Origin: an uncultured Chloroflexia bacterium
Lineage (GTDB): Bacteria; Chloroflexota; Anaerolineae; CG2-30-64-16
Reading direction: 5' to 3'
Length of the DNA: 64,000 bases
Assembly: GCA_963810095.1 (NCBI GenBank)
Contig: CAWEMM010000014.1
Coordinates: forward strand, 264,099-328,098
The notes beneath the pieces were generated by a model. The model worked only from the letters and a program-made list of their open reading frames with translations. It was not told the DNA's origin and did not search any database. Numbering within the stretch: the first letter of the stretch is position 1; each line of letters starts with the position of its first letter. Below, piece by piece: positions 1-64,000 of the stretch. Made by a program: the position numbers and the translations under genes.

Positions 1-1799
1 GACCGCCGGGGACCGGTCCGCTGGATCATTTCGCATCTGGCCCGCTATCCGCACTTCCCGCTGCTGGCGCTGCTTGCTGCCATCTTCAACAACTTCTTCT
101 ACAGCGAGATCCAGGTCATCATCGGCCGCGCCTTCGACCTGATCAGCCAGCCGGCCTGGTTGCCCTCGGCCCTGCTCGCGCTGGCGCTGCTCGCGCTCGT
201 CGTGGCAGTCGGGCAGGGGCTCACCGGGCTTGCTGCGCAACTACTCGGTCGAGTTCGTCGCCGCCCGCGTCGAGCGCGACGCCCGCGACGAGCTGTACGC
301 CAGCCTGCTGGGCAAGAGCCAGACCTTCCACGGCCGGCAGCGCATCGGCGACATCATGGCGCGGCACGACGAACGACGTGCACATGCTCAACCTCATGTT
401 CAGCCCCGGCCTCATGCTGATCCTTGATTCGAGCCATGGCCGTCGTGGTGCCGCTGATCCTCATCGCTCGCATGGATACCCGCCTGCTCATCGTGCCGGG
501 GGTGTTTCTGGTCTTCCTGGCCCTGACCCTGTTCGAGTACAACCGGCGCTTGAACCCGGTGAGCACGGCGATTCGCGAGCGCTTTGGCGACATGAATGCG
601 GGCCTGGCCGAAGCTATTGCCGGGGTCGAGGTGGTCAAGTCGAACGTGCAGGAGCGTTACGAGTGGGCGAAGTTCACCGGGAACGCCCGCCTCGTCCGCG
701 ACGCGACGGTGCGCCAAGGCGAGGTGCAGGCGCTCTACTGGCCGACCCTGGTATTTGCCTTTGCCTGGGCGGCCGCGCTGCTGCAGGGGCTGCTCATGTG
801 GCAGGCCGGCGAGCTGAGCCTGGGCACCGTCATCGCGTATCTCGGCCTGGTGGGCACCCTGCGCTTCCCGACCAACATGTCGATTTTTACCTTCAACCTC
901 GTCCAGCTGGGCCTGGCGAGCGCGCGCCGCATCCTCGAGACGGTCAACACCGAGACGGAGCTGGACGAGAACCCGGCCGGTGTCGTCCAGCCGATGCACG
1001 GGGAGGTGGCCTTCGACGGCGTCAGCTTTGGCTATGCTTCTGCCGCAGACGTCTCAGGGAACGGCAGAGACGTCCTCCGAGACCGTCGAATCCCTGGCGG
1101 CAAGCCCGCGGCGGCGTTCTGAAAGATGTCACCTTCTCCGTGCGCCCGGGCGAGACATTGCCATCGTCGGCCAGACCGGCTCGGGCAAGTCCACGCTGAC
1201 GCGGCTGATCAACCGGATCTTCGATGCGGAGCGCGGGGCGCGTGCTGGTCGACGACATCGACGTGCGCGACTGGAACCTCGAATCGCTGCGCTCGCAGAT
1301 CTCCTTCATCGAGCAGGACCCGTTCCTTTTCTCGCGCACGATTCGGGAGAACATTGCGTTTGGCCGGCCAGACGCGAGCGAAGAGGAGATCATGGCGGCC
1401 AGCCGGGCTGCGCAGGCGCACGACTTCATCCTGTCGTTCAAGGACGGGTATGACACGGAGGTGGGCGAACGCGGGGTGACGCTCTCGGGCGGACAGCGCC
1501 AGCGCATCGCCATCGCCCGCGCCTTCCTGACCGACCCCCGCGTCCTGATCCTGGACGACAGCACGAGCGCGATTGACAGCGAGACGGAGGACCAGATCCA
1601 GCGCGCGATGCGCCGCATCAGCCGCTCACGTACCACGTTCCTGATCACGCACCGGCTGAGCCAGATCCGCTGGGCCGACCGCATCCTCGTGCTGCGCCGT
1701 GGCGAGCTGGTCGACCAGGGCACGCATGAGGAGCTGATGCGGCGCAGCCCCGACTACGCCCGCATTTTTGCGGCCCGCAACTTCGCCGGGACTAACTGA
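1..1799 (+). CDS. ABC exporter, fused permease/ATPase (heterodimer subunit 1); 5'-truncated by the window, several frameshifts
   Basis: TM segments, then Walker A GQTGSGKS, signature LSGGQRQR and Walker B LILDD spread over ORFs 230-427, 424-1122, 980-1453 and 1224-1799. Confidence 0.9.
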
Positions 1800-3643
1800 T
1801 GGGTTTCATTCTCGACGGCCTCGAAAGCGAGGCATACGACCGCCAATACGGCGACCGCGAGCTGCTGCGCCGGGTGCTGACCTATTTCCGGCCGCACACG
1901 AAGCGCATGCTGCTCGTCGCGGTCGCGCTGACCCTGAACTCGCTGGCCGGCAGCGGCGGTCCGATCCTGATTTCGTCGGGCATCGACATGGTCGAAAAGA
2001 ACCCGTCGCGGCAAGCCATCTTCCTGCTTGCGGGCGGCGTCCTGCTGCTCGGCATCGCGGCCTGGGTGTTCAACTTCATCCAGCAGTGGTTCTCGGCTCG
2101 CGTCGTCGGCGACGTGGTGCTGAAGATTCGTGAGGACGTTTTTGCCGCCACCATCCGGCACGATATGTCGTTCTACGACGAGCACCCGTCGGGCAAGGTC
2201 GTGAGCCGGGTGACCTCGGACACGCAGGACCTGTCGGACGTGGTGACACTGATTACCAGCCTCATCAGCCAGGTGATGTTGGTGCTGTTCCTGGCTTTCT
2301 GGCTTTTCAGAATCGACGCCCGCCTGACGGTGGCGCTGTTCCTCATGGCGCCGCTGGCCGCGTTCATCGCTCTGAGCTTCCGGCGCATCGCACGCACCGT
2401 CACCCAACGCGCGCGGCGGGTGACCGCGAAGATCAACGCGCAGATCCAGGAATCGGTCAGCGGGATCGTCGTGGCGAAGAGCTTCCGCCAGGAGCGGGCC
2501 ATCTACCAGGCCTTCGCAGATAACAACCGCCAGGCGTACGGGGTGACGCTGCGGCGGGGCATCACGCTGGACACGATCTTTCCGATCATCGCCACCTTCT
2601 CGGGCATCAGCGTCGCGATCCTGATCTATTTCGGCGGCATGGCGACCCGCGGCCCGAACGGCATTACGACCGGCAACTGGTACCTCTTCATGCAGTCGGT
2701 CGGCTTCTTCTGGTGGCCGGTCATCGGCATTGCGTCGTTCTGGAGCCAGTTCCAGGATGGGCTGGCCGCGTCCGAGCGGGTCTTTGCACTGATCGACGCG
2801 GAGCCCAAGGTGGTGCAGAACGCGGCGGAGCCGGTGACCCGGCTGACCGGCGACGTGCGATTCGAGCACGTTCAGTTCACCTATACGCCGAACGTTGAAG
2901 AAAGCCGCGGCGGCGAGGTGGTCCTGCCGGACTTCAACCTGCACATCCGCCCGCAGGAGACGGTGGCGCTGGTCGGCCACACGGGCGCCGGGAAGAGCAG
3001 CGTGGGGCGGCTGGTGGCCCGCTTCTACGAGTTCCAGGGCGGGGCGATCCTGGTCGACGGCGGGGCATCAGGGACGCACGATATCCGCTCGCTCGACCTG
3101 CAGGCCTACCGCCGGGAGGTCGGCATCGTGCCGCAGGAGCCCTTCCTGTTCTCCGGCACGCTGCGCGATAACATCCGCTACGCCCGGCCCGAGGCGACGG
3201 ACGCCGAGGTCGCGGCGGCCGCGCGGCGAGTGGCGGGTGGCGAATGGGTGGACGATTTACCGCACGGCCTCGACACCGACGTGGGCGAGCGCGGTTCGAG
3301 CCTGTCGATGGGGCAACGGCAGCTGACCGTGCTGGCGCGGGTGGTGCTGAAGGACCCGGCGATTTTCATCCTGGACGAGGCGACCGCGAGCGTGGACCCG
3401 TTTACGGAGATGCAGATCCAGGAAGGGCTGGCCGAGGTGATGGCCGACCGGACGGCGATCGTCATCGCGCACCGGCTGTCGACCGTGGTGGCTGCCGACC
3501 GGATCATCGTGATGGACCATGGGGAGATCATCGAGGAAGGGAACCACGAGGAACTGATGGTGCGCGGCGGACATTACGCGACGCTGTATGACACCTACTT
3601 CCGGCACCAGTCCATCGAATACGTGGAGGCGCAGCGGGCATGA
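1799..3643 (+). CDS. ABC exporter, fused permease/ATPase (heterodimer subunit 2)
   Basis: 614 aa; TMD, GHTGAGKS, LSMGQRQ, FILDEAT; ATG overlaps the upstream stop. Confidence 0.95.
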   Translation: MGFILDGLESEAYDRQYGDRELLRRVLTYFRPHTKRMLLVAVALTLNSLAGSGGPILISSGIDMVEKNPSRQAIFLLAGGVLLLGIAAWVFNFIQQWFSARVVGDVVLKIREDVFAATIRHDMSFYDEHPSGKVVSRVTSDTQDLSDVVTLITSLISQVMLVLFLAFWLFRIDARLTVALFLMAPLAAFIALSFRRIARTVTQRARRVTAKINAQIQESVSGIVVAKSFRQERAIYQAFADNNRQAYGVTLRRGITLDTIFPIIATFSGISVAILIYFGGMATRGPNGITTGNWYLFMQSVGFFWWPVIGIASFWSQFQDGLAASERVFALIDAEPKVVQNAAEPVTRLTGDVRFEHVQFTYTPNVEESRGGEVVLPDFNLHIRPQETVALVGHTGAGKSSVGRLVARFYEFQGGAILVDGGASGTHDIRSLDLQAYRREVGIVPQEPFLFSGTLRDNIRYARPEATDAEVAAAARRVAGGEWVDDLPHGLDTDVGERGSSLSMGQRQLTVLARVVLKDPAIFILDEATASVDPFTEMQIQEGLAEVMADRTAIVIAHRLSTVVAADRIIVMDHGEIIEEGNHEELMVRGGHYATLYDTYFRHQSIEYVEAQRA

Positions 3644-3705
3644 CGCAGAGCGGGGGCGGGGCGCGGCCGTACGCGGCTGCCCCCTGCGCGGTGCCGCCGG
3701 TCGCG

Positions 3706-4851
3706 TCAGCCGGCCGAGTAGATTGCCAGGATGTTTTCGAGCGGCGTCTCGGGAACGGCCTCGTGCGACGGGCCGAGGACCAGCCCGCCGCGTGCGCCCC
3801 ACAGATCGCGCGCTCGCTGCACCTCTGAGCGCACCTGCTGCGGCGACCCGCTCACCAGGAGCTTTTGCACGTCGATGCCGCCGCTGATGCAGACGTCGCG
3901 CCCGTACCTGGCATAGACCGTCGCGAGGTCCATGTCGCGCGCCGAAGTTTGGACGACGTCGAAGACGTCGATCCCCGCGTCGATCATCATCGGCAGCACT
4001 TCGTGCACGCTGCCGCAGCAATGCCAGCTGAACACCAGCCCGTAGCGTTTGACCTCGGCGATCATCTCCCGGTAGAGCGGCTGGAAGTACTTCCGGAACA
4101 GCGCCGGCGCAAACATGATGTGCTCTTGCCCGGCCACGTCGTCCCACGACGCATACAGGTTGGCCGCATGACCGAAAGCCGCGAGCGAACGCCTCGAAAA
4201 CTCCAGGCAGAACTCTCCGACTTCGCCGATCAGCCGCTCGGCCAGCCCCTTGTCGAGCACCATATCCATCAGGAATTGCTCCATCCCCCGCAGGTAGGAA
4301 CAGATCATGAATAGGTTGTTGAGGACGCCCATGCAGACGACGTGCTGCTCGCGGCCCGCCAGCGTGTCACAGGCCAACGCGCTCTCCTCCTGCCCGTGTT
4401 TGGCCTGCCGGTTGACCATGCAGGAGAAGTCGAAGTCGGCCAACCGGTGCATCAGGAAGCCCGCAGGGAGGTCGCTCGCGCGCTCCACACGCGCAAGCGG
4501 CGGATCGGCATACGCGGGATACTCGAACCCAAGCTCGTCCACCCCGCCCGAAATCGCGGGGATGCCGAGCGTGTAGAAGTAAGCGCCGTCAGGGACGTAG
4601 CGCCCGGCCGGCGCGGGCCCCCGGTAGGCGGGCAGGAAGGTGGCCCAGGCGTCGACGCGCGAGCCCGAGGCCCAGAAGTCCGCGCCGAGACAGTCGAGAA
4701 GCGCCTCGGCCGCCCCGAGACCGCCGGCCGGATCGAGATCGAAGTGGGCCATCAAGCGGCGCACGAGGACCTTCGATCCTCGGAAATGCGTCGGGATCCG
4801 GTCGACCGGCCGGCGCCCCGCAGCAGCCAGATAGCGCTCTCTGCCGTTCAC
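3706..4851 (-). CDS. Uroporphyrinogen decarboxylase / MtaA-CmuA-like family protein
   Basis: N-terminal MNGRER..DRIP, HCCG motif, GGIDVQ, C-terminal PSH..PETPLENI. Confidence 0.88.
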   Translation of the reverse strand: MNGRERYLAAAGRRPVDRIPTHFRGSKVLVRRLMAHFDLDPAGGLGAAEALLDCLGADFWASGSRVDAWATFLPAYRGPAPAGRYVPDGAYFYTLGIPAISGGVDELGFEYPAYADPPLARVERASDLPAGFLMHRLADFDFSCMVNRQAKHGQEESALACDTLAGREQHVVCMGVLNNLFMICSYLRGMEQFLMDMVLDKGLAERLIGEVGEFCLEFSRRSLAAFGHAANLYASWDDVAGQEHIMFAPALFRKYFQPLYREMIAEVKRYGLVFSWHCCGSVHEVLPMMIDAGIDVFDVVQTSARDMDLATVYARYGRDVCISGGIDVQKLLVSGSPQQVRSEVQRARDLWGARGGLVLGPSHEAVPETPLENILAIYSAG

Positions 4852-4869
4852 CTGTGTCCCCCGTCTCCG

Positions 4870-6417
4870 TCAGCCCAGGAAGCGGTCGTAGAGTTGATGG
4901 TTGACCGGCGCCAGGGCGCCGTAGAGCTGCTTGTAGATCGGGAAGAGCTCGGCGTAGCGAGCGGTCACCTTGAGATCCGGCTCGAAGGTCACGCCCGGCT
5001 TCCACACATGCTCGAAGGCATCCTGTTCGTCCCGGTAGATGCCGACCCCGATGCCCCCCAGCAGGGCGGCGCCCATCGGCGTTGCGTCTTCCACCGCGGG
5101 CACTTCGATCACCTGCCCGACCATGTCCGCCTTGTTCTGCATCCAGAACTTGTTGCGCACCGCACCGCCGACGACCACCAGCTTCTCGAACGGGACGTTC
5201 ATCTCGTTCTGCATCGTCTTCACGACGTCGAGGAACTGGTAGTCCAGCCCTTCGATGATCGCGCGCAGCATATCGCCCTTTTCGACAAAGTTGCTTAACC
5301 CCACAAAGCCGGCCAGCGAGCGGTTGTCCACCGTCGGGCAGCCCGCGCCCGACATGTGGGGGAGGAACATGACCCCACGCGCACCCACGGGAGACTGGGC
5401 CGCCTCCGCCATCAGGTAATCCCAGTCCACACCGCCCGAGGTCTCCGCCTGGCGCTTGGCCTCGAACCCGTACTGCTTGCGATACCACTCCAGCATGTCG
5501 GACGAGACTGCGCCGCCCCAGACGGCAAACAGGTTCCGCGCGACATGCGCCTCCACGGTCACCCCGGCCCGCTGCGCCTGGGGCGTGAGGACGGGGGCCG
5601 GCGTCGAGGCCAGAACGACTTCCCAGGTGCCGCTGACGTCGAGGATGGCGCCCGGCTTGATGGCGCCGACCGGCAGCGCGCCGCACAGATAGTCGTGCCC
5701 TCCGAGCACGACGGGCGTGCCGGGCGCCAGCCCTGTGGCCTCCGCCGCATCCGGCGTAACGCCGCCGATGACCGTGCCGCTGGGGAACGCATCGCAGAGA
5801 ATCCGCCTGTCAATCCCCGACAGGGCCAACATCTCGTCCGACCAATTCAGGTTGCACTGGTCGAACAAGAGCGTGCACGAGGCCATGGTGTAATCTGTCG
5901 CGGCGACGCCGCACAGCATGTAATTAACGAAATCCTCGATGAGCAGCCACTTGTGCGTTCGCTTCAGGATCTCGGGCTCGTGCTCGGCCATCCACAGCAG
6001 CCGCAGCGCGGTGGAGAAGCGCCAGAGCGTGTTGCCGCCAATCGAGAAGGTCTTTTCCGCGCCGATGTGCTTGACCCACCAGTCAAACTGCGGCTGAGTG
6101 CGCGGGCAGTGCCAGCTGATCATGGGGTAGAGCCAGTTCCCGTGTTCGTCGATGGGCAGGCCGTCCATCCCCATGCCGGTGACCGCAATCGCTTTTACGT
6201 CGCGCGGATCGCCGACCGCGGCCATGGCATCCTTCAGCGCGGCCGCGCTTCCGCCCCAGATCTGTTCGGGCTGCCACACGGTCCACTCGGGGTGGAGCGG
6301 ATCGGGATGGAAGCGTTCGGTTGGCCGCGAGCCGCTCGCGATGACATTGCCCTGCGTATCGTAGATGACGGCCTTGAGGCTGGTCGAGCCCAGGTCAATC
6401 CCTGCCAGATAAGCCAT
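4870..6417 (-). CDS. FGGY-family carbohydrate kinase (xylulokinase/fuculokinase-like)
   Basis: GIDLGSTSLK, GGHD, SGTW, GGAVRN motifs; 515 aa. Confidence 0.92.
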   Translation of the reverse strand: MAYLAGIDLGSTSLKAVIYDTQGNVIASGSRPTERFHPDPLHPEWTVWQPEQIWGGSAAALKDAMAAVGDPRDVKAIAVTGMGMDGLPIDEHGNWLYPMISWHCPRTQPQFDWWVKHIGAEKTFSIGGNTLWRFSTALRLLWMAEHEPEILKRTHKWLLIEDFVNYMLCGVAATDYTMASCTLLFDQCNLNWSDEMLALSGIDRRILCDAFPSGTVIGGVTPDAAEATGLAPGTPVVLGGHDYLCGALPVGAIKPGAILDVSGTWEVVLASTPAPVLTPQAQRAGVTVEAHVARNLFAVWGGAVSSDMLEWYRKQYGFEAKRQAETSGGVDWDYLMAEAAQSPVGARGVMFLPHMSGAGCPTVDNRSLAGFVGLSNFVEKGDMLRAIIEGLDYQFLDVVKTMQNEMNVPFEKLVVVGGAVRNKFWMQNKADMVGQVIEVPAVEDATPMGAALLGGIGVGIYRDEQDAFEHVWKPGVTFEPDLKVTARYAELFPIYKQLYGALAPVNHQLYDRFLG

Positions 6418-6457
6418 GCCTGCACCTCCCTGTGTCCGCTACCGCGGCTTGTCGCGC

Positions 6458-7483
6458 TCAGTATCGCCCGAACTGCCGAAGCGTCTGCATCATTGCCGCG
6501 TAGTTTTCCGGCTTCACGCCCGAGTGAATGCTGTTGCTCGAGGACAAGATGTAGCCGCCGCCCGGCATGCCCTCGCGCAGCGCCTGCTTGGTGGCCTCTA
6601 CCGTCTCTTCCACGCTGCCGAAGGTCAGCAGGTCGGCGCAGTCGACGTTGCCCTTGATGGCGATGCGATGGCCGTACTTCGCCTTGACCTCAGGAATGCT
6701 CATGCCGCCCTTTGGGTCGATCGGATCGAGGCAGTCGATGCCCGAGTCGATGATCATATCCAGGATGGGCCACAGGTTGCCGTCGGTGTGCTTGATCACC
6801 AGCAGCCCGAGGTCCTTGTAGCCGCCCATGACCCGGCAGAGCCCGGGATAAAACAGCTTGCGGAAATGGCGGGGCGACATCAGCGGTCCTTTGCTCGAAC
6901 AATAGTCGTCGCCCGTATAGACGATCTTCACGCCCCGCGCCACTAACTCCTTGGCCATGACGAGGTTAATGTCCACCGACATGTCGACGAGTCCCTGGAC
7001 TAACGCAGGCTCGCCCGCAATCGCCATGAGCAGGTTCTCCATGCCCATGAGATAGCGCGGGAGCGAGAAGACGTCGTTGAGGTGCACGACGACCGCGTAT
7101 TGGTCGCCGTATTCGGCAAGCGCCTTCTCTACCGACGCATAGCGGCCCGGCTTCAATGGGTCAGGCGGCGCATAGCGCTCGAAGTCCGCCATCGTCGCGA
7201 TGGGCGACTCCACTTCGATGCCATGTTCCTCCTGCGTCTTCTGGCCCACGTAGCCCCACTCGCTGCGATAGCGCCCATCTTCGAGCGGCTCTTTCGTGAA
7301 ATTGGGGTCGACGAGGACCGCGTCGTGGCCCATCCGAACCGCGAAATCATTGTGATCGCGACAGCCCGGCAGCAGCGCGTCGCGCACCTTCCGGTCGACC
7401 AGCCATTCAAAGTGTGGCACCCGGTCTGGCTCCTGTCGCTGCAGCGCGGCCATGACGCGTTCTTTTGAGGTCATTTCGGACAA
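6458..7483 (-). CDS. URO-D / MtaA-CmuA-like family protein
   Basis: MTSKERV..EPDRVP, GDD, HTDG, GNVD, GGGYILSSSNSIH. Confidence 0.9.
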   Translation of the reverse strand: MSEMTSKERVMAALQRQEPDRVPHFEWLVDRKVRDALLPGCRDHNDFAVRMGHDAVLVDPNFTKEPLEDGRYRSEWGYVGQKTQEEHGIEVESPIATMADFERYAPPDPLKPGRYASVEKALAEYGDQYAVVVHLNDVFSLPRYLMGMENLLMAIAGEPALVQGLVDMSVDINLVMAKELVARGVKIVYTGDDYCSSKGPLMSPRHFRKLFYPGLCRVMGGYKDLGLLVIKHTDGNLWPILDMIIDSGIDCLDPIDPKGGMSIPEVKAKYGHRIAIKGNVDCADLLTFGSVEETVEATKQALREGMPGGGYILSSSNSIHSGVKPENYAAMMQTLRQFGRY

Positions 7484-7538
7484 TTGATTAACCCTCCGTT
7501 GCTGTGCTGGTGCCGGCTGCGCTCGACTCTCACTGTGG

Positions 7539-8501
7539 TCAGCACAGAGCGAGGACCGCTTCTGCCGCCAGATCGTCGATGATTAGCCAGTCGATGACGC
7601 CGCTGCGTACGGCGCCAAGGATCGCGGGGGCCTTGGCCTTTCCCGAGGCCACCGCGATGACGTTCGGGAAGCGGTTGAGGTCGGTCCAGTCGACGCCGAT
7701 AACGCAGGAGTTGAACCAGGGAATCTCCACGTACTCCCCGTTCAAATCATAAAAGGAGGAACAGACCGCCCCGACAACCCCCTGGCGGTCAAGCCGCCGG
7801 AGTTCCTCGTATGAGATGTAGCCTGAGTGATACTGGGTCGAAACCCCGGGAACGATGGAGCCGATGCCGACCAGGGCAATATCCGACTGTTTTGCCAGCT
7901 CCAGCACCTCGCGCACCGACCGGTCTTCCCGCAGCGCCTCCGCGACGCTTGCACTATCCACTCGCATGGGTGCGTTAAGGTAGTAGTGCTGTGCGCCGAA
8001 GATCTCGCCTGCTCGCCGCACCTGCTCCGGGCCGTCGATCGTCGCATGTGGCGCGCCCACCCCCCCGAGCAACTGCACGACCTTGAGGTTTGGCAGGCGC
8101 TTCGGCCGCAATTCACGTATTACGGTATGCACCGTGGTCCCCCACGACAGGCCGAGCGTCATCCCGTCGTGGAGCATCCTGTCGAGGGCGGTCACGGCGA
8201 GGCGGCCCAGTTGGCGGCGCACTTCATCGTCGCTGGTGTTCCGGCACTCGACGACCGACACTTCCTTCAGGGCAAAGGTGCGGGTGAACCGCTCCTCCAA
8301 CTCGGGCACGGTCGGTATGGGTGGGTGCACCCGTATTTCGACGATGCCAAGCTCGCGCGCCTCGAGAAGGAGTCGCGAGATTGACGGCCGCGACAGGCCC
8401 ACCAACTTCGCGATTTCATCCTGAGAGAGGCCGTCGGCGTAATAGCGCTGGGCGATCTCTGCGATCAACTGCAGACGGTCAAGCGATAGCTGCTCTGCCA
8501 T
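7539..8501 (-). CDS. SorC/DeoR-family sugar-binding transcriptional regulator
   Basis: YY.DGLSQDEIAK.GLSRPSISRLL HTH, GLSWGTT, LVGIG, ASGKAKA. Confidence 0.93.
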   Translation of the reverse strand: MAEQLSLDRLQLIAEIAQRYYADGLSQDEIAKLVGLSRPSISRLLLEARELGIVEIRVHPPIPTVPELEERFTRTFALKEVSVVECRNTSDDEVRRQLGRLAVTALDRMLHDGMTLGLSWGTTVHTVIRELRPKRLPNLKVVQLLGGVGAPHATIDGPEQVRRAGEIFGAQHYYLNAPMRVDSASVAEALREDRSVREVLELAKQSDIALVGIGSIVPGVSTQYHSGYISYEELRRLDRQGVVGAVCSSFYDLNGEYVEIPWFNSCVIGVDWTDLNRFPNVIAVASGKAKAPAILGAVRSGVIDWLIIDDLAAEAVLALC

Positions 8502-8562
8502 GCTCTTACCTCTGAACCCGTATTCGACTCGTTGCGTGCCACTTCACAATATTATCACAGAC

Positions 8563-9564
8563 TCATGCTTCGGCCTGGGTTAAGACGCGCTCCGCTGCTG
8601 CGTCATCCGTTACGAGCACATCCGGGATTCCGGTTCGCAGCGCGCCCAGGATCGCGTCGGCCTTCCCACGCCCACCTGCGACGGCCAAAACCGTCCCGTA
8701 CTGCTGCAGATGATCCCAACTCGGCCCGATGGTACACGCCTCGAGCCTGTGCAGTGGCGTGCGGCGCCCCTGCAGGTCGAAGTAGTATTGGCAAAACGCG
8801 CCCACCGACCCTCGGGCGCGCAGATCGTCCAGCTCGGACAGCGAGACGTAGCCCGCCTGGTGCGTCGTGCTGGTCTCCGCCTCGGTCGTGCCGATCCCGA
8901 GCAGCGCGATGTCGGAGCGCCCTGCCAGCTCCAACACCTCGGCGATCGAGTGGTCAGAGCGCAGCGCCGCCGCCACCTCGGCGGAGCTGACGATGAGGGG
9001 AGCATTGATGTAGAAGTGCTGGGCCTGCAGGACGGCCGCGGCCCTGCGCACTTGCTCGGCCGCGTCGATCTGCCGGTAGCTCATTCCCACGCTGCCGACC
9101 AGTTGGACGACTCGCACGCCGGTCAGCGCCCTTGGAGACAGCGCCCTCACTACGGCCTGGCTCGCCGTGCCCCAAGCGATGCCGACGACCATATTATCCT
9201 TGAGCAGTTCGCCCAAGACAAGCGCCCCCAGGCTGCCCAGGAGCGACAGCACCTCCGCGTCGGTGGCCGTCCGGCGCGCCAGCACGCGCGCCCCGCGCAG
9301 CCCGAAACAGCGGACGAGCCGCGTCTCCAACTCGGGCACGGTGGGGATGGGCGGCTTCAGGCTGATCTCCACAATGCCGAGCTTCTTGGCTTCGTCGAGC
9401 AGGCGGGCGACCGCGGACCTTGAAATTCCTGCGCGCGCGCCGACTTGCTCCTGCGACAGCCCTTCGAGGTAGTACCACTGCGCGACGTCGGCCGTCAGCC
9501 GGAGCCTGTGCCCACTCTCGGGCCCCACGTTGGGCATATCGAGCACCTCACCGATCAGGGACAC
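8563..9564 (-). CDS. SorC/DeoR-family sugar-binding transcriptional regulator (paralogue)
   Basis: WYYLEGLSQEQVG HTH, GIAWGTA, LLGIG; shares PPIPTVPELE with its neighbour. Confidence 0.92.
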   Translation of the reverse strand: MSLIGEVLDMPNVGPESGHRLRLTADVAQWYYLEGLSQEQVGARAGISRSAVARLLDEAKKLGIVEISLKPPIPTVPELETRLVRCFGLRGARVLARRTATDAEVLSLLGSLGALVLGELLKDNMVVGIAWGTASQAVVRALSPRALTGVRVVQLVGSVGMSYRQIDAAEQVRRAAAVLQAQHFYINAPLIVSSAEVAAALRSDHSIAEVLELAGRSDIALLGIGTTEAETSTTHQAGYVSLSELDDLRARGSVGAFCQYYFDLQGRRTPLHRLEACTIGPSWDHLQQYGTVLAVAGGRGKADAILGALRTGIPDVLVTDDAAAERVLTQAEA

Positions 9565-9594
9565 GGCATATGCAAAATGCCTTGTCCCTACACT

Positions 9595-10788
9595 CTAGTG
9601 GTCCATCGCCAATAGGAACTCCCGCGAGTAGGCGCGTTCGATAGGATACCGTCCGTATTCCACTCCGGCACGGGCAAGCGCCAGGGCATTCTGGCCCGGC
9701 ACGTCGGCCTGCAGGTTGTGAGTGGGGCACAGAATGTACCCCCCGCCCGGCGCGAACGACTCGATCTTTTGCCGCACCTCGGCGCTGACCTGCTCCTCAG
9801 TCCCGAAGGGGATGACTCCCTGCGTGTCCAACCCGCCGTGGAAGGAGATCCGGTCGCCGTAGGCTTCTTTCAGGCCCAGCGCGTTCATGCCTCGGGCGCG
9901 CGTCTGCACCGGGTCCAGCACGTCGACCCCAATCTCGATCAGGTCCGGGATGATCGGCGCCACCGCGCCGCACGTGTGCAGCATCAGCTTGCACTCGTAG
10001 TTCCCCAGGTCGGCCAGTCGTTCCTTCACCGCACAGTACACGTCGGCCAGGATGGGCTTGACCAGGCTGCGGAACACCCGAGGCGAGATGAGCATGCCCG
10101 TCTGGATTCCGAAATCCTCGCCGCCCAGGCGGACCACCGACAGGTACTTGCCGATGTGCTTCAGCCCTTCCAGATACACCTGCTTCTGGATGGCCGCGAC
10201 GCGGGTCATGAGCTCTCGGCAGAAGTCGGGGTCGGTCGCCACGTACATCAGCCAGTCGGCCTGGCCGGCCATGTAGTTGCCCATCTCCCAGATGTTGTCG
10301 CCGAGCCGCCCGCACAGCGCGTAGTCCGTCGTCTTGTACAGGTGTTGCACCTGGTCGCCCACCCCTTCATAGCGGGCGGGGTCCAGTGGATTGGGCCACG
10401 CATACGCGTCGAGCAATTCGAGCCGTGGCGCCTTGATGGGCCAGTCGTGGATTTCGAACTGGTCGCCCTGGTCGGGCCGGGTCACCTTCCTGAAGGTCAC
10501 GCCCCACTCGTCCGACCACTCGTCCATGGCGAAGCTGAAAGGCGCCCGGTTAGCGGGGCCGCGCACGCCGACCCAAACGAAGTCGACGCTCAGACGCTCG
10601 ATCACGTCGAGGCCCGGCTTCACGCGATCCCAGACGTCGGGCTTCAGGACCTCGTCAGGCAGGCCCAGGGCGTGCCGGGCGGCAGCATAAGGCACCTTGG
10701 TCCAGGTGATGTCGATGGGAACGCGGTCGGGCTCCTGATGATTGAGGGCCAGCCGCACGCGCTCTCGGGATGTTAGCTCTGATCTCAT
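9595..10788 (-). CDS. URO-D / MtaA-CmuA-like family protein
   Basis: TSRERV..EPDRVP, DEWG, HTCG, GGLDTQ, GGGYILCPTHN. Confidence 0.9.
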   Translation of the reverse strand: MRSELTSRERVRLALNHQEPDRVPIDITWTKVPYAAARHALGLPDEVLKPDVWDRVKPGLDVIERLSVDFVWVGVRGPANRAPFSFAMDEWSDEWGVTFRKVTRPDQGDQFEIHDWPIKAPRLELLDAYAWPNPLDPARYEGVGDQVQHLYKTTDYALCGRLGDNIWEMGNYMAGQADWLMYVATDPDFCRELMTRVAAIQKQVYLEGLKHIGKYLSVVRLGGEDFGIQTGMLISPRVFRSLVKPILADVYCAVKERLADLGNYECKLMLHTCGAVAPIIPDLIEIGVDVLDPVQTRARGMNALGLKEAYGDRISFHGGLDTQGVIPFGTEEQVSAEVRQKIESFAPGGGYILCPTHNLQADVPGQNALALARAGVEYGRYPIERAYSREFLLAMDH

Positions 10789-11945
10789 TACCCGCTCACT
10801 GCCATGGAATGCAAGGGATAGGCGCCATAGGTGCGCCAGCCGTCAAAGAATGCAAGTATGTTCTCGAGCGGCACGTCGTCGCCGATGTTGTGTGATGGGG
10901 CCAGGATGTAGCCGCCGCCCGGACCGAGCTGCTCGATCCGCACGCGCACTTCCTCGCGCACCTCGTCGGGCCGGCCCGCGGGCAGCAGGTGCTGCGCGTC
11001 GACTCCACCCAGAAAACACAGGCGGTCGCCGTACTCGGCCTTGATGATGGCTGGATCCATTCCCTTTGCGGCCACCTGGATCGGGTTCAGGATGTCGACG
11101 CCGATCTCGACCAGGTCGGGGAGGAACCGGCGGATGGACCCACAGGTGTGATACATGACCCGAACGCGAGGCGAATGAGCCTTGATCGCCCGGATCAGGT
11201 CGGCGTGGGCGGGCTTGAGCAGCGCCCGGTAGGTTGCGGGCGAAATCAGGGGCCCGCCCTGGGTGCCCAAGTCGTCACCCATCTCGACCCATTCGACGAA
11301 ATCGCCGACCGCGTCGAGCTGCGCGAGATATAGCGCCTTCAGCCCCTCCTCCACCCGCCAGAACAGCGCCTCCGCGAACTCGGGCTGGAGCACCATATCG
11401 GTCAGCAGTTGCTCGGTCCCGCGCAGCACCTGGCAAAGTTCGAATAGCCCGTTGTACTTGGGCCGGTAGGCCGCGAGCGCATAGTCGGTCTCGCGGTAAA
11501 GCCGCTGGGCCTCCTCGCGCAGGCCCTCCCACCGGGCCGGGTCGCGCGCATCGGGGAGAGGAAGGTCCGCGAGGCTTTGGATCGTGGCGCCGGCAAGCGG
11601 ATGGTTCGTGTACTCGTACATCATGCCGTCGCCGTGCTCGCGGTAGATCAGCCCCCAGTCGTAGAACCAGCCCCCGCCGGGCGCCGGGTGCTGGCGGAAC
11701 CCGGTGGGCGGGCGCATGTACAGGAAGCGCACGTCTGTGCCCAGCGCATCGAGCACCCGGTTGTCAAGGCGCATCAACTGCGGCCCCACCAGCACAGCCG
11801 GTGTCTCGCCCCGGATGCTGAAATGCTGCTTGAGAAGCTCGATGCGTGACTCGGTGATCTTGCCGCCCGTCCCGCCCACGCAGACCGGGACCCGGTCCGG
11901 CTCTCGATGCTCCAGCGCGGCGCGTACACGCTCGCGCGATGTCAT
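10788..11945 (-). CDS. URO-D / MtaA-CmuA-like family protein
   Basis: Likely start MTSRERV at 11945; GDDLG, HTCG, GGVDAQ, GGGYILAPSHN. Confidence 0.9.
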   Translation of the reverse strand: MTSRERVRAALEHREPDRVPVCVGGTGGKITESRIELLKQHFSIRGETPAVLVGPQLMRLDNRVLDALGTDVRFLYMRPPTGFRQHPAPGGGWFYDWGLIYREHGDGMMYEYTNHPLAGATIQSLADLPLPDARDPARWEGLREEAQRLYRETDYALAAYRPKYNGLFELCQVLRGTEQLLTDMVLQPEFAEALFWRVEEGLKALYLAQLDAVGDFVEWVEMGDDLGTQGGPLISPATYRALLKPAHADLIRAIKAHSPRVRVMYHTCGSIRRFLPDLVEIGVDILNPIQVAAKGMDPAIIKAEYGDRLCFLGGVDAQHLLPAGRPDEVREEVRVRIEQLGPGGGYILAPSHNIGDDVPLENILAFFDGWRTYGAYPLHSMAVSG

Positions 11946-11967
11946 GGCGCACATAGCGCGCCGCCTC

Positions 11968-13241
11968 CTAGCGGCCCAGCAGAGAGAACAGCTTGTACAG
12001 CACCCAGATGCGCAGGTCGCCGCCCCCGTCCCAGCTGGTGACCTGGACGCCTGCCGCCGCCAGGTCCTTCGGGATGATGCCGTAGAGATTGGCCCAGAAG
12101 GTGTAGGGCTCTGCCATGGCGGTCGCGGCAAGCCCGTAGAGCACGACCAGGACCGAGCAGATGATCAGGTTGTGGATGATATTGCCCTTGGTCCAGCCGG
12201 TGATGTGGGCCATCCACCACTGGATGATTTGCACGCTGATGACGGGGAACAAGCCAATGCCGGGCACGAACACGGAGAGCAGAAACGCGATGGGGTACAT
12301 TAGCGTGGTCGACACGCCGACGCTCGGATGACCCAGCAGAACGCTGGTGTCGACCGCGACGTATATCTCGCGCTTGCCCTTGAAGAACTTGACCAGGAGT
12401 CTACGCATGCCCTCGTTGAAGACGGACCAGCCCTCGAACGTGACGCCGAGCGCCATCGGCCAGACGTGGAACATCATGCCCGAGACGATGCCCACGAGCA
12501 TGGCCCGCAGGATGTCAAACCCGGCGAGCAGGCCGAGGACAAGGCCGGTGATGAACCCGAGCACCAGCGGCTCGGCGAAGAAGCCCAGCCTCTCCTGGAC
12601 CTTGTCGCCCTGGATGTTCCAGCTCTTGAGCCCCGGAATGCGGGCGAGAATCCAGGCAAGGGGAACGGCGACGATGAAGGCATTCTGCGAGTTGGGGAAG
12701 CTGGCGGAAGATGAGAACTCGTGGAAGTCCTGGAGGCGCTTGGCGTTCCAGTCGGCCAGCAGCACGTCGCTGATCAGGAAGATGATCATGGCGACGGTGC
12801 CCCAGATGTAGCTCTTGGTCACGTACCACACGACCATGCCGGTCCAGACCCCGCGCCACATGCAGGGGAAATCGACGTACAGGGTCTTGGTGACGCGAAC
12901 CAGATCAGCCCGATGTTCACCCCGACGAAGATCAGGATATTGATCCAGATCATCGGGTTGACCAGCACCATGGCTGCGTTGGTCCAGCCGACGTCGACGA
13001 GGGTTAGCTTGCTGAAGGAGCCGCCCAGGCGCTGGGCCGCGCCCTGGACGGCGGGATTGAAGAAGGTGATTGCCAGGTAGCTGATCGCGATCATGGCAAG
13101 CGAGCCCATGGCTACCTTGATGCCGCCCTGGATGCCTTTCTTGACGGGTTGGCGAATGATGACGGACAAGAGGAAGACGACGATGGTGCTGGCTGCGATG
13201 GCGGGGATCGCCATGCCATTGTTGAGAAAGTCGAGGTTCAT
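11968..13241 (-). CDS. PTS galactitol-family IIC component (frameshift near 12890)
   Basis: Hydrophobic; DVGW motif, EPLVLG, DTSVLLGHP; joins ORFs 12819-13583 and 11968-12861. Confidence 0.82.
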
Positions 13242-13327
13242 ACAGCCCCTCCTGAGCCGCTTAGGGTGGATGAGTGGATCCCGACAGAAGCTGTAAATGG
13301 CGCGGTCAAGCATGCCGGCGCGGCGCC

Positions 13328-13404
13328 TCACACAAAGAACCGAAGAACTCAAAGTTTCGCAAAGGCGCTTTGTGAACCTTCGCTGTCCTCGGTCCTTTGT
13401 GTGA
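13328..13404. repeat. Palindromic element with 9-nt periodic arms
   Basis: TCACACAAAG...CTTTGTGTGA between the PTS IIB and IIC genes. Confidence 0.65.
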
Positions 13405-13446
13405 ACAATCTCCAGCCGGAATGCCACGTTGCGGCGGTGCGAGCGA

Positions 13447-13734
13447 CTAATTGGCCCGGACGAGCCGGACGACCTCGTCCAGCGCGTCGTCGCCGTCGAG
13501 GCCCATGACGAACTCCGAGCCGTCGATAATGGGGACGCCCAGGTTCTGGCGGATCTTGACGGTCGTAACGACGCACAGGGCATCCTGCGCGGCCGTCGCC
13601 AGCTCAGGCACCTTCGCGCAGACGACTTCCACGCCGGTGATCTTTTCTTTTTTGAGGCGTTCTCGCACCTTTTCGGCCACGAGCGGCGCCATCGAGGCAG
13701 CCAGACCGCAGGCAGTGACGATCTTCTTTGACAT
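13447..13734 (-). CDS. PTS IIB component (galactitol/lactose-type)
   Basis: MSKKIVTACGLAASM P-loop containing the phosphorylatable Cys. Confidence 0.85.
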   Translation of the reverse strand: MSKKIVTACGLAASMAPLVAEKVRERLKKEKITGVEVVCAKVPELATAAQDALCVVTTVKIRQNLGVPIIDGSEFVMGLDGDDALDEVVRLVRAN

Positions 13735-13747
13735 CGAATCCTCTCCT

Positions 13748-14233
13748 TTAAGGCATGGACTGGGCAAGCTCGGCGTTGACCTGGCTTGCGATCTGGGCAG
13801 CGTCAGTGGAAGCGTAGAGACGGCGCAGTGCCGCCTCCTCCCGGTAGACCGAAACGAGCGAGCGCAGCAGGTAGACCTGCGCCTCGGGCTCGGTTACCGA
13901 CAACATAAACACGATTGAAACGTCGAGTTGGCTCTCGGGATCGCCGAGCTGCCCAAACAGTACCGGATGGGCGAGGGTGGCGATCCCAATTCCCGGCTTG
14001 AGCGTATGCTCAATGTCCGCATGGGGGATTGCGGTGCCCAAACCGGGCGTGGGGAGCCCGGTAGGCGACGTCTGCTCGCGCACGATGGCTGCCGTGATGA
14101 AGCTCGGCAGGACGTAGCCATGCTCGACCATCACGCGGCCCAGTCGCTCGATGACCTCGTCGGGGGTTGCCGCTTGCAGGCGGACGATGACGAGCTCCTC
14201 GGGCACCCGGAACGGCGCTTTTGCGGCAGCCAT
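13748..14233 (-). CDS. PTS IIA component (galactitol/fructose-mannitol fold)
   Basis: RE..PTGL, AIPHAD motif. Confidence 0.9.
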   Translation of the reverse strand: MAAAKAPFRVPEELVIVRLQAATPDEVIERLGRVMVEHGYVLPSFITAAIVREQTSPTGLPTPGLGTAIPHADIEHTLKPGIGIATLAHPVLFGQLGDPESQLDVSIVFMLSVTEPEAQVYLLRSLVSVYREEAALRRLYASTDAAQIASQVNAELAQSMP

Positions 14234-14236
14234 CGC

Positions 14237-15361
14237 TCAGCGTGCCTCCATGTTCGCCGTTGCCACCAGCTTCGACGTGGCCGCGTCGAAGACATACATG
14301 CGGCAGTGTTCGAAGGTCAGCCACAACGGCAGGCCGACCGGCGCGCTGGACAAGCAATCGGAGATCAACTCGACCAGGTGCTCGCCAAACTGCGCCGTGA
14401 CGATGGGCGTATGGCCCGAGTGCTCGACCGCATAGACGCTTGCGGGGATCGAATGCGGCGCCTCGTTGAGATCGCAGGCGACGTCTGGCGGGCGGACGCC
14501 GATGAGAACTTCCTGGCCCACGCCGCTGTCGACGAGCGCATCCTTCGTGCAGTCGTCGAGCGGAATGAGGTGGCCGGCCAGGTCGAACGCCATGTGGCCG
14601 TCTGTGGAGACAAGGCGGGCCGGCAAAACGTTCATCGTCTGGTCGCCGCCGAAGCGCGCCACGTCAACGGACACCGGGCGCTCGTACAGGTCGCGGGGCG
14701 ACCCGATTTGCTGCACCTTGCCGGCGAAGATGACGACGATCCGGTCGGCCATCGCCATCGCCTCGGTCTGCGCGGGGGTGGCGTAGATGGTCGTCGTGCC
14801 CCGGTCGTGCTGGATGCGCTTGAGCTCCGCGTACATGCGGTGGCGCAGCTTGGCGTCGAGGTGCGCGATCGGCTCGTCGAGCAGGGTGACGGCGGGCTCG
14901 CGGATCAGGCAGCGCCCCAGCGCCACGCGCTGCCGCTGTCCACCGCTCAGCTCGCGGGGCGTGCGCTTCAGCAGCATGTCGATCTGGAGCACCTGGCTGA
15001 TTTCCTTCACCCGGCGCTCGATATCTTCCTTGCTGTACTGCCCGCGGCGGCTGGGCACGTTGAGCGGGAACGCCATGTTTTCAAAGACGGACATGTGCGG
15101 ATAGAGCGCGTAGTTCTCGAACGCCATGGACACATTGCGCTCGGCCGTGTCCACGTCGTTCATCGGGCGATCGTCGAAGCAGATCGTGCCGCCGTCGAGC
15201 GGTTCCAGCCCGGCTATCAGCTTGAGCGTGGTCGTCTTACCCGCACCGGCCGGCCCAAAAATCACGAGGAACTCGCCCTGGTTGGCCGTGATGCTCATGT
15301 CGGAGACCGCGGCGACCTTGCCGTAACGTTTTGTAACGCCATCGAGCGTGATTACAGCCAT
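14237..15361 (-). CDS. Carbohydrate ABC importer ATP-binding subunit (MalK-like)
   Basis: Start MAVITLDG; [25 protein letters not shown]-like tail. Confidence 0.92.
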   Translation of the reverse strand: MAVITLDGVTKRYGKVAAVSDMSITANQGEFLVIFGPAGAGKTTTLKLIAGLEPLDGGTICFDDRPMNDVDTAERNVSMAFENYALYPHMSVFENMAFPLNVPSRRGQYSKEDIERRVKEISQVLQIDMLLKRTPRELSGGQRQRVALGRCLIREPAVTLLDEPIAHLDAKLRHRMYAELKRIQHDRGTTTIYATPAQTEAMAMADRIVVIFAGKVQQIGSPRDLYERPVSVDVARFGGDQTMNVLPARLVSTDGHMAFDLAGHLIPLDDCTKDALVDSGVGQEVLIGVRPPDVACDLNEAPHSIPASVYAVEHSGHTPIVTAQFGEHLVELISDCLSSAPVGLPLWLTFEHCRMYVFDAATSKLVATANMEAR

Positions 15362-16490
15362 GTCTGTGCTCCTCCGCCGTCGCCTGATCGCGGCGCACTG
15401 ACGAGGTTTTGGCCGGTCTGTGCGTCGAAAAAGTGCAGGTGGTTGCCGAACTCCAGGAAGATAGGCTGCTTGGTAGCCGGGAAGAAGTCGGAGCCCGAGA
15501 CTGCGAGCAGAACTTCGGAGCCCACCCGGGCCGTCACCACATTGTAATCTCCGTGCGGCTCGAGCCCGTACACTTCGGCCGCCACGCCTGCGCCGCCCGG
15601 CGCCCCCCGCGGGTTGACGTGCAGCGGCCGGACGCCCAGCGTCAGGTCCGTCTTGTTCGCCCGGTCGAGCGCGGCCACTGTCGCCGGGTTCTGAACCGGC
15701 AGGCAGAGTCCATTCGACTGGAACAACAGTTGGTCCTGCTCGCGGCGCACCTGGCCCTTGACGATGTTCATCGGCGGCTCGCCGATGAAGCCGGCGACGA
15801 AGAGGTTGGACGGGTGGTCGAACAGCTCTGCGGGCGTGCCCGCCTGCATGACGACGCCGAGGTCCATGACGACGATGCGGTCGGCCATCGCCATGGCCTC
15901 GATCTGGTCGTGGGTCACATAGAGCATCGTGGTGCCCAGGCTGCTCTGGAGGTGCTTGATCTCCTTGCGCATGCGGCGGCGGAGCGTCTCGTCCAGGTGC
16001 GAGATGGGCTCGTCGAACAGGAACACGGCCGGCTCGCGCACGATGGCCCGCGCGAATCGAAACGCGTTGCTTCTGCCCGTCGCCCAACTCCGAGGGGTAG
16101 CGGTCGAGGATGCCTTGCAGGTCGACGACCTCGGACGCGTGCGCCACCCGCTGCTTGATCTGCTCATCCTTGATTTCGCGGACGCGCAGGGGGAAGGCGA
16201 TGTTGTCGAAGACGGTCAGGTGGGGGTAGAGGCCATAGGACTCGTAGACCATGGCGATATCGCGCTCGGCGGGGCTTGAGGTCGTTGACCACCCGGTCGC
16301 CGATGGTGATCTCGCCGGCCGTGATGTCCTCGAGCCCGGCGACCATGCGGAGGGAGGTCGTCTTGCCGCAGCCGGAAGGCCCGAGCAGCGCCAGGAACTC
16401 GTGATCCTTGACCACGAGGTTAAGGTCGCGGACGGCGATGACCTTCTTGTTGTAGATCTTCCAGATCTTGGAAAAGTTGATGGATGCCAC
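15352..16490 (-). CDS. Second MalK-like ABC ATP-binding subunit (two frameshifts)
   Basis: GPSGCGKT in 16164-16490; FLFDEPISHLD in 15352-16167. Confidence 0.88.
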
Positions 16491-16506
16491 TGCCGCTCTC
16501 CTCCCG

Positions 16507-17436
16507 CTAACCCTTCACCGCACCCAGCGTCAGGCCGCGGACAAGATACTTCTGGATGGCGATCGCCAGGATCAGGACCGGCACCACCGTGAGCAGGACG
16601 GCGCCCGACATGGGCCCCCACATCATGCCCGTGAATGTCCGGTATAACGTCAGGCGCACGACGGCTGTCTGGTGCTCGCCGCTCGTCAGCAGGGAACTGA
16701 AGAGGTAGTTGTTCCAGCTGAAGATGAAGCACAAGAATCCGGTAGCGACCAGGCCCGGGCGGACGAGGGGCAGGATGATGCGCCAGAACGTCCAGGTGCC
16801 CGACGCCCCGTCGACCTTCGCCGACTGCTCGATCTCGACCGGGATGTCTTTGAAGAACCCGAGCATGATCAGGACGACCAGCGGCAACGTGATGAGCTGG
16901 AGCACCAGCCACATGCCCCAATAGGTGTTGTAGAGGTGGATCTTGTTGTACAACACGAACAGGGGAATGATGATCAGCAGGGGCGGCATGAAGTACAGGC
17001 TGAGATAGAAGAAATGGATGTCGCCCTTCTGCTTGAAGTTGTACCGGGCCAACACGTAGGCCACCGGCGTGCCCAGCAGCAGCGCGATAAACACTGCCGG
17101 GATGGTAACCAACAGGCTGTTGGTGATGGCCTGGATGAAGTCGACGCCCGTGAGGGAGGCCGGCCCGGCAAAGACTTCCTTCCAGTTGTCCATGGTCGTG
17201 AGGAAGCCAAACAGCTTGGGCGTCTTAGTGTAGATCTCGCTCTCAGCCTTGAACGCCAGCGTGAAGGTCCAGTAGATCGGCAGGAGCGAGAAGAGGCTGT
17301 AGGCGATCAAGGCGACATAGGTGAGGACCTTGCCGATGACCGCCGAGGCGCTGAACGCCGTCTTGTGGATCTGGAGCCCGGCAAGTTCCGCCTGGGACAA
17401 CCCTTCGATATTACCGAGTCCTTCGATAACAGCCAT
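16507..17436 (-). CDS. Carbohydrate ABC permease (MalG-like)
   Basis: EAA motif EIEQSAKVDGA; TM helices. Confidence 0.93.
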   Translation of the reverse strand: MAVIEGLGNIEGLSQAELAGLQIHKTAFSASAVIGKVLTYVALIAYSLFSLLPIYWTFTLAFKAESEIYTKTPKLFGFLTTMDNWKEVFAGPASLTGVDFIQAITNSLLVTIPAVFIALLLGTPVAYVLARYNFKQKGDIHFFYLSLYFMPPLLIIIPLFVLYNKIHLYNTYWGMWLVLQLITLPLVVLIMLGFFKDIPVEIEQSAKVDGASGTWTFWRIILPLVRPGLVATGFLCFIFSWNNYLFSSLLTSGEHQTAVVRLTLYRTFTGMMWGPMSGAVLLTVVPVLILAIAIQKYLVRGLTLGAVKG

Positions 17437-17446
17437 GTCGAACTCC

Positions 17447-18325
17447 TTACGCCCAGCTTCGCGAGACGCGGTTGAACAGCTTCTTCGAAATGATCAAGAC
17501 CACGAAGAAGAGGAACACGCAGTAGGCGCCGGCCTGGCCGAGCAGCATGTTGCGGTAACCCGTGATCGAGGCTTGCAAGCTGAGCGTCGTCGTTACATCA
17601 CCCGGTCCACCGCGGGTCGCCACCTGGATCACCTCATATCCGTTGAGGGCCAGCACCAGGCGGAACAGCAGCACGAGGAAGATGGTGGGCATGAGCTGGG
17701 GCAGCGTGACCATGCGGAAGGTTTTCCAGCTGCTCGCACCGTCGACCTCGGCCACCTCGTACTGGAGGCGCGGGATGGATTGCAGGCCGGCGAGCAGGAT
17801 CAGCGCCACGAACGGGGTGAAGTGGTAAACGTCGATGGCGACTACCGAATAGAGCGCGATGCCTGAGTCGGAGAGCCATGCAGGCGCGTTAATGCCGATG
17901 CCGCGCAAGGCGTAGTTGACCCAACCGAGGCTGGGGTCGAGCAGCGATTGCCACATGAGCGCGCCGGTTGCGGGCGGCAGCATCAGCGGCAGGAGGATCA
18001 GAATCCGGAACAGCCAGCGCCCCCTGATCGGCTTGTTCATGAGGAGCGCAAGGCCAAACCCGAGCAACATCTCGATGCCCACCGCGAGGACGACGTATTG
18101 CAGGCTGACCCAGGCGGCGTGCCAGAAGACCCTGCTCGTGAACATCTTGATGTAGTTGTCAAACCAGATGAATTTGGAGGCGGATCCATTGAGGAGGGTG
18201 TTCGTCAGGCTGGTGTAAAAGGCGTAAAGAATGGGGTAGATGGCGATGAACATCACCAGGATAATGCTGGGCAGGGCCAGGAGCACCGGGGCCCGCGCCT
18301 TCATGCGCTTCATTGAGATACTCAT
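17447..18325 (-). CDS. Carbohydrate ABC permease (MalF-like)
   Basis: YEVAEVDGAS EAA motif, TRGGPG. Confidence 0.93.
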   Translation of the reverse strand: MSISMKRMKARAPVLLALPSIILVMFIAIYPILYAFYTSLTNTLLNGSASKFIWFDNYIKMFTSRVFWHAAWVSLQYVVLAVGIEMLLGFGLALLMNKPIRGRWLFRILILLPLMLPPATGALMWQSLLDPSLGWVNYALRGIGINAPAWLSDSGIALYSVVAIDVYHFTPFVALILLAGLQSIPRLQYEVAEVDGASSWKTFRMVTLPQLMPTIFLVLLFRLVLALNGYEVIQVATRGGPGDVTTTLSLQASITGYRNMLLGQAGAYCVFLFFVVLIISKKLFNRVSRSWA

Positions 18326-18485
18326 GCTCGCTCTCCATCGTACGGGCGACTGTGCCAGCGCCGCTGGCCGAGACTGGACTATTCCACCCCCTGGTCCCAC
18401 GATTCGATCACACCGCGCCGGCGGCGGCCTGGTTCTGCCCACCGGGCAGCCGCCAGCGCAGCATGATAGAGACAGGAGGAGCCTG

Positions 18486-20009
18486 TTACTTGTTCTTCTG
18501 TGCGGCTAGCTTCTCGTAGAAGCCGGCGTCCTTCAGGATTTTCTCGGACTCGACCACGGCGGCGTCAAGCGCCTCTTTCGCGGTCTTGTCGCCCTGGACG
18601 ACCTGCTGGATGGCGACGACCCACGGCCCGGTCATGGCGACCATCTGCGGGCTGACCGTGTAGAAGTTGCCCCAGTACTGGCGGGATTTGTCCACGGCGT
18701 CGCGGTAGTTGCCCCAGTCCTTCGTGATGTTCATGATGCCTTCGCCTTCCCAGGTGGACTTGCGCACCGGGATCATGGCGTGCTGGCATGCGCTCACGAC
18801 CTTCATGACTGGCTTGCTGGTGGCCCACTGCAGGAACAGCCAGGCCGCGTCCGGGTGGACGGCCTTCTTGTTGACCGACCAGGCCCAGTACCACACGGGG
18901 ATGCGGACGTCGCCGGTGGGGCCGGCAGGGGGGTTACCGTAGATCATCTTGCCCGCGACCTTCGACTTCGCGGGATTCTCGTAGGTGTCTGCGAAGGCCA
19001 TGTCGTCGATGGTGCAGCCCACCTGGCCCGAAGCCATGTTGGCCACGACCATGTCCCAGCCGATCTGGGTCTGGCCGGGAGGTCCGAACTTGCGCAGGGT
19101 GTCGCCGTAGAGCTGCGTGTATTTCACGCAATCCGGGCAGTTGTAGACCGGTTTGCCGTTCTCGTCGAGGTCGGTCTTCGAGTTGGCGAAGAAGCCGGGG
19201 GCATAACCGTACATCAGGCTGTAGTCGCGCGCGCCGCGCTGCACCACGCCGTACTCACCGTTAGCCGTCATCTTCTCAGCCGCGGCGGCCCACTCGTCCC
19301 AGGTCTTGGGCGGCCCGCTCAGGCCGGCCTTGGCGAGCTTGTCCTTGTTGCAGATCAGCATGAGCGGTTCGGAGTTGACCGGGATCGCGTTCTGCTGGCC
19401 CTTGCCATAGGTGCCAATGCCATACTGGCCGTTCCAGGCGTGGGCATCCCAGTCGGCAGGGAAGAAATCCTTGACGTCGTACCATGCAAGGTCGGTGAGC
19501 TTGGGATCGTTGAGGAACTTGTTGAGGTCCTCGGTCCAGCCGGCTTCCGAATAGGCCCATTCGAACTCGGTGCCGTTCTGGATCAAGTCATAGAAGCCGG
19601 TGCCGCCCTGGAGGTCGGCCGCCGTCTTGGTCCAGAACTCTTCCACGGGCAGGATGTCGTAGACGACGTTGATGCCCGTCAGCTCGGTGAACATCGGGAC
19701 GTAGGGCCGCAAGGCGTTGATGTAGGGGTGCGACAGCGCGGCAACGTGGATGGTGATGGGGCCCCCGTTCGCTGTGACGGGCGCTTTCCAGTCGATCTTG
19801 GCGTTAGTGAAGTCTTCCATCTTGAGGTCGCCGCACGCGTTGGCGGCTGCTGCGGCTGCAGGCGCCGCGGTCGCGGCCGGGGCGGCCGCTTCCTGTTTGG
19901 CAGGAGCTTGAGTGGCGGCAGGGGCTGGTGCTGGCGCCGGTTGGGCACAGGCGCTGAGTATGAGCACCAGCGTTAGAAGCACAAAGAACGTTCGCTTCGC
20001 CGGGAACAT
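18486..20009 (-). CDS. Sugar ABC substrate-binding lipoprotein
   Basis: Lipobox LSAC, Ala/Pro linker, SBP_bac_1-like body (PPKTWDE). Confidence 0.92.
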   Translation of the reverse strand: MFPAKRTFFVLLTLVLILSACAQPAPAPAPAATQAPAKQEAAAPAATAAPAAAAAANACGDLKMEDFTNAKIDWKAPVTANGGPITIHVAALSHPYINALRPYVPMFTELTGINVVYDILPVEEFWTKTAADLQGGTGFYDLIQNGTEFEWAYSEAGWTEDLNKFLNDPKLTDLAWYDVKDFFPADWDAHAWNGQYGIGTYGKGQQNAIPVNSEPLMLICNKDKLAKAGLSGPPKTWDEWAAAAEKMTANGEYGVVQRGARDYSLMYGYAPGFFANSKTDLDENGKPVYNCPDCVKYTQLYGDTLRKFGPPGQTQIGWDMVVANMASGQVGCTIDDMAFADTYENPAKSKVAGKMIYGNPPAGPTGDVRIPVWYWAWSVNKKAVHPDAAWLFLQWATSKPVMKVVSACQHAMIPVRKSTWEGEGIMNITKDWGNYRDAVDKSRQYWGNFYTVSPQMVAMTGPWVVAIQQVVQGDKTAKEALDAAVVESEKILKDAGFYEKLAAQKNK

Positions 20010-20235
20010 GGCACTCTCCTTGGCTGTTAGTGGGAATTCGACGTTGGATTCTGCGGCGCGACGTGGCCGGAACTATGCAGTTCCTTCTCCTCCCAATTTA
20101 CCTCCTTCTGCGAGGGCGGCTCGCACTCTGGGGCTGGACCCCACAGGCACAATCGGGTTGTTTAGAAGATGAACACGTGAAATCCGGTACAGGTTGGAGG
20201 CGCAACCACTCAGCGACACGGGGGTCAGCCAAAAA

Positions 20236-20260
20236 CAAATGCTCTATATTCGATCAGATG
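20236..20260. promoter_or_regulatory. Putative operator CAAATG-N13-CAGATG (copy 1)
   Basis: Just downstream of the leftward promoter; same motif and spacing as the copy at 20513-20537. Confidence 0.6.
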
Positions 20261-20267
20261 TTTGCCG

Positions 20268-20296
20268 AGTATAGCACGGCCGAAAGGGTTTGTCAA
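20268..20296 (-). promoter_or_regulatory. sigma70-type promoter of the leftward sugar operon
   Basis: TTGACA-N17-TATACT on the minus strand. Confidence 0.8.
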
Positions 20297-20465
20297 CAGG
20301 CAATTTTTGCGGCGTTGCAATACAAGATTTCGCTTAGCGACGCTCGCCGCAGGCAGGAGACGGCAATTATGTCGGCACCACTGCTTGCGAGCCGAGGGTC
20401 CGGAGTCGTACAATTGCGTAGGTCGCCCACGCTCACGCCAGCGTCCCCTCCGCAGAAACAGCCCA

Positions 20466-20494
20466 TTGACAGGCAGGAGGCGAGGTGATACACT
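20466..20494 (+). promoter_or_regulatory. sigma70-type promoter of the rightward URO-D gene
   Basis: TTGACA-N17-TACACT. Confidence 0.78.
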
Positions 20495-20512
20495 CCGCAT
20501 TGTATACGTGAG

Positions 20513-20537
20513 CAAATGTACGAGGATCAAACAGATG
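20513..20537. promoter_or_regulatory. Putative operator CAAATG-N13-CAGATG (copy 2)
   Basis: Downstream of the rightward promoter, overlapping the start codon. Confidence 0.6.
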
Positions 20538-21653
20538 TTACCACGCGACCGGGTGTGCGCAGCCCTGGAGCACCGTGAGCCGGACCGCGTGCCGCTGAGC
20601 CTCGGCGGCACCGCGCACAAGCTGTCCGACTCGCGGCATGACCTCCTTAAAGAGCATTTCGGCATTACGGGCGACTCGCCGCAGCGCCTCACCGGCGCCT
20701 ACCTGAGCTACGCCGACAACCGGCTGCTCGACGCACTGGGCACGGACATCCGCCAGGTCCACCTGCGGCCGCCCCAGGGTTACCGCGAGAACATGAGGCC
20801 CGATGGTAGTTGGGTGGACGAGTGGGGCCTCACCCACCGCGTGCTGCCGAGCGGGTTCTACGAATTGGGCGGCACGCCGCTGGCAGAGGCCGGCCGCGAC
20901 GACCTGGATCGCTACCCCTGGCCCGACCCGTGCGATCCGGCCCGCCTTATCGGGCTGCGCGAAGAAGTTGAGACGTTGGCGCACGAGAGCCCCTATGCCA
21001 TCGCCGCCTACCGGCCCACCATTTCTGGTATTTTCGAGATGGCGCAGCAGCTGCGGGGCATGGAAAGACTCCTCACCGACCTCGTGCTCGACCGGGGCTT
21101 TGTGGACGGCCTGTTTGCGAAGCTCGCAGAGGTCCAGGCGGAATTCTACCGCGCATATCTCGGGGTGGTGGGGCCCTACGTGCAGATCGTCGAGCTGGCC
21201 GACGACCTGGGCAGCCAGAGCGGCCCCCTCATCGCCCCCCGCCTGTACCGGGCGCTGCTGCAGGATAAGCACGCCTACCTCGTGCGGACGATCAAGCGGA
21301 TCGCACCGCAGGCGAAGGTGATGCTCCACAGCTGCGGCTCGGTGCGGGCGTTCATTCCCGACTTCATTGCTGCCGGGATCGATATCCTGAACCCCGTCCA
21401 GCCGCGGGCCAAAGGCATGGATCCGGCCCTGTTGAAAGCAGAGTTCGGCCGCGAGATCGCGTTCCTCGGCGGCGTCGACGTCCAGCAGACCATGCGTGGC
21501 CCTGTCGAGGGGGTGCGCGACGAGGTGCGCCGGCGCATCGAGGAATTGGGGCCGGACGGGGGGTTTATCCTCGCGCCTTCACATAACTTCGGGGACGATG
21601 TGCCGCTCGAAAATATCCTGGCGTTTTTCGAGGCCGCGCATCAGTACGGGTAA
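20535..21653 (+). CDS. URO-D / MtaA-CmuA-like family protein
   Basis: MLPRDRV..EPDRVP, DEWG, ADDLG, HSCG, GGVDVQ; close paralogue of 10788-11945. Confidence 0.9.
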   Translation: MLPRDRVCAALEHREPDRVPLSLGGTAHKLSDSRHDLLKEHFGITGDSPQRLTGAYLSYADNRLLDALGTDIRQVHLRPPQGYRENMRPDGSWVDEWGLTHRVLPSGFYELGGTPLAEAGRDDLDRYPWPDPCDPARLIGLREEVETLAHESPYAIAAYRPTISGIFEMAQQLRGMERLLTDLVLDRGFVDGLFAKLAEVQAEFYRAYLGVVGPYVQIVELADDLGSQSGPLIAPRLYRALLQDKHAYLVRTIKRIAPQAKVMLHSCGSVRAFIPDFIAAGIDILNPVQPRAKGMDPALLKAEFGREIAFLGGVDVQQTMRGPVEGVRDEVRRRIEELGPDGGFILAPSHNFGDDVPLENILAFFEAAHQYG

Positions 21654-21680
21654 GGGCCTGTCGGTCTGCCGCCGGCGCGG

Positions 21681-21838
21681 CTGATTCTGACGGGTCGCAT
21701 CCTTCGACTGCGGCACGCCAGCTGCGCTGGCGCCTCCGCTCAGGATGCTACAGGCGCAGGCAGCCTGAGCGGAGGGCGGTCCGCAGGAGCGCCCGCAGTC
21801 GAAGGGTGCCGAGCGTCATGGTTCAACAGATTCACTGT
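21681..21838. repeat. REP/MITE-like element (two inverted CATCCTTCGACT...CGCTCAGGATG units)
   Basis: Flanks and arms near-identical to the copy at 44758-44917. Confidence 0.75.
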
Positions 21839-21867
21839 GGTTGTACTTAGCGCCGGCGGGGCAAAAT

Positions 21868-21968
21868 GGGAAGCAGATTCAACTGATGCAACTGATTGAC
21901 ATGATCTTCGCTTAAGCGGACTGCCAAACGATCAGGGTGATCCTGCCAATCAGTTCAATCAGCGTCCC
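21868..21968. repeat. Palindromic element with 9-nt periodic arms
   Basis: GCAGATTCAACTGATGCAACTGAT ... ATCAGTTCAATCAGCGTCCC; related to 39672-39756. Confidence 0.6.
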
Positions 21969-22159
21969 ACCGGCGGGCGGGCGTCCGTCTCAATGGTCGC
22001 TTCAATCGCGCGCCGGATTCCCTGTGCGCGCTCCTTCGTCTCCCGCGCGCGCTCCAGGTACGCGTCGGCCACCCCATTCTGCCCGTGCTCGGCCAGGTGA
22101 TGGCCCATGTGTTCAAGCAGGCTGGCGTTTTCCTCCATCCCGCGCATCGATGCCGTCAC
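21959..22159 (-). CDS. Small helical protein (66 aa) resembling the C-terminal tail of stand-alone CheB proteins
   Basis: GAGGAGG RBS before GTG; MRGMEENASLLEHMG...YLERARE. Confidence 0.5.
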   Translation of the reverse strand: MTASMRGMEENASLLEHMGHHLAEHGQNGVADAYLERARETKERAQGIRRAIEATIETDARPPVGR

Positions 22160-22173
22160 GGCGTCGCCTCCTC

Positions 22174-24215
22174 TCAGTTGACCCCGCCCGCAGGCAACTT
22201 CGACGCGCTCGCTGCGGGCGGCATCACTGGTATCCGCGCCCGCACCACGGCGCCCTCGCCCGGCGCGTCTACGACTTCGACGCTGCCCGCGCAGGCCGCG
22301 GCCCGTTCGCGCATGGACCTTAGCCCCATCGTCATCATCCCCTCGGCCTCGGGCGCAAAGCCTCTGCCATTGTCGCGCACTTCCATGTGCAGCGCGTCGT
22401 CCGCGCGGTCCAACTGCAACCACAGCTCGGTCGCGCCCGCGTGGCGCACCACGTTCTGCAGCGCCTCGCGCGCGATGCCGTACATCGCCTCCTTCGCCTC
22501 GATCGCAGCCTCCGGCTCGTTGCCGATGACCGCATGGATCCGAATGTCGTTGCGGGCCGCAATGGCGTCCAGTTGATGGCGCAGCGCCAGCACCAACCCA
22601 TCGCGGCGGATGCCCTCGGCCTGCAGGTCGAAGATGAGCGTCTTCATCTCGGTCAGCCCCGCGCCCGCCAATTCGACGATGTGGTCGATCCTGTGCCCCA
22701 CGAGCGCCTGCCCGGGGGCAAGCTGCGCCTTCGCCGAGTGCGAGGCGAGCCCGATGCTGTAAAAGGTCTGCGCAACGGAGTCGTGTAGCTCGCGTGCCAG
22801 CCGCTGCCGCTCTTCGACCGCGGCCACACGCTGCACCTGGCTGAAGAGCCGCGCGTTAACGACCGCCGTCGCAGCCTGGCTGGCGAGCGTCAGCACCAGG
22901 TCCACATGCTCCTGGGCGAAATGCCCCGGCTCCCTATGATCGAGCCGCAGCACCCCGACCGGCTGGCCTTGCGCCAGCATGGGCGCGGCCAGCCAGGAGC
23001 GCGACGCCCCCAGCAGGTAGCGTTGGAAGCTCCCCGCGCGCTTGTGCCATTCCCGTGTCAGCGGCGTGTTGGCGTTCATGTCTGCGATGATGAGGGGCGC
23101 CTTGCTCTGAATCACCATCTTGAGCAGGGGCGATTCGTCGAGGGTGGCCTGTGACTGGACAAGCTCCTTCCGGTCGGGGGGACCGTCATACGCGGCCAGC
23201 GTGAGCACCTTGCCGTCGAGGAGGAAGATGCCGCACCCGTGGTATTCGACGATCCGCGCCAGCTCTCGCACGATGATCGACAGCACCTCGCCAATATCGA
23301 GCGTGGAGCCGAGCTCGCGCGCGACGACCAACAGCGCGGCGAGCGCGGCTGTGCGCTCGGCCACCCGGTGCTCCAGCCATTCCTCGCGCTCGCGCAGCCC
23401 GGCCTCGGCCTCGCGGCGACGGCCGATCTCTTCGACCAGCAGGCGGTTGCTCTCTGCCAACTGCTTGGTGCGGCGCTCGACCTGCTCCTCCAACTCCTCG
23501 TTCACCCGCTGCAGCGTGAGCTCCGCGCGCTTCTGGGTGTCGATGTTGTTGATTGCGACCTGCCAGACGAGTGCGCCCTCCGTCAGGTCGTGCCGCGTAA
23601 TGACTTCGAGCCGGGCCCAAAACGGCCGGCCGGCCGGGTCCTGGCCCTGCGCTGGCTGCAGGACGAACTCCGCGCTCTCGCTCAGGCCCGCGACGACGAG
23701 ACGCCGCCGCATGGCCTGATAACGGGCCAAGTCTTCGCGGCCGACGAAGGCGCTCAGGGGCCTGCCAGGCAGCAGGTGACGCTGGACGCCGAGGAGGTGC
23801 GCAGCGACCACGTTCGCGCGCGTGATGATGCCATTGAGGTTGACCGAGAGGTAGCCGACGGGGGCATGTTCGTACAGGTCCGCATAGCGCTCGAAGCTGC
23901 CTGCCAGGTCCACCTGGGCGCGGCGCAGCTCCTCGTTCTGCATTTCCAGCTCGATCTGGTGCACGTGCAGCTCGTGGAGGAGCTGCTTGGCCTCCAGCTC
24001 GCTCATCGCACCGGCCGCGGCGTCCTCCCGTGCGAGCACGGCCTCGGCCCGCTCGCGCAGCGGCGGCGGTGCGAGTGCCCTCCGCCACTCGCGAGCGTGG
24101 CGCGGCCGCCTAAGTGAGCGTCGGCCGGCGGCTTTTCTTCGGGTGCAAACCGGGCCTCATCGCCCCGATCGGGCTGCTCCGGTTCTTCCGGCTGTCCTTC
24201 CAGATGCTTCCCCAT
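22174..24215 (-). CDS. PAS/GAF sensor histidine kinase (HisKA_3, NarX-like); 5' end probably frameshifted
   Basis: HELHVHQIELEMQNEEL coil, PAS, GAF, ERQRLARELHDSV H-box, EALQNVVRHA, DNGRGF. Confidence 0.88.
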
Positions 24216-24265
24216 TACGCCTCACTCCCCCTCACGCCCATTCCAACGAATTGGTATCCACCGGT

Positions 24266-27200
24266 CTATGCCCGGACCGGATGCACCACCATGAAAATTC
24301 TGCCGTCGCCGTCGCCTTCAGTGCGGCGCAACCGCACCTTCGCTGCAACTGCGCCCTTGTCCTTTAGACACAGTTCCAGGTCGAGCTGCGGGCTGTCGCC
24401 CCGGGCGGCCGCTTCGAGCGCCGCGCGGAGCCGCTCGTACGACCCGTCCTGCACCAACTCGGAAAGCCTTAACGACTGCAGTTCTTCGGCAGTATAGCCA
24501 AACAGCGCCAGCGCGTCCCCGTTGGCGTCGGTGACCCGCCCATTCGAATGGACGACGATGGCCGGGTCGAACAGGCTCTCCACGCGCATGCGTCGTGCCT
24601 CGTCGAGCGCGGCCTGCATCTGCTTCTGCGCAGTGATGTCGACAAACGTCAGCACCGCGCCCTCGATGACGTTGTCCAGCGTGCGGTATGGCTGCAGGCG
24701 CATCAGGTACCACTTGCCGTTGATCGCCTGGACCTCGCGTTCTTTCGGGATCAGCGTGTCGAGCACGGCGCCGATGTCGCGCATCAAGTCCGGGTAGTTT
24801 GCCAGGTTGGAAACGATATGCGCGGCGGGCCGGCCGATGTCGGTTTGGATCAAATTGATGATGTCCGTCGCGGCGGGCGTGAACCGCTGGATGCGCAGCG
24901 TGTGGTCCACGAAAACCGTGCCGATGCCGGTCCCCGCGAGGAGGTTGTTCAGGTCGTTGTTGAGCCGGGACAACTCCTCGATTTTCTTCTGCAGCTCGAC
25001 GTTGACGGTCATCAGCTCTTCGTTGACCGACTGGAGCTCCTCTTTAGAAGTCTCGAGCTCTTCGTTGGTCGACTGCAATTCCTCGTTGGCCGACTGCAAT
25101 TCCTCGTTGCTCGAGGTGAGTTCCTCGTTCGAGGTTTGCAGCTCTTCGACCGTGGCCTGCAGGGATTCTTCCTTCGTGCGCAGCTCGCGTTCGAGCGCGT
25201 GAATGCGCTGGTCTTTATCGCCCACCGGCTGCCCCTGTTGCGGAGCACCCTCGGCCCCGGCAGGGGCGTGTTCTTCGGTTCGCACAGGCTGGAAGACGAC
25301 CAGGTACAGCCCCTCGCGCGGCGCTTCGGTAAGCGGGCGCACGACGAGGTTGGTGATCTGCACCTCGCCGTTCACTGCGACCCGCAGGTCGCGGTGGATC
25401 ACCTTCTCCTGGGTCTGTTTCGCCTTGCGCAGGGCCGCGTTCAGGTCGAGCCGGATGCCCTCGCGCGCCATGCGCAGGATGTTCAGGCTCGCATCGCCCG
25501 GCGCGGGCTCCAGGTAGTAGCCTGTGCGGCCGTGGATGTAGATCACTTCACCTTCGGCGTTGACCACGACCGCGGGCGGCGCGTGCTGGGCCAACAGCAC
25601 CTGTTCGATCACCTGCCGCATGTCCATCCGTTCTTCGCGTATGTCCCGTACAGGCCGCCGGGCGGGCATGTCGGCCAGCAGGGACGGGCGCGAGAAATCC
25701 ACAAGGGCGCGCCGAGGCAAGCCGCCGGCTTTGCCGCGTGTAGAGCTTGTGCTTCCGATCTGTGGTGGCGAACAGGTCTGTGAACTCGCCGATGCTCTCG
25801 GAGGTGCCCAGAAGCAGGTAACCGTTCGGGTTCAGGGCGTAGTGGAACAGGGGCAAGACCCGGCGTTGCAGGTCCGCGTTCATGTAGATCAGGACGTTGC
25901 GGCACGACACCAGGTCCATACGCGAGAAAGGCGGGTCCTCGGCCACGTTTTGCGCCGCAAAGACGACCATGTCGCGCACGACCTTTTTGAGCCGGAACGA
26001 ACCGCCATCGGCCACGAAAAAGCGCGACAGCCGCTCCTCGCTCACATCCGCCGCGATGCTGCTCGGGTATATGGACGTGCGCGCCAGGTCGAGCGCTTCC
26101 GCGTCGATGTCGGTGGCGAAGATCTGCACGGTCACCGCGGACCGGGTGTGGAGGCATGTGCTCCTGCAGCAGAATGGCGATGGAATACGCTTCTTCGCCC
26201 GTGGAACACCCCGGCACCCACACCCGCACCGTCTCGCCCATCTGCTTCTCGGCAAACAAGGCCGGTATGACGGTCTTTTCCAGCAGCGCAAACACCTCCG
26301 GGTCGCGGAAGAAGTTGGTAACGCCGATGAGCAGCTCCCGGAAGAGGATGACGACCTCTTCCGGGGTTTGCTGGAGGTAGGCGACGTAGGCCTCCAGGTT
26401 TTCGAACCGGTTGACGACCATGCGCCGGTCGATGCGCCGCACGATCGTGTTGCGCTTGTAGCGGGAGAAATCGTGGCCGGTCTGGGCGCGCAGCAGGCTG
26501 AAGAGCTTGCGGAGCGGTTCCGTGGACGTGCGCTGTCTCGGTCTCGCGGACATGCGGCAGCGAGGGCCGGCCCGACATCCGTTGCACATAGTCGGCGATG
26601 CGGTCGGCCATCTCCTGCGGCGGCAGCACGTAATCGGCGAGGCCGGTTTCGATTGCGCTGCGCGGCATACCGTCGTATTGCGCAGTCTCGGGCTGCTGCA
26701 CCACGACGAGGCCGTTGGCCTCTTTGACCGCCTTCAGGCCCAACGTCCCGTCGCTCCCCGTGCCCGACAGGATGACGACTACCCCGCGCTCGTTGCACTC
26801 GCTGCGCCATGGAGCGGAACAGGTAGTCGATGGGCAAGCGGGGCCTGCCGGGGTTCTCCGGCTCAATCGGGTTCAGCATCCCGTTTGCCAGGCCAATGTC
26901 GGCGTTCGGGGGGATGACGTAGACGTTGCCGGGTTTCACGCGTGTCGGGCCGACGACCTCTTGCACCGGCATGCTTGTGTACCGGCTGATCAGTTCGGTT
27001 AGCATGCTCTCGCGGTTCGGCGCGAGGTGCTGCACGACGACGAACGCGAGCAATTCGGCTGCGTAGTGGGGCACGCCGGCAAAGAACTGCTCGATCGCGG
27101 CCAGTCCGCCCGCCGATGCTCCGATCCCGACGACAGGACAGGTCAGGTCCGCCCGCCGTTCGCCGCCGGCCCACAGGCCGGCGGCCCCAGCCGCGCTCTC

Positions 27201-27300
27201 CGCTGGACGCCCCATCTGCCTGTTTATCCTCTACGCCGGGCACGGCCTGCTCTTGCGGGCCGTTTTCGGGGCTACCGCCCGATCTCAGTTCATCGTCCAT
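24266..27300 (-). CDS. CheB-CheR-PAS fusion protein (several frameshifts)
   Basis: GIGASAGG and ILSGTGSDG (CheB); WVPGCSTGEEAYS, IFATDID, SCRNVLIY (CheR); NEELQS heptad coil; PAS. Confidence 0.88.
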
Positions 27301-27341
27301 GACGGTACTTTCTTTTCACAGCGACCCGACATTTTGCTAAG

Positions 27342-27989
27342 TCAAGTAGGGACGCAGTTCAGCCGGCACGAGGCCCTGCCGGGTGGCGTAGAGCACCGCG
27401 AGGGCCCGGCCGGCAGGCTGAGTCGCTGCATCAGCGCCTCGAGCCGTCTGTCGACCTCATCCGGAGCCAGCGACATTTGCGCCGCGATCTCATCCGTCGA
27501 GTGCTCGCGGGCCAGCAGCGACAGGAGCTGCCGGTCTTCCTGGCTCAGGCCGTCCCCGCCGCCGTCCGGCGTGGGGACATCGCGCATGAGCCGCCCCGCG
27601 CTGTCGGGTGCAAAGCGCACCCGGCCCTCGGCCGCCGCCAGAACGGCCTGGCGCAGGTCGTCGGGCCGGGTGTCTTTCAAGACATACCCGATCGCGCCCG
27701 CCTCGATCGCCCGGTGTACCCCGCCTTCCTCCACGACGCTCGTCATGGCCACGATGTGAGCGCGGGGCAGTGCGCGGCGCAGCTGCCGGGTGGCCTCGAC
27801 GCCGTCCATGGCCGGCATGAGCAGGTCCATCAATATGACGTCGGGACGCAGGTCTTGTGCGAGCTCGAGGGCTTCCTCGCCGTTGCGCGCCTCGCCGACG
27901 ATGGTTACTTCGGGGTCGCTGTCGAAGAACATCTCCAGCCCTTGCCGGACCATGCTGTGGTCATCCGCCACCAGGACTCGAATGGGCAT
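27342..27989 (-). CDS. NarL/FixJ-family response regulator
   Basis: VADDH, DVILMDL.MP, GYVLK; degenerate C-terminal HTH. Confidence 0.85.
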   Translation of the reverse strand: MPIRVLVADDHSMVRQGLEMFFDSDPEVTIVGEARNGEEALELAQDLRPDVILMDLLMPAMDGVEATRQLRRALPRAHIVAMTSVVEEGGVHRAIEAGAIGYVLKDTRPDDLRQAVLAAAEGRVRFAPDSAGRLMRDVPTPDGGGDGLSQEDRQLLSLLAREHSTDEIAAQMSLAPDEVDRRLEALMQRLSLPAGPSRCSTPPGRASCRLNCVPT

Positions 27990-28181
27990 AGAAAATCCTC
28001 CGGCCGCGTGAATACGCCTGTAGCAGCGTTTACTTGATTATATCCCATCCGGAGGGCGAATTCAATATGCTTATTGAGGGAGATAGGGGAGTGGTATCAA
28101 AAAGTGTTGAACCAGATCGGCCGAGCTTTGACGCCGATAGGCTTTGGGTGGGGGGCCGGCCGCCCCCAACCGAGGTTGCTG

Positions 28182-28880
28182 CTAGATATGACTGCCGCCC
28201 GCCTCTACCCAGGCGTCCGCAGTCTGAGGGTCATCTTCCAACCGCATGTGCGACATGGATGCTTCGAGCGCGACCACCCGGGCGGTCAGGTGGCGCATCA
28301 GCTCGTTGTTCGGGTCGGGCAGGCGGTCGTGGTGCAGGTCGATGCGCTCCGGCTCCGGATCGTCCCCGTTGCGGCTCTTGATCCGCCCGGGCACGCCCAC
28401 CACCACAGAATGGGCCGGCACGTCCTTCACCACCACCGAGTTCGCGCCGATGCGGCTGTGTGCGCCGACGAGGATGGGGCCGAGCACCTGCGCGCCTGCG
28501 CCAACCACGACGTGGTCCTCCAGCGTCGGGTGCCGCTTGACCTTCTCCCAGCTCACGCCGCCGAGCGTCACGTTGTGGTACAACGTCACGTCGTCGCCGA
28601 TTTCGGCCGTCTCGCCGATCACCGTGCCCATGCCGTGGTCGATGAATAAGCCCCGCCCGATCTGCGCGCCGGGATGGATTTCGATTCCGGTAAAGAAACG
28701 CGAGATGTTGCTCACCAGCCGCGCCAGCCACTTGAACCCGTTCGTCCACAGCGCGTGCGCGACCCGATGCGCCCACAGTGCGTGCAGCCCGGGGTACAGA
28801 AACAAGACCTCCCAAACCGTTCGTGCGGCCGGGTCCCGGTCAAAGACCACCTGAATATCGCGGCGAAGTGTTCCCAACAT
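28182..28880 (-). CDS. cysE: Serine O-acetyltransferase
   Basis: [26 protein letters not shown] hexapeptide repeats. Confidence 0.96.
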
Positions 28881-28904
28881 CTTCTCGCTCTCCTATGCAC
28901 GGAT

Positions 28905-28974
28905 TAACACAAGGGCACAAAGACACAAAGAAAAGCTCGTCGATAAATCTCTGTGTCTTCGTGTCTTTGTGTTA
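28905..28974. repeat. Palindromic element with 9-nt periodic arms (CACAAAGAC / GTCTTTGTG)
   Basis: Inverted arms visible; related to 31445-31532 and 13328-13404. Confidence 0.7.
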
Positions 28975-28979
28975 GCTCG

Positions 28980-29942
28980 TCACCCTTCCAGGTCCGCAAA
29001 CAGCACCGTGCTCAAGTACCGCTCGCCGTTCGAGGGCACGATGACCACGATGCGCTTGCCGGCATTTTCCGGCCGCCGTGCGATCTGCACGGCCGCGTGA
29101 ACCGCCGCGCCCGAGCTGATGCCGACCAGCAGCCCCTCTTCCCGCGGCAGCCGGCGGGCCATCGTCAGCGCCTCGTCGTTCGTCACCTTGACGATCTCGT
29201 CGATCAGCCCCGTGTCGAGCACTGCAGGCACGAACCCCGCGCCGATGCCCTGGATCTTGTGCGGGCCGGGCTGGCCGCCCGACAGGACCGCCGAGTCCGT
29301 CGGCTCGACGGCCACGATCTTGACGTCTGGCCGGCGCTCCTTGAGCACCCGGCCGACGCCCGTCAGGGTGCCGCCCGTGCCGACGCCCGAGACGAAAATG
29401 TCGACCTGCCCGCCCGTGTCCCGCCAGATCTCCTCGGCCGTCGTGCGCTCATGGACGGCCGGGTTCGCCGGGTTTTCGAACTGCTGCGGGATGAAATAGT
29501 GTTCGTCGTCCGAGGCCAATTCGTATGCCTTGCGGATCGCACCCTTCATGCCCTCGGCCGCCGGAGTCAGGATCAACTGCGCGCCGTACGCCCGCAGGAG
29601 CTTGCGGCGCTCGAGGCTGGCGCTTTCGGGCATGATCAGCACGCACTTGTAGCCCTTGGCCGCCGCGACCATGGCGAGGCCGATGCCGGTATTCCCACTC
29701 GTCGGCTCCAGGATCACCGTGTCGGGTCCCATCTTGCCGGCCGCCTCGGCCGCCTCGATCATGCTGAGGCCGATGCGGTCCTTCACGCTGCCGCCCGGGT
29801 TCTGGTACTCCAGCTTGGCCAGCACTTCCGCGCCTGCATCCCGGGTCACCCGGTGCAGCCGCACCAGCGGCGTGTTGCCGATCAGCTCCGTCACGTCGTC
29901 CGCGATCCGGGGTGAAACCTTGTCGATCGTAGTCATCCTCAT
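28980..29942 (-). CDS. cysK: Cysteine synthase A
   Basis: NPGGSVKDR (PLP Lys), [22 protein letters not shown]. Confidence 0.97.
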
Positions 29943-30004
29943 ACTCCTGCAATCTGTCTATCCTGTTTGAGAGGCCGCATTGGCCTCGGCGGGTTACCGA
30001 ACAC

Positions 30005-30043
30005 AAAAAAGACTCATCCGGGCCGTGCGCCCTGCGATGAGTC
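30005..30043 (-). terminator. Intrinsic terminator/attenuator upstream of cysK
   Basis: Minus strand GACTCATC-loop-GATGAGTC followed by TTTTTT. Confidence 0.7.
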
Positions 30044-30319
30044 TCATCCCTCTGGGGGAAGCGGCCAGGCGAGGGAATGCCTCATCCTGCCGCTGCAGTT
30101 ATTTCAGTCAGGCCGGGCGCTCCGCCGCACTTCGGCACGCCACCCGTCCGCCAACTGATCCCGAGTCCATCGCAGTACACGCGCTGGTCTAGCGGGAGCG
30201 AGTGCACCTTGCCTGGCGGCAAGGTGTCAATCACTCCCGCCCAAGACACGAGCAAGCGCGTGCCTGTGAGCCCGGAAGTTGACGTACCATAATTTTCACA
30301 GCTTTACCTTACTAAAATC

Positions 30320-30348
30320 ATTCTACCGTACTGTGTGATGGAAGTCAA
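30320..30348 (-). promoter_or_regulatory. sigma70-type promoter for the cysK-cysE leader
   Basis: TTGACT-N17-TAGAAT, bracketed by the inverted repeat CCTTACT/AGTAAGG. Confidence 0.72.
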
Positions 30349-30368
30349 GTAAGGAATATCACGGCCCA

Positions 30369-30401
30369 GAAACCAGGTTTCTCCGAGAAACCCGGGTTTC
30401 T
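30369..30401. repeat. Short palindromic REP-like element
   Basis: GAAACCAGGTTTCTCCGAGAAACCCGGGTTTCT. Confidence 0.55.
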
Positions 30402-30783
30402 TCAGCCGGCGGCGATTCTGAATGCGCGCACGACCGGCCGGTCCGGGTCGGCCAGGCTGACGATGATGTACACGGCGTCATAGAACGCCAGCTTCACGTC
30501 GGTTTCCGAGGGGGTTTCGGGTCCTTGGGGGTGCGAGTGGTAGATGGCGGTCAATTCGAGCCCGCGGTCCTCGAATTCGATCTGGAGGGCCAGCGTCTCG
30601 TGGTCCAGCTCGTACGCCACCCGAGGGGTAGGCGAGATGTTCCGCCCCCGGTGCACGGCCACGGGCACACCCGCCCGGCCCGAGATCAGCCCGCACACCT
30701 CTTCCGGATAGCCCGTCCAGCGCGTGCGCGACGATCTCGGCCTCCAGTGCGGGCGAGAGCCGGAACGGGACTTCCTCTACCAT
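30402..30783 (-). CDS. JAMM/Mov34 (M67) metalloprotease, Mec-like (frameshift near 30715)
   Basis: E.CGL..., YHSHP...PSETD JAMM motif. Confidence 0.85.
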
Positions 30784-31419
30784 TCGGCCTCGTTGAGGAA
30801 CGGGTTTGTCCGCCGCTCGGCGCCCACCGTCGTGGCTTCGCCGTGCCCCGACAGGACCGCGTAGTCATCCGGCAGGCTGAGAATGTTCGTCCGGATGCTG
30901 GCGAGCAGCGTGGAGAGGTTGCCGCCCGGGAAGTCAGTGCGCCCGATGGAACCCGCAAAGAGCGCGTCGCCGGTGAAGGCCCGCCTGCCGGCGTGATCGA
31001 CCAGGGTCACGCTGCCCGGCGAGTGCCCCGGCGTGTGGCGCACCTCCAGCTGAAGACCGCCCGCGTCGATCACCTCGCCCGCCCTCAGGTAGGCCGACAC
31101 GGCCGGCGGTTCGCCCGGGTCATAGCCGAGCCATGCCTGGCAGGTCGCCTGCATGGCGGCGAGCAGGGGCACGTCGGCCTCGTGCATGGAAAACGGCGCG
31201 CCGGTCAGCTTCTGGAGGGCCCGGCAGGCCAGCAGGTGGTCGAAATGGGCGTGCGTCGCGAGGATGTGGACCACGTTGAGCTCGCTGCGCTTGAGCTGCG
31301 GCAAGGATCTGGGCCGCGTCGTCGCCGGGATCGATGACAATCGCGCTCCGTGACGCCTCGCTCCCCAGGATGTAGCAGTTCACTTGTAACATGCCGACCG
31401 GCAGGGTCTTCAAGATCAT
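30777..31419 (-). CDS. MBL-fold metallo-hydrolase (YcbL/glyoxalase II-like; frameshifted)
   Basis: NCY, IDPG, THAHFDH, TPGHSPG, TGDALF, GHG. Confidence 0.9.
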
Positions 31420-31444
31420 TCGCGCCTCTGTTTTCAATCGCTTC

Positions 31445-31532
31445 ACCACAAAGGCACCAAGACACGAAGGTACCAAGACACGAAGGTACAGGGAGGTCTT
31501 TGGGAGGCTTGGTGTCTTCGTGTCTTTGTGGT
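31445..31532. repeat. Palindromic element with 9-nt periodic arms
   Basis: ACCACAAAGGCACCAAGACACGAAG ... CTTGGTGTCTTCGTGTCTTTGTGGT. Confidence 0.72.
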
Positions 31533-34001
31533 TAGTTTGGTCTTTCCACCCGCACGCTGCCCAGGTAGGCGCTGCCGGCGGGCGTTTCATTGTCGGGCAG
31601 CAGCGTCAGGCTCAAGCGGTAGGTGTCGGGGGGCAGGTCGGCCGGAATCGCCAAGTCGTGTTCGCCGCGCACGATCTCGCCTTCCTGCCACATGGTCGTC
31701 AGGTACGTCTCACTCACCAGCGGCGCAGTCAGTTGCGCGACGCTCTTGCCGGCCGAGTCGTTCAGCGACAACTCGAACCACCAGTCTGCGCGGGGGGCCA
31801 CGTTCGCCCGCCAGTAGAAGGTCAGGTGGAGCAGGTCGCCGGGCTTGACCGGGGTCTCGGGCGCATGGCCGAACCCCCGCTTGTACCGGTCGTGTCCGAG
31901 CAGGCTGATCGCGCCGAAGTCGAAGCGCTGGCGGTTCTGCATTTCGAGCGCGTCGAGGGGGGAGGCGTCTTGGCGCGCTGCACGTTGATGGGCGGCAGGC
32001 TGATGTAATCGCTCTCCCCGAAGAACCGGCGTCCGCCAGCTTCAGCCGCTCGCCCGTCTCGGCGTCGTACATGCCCAGGATACGCCGGTAGCTGCCCGGC
32101 GGCGTGCCCGGCGGGATGAGCACCCCGTGGTTGTCGACGACGGTCTCGCCCGGCCTTCCACGTCGTCGTCGGCCGGCTCTCGCCCGCTGGCTCCGCGTCG
32201 CGCTGCGCGATGACCTGGTTGCGCGGGTCGAGCAGCTGCAGGAACACCTTGTAACGCCGGTCGGGCTGCTGCTCGGCCGCCCACTGCAGCTGCACCTGCG
32301 TGACCTCACCCGCCACCGGCGCGAGGTTCCAACCCTCGTACCCCTTGAGCGTGATACCGTTGCTCAGCCGGGCATTGAGGTCGTCGACGAATTCTTCGGG
32401 CGAGTTGCGCTCGGGCATCACATACACGGCGAGTCGCACGTTCCCGTGCCACTGGTCGAGCGTCTTGTACCCGCGCTGATCCAGCCAGTTCTCGATCACG
32501 CCCTCCGGGTCGGCCTCGCCGGCCCCCCAGTAGAGCGCGTAGATCTTGTCGTGCTGCAGCAGCCCTTCCATCTCGGCCAGCGTCTGCTGGGGGTCCATCG
32601 GCCGCTGTTTGGGCAGCGTGTAAACCGGCAGATCGCCCTTGTAGTAATAGTCGAACACTTCGCCCTGGCCGGGCGCGTCGAGCAGGATCGCGTCGTTGGA
32701 CTGGGCGGTCGCCACGATGAACTGGCTCATTCCCCGGTAGTCGTCGCGTGCGGCGGAGGGATCGTTCCAGTACGTTGCCAGCGCGCCGGACGACCCGGCA
32801 AATACCGCTGCAAGGCTCACGCCGACCCAGGCGACCGTCAGGACATTGCGCACGATAACGCTCGGCCTGGGCCGGTCGAGCAGCAGCCAGCCGGCCGGCC
32901 CCGTGACCCCCCGGCCGAGCAACAGCACGAACGCGGGGCTGCCGATCAGCAAGAACTTCAGGTAGGCGCCCCGGAACAGGCCCAGCACCAGGATCATCGC
33001 GATCGGCGCCAACATCCACGCCAGGGGCAGCACGCACCTGATCCAGTCCATCCGCGGGCTGCCGGCCTGGTCGCGCCGGCTCAGGTAGGGCCAAGGGAGC
33101 GCGCCGAGCAGGGCCAGCACAAACGACACGCCCACCCAGGGCAGCAGCGACCCGGCCGGGATGGGGCCAAACGCCGTCGTCGTGAGCAGCGTCCGGATTT
33201 GCTCTGCCAGGGGCGCGCCGCCTGCGGGTGTGGGCCACGCGCTCAACTGGCGCACTGCTGTCGCCAGCCAGGGAGCGTACAGCCCCAACGTGATGCCGAG
33301 AAAGATCAGCCAGCGCAGGATGCGCGAGCCGACGCATCCCCGTCGCCGAGTGGCAACCAGCCACACGCCGTACAGCCCCGACGACAGCGCGATGATCAGG
33401 GGGAAGGCATAGTGTGTGTAGAGCCCGGCGGTCCAGGCCAGGATCAGGAGTTGGCCCGAGAACGGCAGCCAGCGTACACCGCAGGGGCGCTCGTTCTCCT
33501 GCCGGGGTCACTTCGCAGCGGCAGACGCCGGTCCTCCTGGCTCATCAGCCAGAAGAAGAGCAGCATCGCCACTGCAGCTTCGAGCGCCAGCAGGATGTAC
33601 ATCCGCGCTTCCTGGCTGTAGTAGATCTGGAAGGGCGCGAGCGCGGCGAACAGCCCGGCAAGGAGGCCGGTCAGCACGCCGTGGAGCCGGCGGCCAAACT
33701 CGGCCACGGCCAGGACGAGCAGCACCCCCAGCACCGCGCTGAGCGAGCGCAGCGCAGCTTCGGAGAACCCGAAAATCGAGGTCCAGAGGTGCAGCAGCCA
33801 GTAGTACAGGGGAGGGTGGATGTCGTTCGCCGCGTCCTGGGTGATCCGCGCCAGCGAGCGGCCGGCGAGCGCGACGCTGTTGCCTTCGTCGGCCCACAGG
33901 CTTTGGCTGTCGAGCTGGTAGAAACGCAGCCCCGCTGCAATGCCGAGGATCAGCAGGAGCAGCAGGATCAGCAGGCGGGCGTCCCGGTTGGGTGGCTTCA
34001 T
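31532..34001 (-). CDS. Membrane glycosyltransferase, GT39/PMT-ArnT-like (frameshifted)
   Basis: QSLWADE, DIHPPLYY, YYSQEARMY; C-terminal extracellular domains. Confidence 0.8.
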
Positions 34002-34057
34002 TGCGCTACCCTCTAATGCCTCTCCAGAGAAGTCGACGCGGATAGACGGGCGGCTCG

Positions 34058-35827
34058 TCAGAAGGGGGCGGCGCTGGCGGCGGCGCCTTTGGCTTGCGGT
34101 AGGCGCGCACCAGGCGTCGTGCGGTCGCGATCAGCAGGAACAGCGCGGCGACGGCCAATACGGCGGGCGCCACCCAGCGCAGCCAGCACGGGCCACTCGT
34201 TGCGGACGGTCAAGGCGGCCAGGCCCGCATGTCCCCCGACCACTTCGATCTTCGCCGCGTGCTTGCCGGCAGGCAGCTCGCGCGCCGCCCAGGCCAGCTC
34301 GGAGCCCATCGTCACCGTCACCGCCGGGCGGTCGTCGATCTGCACGCGCAGGCTGCCATCGCAGGTCGTCCCCGCCGGGCAAGCCGTTTGCAGGCGCAGG
34401 GCGGTCCCGTCGAAGTCGAACCACAGGGTCGATCCTGGCCCCCCGCTGCGCACCGAGCCGTAGGGCGCGGCGGGTGCATCCACGGTCTGCCAGGCGCCGC
34501 GCTCGGTAATCGCCCAACCCTCGGGCTGGTGCATGCCCGGCGACAGCACCGGCTGCACGCCGGTCAAATGCTGTTTGACGCTATCATACACCGGCTGCAG
34601 CTTGAAGTCAGGATCGGCAAGCCGGAAATACGCCTCGGGCCGTTTCGCCTTGAGCCAGTCGTCGGTGGCGCGCTTGAAGTACCACGTGTTAAGCACGCCC
34701 ACCCACGGCCACTCGGCTTCGGCCCGGTCGTAGGCCAGCGCGGTATAGCGCCCCTGCTGCTCGGGTGTGACCCGGCCGAAACGCTGATCCGGCGCATCCG
34801 CCGGCACCGTGTTCCAGCCCAACTCGCTGATCCACAGCGGCTTGTTCGCGTCGCCGTTCTTCACCATCAGGTCGCGAATGAACTCGGGCCGGGCGAAGTT
34901 CATGACCCGGGGGTGCATGCGGTGATCGGTGGGCCCCGACCACAACCCGTAGGCTTGCATGGCCATGATGTCGAAGTAGGGGGCTGCGCCGGCATCGTAC
35001 ATGCGCTGGAGGTAGATCAGGTCGTTGACCGCGTTGCCCGGCGCCGGGGCGTCCGGCGCCAACTCGATGGTGCTGGCGAGCGCGCCGGCAATAATCACCG
35101 CATTCGGATCGGCCTCGCGGGCGCGCGTCGCGCCGACCTTGAGCAGGCGGGTATAGTCTTCGGGACTGATCGGGTAATTGCCCCACTCGGGGTAGATGTT
35201 GGGCTCGTTCCAGAGTTGGTAGTACTTGATGCGCCCCTTGTAGCGGCTGACCAGCTGGTAGACGAAGTCGCCGAAATCGTCGTAGTTGTCGGGCGGGGCG
35301 AAGGTGCCCACCTCGTCGCCCTTCGCGCGCGTCCAGGCGGGCGGCGTGCTGACGCGGACGATGAGCTCCATGCCGTACTTCTCGGCCAGGTCCACGATCT
35401 GGTCGTACTTCTCCCACGACGACTTCACGGGCTGGTTGCGACGATCCTCGAAGTCGCCTTTGCCGTGAATCTCGATGTCCTGCCAGGGGAACTCCTGCCG
35501 CAGCCAGTGGTATCCCGCGTCTTTGGCCAGCCGCACCGTCTGCTCGCGCTTGGCGGGCTCGACTTCCTCGTTGAGAAAGACATTGACGCCGTACGGGTTG
35601 AGGTTCGCGTACTTGACCGGCGCTTCGGGCGCCAGGTCGAGCCGGGGCCGGAGCAGGTCGGCCGAGAGGTCGGTGAGGGCCTTCAGTTGTGAGAAGAGCG
35701 CTTCTTCGCCGGTGAGGTTAAAGAGAAAGTTGCGGAAGGCATGGCGCCCACCGTACACGCCGAGGGCGAGCACGACGATCAGCAGCAGCCAGCCCAACTG
35801 GCGAAGGGGAGAACGGCGTCGAGTCAT
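34058..35827 (-). CDS. Clan GH-A glycoside hydrolase (GH5/GH39-like), membrane anchored
   Basis: WNEPN acid/base and WISELGW nucleophile motifs. Confidence 0.82.
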   Translation of the reverse strand: MTRRRSPLRQLGWLLLIVVLALGVYGGRHAFRNFLFNLTGEEALFSQLKALTDLSADLLRPRLDLAPEAPVKYANLNPYGVNVFLNEEVEPAKREQTVRLAKDAGYHWLRQEFPWQDIEIHGKGDFEDRRNQPVKSSWEKYDQIVDLAEKYGMELIVRVSTPPAWTRAKGDEVGTFAPPDNYDDFGDFVYQLVSRYKGRIKYYQLWNEPNIYPEWGNYPISPEDYTRLLKVGATRAREADPNAVIIAGALASTIELAPDAPAPGNAVNDLIYLQRMYDAGAAPYFDIMAMQAYGLWSGPTDHRMHPRVMNFARPEFIRDLMVKNGDANKPLWISELGWNTVPADAPDQRFGRVTPEQQGRYTALAYDRAEAEWPWVGVLNTWYFKRATDDWLKAKRPEAYFRLADPDFKLQPVYDSVKQHLTGVQPVLSPGMHQPEGWAITERGAWQTVDAPAAPYGSVRSGGPGSTLWFDFDGTALRLQTACPAGTTCDGSLRVQIDDRPAVTVTMGSELAWAARELPAGKHAAKIEVVGGHAGLAALTVRNEWPVLAALGGARRIGRRRAVPADRDRTTPGARLPQAKGAAASAAPF

Positions 35828-35847
35828 GAAGTAGTCAGGTCAGGGCT

Positions 35848-36049
35848 GCATCCTTCGACTTCGTCGGGCGAAACCATCGCCCGACTCCGCTCAGGATGCT
35901 TAAGGATCCGAATGAGGCAAAAGCATCGTTCGACTTCGTCGGGCGAAATCATCGTCCGACTTCGCTCAGGATGCTTATGAATCCGAATGAAGCAAAAGCA
36001 TCCTGAGCGGAGCACCGCGGTAGTTTGGCGGTGCGCAGTCGAAGGATGC
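35848..36049. repeat. Cluster of three REP-like units at 75-bp spacing
   Basis: GCATCCTTCGACT-[hairpin]-CGCTCAGGATGC at 35848, 35923 and inverted at 35998. Confidence 0.85.
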
Positions 36050-36066
36050 GGACCTTCATAAGTGAT

Positions 36067-36377
36067 TCACTTTCTCTGTTTGCGCCCTTCGCGAGATACC
36101 CGTTCGGCACGTACGATCTCGTGCACTTCGTCCAGATTACCGCGGATGAGCGCTTCCTTCTTCGCGCGCGCGACCAGCCCTTCAACTGCCGTTCGACAAG
36201 AAAGGCGTCATGCTCGGTGGTAAAGTCGCAGGACCAGACAAGCTCGACAGGCAGTCGATGGCTTGTATAGCCCTGGAACGTTCCTGCATTATGTTCTTCG
36301 ATGCGCCTTTGCAGGTTCCACGTCGATCCCACATAATAGGAGCCATCGGCACAACAAAGGATGTAGACGTAGTACAT
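36067..36377 (-). CDS. GIY-YIG nuclease (small YhbQ-like; frameshift near 36165)
   Basis: YYVYIL...YYVGST..L.RR..EH, E.QLKGWSRAKK.ALI. Confidence 0.88.
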
Positions 36378-36462
36378 GGAGACGGGTCTCCAAACGGCCG
36401 CATCCTGCGGGTGTGCCCCGGCCTGCCAAAGGCGGGCCAGGGCACGGCGGGGGGATGCTCCC

Positions 36463-37440
36463 CTAGTTCTTCAGGAACGTGATCCCAGTGCACTGCATGC
36501 CCTGGTTCAGGGTGTACACGAACTTGTTCGATTGCGGTGCAGGCGGACCCGAGAAGCTGGACAGGTCGCCGCTAACCGGCACGCCATCGCAGCTGGTCAC
36601 ATAGATTTCCACGGTTGTGCCGGCGCCGGGCGGGCTGCTGCCGAACGGTGCGAAGCCCCAGACGCCGTTCCCGGCGCCACCGCAGCCGCTGCACTTCGTC
36701 TGGCGGGGCCCGAAGAAGGCGATGTGCACGCACACGCCGTTCAACAGGTTATTGCTCCGGTCGCGAACGAAGCCGTTGAAATAGGTGCTGCCCGGATTCG
36801 GCTGGCAGTTGGCCGAGCCCTCCATGTAGGAGTAGGCGTACTGGGGCTGGGGCGGCGCGGGCGGGCTTGTCGGCTGAGCCGGCGGCGCAGGCGGGTTGGT
36901 GGGCCGCGGGCGGGCCGTTGGCTGGGGCCGGGCCGTGGGGAGCGCCGGCGCCTGCGCGACCTCGACCCCGTTCAGGTCGCCCGCAACACTTACGAGCGCA
37001 GCGGTCACCCAACCGTCCTTGCCGTTGAAGTCGAACTTCACCCAGTCGCCGCCGTCGTTGCGGCCCGTCACGTCGAAGGACTGGCCCGCCGTCAGGCGGC
37101 CGATGGCCGGGTATGCGGTGCCGGGTCCGCTGCGGACATTGACGTTCTGCGACGCGGTGAGCTTGGTCACCGCAGGCTCGGGCGTGGCCGTCGGCTCGGA
37201 CGTGGCGGCAGGGGCTTCGGTCGGTTGCGCTGCGACCGTCGCGACTGCTTCGGCCGTCGCCTGGATGGGCTGGGCTGTGGCGAACGCAATGGACGTCGGC
37301 GTCCAGTCTGGCGTCGGCGTGAAGGTCGGTTTGGGCGTCTTGGTCGGCGGCACCGGGCTGGGGGCCGGGGCATTGGCGCCACAGCCTGCCAGCGCTATGA
37401 CCAACAGCGCGAGCAACAGAATACTAGCTTTCCTGAACAT
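36463..37440 (-). CDS. SH3-domain lipoprotein
   Basis: Lipobox LAGC, Pro/Thr linker, VNVRSGPGTAY SH3b. Confidence 0.8.
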   Translation of the reverse strand: MFRKASILLLALLVIALAGCGANAPAPSPVPPTKTPKPTFTPTPDWTPTSIAFATAQPIQATAEAVATVAAQPTEAPAATSEPTATPEPAVTKLTASQNVNVRSGPGTAYPAIGRLTAGQSFDVTGRNDGGDWVKFDFNGKDGWVTAALVSVAGDLNGVEVAQAPALPTARPQPTARPRPTNPPAPPAQPTSPPAPPQPQYAYSYMEGSANCQPNPGSTYFNGFVRDRSNNLLNGVCVHIAFFGPRQTKCSGCGGAGNGVWGFAPFGSSPPGAGTTVEIYVTSCDGVPVSGDLSSFSGPPAPQSNKFVYTLNQGMQCTGITFLKN

Positions 37441-37614
37441 GGAAACGAACACCTCGAGTGAGTTTAGAGGTCGCACGACCCGGCCACGTGGATGGCGTCG
37501 ACGCGACGCGTGCGTCCGGGACCCGCTCCAGGCAGGGCGAACCTGCCACAGTCGGGTCTTGGGATTGTAACATAACTAACGAATCGGCCAAACTTATCCT
37601 TGATGGGCCAAGAT

Positions 37615-37674
37615 GTAGGGGCGAGCTTCAGCTCGCCCGTGCTCAGGCCAAGCGCGAGCTGAGCTCGCCCCTAC
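37615..37674. repeat. GTAG-type REP doublet (REPIN-like)
   Basis: GTAGGGGCGAGCTTCAGCTCGCCC ... GCGAGCTGAGCTCGCCCCTAC. Confidence 0.75.
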
Positions 37675-37688
37675 GTGAGCACATGCCC

Positions 37689-38811
37689 CTACTTCTTGCA
37701 TCTCCGGATGCCGTCCTGTGCGGGCTTCGAATCCGGGTTGAGCTCCAGCGCCTTCTCGAACCACTTGATCCCGCTCGGGACAGTCTTCCAGGTACGAATA
37801 GGCCAGCCCGAGCTCGTAGAAGTACTCTTCGTTCTTGAGCCCCAGCTCGAAGGCCTTGTTGAAGCTCTCGATCGCCGACTCCCAGTTGAGCTGCGTGTAA
37901 TACAGCCGCCCCAGGTGCGCGTGAGCCGGCGCGTAATCCGGATCCAGCTCGATGGCCTTACGCAGCATCGCCTTCCCGCGGTCAGGATCGCCGTTGAGGG
38001 CGCTGGCGTGGCCCAGTGCGTCGTAGCCGGTCGGCGCGTCCGGGTTTGCCTCGACGGCCTTCTCGAACTGCTCGATGGCCTTCTCGTAATCGTTCAGCAC
38101 CATGTAGATGTTGCCGGCGCTGATGTAAATGTAGCCCAGCTTCGGCGCCAGCTCGGCCGCCTTGGCGTAGGATTCGAGCGCCTCGTCCGAACGGCCCTGC
38201 ATCGACAGCACGTAACCCAGGTTGCGGATCACGTAGCCGCTGTTCGGATCGAGCTTCTCGGCCTGCCGGGCCTCGTCCAGCGCCCGCTGCCAGTTGTTGC
38301 GATCTGCATACACCTCGCCCAGCGTGGCGTGCGCTTGCGCCGACATCGGGTCGGTGTCCACGGCCTTCAGCGCGTTCTTGATGGCCTCATCGTACTGCCC
38401 GCTCCAGTCCTGGGCCATGGCGAGGATCGACAGGTTCTCGGCGCTCGGCTCGACGTCCACAGCCTTCTGCGCCAGCGGCACGGCCTTCTCAGGATGCCCC
38501 CGCATGATCCACAGCCACGCCAACTGGTAGAGCGTCCGGTGGTTCTCCGGCTCCAGGTTGAGCATGGTCTCGTAGCTGGCACCGGCCTTCGCCAGCAGCC
38601 CCGCTTTGTACGCGTCCTCCGCCTCGGCCAGGTAGCTGACCGCAGAGCGGGTGGGCGTCGCGGTGGGCGCCAGCGGGTTGAACGGGTTTTCGAAGAACCG
38701 GGTGCGCGTCGCCAGGAGATAGACGCCGGGAATCAGGATGATGGCGGCCAGGAATATGAACGGCCAGGGCGACCGGCGCTTACGTCCGCGATACCGGCGG
38801 TCGATATACAT
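37689..38811 (-). CDS. TPR-repeat protein with N-terminal membrane anchor (3' frameshift)
   Basis: Multiple A...F.KA.EL.P TPR units. Confidence 0.85.
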
Positions 38812-39656
38812 TACTTTGGCTCCTGCAGAGCCGCCACATCGGCAACGGTCTGCATAATCGACCGGTCGATCTCGGGTTGCCCGTTGCTCATGATCAGCGT
38901 CGTGGTCGTCAGCGCCGCGGGTCCGCCGTGGTAGTCGATCAGATGGCCGCCGGCCTCGTCGATCAGCACCCAGCCCGGCGCAAAGTCCCAGGGCTTCAAA
39001 CCGGTTTCCCAATAGGCCTCCAGGTGCCCCGCAGCCACCCACACCATGGTCATCGACGCGGCGCCCATGCGGCGCACCGACTGCGTCAGATTGTCAAGGA
39101 TGGCGAACTCGCTGTGCCGGGCGCGGCCGGCGTCCGTGCGCGCGTACTGGAAGCCCGTCGCCAGGATGGCGTGCTTGAGCTCGTTGACCTCCGAGACGTG
39201 CAAACGGGTCTCTCCGTTCCCGCCCGCTGCCGAGCTGCGCGCCCACGCCCCCCGGCCCCGCATGGCCCAATAGGTGCGGTTGTTTGAGGGCTCGTGCGTG
39301 ACCCCGAGCACGGGGTACCCGTGATGCGCCAGCGCGATGTTTACGCCGTAAATCGGCAGACCATGGCTGTAGTTCGTCGTGCCGTCGAGCGGGTCGACAA
39401 TCCACACCCACTCCGCATCGGAGAAGCGCTGATTCATCTCCTCCGAGATGACACCGTAGGTGGGGTAGGCGGAGCCAAGCTCTGACAGGATGAAGCGCTC
39501 GGATGCGACGTCGGCTTCGGTGACGATGTCGAAATGTCCGAGCTTCGTGCGCGTCGATTCCGGGTTCAGCCCGCGCTCCTGAATGCCCAACAGAATATCC
39601 CCCGCCCGCTGCGCGAGGTCGATCGCAAAGTCGAGATGTTGCTGATCCATGTTCAT
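38811..39656 (-). CDS. suhB: Inositol monophosphatase family protein
   Basis: VTEAD, SEE, WIVDPLDGTTNY, PWD. Confidence 0.88.
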   Translation of the reverse strand: MNMDQQHLDFAIDLAQRAGDILLGIQERGLNPESTRTKLGHFDIVTEADVASERFILSELGSAYPTYGVISEEMNQRFSDAEWVWIVDPLDGTTNYSHGLPIYGVNIALAHHGYPVLGVTHEPSNNRTYWAMRGRGAWARSSAAGGNGETRLHVSEVNELKHAILATGFQYARTDAGRARHSEFAILDNLTQSVRRMGAASMTMVWVAAGHLEAYWETGLKPWDFAPGWVLIDEAGGHLIDYHGGPAALTTTTLIMSNGQPEIDRSIMQTVADVAALQEPK

Positions 39657-39671
39657 CCACAGGTTGGAATT

Positions 39672-39756
39672 GGGACGCAGATTTGACTGATCTGACTGAT
39701 GGACGTGATCCTCATCAAGATCATCTCAATCAGTCAGATCAGTTCGATCAGCGTTC
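39672..39756. repeat. Palindromic element with 9-nt periodic arms
   Basis: GCAGATTTGACTGATCTGACTGAT ... ATCAGTCAGATCAGTTCGATCAGCGTTC. Confidence 0.65.
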
Positions 39757-40490
39757 GATTTCAAGTTACAGCCGGCGCCCAGTCCCAAGCGCATTAGGTT
39801 CCCGCGCACTTGGCGGGCATAGCCGGGTCCCAACAGGCGCAACATTTCCTTCACCGTGGCCCGGCGCGACGCCGGCCCTCTCGGGCACAGGGGCGGGGGC
39901 GGAGGAAAGCCGCAAGCCCGGGCGAACGCAGCCAGCTCGCGCTCGGGGATGTAGATCAATGGCCGGATCAGCCGGAACCGGCCTTCGAAATAGTCCCCCA
40001 CCGGCGCCAGGCTCCTGACGCTCCCCACGTACAAAATGTTCAGCAGCGTGGTCTGCGCAAGGTCGTCGGCATGGTGCGCGTAGGCCAGGACGTTGCACCC
40101 GAGTTCGTCCGCTGCGGTGAACAACGCCTTGCGGCGCAGCCAGGTGCAGCGCTGGCAGTCGAGGGGCGCCGCGTCGCCTGCGTTCAACTCCGGTTCGACG
40201 ACCCGGTAGGGCAGCCCTCGGCCCGCCAGCCACGTTTCGAGCGGCTCGTGCGGCCCGGTGATCCCGGTCGCATCGCCCCGCACGTGGACCGCCGCCACCT
40301 CGTAGTGCTCCGGCGCTGCCCGGCGGTGACGCTCCAGCAGCTCCAGCAGCGCCAGGCTGTCCTTCCCGCCCGACACCGCCACCGCAACCCGGTCGCCGTC
40401 ATGGAGCATGTCAAAGTCGCGCACCGCCTTGCTTAGGTCCCGGAGCAAGTAGTGCGCTTGCTTATCTACGGAGGTTGCTACGAATTTCAC
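39726..40490 (-). CDS. ttcA: tRNA 2-thiocytidine biosynthesis TtcA-family protein
   Basis: PP-loop SGGKDS, CxxC..RR, HHADD, LIRPL. Confidence 0.85.
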   Translation of the reverse strand: MKFVATSVDKQAHYLLRDLSKAVRDFDMLHDGDRVAVAVSGGKDSLALLELLERHRRAAPEHYEVAAVHVRGDATGITGPHEPLETWLAGRGLPYRVVEPELNAGDAAPLDCQRCTWLRRKALFTAADELGCNVLAYAHHADDLAQTTLLNILYVGSVRSLAPVGDYFEGRFRLIRPLIYIPERELAAFARACGFPPPPPLCPRGPASRRATVKEMLRLLGPGYARQVRGNLMRLGLGAGCNLKSNADRTDLTD

Positions 40491-40551
40491 GAATTCGCCG
40501 AATTTGACGAATTTGATCTCATCGAATTCGTATCATTCGTGTAATTCGTGG
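40478..40551. repeat. Palindromic element with 9-nt periodic arms overlapping a gene junction
   Basis: ACGAATTTCACGAATT ... AATTCGTATCATTCGTGTAATTCGTG. Confidence 0.65.
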
Positions 40552-41392
40552 CGGCGCGTTCTTTTAGCCGCCGTACCGCCTTCATGGGCACGTAGACCCC
40601 GCCGAGGTCGGGCTCGTTGGGGCGAATGCCGTGAAAGTCGGTGCCTCCGGTGACCAGGAGCCCGTGCTGGCGCGCCATCAGCATCAGGCGCTCGATCGTG
40701 ACCGCGTCATAGCCGGGGTAGTAGACCTCGATGCCCGCCAACCCCGCGGCCAACATTTCGGGCAGCAAGCTCGCCTCGTCGAAGCGCGCCTTGATCATCC
40801 CGTACTTGTCGAAGAACACCGGATGAGCCAGCACCGGCAGGCCGCCTGCACGCCGAATGAGCGCGCACGCCTCGGCAGGGCTGAACTTCATGCGCTCGAC
40901 ATAAGCGGGGCTGTTCCGGCCGATGTACTTCTCGAAGGCCTGGCTGTAGCTCGTGACATGGCCGGCTTCGAGGAGGGCCTGGGCCACGTGGGGCCGGCCC
41001 ACCGCGCCTTCGCCTGCAATCTGCAGGATGCGCTCGAAGGTGATGGGCGCGCCCATTTCGGTCAGCACTTCGGCCATGCGTTTGGCCCGGCCCACCCGGC
41101 CCTCGCGGATCAGCGCCAGCTTTTCGTTCAACTCGTCGTGCTGCGGATCGACGAAGTACCCCAGCACGTGGACTTCCGCCCCGGGCACATCCGTATTGAT
41201 CTCGACGCCCGCGATCACTTCGACACCCAGGCTCGCCCCGGTCGCCTGGCCCTCGGCCACGCCGCCCACCGTGTCGTGGTCGGTGATGGCCATGACCTTC
41301 AGGCCGAGCCGGCTGGCGCGGTGGACGAGTTGGGCCGGCGCGAAGGAACCGTCGGACGCGGTCGTATGCGTATGTAGGTCGACCTGGTTCAC
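40487..41392 (-). CDS. PHP-domain phosphoesterase (TrpH/YciV-like)
   Basis: DLHTHTTASDG, TDHD, GRPH, AHP, GTDFHG. Confidence 0.92.
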   Translation of the reverse strand: MNQVDLHTHTTASDGSFAPAQLVHRASRLGLKVMAITDHDTVGGVAEGQATGASLGVEVIAGVEINTDVPGAEVHVLGYFVDPQHDELNEKLALIREGRVGRAKRMAEVLTEMGAPITFERILQIAGEGAVGRPHVAQALLEAGHVTSYSQAFEKYIGRNSPAYVERMKFSPAEACALIRRAGGLPVLAHPVFFDKYGMIKARFDEASLLPEMLAAGLAGIEVYYPGYDAVTIERLMLMARQHGLLVTGGTDFHGIRPNEPDLGGVYVPMKAVRRLKERAATNYTNDTNSMRSNSSNSANS

Positions 41393-43503
41393 GCGCCAAC
41401 TCCGCCGGCACGCGCGTCAGCCCTGCCGAACTGACTGGCCCCTGCCTGAACGCCTGCGCCCTGCGCGGGCTCGTGGCGGGACCCTGCATCCCTGGCGCGC
41501 AAATCGATCAAACCGGCATCGGCCAGGAGCTTGAAGTAGGCCAGGGTGTATTCGTCGGCCGGCCGGCCCAACTCGAGCCACGCCAGCTCGCCGATCTCTG
41601 CAACGCTGCGCGTCCCGTCCGACCAGTATTGCAGCACGGGCTCGTAGTCGTGCGCAATGGGTCCGAACGCCTCGCTGAGCGCCCAGAGCCGCGGCAGCAG
41701 CTCGGGGTGGTCCGCCTGGAGGCACATGGCAAGATCGATGGGGCCCGGCCCCGTGCGGCACGGCGTGAGTCCTGCCGCTTCGACATGCCATGCAGCAGGC
41801 GCTTCAGACTCGGCGGCCCCGGTATGGACCAGGCCGTCCAGCGTTGTCGTGGCCCACAGCGCTTCGGTGGCGGCTCGCTGCATGATCCGCTCGCGCCAGA
41901 TGTGCGATTTGCTCGCCGCCGCCGGATCAAGCTGGACCAGGCCGGCCAGGGACGCCACGGCGCGCTCGGCTCGGAAAGCGTTCAGCTTCTGATAACGGCG
42001 CCACACTGCGGCCCGTGCGTCTGCTGCGACCGAGCTGTGCACTGTTTCCACGACCTCGGCCGCTGCGTGGCCGGCCCAGCTGGTAAAACGTGAGACCATC
42101 AGATGGCCCAACCATTCGGCTTCGGGCGCACCTGCGGTGGCCAACCAGTACGCGTAGGTGGCGGCCAGGCTGCCGCTGCGCGCCAGGCTGTCAGGGCTCA
42201 CCTTCTCGGGCGTGTCTTCCGAGGTGTGATAGAACCGGTCGGGCCAGTGAATGATCATGGGCGAGGGGATGCCCACCGTCGGGTCGGCAAGGATATAGTG
42301 GTCGGACCCCGCGCTGAAGGGCGTCTCGGTGTGGCGGATGCCGCCCAGGTAGGGCTCGCGCAGCCAGCTGAGCAGGTGGTCGGCAAAGGATGCGCCGGCC
42401 AGCGGCAGCCCGACCAGCTCCCATTGGCCGCCCGTCATGTTCTGATCTGCGCCCACCATGTCGAGATTGAGGCCCGCGATGAAGTGCCGGGGCTCGCGCA
42501 GGACTGCGTCGGCGCACGTTCCCTCGGCATTGACGCTCTCGGAGAGGTAGGCGAAGGTGCCCGTCATTTCCGGGGGCCAGATGAAGCGGATGCCGCGGCG
42601 GGGCGTGGGCAGCCGGCCGTCTGAAATGAGGCGTGCCAGTGTGACCGCCGCTTCGAGCAGCGCGGCGGCGCCCGAGGCGTTGTCGTGGGCGCCGGGCTGG
42701 GGGTGACACAGGTGGCTCACCAGCAGGATTTCTTCGCCGTCGGCCATTTCGTCGCCGGGCAGGAGGGCCTCGACCACTTCGATCGCGCCCGCGTAGAACT
42801 CGCTGTCGATCGACGCGCGCACGCGCAGCGTCTCGCCCTTCTCCAGGCGCTGCCGAAGCGCCCGCCCTTGCCGGGGGCTGATCACAAAGCCCCAGGCATC
42901 CGGCTCGGTCTGCCCGGCCCACCAGAAGGAGGTGTACTGCAGCGCGTCCGGCAGGTCCAGCTCGCTGCGTCCCCCGGCCTGCATGCCGTCGAACAGGATG
43001 CCGGCCGCGCCCAGCTCGCGCAGCGCGACTGCGGCCACCCGCCCAATTGGCTTGCCCGTCAGGACGACCTTGCCCGCCACATCCAACCCTTCGTAGTCGG
43101 CCCGCTCGATACCGCCCTGCCCCCTCGGCACAACGACTTCGAACTCGCCCTCGACCGGAATGCTGCGCTGGATGAGACTGATGGGCGTGACGGCGAAATC
43201 GCACAGCAGGACGGGTGCGGGTGCGCCGGCCCCTTCGCCCGGCAGCAGGTGGAGCGTGGCCCCCTCGCACGACCACTCGAGAAAGCTGGGGGTGGACCAG
43301 AAGCGCGCCACGCCGTCGGCGGGATAGCCGAGCACGTTCACCTGGAGTCCCGCTTCTGAAAGCTGCTGCGCGACGTAATGCGCGGCCGCTCGATAGCCAG
43401 GGCTGGCCTGGATACGATGGAATCCGCTGAGTGCGGTCACGTGCCGGTGAGCCATCTCACCGCGATAGGCGGTGCGAATGAGGTCGCTATAAACGTAAGG
43501 CAT
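41389..43503 (-). CDS. M28-like aminopeptidase / DUF4910-type protein
   Basis: SHLCHP, GAHDNASG, PE, NLDMVG, GSDH, YHTSED. Confidence 0.8.
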   Translation of the reverse strand: MPYVYSDLIRTAYRGEMAHRHVTALSGFHRIQASPGYRAAAHYVAQQLSEAGLQVNVLGYPADGVARFWSTPSFLEWSCEGATLHLLPGEGAGAPAPVLLCDFAVTPISLIQRSIPVEGEFEVVVPRGQGGIERADYEGLDVAGKVVLTGKPIGRVAAVALRELGAAGILFDGMQAGGRSELDLPDALQYTSFWWAGQTEPDAWGFVISPRQGRALRQRLEKGETLRVRASIDSEFYAGAIEVVEALLPGDEMADGEEILLVSHLCHPQPGAHDNASGAAALLEAAVTLARLISDGRLPTPRRGIRFIWPPEMTGTFAYLSESVNAEGTCADAVLREPRHFIAGLNLDMVGADQNMTGGQWELVGLPLAGASFADHLLSWLREPYLGGIRHTETPFSAGSDHYILADPTVGIPSPMIIHWPDRFYHTSEDTPEKVSPDSLARSGSLAATYAYWLATAGAPEAEWLGHLMVSRFTSWAGHAAAEVVETVHSSVAADARAAVWRRYQKLNAFRAERAVASLAGLVQLDPAAASKSHIWRERIMQRAATEALWATTTLDGLVHTGAAESEAPAAWHVEAAGLTPCRTGPGPIDLAMCLQADHPELLPRLWALSEAFGPIAHDYEPVLQYWSDGTRSVAEIGELAWLELGRPADEYTLAYFKLLADAGLIDLRARDAGSRHEPAQGAGVQAGASQFGRADARAGGVGA

Positions 43504-43610
43504 CGGTTGGTCCCGGGGTGTGTATTTCGTAAAGACAAGTTATCATAACACAAGGGAGCGGCGCGCGTGAAATGGATTCTGCGTTGTCTGTTCGCCCAGT
43601 ATATGCTATT

Positions 43611-44240
43611 ATGGACGCCATGCTGACGAGTCATCTTCCCCCACGGCGCTTCCTGTGGCTCGTGGTCGCGCTGCTTATCCTCAGCGTGACTGCCTGCGCC
43701 GGCCCTCCGGCGGGCCAGCCGGCCGCGCCCGCATCGTCGGTGCAGGACCAATTGGCCCAACTGGCCGGCAGCGCCGAGCCCCGGCCCAGTATCATGCCGG
43801 GTGCGGCTGCTGCAAGCGCCACCGAGTCAGCCCAGGCCCGGCCGACGAAGCGGCCCGCCGCCCCGGCCGTCGCCTCGCCCAAACCCACGCGCCGCCCCAG
43901 CGCCACCACGGCCGTCCAGCCGACGAGAGCGCCGCGCGCCACCGTCACGCCCTCGGACGGCGGGCTGCCCACCATCGCACAGGCCAAGCTGCCGAAAGAG
44001 GCCCGTCAAACCATCCGGCTCATTCAACAGGGCGGGCCGTTCCCGTACCGGCAGGATGGCGCCACGTTTCAGAACCGGGAGGGTCTGCTGCCCAAGCGGC
44101 CCTCGGGCTACTATCGGGAGTACACGGTCATCACGCCGGGCTCGCCCGACCGGGGCGCTCGCCGCATCATTGGGGGCGATGGCGGGGAGTTGTACTACAC
44201 CGACGACCACTACGACTCCTTCAAGCGGGTGATCCCATGA
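43611..44240 (+). CDS. Lipoprotein guanyl-specific ribonuclease (RNase Sa/barnase family)
   Basis: Lipobox, F.NREG.LP, YYREYTV, RGARRI, YYTDDHY. Confidence 0.9.
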   Translation: MDAMLTSHLPPRRFLWLVVALLILSVTACAGPPAGQPAAPASSVQDQLAQLAGSAEPRPSIMPGAAAASATESAQARPTKRPAAPAVASPKPTRRPSATTAVQPTRAPRATVTPSDGGLPTIAQAKLPKEARQTIRLIQQGGPFPYRQDGATFQNREGLLPKRPSGYYREYTVITPGSPDRGARRIIGGDGGELYYTDDHYDSFKRVIP

Positions 44241-44722
44241 CCGAGACCCTGCAAGACCGCCTCGCGCCCGGCGCCGGGTCGGGCATCTACCGGTTTGGCG
44301 GCCGGGCCGGCGCGAAGACCCTCGCCCAGCTTGCCGAGGGTGCGGGTTGGCAGTTCCTGCACCTCGACGCCAGCGAAGCCGAGGACAAGCGGTCCTTCCT
44401 CCAGGCGTCGGCCCGCGGGCTGCAGTTTCCCGAGTGGGCGGGGCGTAACTGGGATGCGTTCGAGGAATTGGTGAACGATGTGTCGCGCCTGCCGCCCGCA
44501 CCTGGCTACCTGGTGTTGGTCGACGGCTTGAGCAAGTTCAGCCGCCATGCGCCGGGGGAAATGCGGACCGGGCTGGCCATCCTGGAGCAGGCGGTCGCCA
44601 ACCGGATCGAGGCGGGCGAGGCGCCCCTCGTCGTCCTGGTGCGGGGGGCCGGGGCCGCCGCTCGTCACCTGCCCGCCCTGACGCTGCGCGGGCCGGCCGA
44701 GACCCCGAAGGTCTCCCGGTAG
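44237..44722 (+). CDS. Barstar-family RNase inhibitor
   Basis: LQFPEWAGRNWDAF; ATGA overlap with the RNase gene. Confidence 0.87.
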   Translation: MTETLQDRLAPGAGSGIYRFGGRAGAKTLAQLAEGAGWQFLHLDASEAEDKRSFLQASARGLQFPEWAGRNWDAFEELVNDVSRLPPAPGYLVLVDGLSKFSRHAPGEMRTGLAILEQAVANRIEAGEAPLVVLVRGAGAAARHLPALTLRGPAETPKVSR

Positions 44723-44757
44723 CAGTTTCACGATGCGATTCGTTCAGGTACAGGTAC

Positions 44758-44917
44758 ACTGATTCTGTCGGGTCGCATCCTTCGACTGCACACCCTTCCT
44801 ACGGAAGGCTGCTCCGCTCAGGATGCTTCAAGCGCAGGCATCCTGAGCGGAGGCGCCAGCGCAGCTGGTGTGCCGCAGTCGAAGGGTGCCGAGCGTCATG
44901 GTTCAACAGATCTGCTG
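44758..44917. repeat. REP/MITE-like element, second copy
   Basis: Same flanks and arms as 21681-21838 with different internal hairpins. Confidence 0.75.
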
Positions 44918-44938
44918 TGCTTGTGCTTAGGGAGCAAC

Positions 44939-46957
44939 ATGATGCGTAGACTCCTTGCGTTGCTGATCGTCATGCTCGTCGTCCTCGCCGCCGGCTGCAC
45001 GCCGCCGCCGACAACGGTCGGGCCCCCGGCAACGTCGCCGGCTGCTCCGCCACAGGTGGCGGCGACCGGCGCGCCCATTGCCGCCGTGACCGACAGCCGG
45101 GGGGCCGCAGGGGGCGAGACGACGTCAGAAGTCACGCCCGCAGCCGCCGCCAGTCCCGCGCCCCTGGTCGACGACCGAACGAAGCCCGTCCTGTCCATCA
45201 CGGTCGACCCGCCCGAGATCGACTGGGACAGCCAGGCGATCGTCACCGTTCGTGCGAGCGACCCGGCGGGGATCAAGGAGATCGCCGTGCTGCTGGGCGA
45301 CCAGGTGCTGGCGACCGGGGAGGGCGAGGAACTGAGTTTCGATTTCATCCCCGGCGCGATCGACGGGCTGACCGGCGCGACCTCGTATAACCTGCTCGCC
45401 CGGGCGACCGACGTGGGGGGCAACAGCGCCGAGGCGAGCGCAGCCATCAAGGTGGGCCCCGAGCCAACCGGCACGCCTCCGGCGGCCGCACCGGCCGCAG
45501 CCGCTACCGCACCGCCGGCCGCAGCCGCTACCGCCCCGGCTCAGACGTCCGGCGCGACGCCGGCCGTCGCCGGCACGGATGTGATTACGTCGACGGCTCG
45601 TGGCACGACCAGCTACCGGGTGACCGAGATCCAGCTCCCAACCTACCCGTACGCGAAGTACCTCCGGCCCACCACTGACCCGGACCGGGCCGATTACCCC
45701 TTGTACAGCTTCGATCGCTCGGCCTACACTGCCGGCAATCCACAGCCGGCCATGCAGTCCTACCGCCTGCTGGTGCTCGAGAATCGCTACCTGCGGCTCG
45801 GCATCCTGCCCGACCTGGGCGGCCGCATCTATGAGTGTGTCTTCAAGCCGACCGGGTCGAACGAGTTCTACTCGAACACGGTCATCAAGCCGACGGAGTG
45901 GGGCCCGGGCTCGCCGCCTTACCCCGCGGGCGCAAACTGGTGGCCGGCAGCGGGCGGGCTGGAGTGGGGCTTCCCGGTGGAGGAACACGGCTACGAGTTC
46001 GGCACGGTCTGGGGGTTCGACCACGCCACGCTGGACGATGGCGGCGTGATGATTACGGTCTTCACCAAGACCGGCCCGCAGAGTCCCTATGCCGTGGTCG
46101 ACATCATCCTCCCGCCCGACACCGCCTACTTTGTGGTGCAGCCACGGGTTGTCAATCCGCTCGGCGGGCCGTTCAAGTTCAAGTTCTGGGAGAATGCCAT
46201 GCTGGCGCCGGGCAAGGCGAACAGCGTCTCGCCCGACTTGCGCCTGCTCTTGCCCGCGAGCCAGGTCACGATCCACAGCACGGGTGATGCGACCCTGCCT
46301 CAGAGCGGGCAAACGGCTTCGTGGCCCGTCATCGCCGGTCGCGATCTTTCGCGGCTGGGCAACTGGTCGGACTACCTCGGCGTCTTTGCCACGCCCGTCA
46401 CGGCAACCTCGGCGACCGGCGCCTTTGCAGCCGTCTACGATCCGGGGGCCGACGAGGGCATGGTCCGGGTCTTCCCGCCCGACGTGGCGAAGGGCGTCAA
46501 GCTGTTCGCACCCCGTGGCTCGGATGGTCTCGACCCGGCGCTGTGGACCGACGACGGCTCGTCCTACGTCGAGCTGCACGGCGGATTCCAGCCGACCTTT
46601 GCCGACTGGTCCGAGCTGGGGCCGGGCGAAGAGGCGACGTGGAGCGAGTACTGGTACCCGGTCGCGAAGATCGGCGGCCTGACCTTCGCCAACGACCGGG
46701 CCGCCCTGGCGCTGACGCCGAGCGCGGGGGGCGTGCGGCTGGGCCTCTTCCCGACCAGTGCGCTGAGCGGCCGCCTGACCGTCACGCTGCCGGGCGCCGC
46801 GCCGGCCACGTTCGACGTGGCGCTCAGCCCGAGCCAGCCGCTGGTGCGTGAGCTGCCGTGGAATGCGGGGGCGGACCAGCAGGGCCAGGTGAGCGTCAGC
46901 CTCGATGCCGGCGGCGAGACCGTGTTTGAGTGGCAGGGGGTCGCACAACTGCGATAG
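44939..46957 (+). CDS. Lipoprotein with DUF5107-like domain
   Basis: Lipobox AAGC; LENRYL..ILPDLGGRI, GGLEWGFP. Confidence 0.75.
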   Translation: MMRRLLALLIVMLVVLAAGCTPPPTTVGPPATSPAAPPQVAATGAPIAAVTDSRGAAGGETTSEVTPAAAASPAPLVDDRTKPVLSITVDPPEIDWDSQAIVTVRASDPAGIKEIAVLLGDQVLATGEGEELSFDFIPGAIDGLTGATSYNLLARATDVGGNSAEASAAIKVGPEPTGTPPAAAPAAAATAPPAAAATAPAQTSGATPAVAGTDVITSTARGTTSYRVTEIQLPTYPYAKYLRPTTDPDRADYPLYSFDRSAYTAGNPQPAMQSYRLLVLENRYLRLGILPDLGGRIYECVFKPTGSNEFYSNTVIKPTEWGPGSPPYPAGANWWPAAGGLEWGFPVEEHGYEFGTVWGFDHATLDDGGVMITVFTKTGPQSPYAVVDIILPPDTAYFVVQPRVVNPLGGPFKFKFWENAMLAPGKANSVSPDLRLLLPASQVTIHSTGDATLPQSGQTASWPVIAGRDLSRLGNWSDYLGVFATPVTATSATGAFAAVYDPGADEGMVRVFPPDVAKGVKLFAPRGSDGLDPALWTDDGSSYVELHGGFQPTFADWSELGPGEEATWSEYWYPVAKIGGLTFANDRAALALTPSAGGVRLGLFPTSALSGRLTVTLPGAAPATFDVALSPSQPLVRELPWNAGADQQGQVSVSLDAGGETVFEWQGVAQLR

Positions 46958-46990
46958 GCCGCGTTTCAGAGTGGGGGCAAGGTCAGCGGA

Positions 46991-47113
46991 GCATCCTGAG
47001 CGGAGCGGAGTGAAACGTAGCGCAGTCGAAGGATGCGGAGCGGCTTTGCGCTGCGAGGGCCGCATCCTTCGACTGCGGCAGGCCAGCTGCGCTGGCGCCT
47101 CCGCTCAGGATGC
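46991..47113. repeat. REP-like doublet (CATCCTGAGCG...TCGAAGGATG family)
   Basis: Two inverted units upstream of tRNA-Pro. Confidence 0.78.
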
Positions 47114-47215
47114 TTTCGCCCCCAAACTGAAACGCACAACTGCGATAGGCTCAGTTGCGGTACGGCGAGGCTTCGAGTATACTCTGCCGTGCCGTGTGCG
47201 TAACTGCACAGGCTC

Positions 47216-47290
47216 CGGGGCGTAGCGCAGCCAGGTTAGCGCGCTTGATTTGGGTTCAAGAGGTCGGGAGTTCGAATCTCCCCGCCCCGA
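47216..47290 (+). tRNA. tRNA-Pro(TGG)
   Basis: CGGGGCG acceptor, CTTGA-TTTGGGT-TCAAG anticodon arm, GTTCGAATC T-loop; no encoded CCA. Confidence 0.95.
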
Positions 47291-47343
47291 TGTGCAGCGG
47301 GCCGGTTCATTCGTGAGCCGGCCCGCTGGCATTTAACCGGCCC

Positions 47344-49701
47344 CTACCGGACCACGACGTCCTGCAGGTAGATCGCGCCATCCTCGGACCGGGCGGCCGT
47401 CCCCGAAACGGGCAGACGTGCGCCGTTGCGCCCGTTCAGCCCCACCCACAACTGGGCGGGACCGGCCGGCATGTTGAGCGGGATGTCGAGCTTGTGGACG
47501 TCTTCCACGGTATCGCCCGGCTCCCACGCGCTCGCCGGCCAGCTCCCGTTTCTCGGCGCGCCCACCTCGATAATGCGGAGCTGCCCGTCCGCCGCTCGCA
47601 GCTCGAGCACGATGTTGGCGTCCTCGGCGATTTGCGAGGGGGCCTGCCAGTACAGCGTGATCTGCAGCGGCTGACCTCGCTCGGCGCGCTCGGCGGGGGT
47701 CAAAGTGTATCCCAACAGCTGGATCTGATTGCCGAAGGTGGCGGCCAGCGGACTCGCCGGCCGGGCAGCCAGGGGCCGGGCGGGCAGCAGCCGCAGCGAG
47801 CCGAGCGAAGCCGTCGCGACATCTCCGTTGGCCCCGCGCCCTGCCAGTCGCTCGCCGGTATCGAGCCGGTAGAAGCCCGCCACCAGGGGCAGCAGCGCCG
47901 GTGCGATGGCCTCCGTGCTCTCGGGAATGGCGAGCTCGTGGGTGTCGGCCACCACCTGGCCGGGCTGCCACAGGCGTGTGGGATAGGCGCCCTGGTTGGG
48001 CCAGCTGTCGTCTTGCGCCACCGGCCGCCCGTTCGGCCCGATCGCTTGCACGAAGACCGAGTAGTCCTTGTCGAATTGCCCCTCGGCCGCCCAGTAAAGG
48101 GTGGTCTTCAGGACGTCGCCCGGCCGGGCCGGCTGCGGTTCGAACTCGCCCCCCAGGAACCTTGCGTAGGGGCCGTACTGGACCGGGTCACCCCGGGCCG
48201 CCGCAGGAACTATGCCGGTTTCGAGCACTTGAGGTTTGGGGTAGGCCGGGCTGATGATCGCAAAGGGCGCCAGCACTGCCCATGCAGCCAGCAAGGCCAG
48301 CGGCGCAGCCCCGAACAGAACCCCCGCCGTGTGTTCGGCGACCGCCGTTTGATCGGCGGGTGCTGTGCCTGGCGGGTGGCGTCAGATGCCGCACGAGCCG
48401 CCCGGCCTGGCTCACCAGCCCCGCCCACCCCAGCACCAGAAACAGGTTGACCGCCCAGGCGGCGGGCATGACCAACCGGCCTTGCAAGGCGGGCAGGATC
48501 AGGTCGTAGCGCAGCAGGGCCAGCAGCACCAGCCCGAGCCATGCAGCAGGCACGACCAGCCACGGCAGGTCGGCCCGGCGCAAGCCCACCCCCCATCGCC
48601 CGGCCCGCCGGGGGGCCAGTGCGAAGGGCAGCCCCACCAGTGCCAGGACCGTGAGCACGTCGGCGATCCGGTAGGCCCACAACGGGGACGGCACGTTGAA
48701 CCAGCCGAACATGCCCCAGTAGGAAAAGCGGAGCCCTTGCAGCTCGCCGCCCAGCTCGCCGAGTGTCAAGGGCGACGTGCGGGTGGGCATGATCGCCGTG
48801 ATCGAGCCGACGCCCGACAGGTCGCCGTAGAGGCGCCAACTGCGGAGATACCACCAGCCCGCCACCAGCCCCGCCACGGCGAAAATGACCACGAGATCGA
48901 GCAGGGCGCGGCGGAGCGTCTTGCGCCGCCAGGCCACGATCAGGATGACGAGGCCCGCCAGCGGCCACAGCAGCAGCCCGCTCACCTTTGACAGCCCGAC
49001 CAGACCCAGGGCGAGGCCGAGGAGGACCGTCCAGCCGCGGGGCGCGGCCCCCGCAGGCCCCGCAGCAGCACCCAGGCGGCCAGCGCAGCCGTCATGTTGA
49101 TCATGTTGTCGTTCGTGACCGAGGCGCTGGTGAAGAGGAACTGGGGGGTGAAGGCGGTCAGTGCGGCCATCGCCAGCGCGATGCGGGGGGATGCGGGCAC
49201 CAGGGTCCGGCCGAGCGCGTAGACCAGGGCCACGGTGAGGGCACCCAGAACGGTGGAGAACAGCCGGGCCAGGTGGACCGCCAGCGGGGTGCCCGCAAAC
49301 GGCCACTGCTCGCGCTCGGTGTGGACGATCTGGTTCTTGTTCCCCAGCGACCCCGGAAAGCCCGTCTGTGCGTGCACGTTGGTCCACAGGAGCGACTCGG
49401 CATCAGACGTGTCGACGGGTGCGATGAGCGCCGCAGTGAGGAGGTAGTACAGCGGCGGCTGCGAGGCTTCCTGCGCCCAGGGTTGCGAGGGGTCGGGCGG
49501 GGCAAAGCCGGAGCCCTGCGCGAGGTGGCGGGCGGTGAAGAAGTGCGGCAGCTCGTCGGGCGCCTCGAAGACCGGGTTAACGGCCCCATAGGTGAGGGCC
49601 AGGACGAGAAAGGCCAGCAGGATGCCGGCCAGGCCGGTTGTGGCTTTATGCAGGGGCAGGGCGCGCATGCGCCGGTCATCACCGTAACTCGTGCTCGACA
49701 T
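47344..49701 (-). CDS. Membrane glycosyltransferase, ArnT/GT39-like (frameshifted)
   Basis: FEAPDE..H, QPPLYY, SVTND; C-terminal extracellular domains. Confidence 0.78.
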
Positions 49702-49742
49702 TGCGCCGTATCGTACAATGACCGGCCGCAAAGGCCAAGAGC

Positions 49743-51112
49743 GAGAGTGTTGGATAACGTGGCAGAGGAAGGGCAAAGGCACCCTGTCGCGGCGAAGGTA
49801 GCGGTTTCAGGAGTGCTGAAGGTCGTTACGGGTGCAAAAGAGGGCGCTCGGAGGTGCGTGTGAGGCTGGCCGGGCGGTCAGTAGGCGCGCCAAAGCCAAG
49901 GGGTTAGCTGGCGCGGACGGGGGCCAGACGCTGCGTGGGGCGCAAGCGTACGCCGGTCAGCAGCGTGACGATGCGCTTCAAGTTCAGCACCAGGGCCGTC
50001 AGCTGGGCTTGTAACCCATAGCGCCGCAGGCCGAGGTAGCGGCAGCGGCCAAAGCCGTGCCAGCGTTTGGCCTCGCCAAACTTGCGCTCAATCTTGTAGC
50101 GCTCGGCGTGTCCGGCGTGGTATTCCGGCGAGTCCTTGAGCTGCTGCCAGGCGTCCCGGTGTTCGTTACGCGCCGCCGTGCGGTAGTCATTCAGGGTCAG
50201 CGCCGAATGCTTGCCTTGGGCCGCAAGTTGATAATGCAGCTCGGTGTCATCGTAGGCCTTGTCGCCCGCATAGATCTCGGCCGTCACGCCCACTTCGGCA
50301 TCGTGGGCCAGCAGCTGCGGCACCTGCTTGTTGTCCGCCGCACTGCCCGGCGTGGGCGCCAGGGAGGTGATCAGGCCCGTCTCGGCGTTGACACTGACAT
50401 GGCTTTTGTAACCCAGGTACTGCACGTCCTGCATGCTGATCTTGCCATCGGGACCGGTCTTGCGGCGCTTGCCTTTCTTGACCCACTGGGCTTGCTTATC
50501 CCGCGGTGGCCGGCCCTGCGCCTGGCGTTGTCGGTCGGCGTCGTTGTCGACGTCCGCCACCGTGTGCACGCTGTCGACGACCTGAATCTGGCCCAGGCGA
50601 ATCCCGGCGGCCTGCGCCTGGCGCAGCACGCTATCGCCGATGGCCTGCAACTGCTGCCAGCCGTTGGCTTCGCGCAGCCGCCGGTTGAACTCGCTGAGCG
50701 TACTGTGATCCGGCGCCAGTTCGTCCACCGCCAGCCCGACGAACTCTTTGATCGCCAGGTTGAGGTTGGTCGCCTCCTCCACCTGCCGCTCCGAGAAGCG
50801 GTACAGATAGGCGATCACCAGCATTTTCAGGATCGTGACCGGCGGATACGGCGGCCGCCCGGCTTCCGCCAAGCCCTTGTACGCCGGCAGGAGGATCTCC
50901 GTAAAGCTGTCCCAGTCGATGACGCGGTTCAACTGCACCAGAAAATGGTCCCGGGGCACCACCCGCTCGCAAATCGGCGCACCAAAGAACGAACCTAAAC
51001 CTAACGGCTTGAAGTGCTTCTCGGCCATCATTACCCCCTGTCGGCTGCGATGACCTCATTGTAAGCACTTCCCAAAATCGCGCGAGTTTTCGGGGAGTTA
51101 TCCAACACTCTC
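49743..51112 (-). mobile_element. IS5/IS1182-like insertion sequence (1370 bp)
   Basis: Perfect 16-bp TIR GAGAGTGTTGGATAAC; 9-bp TSD GCCAAGAGC at 49734-49742 and 51113-51121. Confidence 0.95.
49904..51031 (-). CDS. DDE transposase (IS5/IS1182 type)
   Basis: GRPPY, PDHSTL, VDS, GYKSH, GDKAYD, R..IERKF. Confidence 0.95.
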   Translation of the reverse strand: MMAEKHFKPLGLGSFFGAPICERVVPRDHFLVQLNRVIDWDSFTEILLPAYKGLAEAGRPPYPPVTILKMLVIAYLYRFSERQVEEATNLNLAIKEFVGLAVDELAPDHSTLSEFNRRLREANGWQQLQAIGDSVLRQAQAAGIRLGQIQVVDSVHTVADVDNDADRQRQAQGRPPRDKQAQWVKKGKRRKTGPDGKISMQDVQYLGYKSHVSVNAETGLITSLAPTPGSAADNKQVPQLLAHDAEVGVTAEIYAGDKAYDDTELHYQLAAQGKHSALTLNDYRTAARNEHRDAWQQLKDSPEYHAGHAERYKIERKFGEAKRWHGFGRCRYLGLRRYGLQAQLTALVLNLKRIVTLLTGVRLRPTQRLAPVRAS

Positions 51113-51126
51113 GCCAAGAGCGGCAA

Positions 51127-51155
51127 TTGACAAGGTCCGGCGGTGCGGGTAGACT
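51127..51155 (+). promoter_or_regulatory. sigma70-type tRNA promoter
   Basis: TTGACA-N17-TAGACT, 10 bp before the tRNA-Gly fragment. Confidence 0.8.
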
Positions 51156-51165
51156 AGGTGCCGGT

Positions 51166-51205
51166 GCGGGTGTAGCTCAGGGGTAGAGCGTCTGCCTTCC
51201 AAGCA
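51166..51205 (+). pseudogene. 5' half of tRNA-Gly(TCC); probable prophage attachment junction
   Basis: GCGGGTGTAGCTCAGGGGTAGAGCGTCTGCCTTCCAAGCA, then loss of tRNA structure with no T-arm. Confidence 0.85.
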
Positions 51206-51317
51206 CCCTAGACAGACCGACAACCCTTGTATAACCTTTGTAGTACGACATCTAGTGTCTCCGCAACTGTTACCCCACTAGATATGGGCGTTGGGGCTAC
51301 CGAAAGGGAGCCTGCCC

Positions 51318-52220
51318 ATGTCGACTGAGCGTCTACTCTCTGACAAATTGGCCCTTGCAATCGAAACCTTCTACACGGCGAAAGAGGGTGAGCGGATCGC
51401 GGCGCGCACCCTTGAGACATACCGCCGTGCGGTCGGCATGTTCGAGACGTGGTTGCGCGAGCGGGCATAACCCAGCCGGAGCGCATCACGCCCGCCCATG
51501 TGCGGCAGTACTTCGCCGAACTGGGCAAGCGGGGCTACTCGTCCTCCAGCGTCCACGACTACGCCCGCCCGGTGAAAACGTTCGTCCGGTTCCTTCACGC
51601 CGACGATATCCTGCCTGTCGACGTCATGGCGCGGGTGAAGATGCCACGGGTCGACAAGCGCATCCTCCCCGCGTTCACCCCGGACGAAGTCCGGGCGGTC
51701 CTCAAAGCCTGCAATACCCAGCGGGATACTGCGCTGTGCCTGTTCCTGCTCGACACCGGGCTGCGTGCCTCCGAACTGTGTGTCCTCAAGATGCGCGACT
51801 ACAACCCCAAGACCGGGGCGGTCATGGTGCGGCTGGGAAAGGGGGGCAAGGATCGGGTTGTTTACGCCGGAGCCAAGAGCCCGGCGGGCGATCCTGCGCT
51901 ACATGATGACCCGTGACAATCCCGCCGACGACGCGCCGCTGTTCCCGTCCGTGCGGGGACAAGACCAGCACCTTACCGCCAGTGGGCTACTGATTGCGTT
52001 GACAAAGATCGGCAAGCGGGCGAAAGTGGAGCACTGTCATCCGCACACGTTCCGGCGCACGTTTGCGTTGTTCTCGTTGCGGTCGGGGATGGACGTCATG
52101 CGGCTGGCCGCACTCATGGGGCATTCGGAACTGGGCGTCCTGCGGCAGTATCTCGACTTCAACCTTGACGACCTTGAGGACGCGCACGCGGAGCACGGGG
52201 CGGTCGACAACATGATCTAG
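51318..52220 (+). CDS. Tyrosine integrase/recombinase (two frameshifts)
   Basis: DTGLRASEL, GKGGKDR, HPHTFRR, LMGHS..Y catalytic residues. Confidence 0.92.
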
Positions 52221-52545
52221 GCGATGCCCTCCCGATACCCTATCGGATAGGGTATCAGGAGGGTATCAATGGGTCGGCATAACCTGTCGGTATACATATA
52301 CATATACAGTATACTATCCGTTAGAGTACTTCGTACTCTAACGTCGGCTGCGCCGACCCGCCCGCCACGTCTGCGACTGCTCGCTCGCGTGAACGATCAG
52401 TCATCTCTCCCATTCGACGCATAATTTGACGTAGATCAATACTAGCTACAATCGGACTTGTACGTCACATCAGCGAAAGGAGTGACGCGCAAGCGTCCCA
52501 TCCCCGTTCCACCATGCCGAATCGCATCACCCGCACTTCGCAAGT

Positions 52546-52734
52546 GTGTTCTCTCGATTTCTGTGTCTCCCGCCCGACCAACGGGCGGAACTGGCCGCGG
52601 CATTCGAGATCCTGCTCGCAATCGCCGAACAGAATCCCGCGCCTGTCGACCACCCGGACCGTGTCGCTCAGCGTCAAGCAGGCGTCGCGATCAACCTGCC
52701 GACCCATTCCCGCCCTGAACCTCCGCAAAGCTGA
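52546..52734 (+). CDS. Small protein resembling the repressor C-terminus (possible antirepressor); start uncertain
   Basis: SRFLCLPPDQRAELAAAFEILLAIAE; converges on the repressor gene. Confidence 0.4.
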   Translation: MFSRFLCLPPDQRAELAAAFEILLAIAEQNPAPVDHPDRVAQRQAGVAINLPTHSRPEPPQS

Positions 52735-53060
52735 TCATCTGATCAAACATGCGGATCAACGCCGTCTGCCTGTCGGCAGGCAACTGAGAAAACCGCCGGA
52801 GAGTGTTCCGAATCTCCGGCGGGAGTTCGCCGTATGCCCCGTCGGCTCAAGAATCCGGCAAGTTCCGCAAGATCGTGAATCGGGACGTCAGCGCGTCCGC
52901 CAGTTGGCGGATCAGCTCGAGCGTCGGCTTGTGCCCGTGCCGGATCGCCGACAGCGTCGCAGGCGAGATGCCCACTTTCCGGGCAAACTGGTTCTGCCCC
53001 ATATTACGGTTACGCGCCTGCTCCTGAAGATAGACGAACAGCCGGCTTTCCTCTGCTCAT
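52691..53060 (-). CDS. XRE/Cro-CI HTH prophage repressor (frameshifted; not in ORF track)
   Basis: Manual translation: NMGQNQFARKVGISPATLSAIRHGHKPTLELIRQLADAL. Confidence 0.8.
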
Positions 53061-53126
53061 GTGCCCCGCTCCTTCTGAGCAGCACTGGTTGACGATTGTA
53101 CCGAAAAAATCATGCAAGTCGAGGTA

Positions 53127-53155
53127 TTGACAATGCGTTTGTTTAGGTGTATGCT
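53127..53155 (+). promoter_or_regulatory. Rightward early promoter
   Basis: TTGACA-N17-TATGCT; opposing -10 TACAAT at 53095-53100. Confidence 0.72.
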
Positions 53156-53287
53156 CTGTTTATCAGTCGTGAACGAACGGTCACGCTAATCTGATCACCC
53201 GCTGTCTCTCCGGTCGGCGGGTTTCTTTAGACCTTGTTTCGTTCGTTCATGTGACCGATCTTTCGCTATAGAAACCGAAAGGAGAGC

Positions 53288-53740
53288 GTGGACGCACTGA
53301 CTCGCCTCTTGTCCCGTGTCACCGTCACGCCGGAGGGATGCTGGCTGTTCACGGGTTCGCTCGACCGCCGGGGTTACGGGCACTTCCGCCTCAACAGGCG
53401 CTTGCGCAAGGCGCATCAAGCCGCTTACGAACTGATGATCGGGCCGATCCCGGCTGGCTGTGTCGTCTGTCATCGCTGCGATAACCCTGCCTGCATCTGC
53501 CCGCTGCACCTGTTCGCCGGGACGCAGGCGGAGAACATCGCCGACCGGGATGCCAAAGGTCGGACGGCAAGGGGCGAGCGCAACGGACGGGCAAAGCTCG
53601 ACAGGCGCAAGTCGAGCACGGTTCGGCGCTTGCACGCAGCCGGGCAGCATCGCCAACAAGACGGCGCTGGCCCGTCAACTGGGCGTCTACCCGGCGGGCA
53701 ATTGACCACATACTCAACGGCCAGAACTGGCGGGAGTGAA
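53288..53740 (+). CDS. HNH endonuclease (HNH_3 type)
   Basis: [30 protein letters not shown]. Confidence 0.88.
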
Positions 53741-53742
53741 CG

Positions 53743-54179
53743 CATGGCCGACAAGCCCCTCCAACGTGACGACATCGCCCGCTATCTGCTCCGACGGGGC
53801 GTGTCGCTCGACGAGTTCGCCAGACGAACTGCTCTATCTCCAGTGCCACGGCGTCCCGCTCGACAAGGTCGGGCTGGTCGGTCGGGCGTGGCAACTGGTC
53901 TCCGAAATGCTCGACGAACGACAGGCGCTCGATCTGGCCGAACGCTACACCCTCTTGACGTGCTGCCCGCACTGTCGAGTCAGAGCACCCGCATCACCGG
54001 CGGGCGCGAACCCGTGCATCTACTGCCCGAACTGCGGCGCCGTCCGTGAGGACACGCAAGTCACCGCAACCGGACATGGTATCGCTGGTCAGCAACCGGA
54101 GCGACCGTTCATTCACGCGACAAACGCAATATATCGCAAAACTTATCCCAAAGTCAAACAGGGAGGACGGGGCGCATGA
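53743..54179 (+). CDS. Phage protein with C-terminal zinc ribbon (frameshifted)
   Basis: CPHC...CPNCG. Confidence 0.55.
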
Positions 54180-54520
54180 CTGTCTCCGCTGATCAAGTCA
54201 AGCGCGGCCTACGCATGGACTCCGGCGGGCGAAGATCGCCGCATTCGACGCCGGAGAGGAAGAAATCGTCGCCAAGGCGGAGTACGAGACCGCCCGGATC
54301 GCCGGGATCACTGCCGGGACGATCACCGGGCGGAACGACACGGAGCGCGACGCCGCCGCCAAGACCGTCTGCGCCGACGCAGTGGGTCGCAGTATCAGAT
54401 GGCGGTCGCCGAGGCACGGGAGGCGCGGCATCATCTCGACCTGGCGCAGACCGACGTCGACGAGATGCCGGGCGCTGCTGCGGCTGGAGGAACTGGCCGG
54501 ATTCGCCGGGTCGGGAATGA
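54176..54520 (+). CDS. Hypothetical helical phage protein (frameshifted)
   Basis: RBS GGAGG; ATGA overlap with the upstream gene. Confidence 0.4.
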   Translation: MTVSADQVKRGLRMDSGGRRSPHSTPERKKSSPRRSTRPPGSPGSLPGRSPGGTTRSATPPPRPSAPTQWVAVSDGGRRGTGGAASSRPGADRRRRDAGRCCGWRNWPDSPGRE

Positions 54521-54550
54521 TCCCGCCCAGTCACAACAGGGAGGCATAAC

Positions 54551-55330
54551 ATGGGGTTTTCAGAGGGCAGTCGCCAAGCCGTTCTGGTTGCGGCTGGCGC
54601 TCGACGGACCTGCCGGGTCGGGCAAGACCTGGACGGGTCTCGAAGTCGGCGACGTTCTTCGCTGCCCAGTACGGGCAGGTGCCCGCCTACATCGACACGG
54701 AACGCGGGTCGGCGTCGAAGTACGCGGCGCGAGTTCGCTTTCGACGTGGTCGAACATGAAACCGCCGTTTCATCCGGATCGGTTCGTCAAGGGCATCGCG
54801 ATGGCGGTCGAGGCGGGCTACAAGGTGCTCGTCATCGACTCCCTGTCGCACGCCTGGAACGGCCCCGGCGGCCTGCTGGAGATCGTCGACCAGATCGCCT
54901 CCCGCATGAACGGCAACAGCTACGCCGCATGGAAGGACGCGACGCCGATTCAGACCCGGCTGATCGACGCTCTGACCGGGGCGGACTGCACATCATCGCC
55001 TGCCTGCGGGCGAAGATGGACTACACGCAGGAGAAGGACGACCGGGGCCGCACGAAGATCACGAAGGTCGGCCTGGCGCCGGTGCAGCGTGAGGGCATGG
55101 AGTACGAGTTCGACGTCGTCGGCGACATGACCGTCCTGCACAACCTGATGGTCAGCAAAGACCCGCTGCGAAGAACTGACGGACCAGATGTTCGTCAAGC
55201 CGGGCAAGGACTTCGCCCAGATTCTCTGGAACTGGACGCAGTCCGGCGTGACCCGTGAGCAGTTGAAGGCCCAGCGGAGGCGGAACGCGCGGCGAGCGTC
55301 GGCGCGGGACGAACGGGACTGCTACGGTCG
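54551..55330 (+). CDS. AAA ATPase, Sak4-like phage recombinase (frameshifted; 3' end approximate)
   Basis: GPAGSGKT, IDTERGS, VIDSLSHAW, VQREGMEYEFD. Confidence 0.8.
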
Positions 55331-56148
55331 TAGCACCGCAACAGCCGACCGCCGAACGGCAACGGGGCGGAGGCTGGCAGTGCCGAAAGCCCTTTTCCGG
55401 GTGAGTCCGATCCGGTCGGCGTCGAAGACCCTACGGGTCTCGTCCGCTTGGCCGGACTGGTCGCGACCCGCTGACGACAGTCTGTCGTCTGGGAGCACGC
55501 CCGACGCTGCCGGTCATCCGTGGCACTGGCGGACGGCTCGACGGTTCCCGCCGGGGACGCCGGACTTGCCTCCGCCGTCGCTGGACCACCGGCGAGCGAC
55601 CGATGCAGTCCGGCTGCCTCCGGTCGGGCAAGCCGCACATGCCGACCCGCCGACAACTCCGGCATTCCGGTCGAAGTGACCTACACGGAGCAGGCCGCGA
55701 CGCCGACGCCGCCTCCGGCGCAGATCCGGAACCGGACGGGTCGACGACGGTCGTCATCGAGAACCGGGGGCAGATGAGGATCACATCGCCGGAAGTTCTG
55801 GCGGAGCAGGGCATGCCGACGGATCCGCCGCCGCACGGCAGACCCGCCGGCCCGAGTCCGGCGCAGAAGAAGAAGTCCGGGCGGGGCGGCCGCCTCCGTC
55901 GCCTCCGAAGTCTACAAGAGTTCCTGGCCATGTGCGCATGCATGGTCGCCGACGTCCCGTACTACCGGAACGCGCAAGGCGGGGCGGACATGTTCCGCAT
56001 CCTCCGGGCGGTCAAGGCCGAGGAGATCGACGGGTCGACCGACAGACCATCGACAATGCAATCGCCAAAGTTGCCGCCCGTGGGCGGAAGCACGAGGCGG
56101 AGGAACGCGAAAAGGCCGCACGCAAGGCGGCGAAAGTAGAGGCATTGC

Positions 56149-56482
56149 ATGACCGTAAGGACGTCGTCGCGGACAGCCGCCGGCGTGCCCGGCAGTCTCC
56201 GAACCGTCGGGGGTGTTCAGTGACGCAGTCGTCGACGCATACGAGAACCTGTCCCGCCGGGGCATCCAGCCGATCACGCCGTTCGATCTGTGGGCGCGGA
56301 TGGAGCTAACCGGCCAGATGGAGGGCACGCTGGCCGAAATCGTCTCGTGGGACACGGCGCACAAGCCGGGTAAGACCTACGCCGGCGTGATCGAGCAGCT
56401 GATCGCCGACCGGAAGTGCCGCTACCTGCAACTCGAAAAGCAGCGCGGACAGACCGTCGTCACCGAAGAAATCCCGTTCTAG
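56149..56482 (+). CDS. Hypothetical phage protein
   Basis: ORF 56213-56482 ending EEIPF. Confidence 0.45.
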
Positions 56483-56553
56483 CTCGCCGACGGGCGGTTG
56501 CCCTGCTGCGGGCAGCGCATCCCGCCCGTCTTTCATGCCCCACGGAGGATCAG

Positions 56554-57559
56554 ATGACTGCTGGCGTGTACGAGAACAAGTGCGTTGTCGTCCGCATTCC
56601 GGCATGGCATCGGCAAGGGTATGTCGCTCCCGAACCGATCACCGCACGGGAGGGCGTGCGGCACATGGGCGGATTGCCGCTGATCGGCAAGCGCCGCCTG
56701 CTGTGGGACGACGGGACGCCGTCGCCGTGGTACGGGCTGGGGCGGCTGGGCGCTGACGGCAAGATGGAGGAAGGGTTCGCCGCCGTTCCGCCGACTACCG
56801 CATGATCACGTTGGACGAGTTCGTCGACTGCTGGGAGCAGGGGACCGGGAACGCGCTCATCGACACGATGGGCGTGCTCAACGGCGGGAAAATCTTCTTC
56901 ATCACCTGCCCGCTGCCGGACACCGACATTCTGGGGCGACGAGATCAAGCGCAACCTGTCGGTTGCCCACTTCAACGACGGCGTAACCGCCGACTCCTGC
57001 CTGATCACGGGACGCGCTGGGTCTGCCAGAACACGCTGCTTGGATCTTTGGCGCGGGAGGCTGACGCGGTGTTCCGGGTGGCGCACGACACGGACATCAT
57101 GGGCAACCTGATCGGCTGGATGCAGAACGCCTACGGCACGGCGCTCGACAAGGCTGCGGCGGTCAAGGAGGCGCTGGAGATCATGGCCCGCCGCCCTCTG
57201 ACGCAGACTGAGGCAATCGAGACGGTCAAGATGACCGTCCCGCTGCCCCGCGAGCCCCGCCCGACCGGGTCGCCGAACGACGACGTCCGCCTGCGGGAGA
57301 ACTGGGGACGGGCGTGCGACAAGGTCGTCAAGGAGCGGGCGACGATCCTCAACCTGTACGAAGGGGCGGGTCTGGGCATGGAGACGCCCGCCGCGAATCA
57401 CACGGCGTTCGGTCTGCTACAACGCGTATCGGGGAGGCTTACGAGTACGTCATCCCCTCCACGAACGACAAGATACAGGCCCGCTCCTACCTGTTCGGCG
57501 AACGCCGGGTCATCGTGCAGCGCGGTTTCGATCATCTGCTGCGCCTCTGCCGGAACTAA
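56554..57559 (+). CDS. DUF932-family protein (frameshifted)
   Basis: PAWH..G, TMGVLNGG.IFF, R.VCQNTL, T.FGL. Confidence 0.75.
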
Positions 57560-57567
57560 GGGGCGCA

Positions 57568-57790
57568 TGATCGGGACTGAGCAGATGCCGCACTGCCCCG
57601 ACTGTCAGGGGCCGATGGCGCTGCGCCGCCCCATCCGCAAGGATTCGCCGCCGGAGTACTACTGCCCGGAATGTGACGAGCAGACAAGACCCGGCTGCGA
57701 ATCCGCCGGAACTGGGAGTCGCGAACGCCCGGCTCATGGCGGACATGGCCGGAGCATACTGCAACGACGACGTCTGGGAGCCTGCGCTAT
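57568..57790 (+). CDS. Small zinc-ribbon phage protein (3' end approximate)
   Basis: CPDC...YYCPEC. Confidence 0.45.
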
Positions 57791-58816
57791 GGGGAGCGTA
57801 ACCGCAGACGATCTCAAGAAGCTCGACCGTCCGGCATGGACGGCGCTGGTCGAGCAAGTCAAGGCGGATCACCCGATTGACAGCGTCATCGAGCATACCG
57901 GGGCGGGAGTACCGCCTGGACCGTGAGGGCATCGAACTGCGGGGCACGGATCACGACTCACTGGTCGTGACGCCGCGAAAGGGTCTGTACCAGTGGTCGT
58001 CGCGCAACGAAGCGGGCGACGTCATCACCTGGATGCGGCAACCGCTACAACGTCGGCATGTTCGACGCCGTCGCTGATGCTGGTAACGACGGGATTCGCT
58101 CCCGGTCGGGACAGCGAACACCGCGGTCCGGTCGTGGAGGACAAGCCGCCGCCGCCACTACTACCGCAGGACTTGCATCTCCGCTATCACCGGGCGCTGG
58201 ACGCCGCCGCCCGGCAGTGGTGGTACGCGCAAGGGATCACGGATCAGGGGATCGCCCGGTTCTGGCTGGGCGTCTGCGACGATCACCCCGAGTACGGACG
58301 GGCGTTCACGATCCCGGTCATCGAGAACGGCAGCGCTCGTCAACCTCCGGCTGCGGCTGGAGCACCCGACAGACGGCGCGAAGGACAAGTATCGCCCGTG
58401 GGCGAAGGGGTTGCGGGACGCAGCTCTACAACGCCGACATCCTGACCCCGGAACTGGGCGCAGTGGTCGTCACGGCGGGCGAGAAAAAGGTCATGGTGCT
58501 CTGGGAGCACGGCATCCCGGCGGTGACCCCGACGGGCGGCTGCGGCAACTGGAAAGACGAGTGGACGACCCGCCTCAGTTCTGCAGCAAGTGTATACATC
58601 GCATTCGACCCGCCCGAACAGGCGGCAGCGTGGAAGCTGGCGGAGCAGATCGGCGAACGGGCGCTAGTGGCCCAGTGCCCCGACAAACCGGACGACTACA
58701 TCCTCCAGCATGGCCGGGACGCATTCCGCGAGCGTCTAAGGAGGCGCTCCTTTCGCCGATCACGACTGGTGGAAGAAGCAACTAGGCGGTCGCAATCTGT
58801 GGGGACGACGATCTAG
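57789..58816 (+). CDS. DNA primase-like protein (zinc-finger-like N-terminus + TOPRIM; frameshifted)
   Basis: HDSLVV..K..Y.W.S...GDVI, TIPV, V.AGEKK, YIAFD, KPDDY. Confidence 0.7.
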
Positions 58817-58822
58817 ACGACG

Positions 58823-59240
58823 AATGACGACTTGATCGCCCGACTGCTGGCAGATGGCACGCTCCGGGCGGACTTGACGACTGGCGAATGTCAAGAACGG
58901 GTCGCAGGGTGGGCTGGAACGGCACGCGTAACGGGTACATGCACGTCTGGGTGAACAACCCAGACGGGACGCAAACGCACTTGAGAGTGCATCGGATCGT
59001 GTGGATCGCGGCGCACGGAGTTCCTCCGCCTGGATACGTTGTCTGTCATCTCGACAACGACAAGCACAATAACCGCATCGAAAACCTGCTTGCAGCGCCT
59101 CCCAGCGGTCAACGTCAGGCAAGAGGTTCGAGGACGGCTTGATCCGAAAGGGTGAAGATAGCCCTTACGCAAAGCTGAAGGGTGACACGGTGCTGAAGCT
59201 ACTCGCTGACTTTGCAGCGGGGATGATGTCCGAACTGGGG
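58823..59240 (+). CDS. Second HNH endonuclease (frameshifted; ends approximate)
   Basis: VHRIVW, VCHLDNDKHNNRIENL. Confidence 0.8.
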
Positions 59241-59327
59241 CAAGGTACCGTGGCAGCGAGACGGGTCACCGTGGTCGTCTCTGGAGCACCGAAGCGTGTC
59301 ACGGTCCTCCACCGCCGGAGCGTGAGT

Positions 59328-60193
59328 ATGGCCCAGACATGCGATACATACAAGCATGTGGCGGAGGAATGTGGTTCCAGACTTGAACCGACGCAAAGCT
59401 ACTCTGGTTCTACCTGCTCACGAACCCGTCGACGAAGCAGGCGGGCATCTACCGGCTCTGCCGCCGCGAACGATGGCGAACGAGACCGGGCTGCCGCGGA
59501 CGGGTCCGGCGCATCGCTCGCCCGGTTCGAGCAGGACGGCAAGGTCATGTACGCCGACGGCGTGATCTGGGTCAGCAAGATGCGGGCGTACCAGACCGGG
59601 GAGGGCATCGGGCGCAAGATGTCGGCGAGCAGATCATGGGCATCGAGAACGATCTGAGGGAGATACCCGACGGGCGGGTCAAGCGGGCGTATCTGAGACA
59701 CTATGGATACCCTGTCCCGGATGACCCGTTACCCTCAGATGACGTAGGGAGACCCTACTGACAGCGTATCCGGAGGGTGTCGGGACGGTCCCGACACCCT
59801 CCGCGCAGCCCGACCCGCCGCCTCCCGCAGACGGCAACGCGGCGCGATGGATGCGAAGGAGTGCGTCACGCTCGATCACGTCAAGCAGTACCTCCGTCAG
59901 GGCTGAAGGGGCCGACGGAGCGCGGGTTCAACCGGATCGCCGCCTGCGTCGCGCTGTACAACGCCCGGTTCGGCGACGACTATCCCGGCCGACTTCGGGC
60001 GGCTCGGCGAGATCGGCAAGCTGCTCTCCGGCGGGGATCTGGCGCTGGCGGAGCTGATCTGGAACTGCGCCGATCCCGGCGGGCGACCCGCACGACTATC
60101 TGAAACGCACGGTCGCGGCAAGCGCCGAACCGCACCCGGTCGGGGCAAGGGGCACAGGAACCGCCCCGGCGCGTATCGTCGATCCGCAGATGA
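59328..60193 (+). CDS. Phage replication initiator-like protein (frameshifted)
   Basis: LLWFYLLTNP....AGIY, MA.ETGL HTH; lies between primase and DnaB. Confidence 0.6.
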
Positions 60194-60210
60194 GGCGATA
60201 AGGAGGCAAC

Positions 60211-61550
60211 GTGCCGAGCCGTCAGTCCAACGGGACGCACGCAGGTTGAGACGGAACGGGCGATCATCGCCGTCCTGCTCAACGACACTCACGCGAGTCG
60301 TGCCCGTCATGGGCGCACTCGACGGGCCGGACGTGTTCACCGATCCGGTCTGCCGGCCGGCGTATGGGACGATCCTTGCGCGTCTCAAAGAGGACGTCGC
60401 CCCGAACGTTTACACGGTCTCGACCCGCTCGGGGCTCACGCTCGATGCGCTCAACGACATCGCCCGCCGGTGGAATACCAAAGTCAGTCAGGAAGTGCTG
60501 TACCTCTGCGACGACGTGGTCCGGGCCTACCGCGAGCGGGAACTCGCCGATGCACTCGACGAGGCGCGGACGCTGCTTGGCGCGGGCACGGACGACCTGA
60601 GGGGTACGCGACGCACGTCATGTCGATGATCGCCGCCGCCTCCGACCGCAAGGGGCAACGGGACTCGTCGATCACGGCGGTCAACGAACGACTCGACGCC
60701 GAAATCGCCGAGGCTGCAAACGGCATGGCGGGCTACTCGACCGGGCTGGAGTGGCTGGACATCAAGACGGGCGGGCTGCAGAAGTCGCACGTCTGGGTGA
60801 TCGGCGCGCCATACAAAGGGCAGAAAGACGTCGACCGCCCGGAACATGATCCTCCCGGCGCTGGCCGGGGCGCAGCGGTCGACTGGTTCGCCCTGGAGGG
60901 CACGCAGACAGGCGTGTCGGCGGCGCTCCAGTCGATGCTGGCGACGAAGCTGCTGTACGCGTGGCAGGGCCACCGCGAAGACAGGATCCTGTCTGAGACC
61001 TACCTGCTGCGGGGGTATGCCGAACCACGATGCAGAAACAGGCGCTGACCGAGCGCACGGCGGACGATCGAGGGGTACAACCTCCGCATCTACGACTCGA
61101 AGGACGGGATCACGTCGCCGGAACGGATGGCGACGCTGGTCAAGCGGGATCAGATGCTCTACGGGATGCAGATTTTCGTCGTCGACTTCATGCAGCGGCT
61201 GGGCACGGGCAAGCTGTACGACCGCATGGAGGCGGCGACGCAGACGCTCCAGACGCTGATACAGGAGGGCGGGCTCACCGGGCATACTGCTCTCGCAACT
61301 GAACGAGTCGGCGATCTGGGCGACGACGGGACGGGACGCCGACGAGCAACTACTCGCCCGGCGGCAAGGGCGGCGGCGATCTGCCCGCAGCGGCAGACTT
61401 CTTGATCACGACATCGTACAAACGGACGGACGACCCGGAGACGGCTGGGCGTGCGAGTTGAAGCTGGCCCGTCACGCGCAGCCGGGCAAGTGCATGTACG
61501 AGATCAACCCGCCGTCCGGGTTGATCCTGCGTGAACTGGGGGAGGAATGA
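60211..61550 (+). CDS. DnaB-like replicative helicase (frameshifted)
   Basis: ETERAIIAVLL, GYSTGLEWLD..TGGL, IGAPYKG.K, FALE, VVDFMQ, LSQLN. Confidence 0.78.
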
Positions 61551-61594
61551 ACGCACGGGGACATCTTCCCCTACGTCGACGCCCGGAGGGGCAA

Positions 61595-62163
61595 GTGATC
61601 GAGACAAGCGATTATCGGCTGGACGCTGACGTTCTGGCGTCCCTTGCTGGGAACGCAGATGGTCGGCGAACTGGCGGGACCGACCGACGAACGCTGACGA
61701 CGGCGACTATCGCCGAACTCGGGAAGCACACGACCTACTTCTTCCGCAACGCGAAGGGCGAACCGATCCTCTACGACTATCACCTGCATGGGGTTTCTCA
61801 AGGAGGCGGCGAGGCGCTCAACGGCAGGGTCACGGGCGGGGTCAAGAACCTCCGCAGAAGGTCGAGAATCTGGTTTCGTGTCCCCGGTCGAGATTCCGCT
61901 GATCCTCCCGGCCGGGGGAGGAACCCGGCCTGTTCGAGCGGCCCTGCCGCAGGCGGACGCCGTTCGGGCAGCGGGTGTTCATCGCTTGCAGCGAGACGAT
62001 GCCCGCCGAGACCCGGCTGACCGCCGGGATCAGCGTGTATCCCGGCGAGATCAATCAGCGGGTGCTGGAGGACTTGCTCGACTGGGGCTTCCATCACGGC
62101 ATGGGGCAGTGGCGCACGGGCGGCTGGGGCCGATTCCGCTACACCCTGAGCCGGAACGAGTAA
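61595..62163 (+). CDS. Stand-alone Cas7/RAMP-like protein (~190 aa, frameshifted)
   Basis: Reconstructed across frames: YRLTLTFWRPLLGT; GEPILYDY..MGFLKEAA; ERPLR; SETMPAET; LLDWG...GMGQWRTGGWGRF (G-rich loop). Confidence 0.72.
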
Positions 62164-62280
62164 CGCGACGGCGCAGCTACGCTAGGCCGGAGCGATCCGC
62201 TGCGCACGCGAGCAACGGCGCAGCCAACCCAAGCGACCGACGCAAAGGCACAGCAACCGGAGGGCGGGATCGACCGCCCC
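62164..62280 (+). ncRNA. Putative small RNA: pentamer-periodic tract plus 3' hairpin
   Basis: NGC-NN periodicity, three GCRAMGGCRCAGC copies, hairpin GGGCGG/CCGCCC at 62262-62279. Confidence 0.55.
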
Positions 62281-62301
62281 ACAAGTAAGGGGAGAAAAGA
62301 G

Positions 62302-62538
62302 ATGCGGTATTGCGAGTATTGCAGCGCGGCGGGAGGCGACGGAACACATCACCGTTATCGTCGACGCATTCGGGCCGGACGGCATCAGAGCGGTTGTATG
62401 CGCAGTTCTGGCTGTGCCCGGACTGTGTCAAGGCGCTGGGGCAGTTGTTCGTCGAGGACGACGGACTCAAGGCGCGGGTTGCCGCCGCGCTGTTGCGGCG
62501 CAGCCGCGGGAATGCCAGAAGTAACCATCGGCTATTGA
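62302..62538 (+). CDS. Small zinc-binding phage protein (frameshifted)
   Basis: CEYC...LCPDC; purine-rich RBS. Confidence 0.5.
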   Translation: MRYCEYCSAAGGDGTHHRYRRRIRAGRHQSGCMRSSGCARTVSRRWGSCSSRTTDSRRGLPPRCCGAAAGMPEVTIGY

Positions 62539-62634
62539 CGACGACTCGCCGGGTCGTCCGGCGGGTCGTTGTCGCGCTCATCTACCCGGCGCATTGCTAC
62601 CCCGTGCGCTGGAGTCCACTTCTGAGGTAGGTCT

Positions 62635-63100
62635 ATGAAGTTGTTTGCACTTGCGCTGGCGGTCGTCGGCGTTCTTCGTCACGCCCCAGCCCGTGACCGG
62701 AGAGGCGACGTACTACAACCCCGACATCATGGAGGGCGTGTACGCCTATAGGTTGCGGACAGGCGAAGTGCAACCGTGCCCGGAGTGCGTGGGCATGGTG
62801 GCGCTGCTCCGGGCGGAAGACATCGGTCGCAAGGTCTGGCTGGAGCATCCCGACGGGTCGATCATCGGACCGCTGCTGGTCGTCGACTGCGCGGCGGAAA
62901 GACGACGTCCCGCATCTGGTCAGGCGGAACTGGGTCGTCGACGTTAGCTGGGAAATCTCCCGGCACTGGAAGATGCGCGGGCCGATAGACGGCGTGACCG
63001 TCCACTTCCGCCGGCCCAGGCAACCGGAGCGGATCGAGCCGGGTCGCCCGCACGTCAGCCCGCCCCGGCAGGCGATGGCAGGTGCATGTGGGACGTCTGC
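62635..63100 (+). CDS. Secreted double-psi beta-barrel (RlpA/3D-like) protein (frameshifted; 3' end approximate)
   Basis: Signal-like N-terminus, GEATYY, IGRKVWL, LVVDC, VDVSW. Confidence 0.55.
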
Positions 63101-63162
63101 CCATGCAGGCGGATGCTCCCGTGCAACGCAGCATCTTTGTACTAACAAGAGGACGGCAAAAC

Positions 63163-63471
63163 ATGGCACACAATGCAATCAAGATGACCGTGCCGCAGGT
63201 CGAGGCGGCGCTCGACAGCGAACCAGGGGCGGCTGGCGCTCCTGTTCACGTCGGCGAATTGCCCGAACTGCCCGGCAGCGGCGGCGGCACTGGACCGGGC
63301 GGAAAAGCGGGGCGCAGTTGCTAAGGCGCTGCGGGTCGACGCCGAACAGAGTCCCGAACTCGCCGACTACGCCGGGGTCATGGCGACGCCGACCCTCCAG
63401 GTGTTCGACGGGGCGATGTTGCGGGCGGTCGTCACGGGCAACCGGGTCGCACGGGCGCTCGATCAGCTCTA
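63163..63471 (+). CDS. Hypothetical phage protein (frameshifted)
   Basis: GAGG RBS, MAHNAIK. Confidence 0.4.
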
Positions 63472-63481
63472 GGGAGGCGAG

Positions 63482-64000
63482 ATGAAGGCGACGTTTGTGA
63501 CGCTGGCGCGCACAGCCGAGCGGGTCTGGAGAGCGTCTGGCAGTTCCGGCGGGAGACGAAGGACATGTATCCGATACCGGATCGCCTCTGGTCGGCGCGG
63601 TTCGCAGTGACGGAGGGCGGCGAGACGCTCGACGCGGTCATCCGGGCGGAACCGCAGTTCAAGCGCAACAACGCAGCGGGAAGTCAGCCGGGAGCGGGAA
63701 CTCGCCGACACCGCGTTCATGCTGGCGACGACCATCGGCGAGACGATCCCGATGTCCCTGTTCGACAAGGCGACGGTCGCGCTGGGCGTGCTGGGCTATC
63801 CGTCGGACATCGACGTCGTTCCGCTGCTCGTCGGGCAGGCGCTCTGGGCGGTCAAGTCGGGCCGGTCGCAACTGGCAGCTCAAGGCGGCAGTCGCGCTGC
63901 TCGTCGTCATCGACATCATGGACGATCCGGTCGGATCGGTCGACGAGACACTTGCACGCCTCAAGGCAAAGTGGGGCGGAGGCGTCACAGGCTGGCGCAC
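63482..64000 (+). CDS. MazG-like nucleotide pyrophosphohydrolase (partial, frameshifted)
   Basis: TEGGETLD ... ERELAD (ExxE...ELAD pattern). Confidence 0.5.

Follow-up and report, generated by a model that had tools for sequence, protein, structure and literature searches.

A probable prophage VIPR locus in which a minimal Cas7-like gene is followed by a short Y-N-N-N-G repeat tract

Systems of the VIPR kind (Viral Interference Programmable Repeat) have been described recently, and the role published for them is the silencing of competing mobile elements (bioRxiv 10.64898/2026.04.26.720920; 10.64898/2026.04.26.720927; 10.64898/2026.10.15.759431). Types I-VII and six kinds of accessory vap gene are described in the first of these preprints, in which Escherichia phage SUSP1 represents a type II system composed of Vipr, vap1 and four vrRNAs. 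Its repeat unit, Y-N-N-G-G, contains two variable bases, and the code demonstrated for it has two bases read and one skipped (bioRxiv 10.64898/2026.04.26.720920). According to the Methods of the same preprint, vrRNA repeats comprise four or more units, and the forms NNNGG, YNNNG and NNNNG are alternatives beside YNNGG. The locus analysed here is of this already known kind: with a probability of roughly 0.8, we take it to be a prophage VIPR system in which vipr is immediately followed by a single short vrRNA gene and probably accompanied by an accessory gene for a small zinc-ribbon protein. It lies in the window, by which we mean the whole stretch of 64,000 nucleotides (64 kb) that was analysed. 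An earlier note on this DNA had drawn a parallel with VIPR, and this parallel holds: VIPR has been published (bioRxiv 10.64898/2026.04.26.720920), and the protein family of the locus is homologous to SUSP1 Vipr, as detailed below.

The window has a G+C content of about 65% and represents the end of a 328-kb contig in a genome of 6.1 Mb (16 contigs, 88.5% complete). Frame breaks are concentrated at 55900-64000, that is, at the contig end. The interval between the phage integrase and vipr (Table 1) contains, in this order, two HNH endonucleases, a phrog_1366/AAA_24 gene, a DUF932 gene, a primase-like gene, a weak DnaD-like match and a DnaB-like gene, and a thioredoxin gene is found downstream of the locus. 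An integrase and phage replication genes upstream, together with synteny in the related locus L012, thus bear out the view that vipr occupies a prophage early region after a DnaB-like gene; the corresponding ORF of L012 matches Pfam DnaB_C with an E of 8.7e-4 and 19.2 bits, under the curated cut-off of 27. The family is present in a single copy in its own genome, and none was found in the 60 genomes of relatives that were searched. Elsewhere in the window, a palindromic element at 46994-47110, just upstream of the tRNA, has arms in common with a 75-nt unit that is repeated 2.1 times at 35848-36004, and the two look like members of a REP/MITE-like repeat family. The strongest lag-5 peak of the window (46994-47053) belongs to this palindromic repeat element and was rejected as a vrRNA.

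Table 1. Position of the locus, its parts and its neighbours in the window
Feature	Position	Strand	Details
tRNA	47216-47290		Upstream of transposase and integrase
IS-type DDE transposase (DUF772 + DDE_Tnp_1)	50000-51055	-	Between tRNA and prophage integrase
Phage integrase, two frames	51416..52217	+	Pfam Phage_integrase E 4e-12 / 9e-12; marks left part of prophage
DnaB-like replicative helicase gene	60194..61550	+	Frameshifted; directly upstream of vipr; syntenic with ORF upstream of vipr in L012
vipr (minimal Cas7-like RAMP, ~188 aa)	61595..62163	+	GTG start 61595, TAA stop 62161-62163; 7 single-base frame changes
vrRNA repeat tract, C/Y-N-N-N-G pentamers	62164..62261	+ (gene strand)	Lag-5 statistics, phase decoding
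Block 1	62172-62218	+	9 units + G
Block 2	62219-62248	+	6 units + G
Block 3	62249-62260	+	2 units + G
3' tail hairpin, 6-bp G+C stem, 6-nt loop	62262..62279	+	RNAfold
Ribosome-binding site	62287-62294	+	
Small zinc-ribbon-like gene (CxxC...CxxC + conserved His)	62302..62538, end approximate	+	ATG 62302; frameshifted; ~71-72 aa in intact relatives

From a genomic perspective, the locus stands apart from CRISPR. The whole genome, at 88.5% completeness, contains no match to the Cas1 family, Tandem Repeats Finder reported no CRISPR-like array in the window, and a Pfam scan of the 134 stop-to-stop frames of at least 70 aa in 50000-64000 gave no Cas family. Of the claim that the window is devoid of cas genes and arrays, the parts concerning Cas1, the array and Cas families in 50000-64000 hold. 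Across these searches, the protein thus has neither partner cas genes nor a CRISPR array, and it forms part of a minimal locus in a proviral setting. The idea that the locus might act as an anti-CRISPR decoy received no support.

How intact is the vipr gene? A frame map for which two intact homologues, P0002 and P0001, were aligned to the window by tblastn leads the protein through three frames, and no in-frame stop interrupts the matched pieces. The C-terminal 86-aa piece identified four near relatives at 76-97% identity, three of which are intact (187-188 aa), while the fourth has 166 aa and starts further in. Given the length of the intact homologues, the protein of ~190 aa that the earlier note had stitched together over several indels is right; the three ORF pieces named there are present as well, and the residues quoted agree with the translations. 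It is nevertheless conceivable that the VIPR locus is dead, with real frameshifts in vipr and its neighbours and a prophage that has decayed to a remnant and stopped making Vipr. Elsewhere on the contig, rpoB is broken once in ~3.9 kb, compared to seven breaks in vipr, which implies that the assembly is not uniformly poor and that the copy could really be dead, and the transposase next to the integrase points in the same direction. So does the GC3 phase, which switches 27 times in the final 8 kb of the contig and 4-18 times in the 40 remaining 8-kb bins; together with rpoB, these counts indicate that the damage is local to the contig end and the prophage. The damage, however, peaks exactly where the contig ends, and all seven lesions of vipr are single-base frame changes. 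Moreover, an intact homologue shares 97% identity with the C-terminal 86 residues, which is hard to square with a decay that gathers seven indels in 570 bp. Four sequencing runs were compared, in which only relatives of ~88-92% identity were contained, as contigs; where the frame breaks, 61626 and 61709 being two examples, these short-read contigs have a single base fewer or more. For these reasons, it is considerably more likely that the seven breaks are errors of the consensus, at a contig end that is poorly resolved, than that they reflect real decay, and we regard a dead locus as unlikely.

What kind of protein does vipr encode? No family was assigned to the broken pieces or to P0002 by Pfam or PHROGs, nor to P0002 by NCBIfam or PADLOC. 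A profile of the four close proteins, searched against 1.84 billion cluster representatives (50% identity), revealed a family of 1286 representatives at E<=1e-3 and 792 at E<=1e-10, whose members mostly have ~190-230 aa. Two double-length matches, P0009 (458 aa) and P0020 (432 aa), align with the profile in two stretches each, as would be expected if they were tandem fusions of Vipr, which they may be. P0002 was modelled with AlphaFold2 on the basis of 77 relatives, and the model is confident (pLDDT 91.4, pTM 0.85). Among solved structures, Foldseek matched it to type VII Cas7 and type III-A Csm3, with E between 4e-9 and 1e-6, so the Cas7/RAMP fold that had been suspected is confirmed by structure search. 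The protein resembles Csm3 and type VII Cas7 in its RRM core, its long beta-hairpin 'thumb' and its C-terminal glycine loop. Profile-to-sequence comparison matched the family to type VII Cas7 (E 9e-6), to Csm4 (E 2e-4) and, only at E 0.52, to the deposited SUSP1 Vipr chain, in each case in the region of the glycine loop alone.

Profiles were also compared with each other. When the alignment of 77 family members (A2) was compared with 31 members of the SUSP1 Vipr family (A3), hhalign gave 95.5% with an E of 1.5e-8 over 186 columns, end to end, at an identity of ~15% over these columns. A control profile of 11 Csm3 proteins from genomes of the same phylum yielded 12% over 18 columns with A2 and 5% with A3. 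On the basis of these hhalign figures, the window family is far nearer to Vipr than either family is to Csm3. The Csm3 value also places P0002 outside Cas7 as defined by sequence profiles, in line with the Pfam, NCBIfam and PADLOC results. In phiSUSP1, a 195-aa ORF at 28474-29061 (-) is the best match to the family profile among the 199 ORFs of the first 50 kb (E 4.4e-4). As a positive control, Y-N-N-G-G arrays were recovered on the gene strand around this vipr ORF, one upstream and three downstream, a layout that agrees with the published description (bioRxiv 10.64898/2026.04.26.720920).

The periodic tract was said to start at the base after the stop codon, and it does. A short lead-in precedes the first block, and ~17 units are present in total at 62172-62260, beside vipr, as against the four or more of the preprint; their signal is weak when the window is taken by itself and strong when it is set against the homologues. 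The unit of this locus had been given as NGC-NN. A five-base unit is indeed present, but it is not new: NGC-NN is C-N-N-N-G in another register and equals the published alternative Y-N-N-N-G. Lag-5 identity in the tract amounts to 0.41, where 2000 mononucleotide shuffles give 0.30 (z 2.7, p ~0.005, uncorrected, with 15 lags examined). For lag 5, the 60-nt window at 62170 lies at the ~99.9th percentile of all such windows in the 64 kb, and it comes 6th when lag 5 is contrasted with other lags. When contrast is scored over 80 nt, the tract's value of 0.177 is equalled or surpassed in 1.3% of the 375 blocks of the window itself and in 1.4% of 281 control blocks taken from other loci. Under a Y-N-N-N-G hidden Markov model, the tract falls only within the top 0.5% of the genome's 100-nt windows, outside the 25 best; the same scan, meant to reveal further arrays or solo vrRNAs, had as its seven best windows examined stretches that resemble G+C-rich coding DNA. 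The five-base rhythm is thus real but weak by itself, and it becomes convincing only through comparison with the homologue loci. The related metagenome contigs differ from the tract by single bases at 62183, at 62204, after 62211 and after 62236, and on this account the two long blocks would measure 46 and 31 nt, in regular register, as opposed to the 47 and 30 nt seen here.

The tract would probably be transcribed by read-through from vipr, because no promoter or terminator consensus was seen in a scan of 61400-62700. Rfam assigned no family at E<=1 to 61900-62500 and detected only the tRNA in the window as a whole, and no RNA sequencing run on record is listed as containing the stretch. To look for a target, 22 gapped models (11 position/skip models in two orientations) were applied to both strands of the tract's own 6.1-Mb genome, each against six shuffles of unit order; no score exceeded the shuffles, in a test that is weakened by the probable indel errors of the tract.

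Is the repeat tract a property of the family? We examined 25 loci from IMG/VR, four phage records and three metagenome contigs, the IMG/VR search having been performed with a 10-member alignment; a search with the four closest proteins returned no locus in viral contigs or genome contigs. Five rows were dropped (the intervals of L019 and L020 equal that of L018, those of L035 and L036 equal that of L034, and L013 is nearly identical to L012), which left 27 distinct loci, two of them with too little DNA after the stop codon and 25 testable. In 23 of the latter, the lag-5 signal directly after the stop codon exceeds the 95th percentile of the 281 control blocks, and in the two misses (L008 and L037) a tract is located 104-170 nt upstream instead. 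The proposal that homologues would have a periodic tract beside the gene has therefore withstood the lag-5 check. Phase decoding of 23 tracts yields Y-N-N-N-G, with C or T at position 1 in 78% of the units, variable positions 2-4, and G at position 5 in 92%, a value that the model used for decoding tends to raise. One extra G follows after every 4-9 units, which fits the 'staggered' vrRNAs that overlap by 1 nt according to the legend of Fig. S18 in the VIPR preprint (bioRxiv 10.64898/2026.04.26.720920).

Several features of these arrays deserve separate mention. In distant loci (L022:3097-3332, L040:2873-3605, L009:3088-3445 and L033:3106-3609), CAAAG or CAACG very often forms the unit that precedes the extra G, as it does in the window and in L012, and this unit may mark, in conserved form, where each guide ends or is processed. 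Within a locus, blocks are of regular length, with four units in L040 and mostly eight in L022. In L018 (with intervals identical in L019 and L020), strong pentamer arrays appear ~1.0-1.6 kb downstream of vipr and the adjoining signal is weak; another gene probably lies between vipr and the array.

The notion that the gene is a stray CRISPR Cas7 (type III or VII) from a degraded CRISPR-Cas locus, and the tract intergenic DNA with a chance rhythm, can draw on the best solved-structure and profile-to-sequence matches, which are type VII Cas7 and type III Csm3/Csm4, and on the rank of the window tract alone, which reaches only the top 0.5-1.4%, but we consider it very improbable in view of the hhalign contrast between Csm3 and Vipr, the lack of Cas1 in the genome and of a CRISPR-like array in the window, the prophage setting and the rhythm after the stop codon in nearly all testable homologue loci.

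The VIPR reading gains detail from the nearest relatives, L012 and L013, whose proteins show 76-78% identity to the close-homologue alignment. Both display the same order of elements as the window: a DnaB-like gene, vipr, the tract, a tail motif with hairpin, and a 72-aa CxxC...CxxC protein. Their tracts are arranged in blocks of 4, 9, 7 and 2 units. Identity between the window and L012 is 79% in the vipr coding sequence, 60% in the repeat part and 76% in the tail, and the repeat part is accordingly the most diverged piece, next to a tail that appears conserved. The motif that precedes the hairpin (62243-62261) is likewise conserved in the nearest relatives. All 18 of the 18 cells of the hairpin are paired across the window, L012 and L013, including one compensatory pair (G-C to C-G), and in contigs of runs X1 and X2 another pair has changed on both sides, 62263 being G>A and 62278 C>T. 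Since so few sequences are available, with three aligned and 155 of 500 shuffles reaching the count, this covariation is suggestive only. L016 and L017, which are more distant, lack this hairpin tail.

A small zinc-ribbon gene directly follows the tract in the window and in L012, L013, L016, L017 and L021, and it is the only conserved neighbour that we found, antisense shadow ORFs aside. Its protein matches no family in Pfam, NCBIfam or PADLOC. The structural model has a pLDDT of 81.5, and ribosomal zinc-ribbon proteins were rejected as a fold match (best Foldseek PDB E 0.43, none at E<=0.001). We consider it a candidate accessory (vap-like) gene. The locus had been portrayed as a two-component effector; both components, the vipr gene and the tract, are present, but with the zinc-ribbon gene following the tract here and in five related loci, it is probably not strictly two-component. 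In L028, L029 and L031, which belong to another subclade, small conserved ORFs replace the zinc-ribbon gene; those immediately upstream of vipr have 59-64 aa, and those that adjoin the end of the array have 65-73 aa.

How does the locus compare with described VIPR systems? It shares with SUSP1, as a type II system, the full-length protein homology, a gene-strand vrRNA beside the gene, and, apparently, the division of that RNA into a variable repeat part and a 3' tail. It differs in its unit, in which three positions vary rather than two, and in its neighbour, a zinc-ribbon protein of ~72 aa instead of the 146-aa ORF that adjoins SUSP1 vipr. It also resembles the 'staggered' Y-N-N-N-G systems: as in these, a solo minimal RAMP gene on a provirus is adjoined by a pentamer tract on the gene strand, with no cas genes or CRISPR array found, and the blocks close with one extra base, consistent with vrRNAs that overlap by 1 nt (bioRxiv 10.64898/2026.04.26.720920). 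Unlike the arrays of the phage relatives examined, which extend over hundreds of nucleotides, the array of the window is very short, with ~17 units in its three blocks. It also ends in a G+C hairpin, a feature common only to the nearest relatives that sets it apart from the Y-N-N-N-G systems as published.

How might such a locus act? By analogy with SUSP1, we envision a scenario whereby Vipr protomers polymerise along the repeat RNA and form a ribonucleoprotein, with each protomer holding the constant bases at the G-Y junction of Y-N-N-N-G and exposing the variable bases. The resulting filament would then recognise, by a gapped base-pairing code, the double-stranded DNA of a rival element (phage, prophage or satellite), bind it and silence transcription of the target. 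The rule by which three variable bases are read would, in this scheme, likewise follow from the analogy. It is possible, though unlikely, that the Y-N-N-N-G class reads DNA by another rule than SUSP1 and that its zinc-ribbon partner represents an undescribed kind of accessory. If this were true, three variable bases per protomer could mean a different step on the target, and a short, hairpin-capped array of three blocks would be a compact natural test case for the code.

For its own genome, the finding is an ordinary one. For VIPR systems, it adds a prophage example of high G+C content, and it ties a large family (the 1286 cluster representatives), whose scanned members are without a name in Pfam, PHROGs, NCBIfam and PADLOC, to Y-N-N-N-G tracts. 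A practical corollary concerns annotation: lone 'hypothetical' phage genes of 190 aa that are followed by a five-base rhythm can be called vipr and vrRNA. The main text of the VIPR preprint gives no reading rule for Y-N-N-N-G (bioRxiv 10.64898/2026.04.26.720920), and a small locus with a single array and close relatives, such as the one presented here, could therefore help to find it.

Follow-up and report, generated by a model that had tools for sequence, protein, structure and literature searches.

What is a short tract with a 5-nt rhythm doing between two genes of a prophage? The tract lies near the end of a 64-kb stretch of DNA (this whole stretch is called the window below). A first-pass annotation, made from the letters alone, had proposed that it is non-coding, is not CRISPR and acts at the RNA level. 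This proposal fits the guide RNA of a VIPR system (vrRNA): a Vipr-type RAMP is predicted to be encoded upstream, the G and Y of the repeat units are conserved among relatives, and the hairpin behind the units covaries. On the comparisons set out below, the odd 5-nt-periodic tract is most likely a VIPR guide RNA.

VIPR systems are described as a ~20-kDa minimal RAMP (Vipr) acting with vrRNAs of 9-16 YNNGG repeats, in which GGY is fixed and NN is hypervariable and which are followed by an invariable structured 3' tail (10.64898/2026.04.26.720920). According to the same preprint, the systems occur mainly in phages and prophages and fall into seven types; there are systems with one vrRNA only and others with staggered arrays, and the repeat has the alternative forms NNNGG, YNNNG and NNNNG. 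They recognize dsDNA with a one-base skip per unit, and competing phages are repressed (10.64898/2026.04.26.720920). The structure of the system of Escherichia phage SUSP1 is described as a helical filament in which each repeat is bound by one protomer; G1 is read by H17 and D177, G2 is read by R138 and W178, and Y3 sits in a pocket that includes R179 (10.64898/2026.04.26.720927). A third VIPR preprint is 10.64898/2026.10.15.759431.

The tract and its setting

In the unit parse of the window, the tract consists of ten 5-nt, six 6-nt and two 4-nt units (Table 1). The 18-unit parse of the first-pass annotation was reproduced: it spans 62164-62256, with CCGG remaining, and 14 of the 18 units read N-G-C-N-N. 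Also borne out were the poverty in T (4 T in 97 nt) and the recurrence of a 13-mer, GCRAMGGCRCAGC, at 62165, 62212 and 62242. Four or fewer T are found in 0.42% of all 97-nt segments, in 8 regions of the 64-kb window. The 13-mer has a single further match in the 64 kb (minus strand, 22734), and of 300 dinucleotide shuffles only one produced three non-overlapping copies with at most 2 mismatches. The 13-mers had, in addition, been read as a mini-array bounding variable segments. This part did not hold; each copy is instead a 6-nt punctuation unit plus the following 5-nt unit of the same array.

Table 1. Positions of the features at the locus (numbering of the window; L012 and L013 are two metagenome contigs with a homologous region)
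Feature	Position	Strand	Remarks
DnaB-like helicase, phage replication module	60246..61405	+	three frames; PHROG 19, E 0.006 and 0.007 (two fragments)
vipr, predicted small RAMP protein, ~189 aa	61595..62163	+	GTG 61595, TAA 62161-62163; all three frames
Putative vrRNA repeat region	62164..62259	+	~18 units N-G-Y-N-N (equally Y-N-N-N-G), unit parse
13-mer, copy 1	62165..62177	+	6-nt punctuation unit CGACGG and next unit; L012 counterpart at 1280
13-mer, copy 2	62212..62224	+	CAACGG and CGCAG; L012 counterpart at 1326
13-mer, copy 3	62242..62254	+	CAAAGG and CACAG; identical in L012/L013
3' tail hairpin GGGCGG/CCGCCC	62262..62279	+	6-bp stem, 6-nt loop
RBS GGGGAG (62289-62294) and ATG 62302 of next gene	62289..62304	+	conserved in L012/L013
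Small Cys-rich gene (MRYC..C ... FWLC..C)	62302..62538	+	frameshifted here, intact (72 aa) in L012

The comparison with shuffled controls that the first-pass annotation had suggested gave a divided answer: within the window itself, the periodicity is weak, whereas across the family it is overwhelming. In the tract, lag-5 identity was 0.424 versus 0.311 +/- 0.051 in shuffles (p=0.0235 for lag 5). Lag 16 outscored lag 5, and the maximal z over 20 lags was matched by 6.4% of the shuffles (lag-corrected p 0.064). The Fourier power of GC dinucleotides at period 5 had p=0.108. Successive G[CT] spacings of 5 or 6 made up 7/18 in the tract, a number reached by 3.3% of 99-nt segments. The 5-nt period of the window alone is thus marginal and non-significant once the lags are corrected for; it is only together with the related loci that the period is compelling. 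The RNA fold of the whole tract was unremarkable (z -1.36).

Searches with the tract itself gave little. Rfam had no match in the tract (four sub-threshold matches lay elsewhere in 60-64 kb) and none in five related loci. The tract DNA had no match in the phage collection and is single-copy in its own genome. All 50 matches of the 16-mer GCAAAGGCACAGCAAC in IMG/VR were unrelated by context, and a search of sequencing runs with words of the tract listed no RNA run, the highest share of words being 0.09. Sigma-70-like promoter sites were absent from 60-64 kb. A CRISPR array, which would show direct repeats of ~23-50 nt between unique spacers and usually cas genes, was rejected: the only repeats are the 13-mers, 47 and 30 nt apart and part of the 5-nt lattice. 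Among the ORFs scanned in 41-64 kb, no cas family was detected. Replication iterons, a cluster of primase sites, a G-quadruplex and a Chi array were considered and dropped.

The prophage setting named in the first-pass annotation was confirmed. From ~51.3 kb the prophage carries an integrase, an HNH gene, AAA_24, DUF932, a second HNH gene and the DnaB-like helicase, all upstream of the tract, and IMG/VR contains 108 confirmed relatives. At 49904-52220, a minus-strand DDE transposase (DUF772 and DDE_Tnp_1) stands beside a frameshifted tyrosine integrase; this pair marks the left prophage edge. Within 59900-64000, nearly every gene (DnaB-like helicase, vipr, the Cys-rich gene, a DPBB-like gene and later ORFs) is split between frames by 1-nt indels.

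Behind the tract, the small Cys-rich gene had no match in Pfam or PHROGs and no tblastn match in the phage collection. Among the loci read, it is kept downstream of the tract only in L012/L013, and it is a possible accessory gene. A gene resembling secreted DPBB/3D-domain proteins follows soon after the array in the window (62645-62947), in L013 (1114-1485) and in L139 (3716-4084), the L139 copy with a Pfam 3D domain match. The DNA of the DPBB-like gene (~62696-63008) is the sole part of 60.4-63.5 kb that matches genomes of relatives (17/40).

The upstream gene and its close relatives

GGAGG at 61585-61589 precedes the GTG start of the upstream gene. Its closest homologue, P0001 (187 aa), is 71% identical over the last 59 residues, and tblastn with P0001 recovered the pieces of vipr in frames 3, 1 and 2, with ~7 frame changes. 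When the 62-aa C-terminal piece was compared with 1.84 billion representatives, 113 proteins were found at E<=1e-3. Most full-length family members are ~190-230 aa long and match by their last ~60 residues; thus, the TAA at 62161-62163 is the true end of the gene and the tract no coding extension of it. Ten homologues looked up by source name were all just 'hypothetical protein'. Family members compared with Pfam (12 members), PHROGs (6) and NCBIfam (6) gave no significant match, the only one listed being Csm4 at E 0.08.

Structure prediction was more telling. An AF2 model of P0001, based on family alignment A1, reached pLDDT 89.6 and pTM 0.83, and Foldseek matched it to 179 PDB chains at E<=1e-3. 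The top matches listed were all type VII, III-A, III-D or III-E Cas7-family chains or Cmr1, including type VII Cas7, Csm3 and Cas7-11; the best match was 8z4j_J (E 2.8e-8, TM 0.58). According to this model, the upstream protein has a Cas7-type RAMP fold, and a long beta-hairpin at residues 110-134 of the model may represent the thumb. Vipr proteins are expected to combine an RRM core with a glycine-rich loop and a thumb, and the window ORF contains the G-loop GMGQWRTGGWGRF.

We compared the family with that of SUSP1. In the 90.7-kb phiSUSP1 record (KT454805.2), profile A1 had one match (E 0.003), which lies within CDS 28474-29061, and this CDS is flanked by GGYNN arrays, in agreement with the description in 10.64898/2026.04.26.720920. 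The hhalign match of A1 to the single SUSP1 protein was weak (46%, E 2e-4); with A6, an alignment of 26 SUSP1-type proteins, the probability was 95.2% (E 2.8e-8, 182 columns). These profile comparisons indicate that the window protein family is homologous to the SUSP1 Vipr family. In KT454805.2, the SUSP1 vrRNA arrays at 27500-28030 and 29062-29510 are legible as strict GGYNN 5-mers, each ending in a conserved tail; the record carries no annotation of the arrays.

Two related loci came from metagenomes. Contigs L012 and L013, with proteins 76-83% identical, have a homologous intergenic region of 156 nt, which is T-poor; the hairpin, the RBS and the small Cys-rich gene recur behind it. Their tract has 23 units, of which 17 are 5-mers, and the three blocks resembling the 13-mer are spaced by 46 and 36 nt (47 and 30 in the window). 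Mismatches between the window and L012 numbered 2/16 at G, 1/15 at Y, 8/15 at N1, 2/15 at N2 and 7/15 at x. A third lineage, ~90% identical, was recovered as contig pieces of 917, 675 and 785 nt from soil-metagenome runs of three studies (X1, X2 and X3). Its intergenic region is 136 nt long, compared with 138 nt in the window and 156 nt in L012. Its four substitutions in the array fall on N1, x, N2 and x, and none on G or Y. Single-base indels separate its array from that of the window at 62183, 62204, 62211 and 62236; when they are applied, both 4-mers of the window and one extra 6-mer become 5-mers. The unit lengths of the soil-run relative are 6,5,5,4,6,5,5,5,5,6,5,5,5,5,5,6,5,6, so that non-5-nt units fall from 8/18 in the window to 6/18, and its 13-mers are 46 and 31 nt apart.

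The 6-bp hairpin at 62262-62279, which the first-pass annotation had seen as closing the tract ahead of the RBS, also stood, and its pairing covaries in the relatives. RNAalifold with three sequences retained all six pairs. At 62264-62277, the G-C pair of the window is replaced by C-G in L012/L013, and at 62263-62278 its G-C pair gives way to A-T in X1, X2 and X3 (62263 G>A, 62278 C>T). As judged from these alignments, two of the six pairs have undergone compensatory changes, independently of each other. A terminator was rejected as a reading of the hairpin: the stem is without a T-run behind it, and a terminator scan gave no call.

The ~7 frame changes in vipr raise the question of whether the locus still works; if they are real, it is dead. 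It would then be a VIPR locus by descent within a decaying prophage, with vipr a pseudogene and the tract a relic. The integrase, the DnaB-like helicase, the Cys-rich gene and later genes are frame-split as well, and a transposase adjoins the integrase, as expected under decay. However, the breaks are 1-nt indels between pieces that lack in-frame stops and keep 40-71% amino acid identity to P0001 throughout, and the region is at a contig end: the window forms the end of contig C14, one of the 16 contigs that make up a 6.13-Mb genome, and chromosomal ORFs earlier in the window reach 600-900 aa. The short-read contigs X1-X3 (~90%) differ from the window by many single-base indels; thus, the frame breaks of the window look like consensus errors. 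One pair of these indels, +G after 62149 and -1 at 62160, brings the C-terminus nearer to the homologues when applied, and the array register becomes more regular. Much of the frame damage at the contig end is probably consensus error, and we regard a dead locus as unlikely.

Arrays across related loci

With the 62-aa fragment and P0001 as queries, nothing was found in IMG/VR or in genome contigs, and profile A1 found none in 36 genomes of the host family. Related loci were retrieved with a narrower alignment, A3, which yielded 80 of the 108 confirmed IMG/VR loci and 27 genome loci. These loci were retrieved by motifs from one clade and include near-duplicates, and counts over them are non-independent.

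A lag-5-periodic segment of 100-850 nt abuts the gene in 95 of these 107 loci of one clade (near-duplicates included). In the same non-independent set, the array lies downstream in 57, upstream in 30 and on both sides in 8; among the 12 loci without one, several are truncated or have the segment slightly farther off. Lag-5-periodic segments occupy 33% of the 500-nt flanks versus 3.5% farther out. In 100 unique tracts (32.6 kb), the distance from one G[CT] to the next was 5 nt in 2,579 cases, 6 nt in 699 and 4 nt in 136. The unit logo of these tracts reads G, then Y (C.67, T.33), an A/G-biased position, a roughly uniform one and a C-poor one. One array downstream of its gene runs CAAAG CACAG CAGAG CTTAG, and the array-bearing DNA ranges from 31 to 69% GC.

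Conservation follows the same phase. With six pairs of related arrays pooled, mismatches were 13/251 at G, 51/250 at Y, 78/247 at N1, 90/247 at N2 and 93/246 at x. The expectation of the first-pass annotation that NGC is conserved and two bases vary is supported in that G and Y are kept and the rest varies, with the correction that three positions per unit vary.

Arrays of several loci show further features. At L139:3490-3680 there are recent tandem duplications, among them a 15-nt block present six times and several blocks of 10 nt; the duplications are always multiples of 5 nt, and arrays appear to expand by in-register duplication. The array of L092 terminates (3600-3660) in a long hairpin with a loop resembling a tRNA T-arm (GGTTCAAATCC) and then in a T-run; a terminator and a tRNA-like cap are both conceivable readings. 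The array of L068 ends in two GC-rich hairpins, one of them with a GCGA tetraloop. Pfam had no match for 70 of the 92 neighbours upstream and for 69 of the 88 downstream, the remainder being heterogeneous, and no vap1-like or conserved accessory gene was recognized among the neighbours of the family.

The arrays might instead be elements of replication that the neighbouring protein binds as DNA, for example a priming zone or an origin built on short iterons. The tract adjoins a DnaB-like helicase, and at other loci the neighbours are often replication or recombination genes (AAA_24, SSB, RecT, helicases). Yet the arrays are asymmetric between the strands, with the gene strand rich in G (G 0.34 vs C 0.19) and, over the 100 unique tracts, GG at 5-nt spacing 495 times on the gene strand versus 17 times on the opposite one. 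The hairpin shows compensatory changes, and the neighbour is a predicted Cas7-like RAMP, homologous to a protein described in the VIPR preprints as binding such repeats as RNA. We consider a DNA-level element very improbable.

Within the putative guide arrays, the code of the clade differs from the published one at the base before G-Y, which is A in 0.33, G in 0.30, T in 0.22 and C in 0.15 of cases in the 100 unique tracts. In the aligned G-loop, the A1 family has G-x-G-Q-W-R, versus G-V-G-D-W-R in SUSP1, and Q170, W171 and R172 are nearly invariant in A1. From this alignment we infer that the freeing of the first G may be linked to the change from Asp177 to Gln. The freed position varies like both guide positions, and three bases per unit might carry target information.

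The units that are not 5 nt long follow a rule of their own. In the unit parse of the clade arrays they are mostly YNNNGG, and 785 of 1,079 six-mers end in GG; the six-mer consensus is CAAnGG, followed by C. Six-mers are 5, 6 and 7 units apart in 268, 209 and 136 cases, versus 91, 75 and 59 when the unit order is shuffled, and distances of 1-3 and of more than 9 units are depleted. Parse-free autocorrelation of G[CT] peaks at 5, 10, 15/16, 21, 26, 31, 36, 41/42, 47, 52 and 57 nt, which corresponds to one extra base per ~31 nt and hence to a superperiod of ~31 nt (e.g., L139:3116-3690 and L123:2708-3040). With about one extra base per six protomers, the six-mers could set the helical register of the filament; they could also mark the boundaries of short contiguous (staggered) vrRNAs. 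The main text of 10.64898/2026.04.26.720920 uses none of the terms hexanucleotide, YNNNGG and periodicity, and its supplementary S17/S18 may cover the feature. It is a possibility, and a doubtful one, that the clade uses a modified code (only G2 and Y3 fixed) plus a ~31-nt six-mer grammar that the VIPR main texts leave undescribed.

Such order bears on the idea that slippage produced a degenerate, neutral microsatellite, or that the tract is a mere GC-rich 5' leader of the next gene without function. The weak statistics of the window alone would fit this idea, as would the recent tandem duplications in some arrays, for example the 15-nt copies in L139. Against it stand the tie of the array to one gene family over 31-69% GC, the phase-specific conservation and the coherent ~31-nt superperiod, which leave a functionless tract highly improbable.

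Translation of the tract, whether by read-through of the vipr stop or as an extended N-terminus of the next gene, has next to no credibility: frame 1 is open from 62164 to ATG 62302, in frame with both genes and likewise in L012, and the intergenic length is a multiple of three in both (138 and 156 nt), but a tract that has only 4 T in 97 nt offers few stop codons in any frame, so that the openness of frame 1 across 62164-62301 reflects the near absence of T and not conserved coding, while the soil-run relative has 136 nt and an RBS lies ahead of ATG 62302. A conserved coding frame, which the first-pass annotation had set against its own proposal, was not found: the homologues stop within a few residues of the same point, and a 1-nt indel between the window and L012 in the conserved 3' part shifts the frame.

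Interpretation and comparison with known systems

The predicted fold, the homology to SUSP1 Vipr, the association of gene and array, the phase-specific conservation and the covariation of the tail together indicate that 61595-62301 is very probably a prophage VIPR locus, with a vipr gene encoding a minimal Cas7-like RAMP followed by one putative vrRNA. We counted against this reading the period of the window, the absence of GGY, the ~7 frame changes, the lack of a recognizable conserved accessory gene, the 18 units, the plain hairpin and the non-independence of the locus counts.

For the window vrRNA, we infer its transcription, processing, binding, pairing rule and target. By analogy with SUSP1, Vipr protomers would bind the vrRNA one per unit and form a helical filament, with the conserved bases sequestered in it and the variable ones presented. 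The latter could then pair discontinuously with the dsDNA of a competing phage or mobile element, which would be silenced. We searched the window's own host genome for targets under 12 variants of the pairing and skip rules, with shuffled guides as controls. The best guide match was 25/36 (N1N2, skip 1), versus 25 in each of four shuffled guides and 24-26 in ten others, and one rule variant gave 35/52 versus 30-33 in shuffled guides. None of the 12 rules revealed a conspicuous target in the host genome. For VIPR in general, the main text of 10.64898/2026.04.26.720920 reports no self-targets.

VIPR is a form of RNA-guided DNA recognition, described only in 2026 preprints and proposed as the ancestor of the CRISPR RAMP effectors. 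The window locus adds a further case of this known kind, with features of its own clade, and it illustrates that VIPR guide RNAs can be spotted from raw sequence. A clade of high-GC environmental prophages in which one of three fixed bases is relaxed, with a matching change in the G-loop, would amount to a natural test of the way in which the code is read. The 6-nt punctuation, if new, bears on how the filament is measured or the array is cut into guides, and both matter for the mechanism of VIPR and its reprogramming.

Three known systems invite comparison. TRAP binds 11 (G/U)AG repeats of the trp leader, separated by spacers of 2-3 nt, and it resembles the present case in that an RNA with a period of ~5 nt carries a short fixed motif read per subunit. 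However, TRAP assembles as a ring, has another fold and controls attenuation, and the variable bases of its spacers carry no information. We know of no homology between TRAP and VIPR.

The backbone of Class 1 CRISPR-Cas effectors (Cas7, Csm3 and Cmr4 on crRNA) has the same RAMP fold as that predicted here. As described for Class 1 and VIPR, each protomer covers a fixed number of guide nucleotides and a thumb breaks the pairing periodically (10.64898/2026.04.26.720920, 10.64898/2026.04.26.720927). In contrast to Class 1 systems, the window region examined has no CRISPR repeats or spacers, no cas1 or cas2 and no other cas genes. Here, the period measures 5 nt and the fixed bases are sequence-specific, whereas Class 1 has 6 nt and no sequence requirement, and the guide information would be discontinuous here, unlike that of Class 1.

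Type II VIPR, represented by SUSP1 and a P. fulva prophage, is the closest comparison. Several differences set the window clade apart. Its units read N-G-Y-N-N and those of type II G-G-Y-N-N, so that strict GGY is not kept, and Asp177 of SUSP1, which reads G1, corresponds to Gln (Q170). About every sixth unit is 6 nt long here, whereas the SUSP1 arrays contain 5-mers only. The window has 18 units, compared with 9-16 in published vrRNAs, and many members of its clade have uninterrupted arrays of 300-850 nt. The SUSP1 tail is a pseudoknot, whereas the window tail appears to be a simple hairpin, as judged from stem pairing. No vap1-like neighbour was recognized in the window clade. The likenesses are a ~190-aa minimal RAMP with a G-loop of the form G-x-G-x-W-R...G-R-F, tandem 5-nt repeats with fixed G/Y and other positions variable, directly beside the gene and on the same strand, a structured 3' tail, a phage or prophage setting and homologous protein profiles. 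The N-G-Y-N-N unit of the window clade, moreover, agrees with YNNNG, one of the alternative repeat forms given in the methods of 10.64898/2026.04.26.720920.
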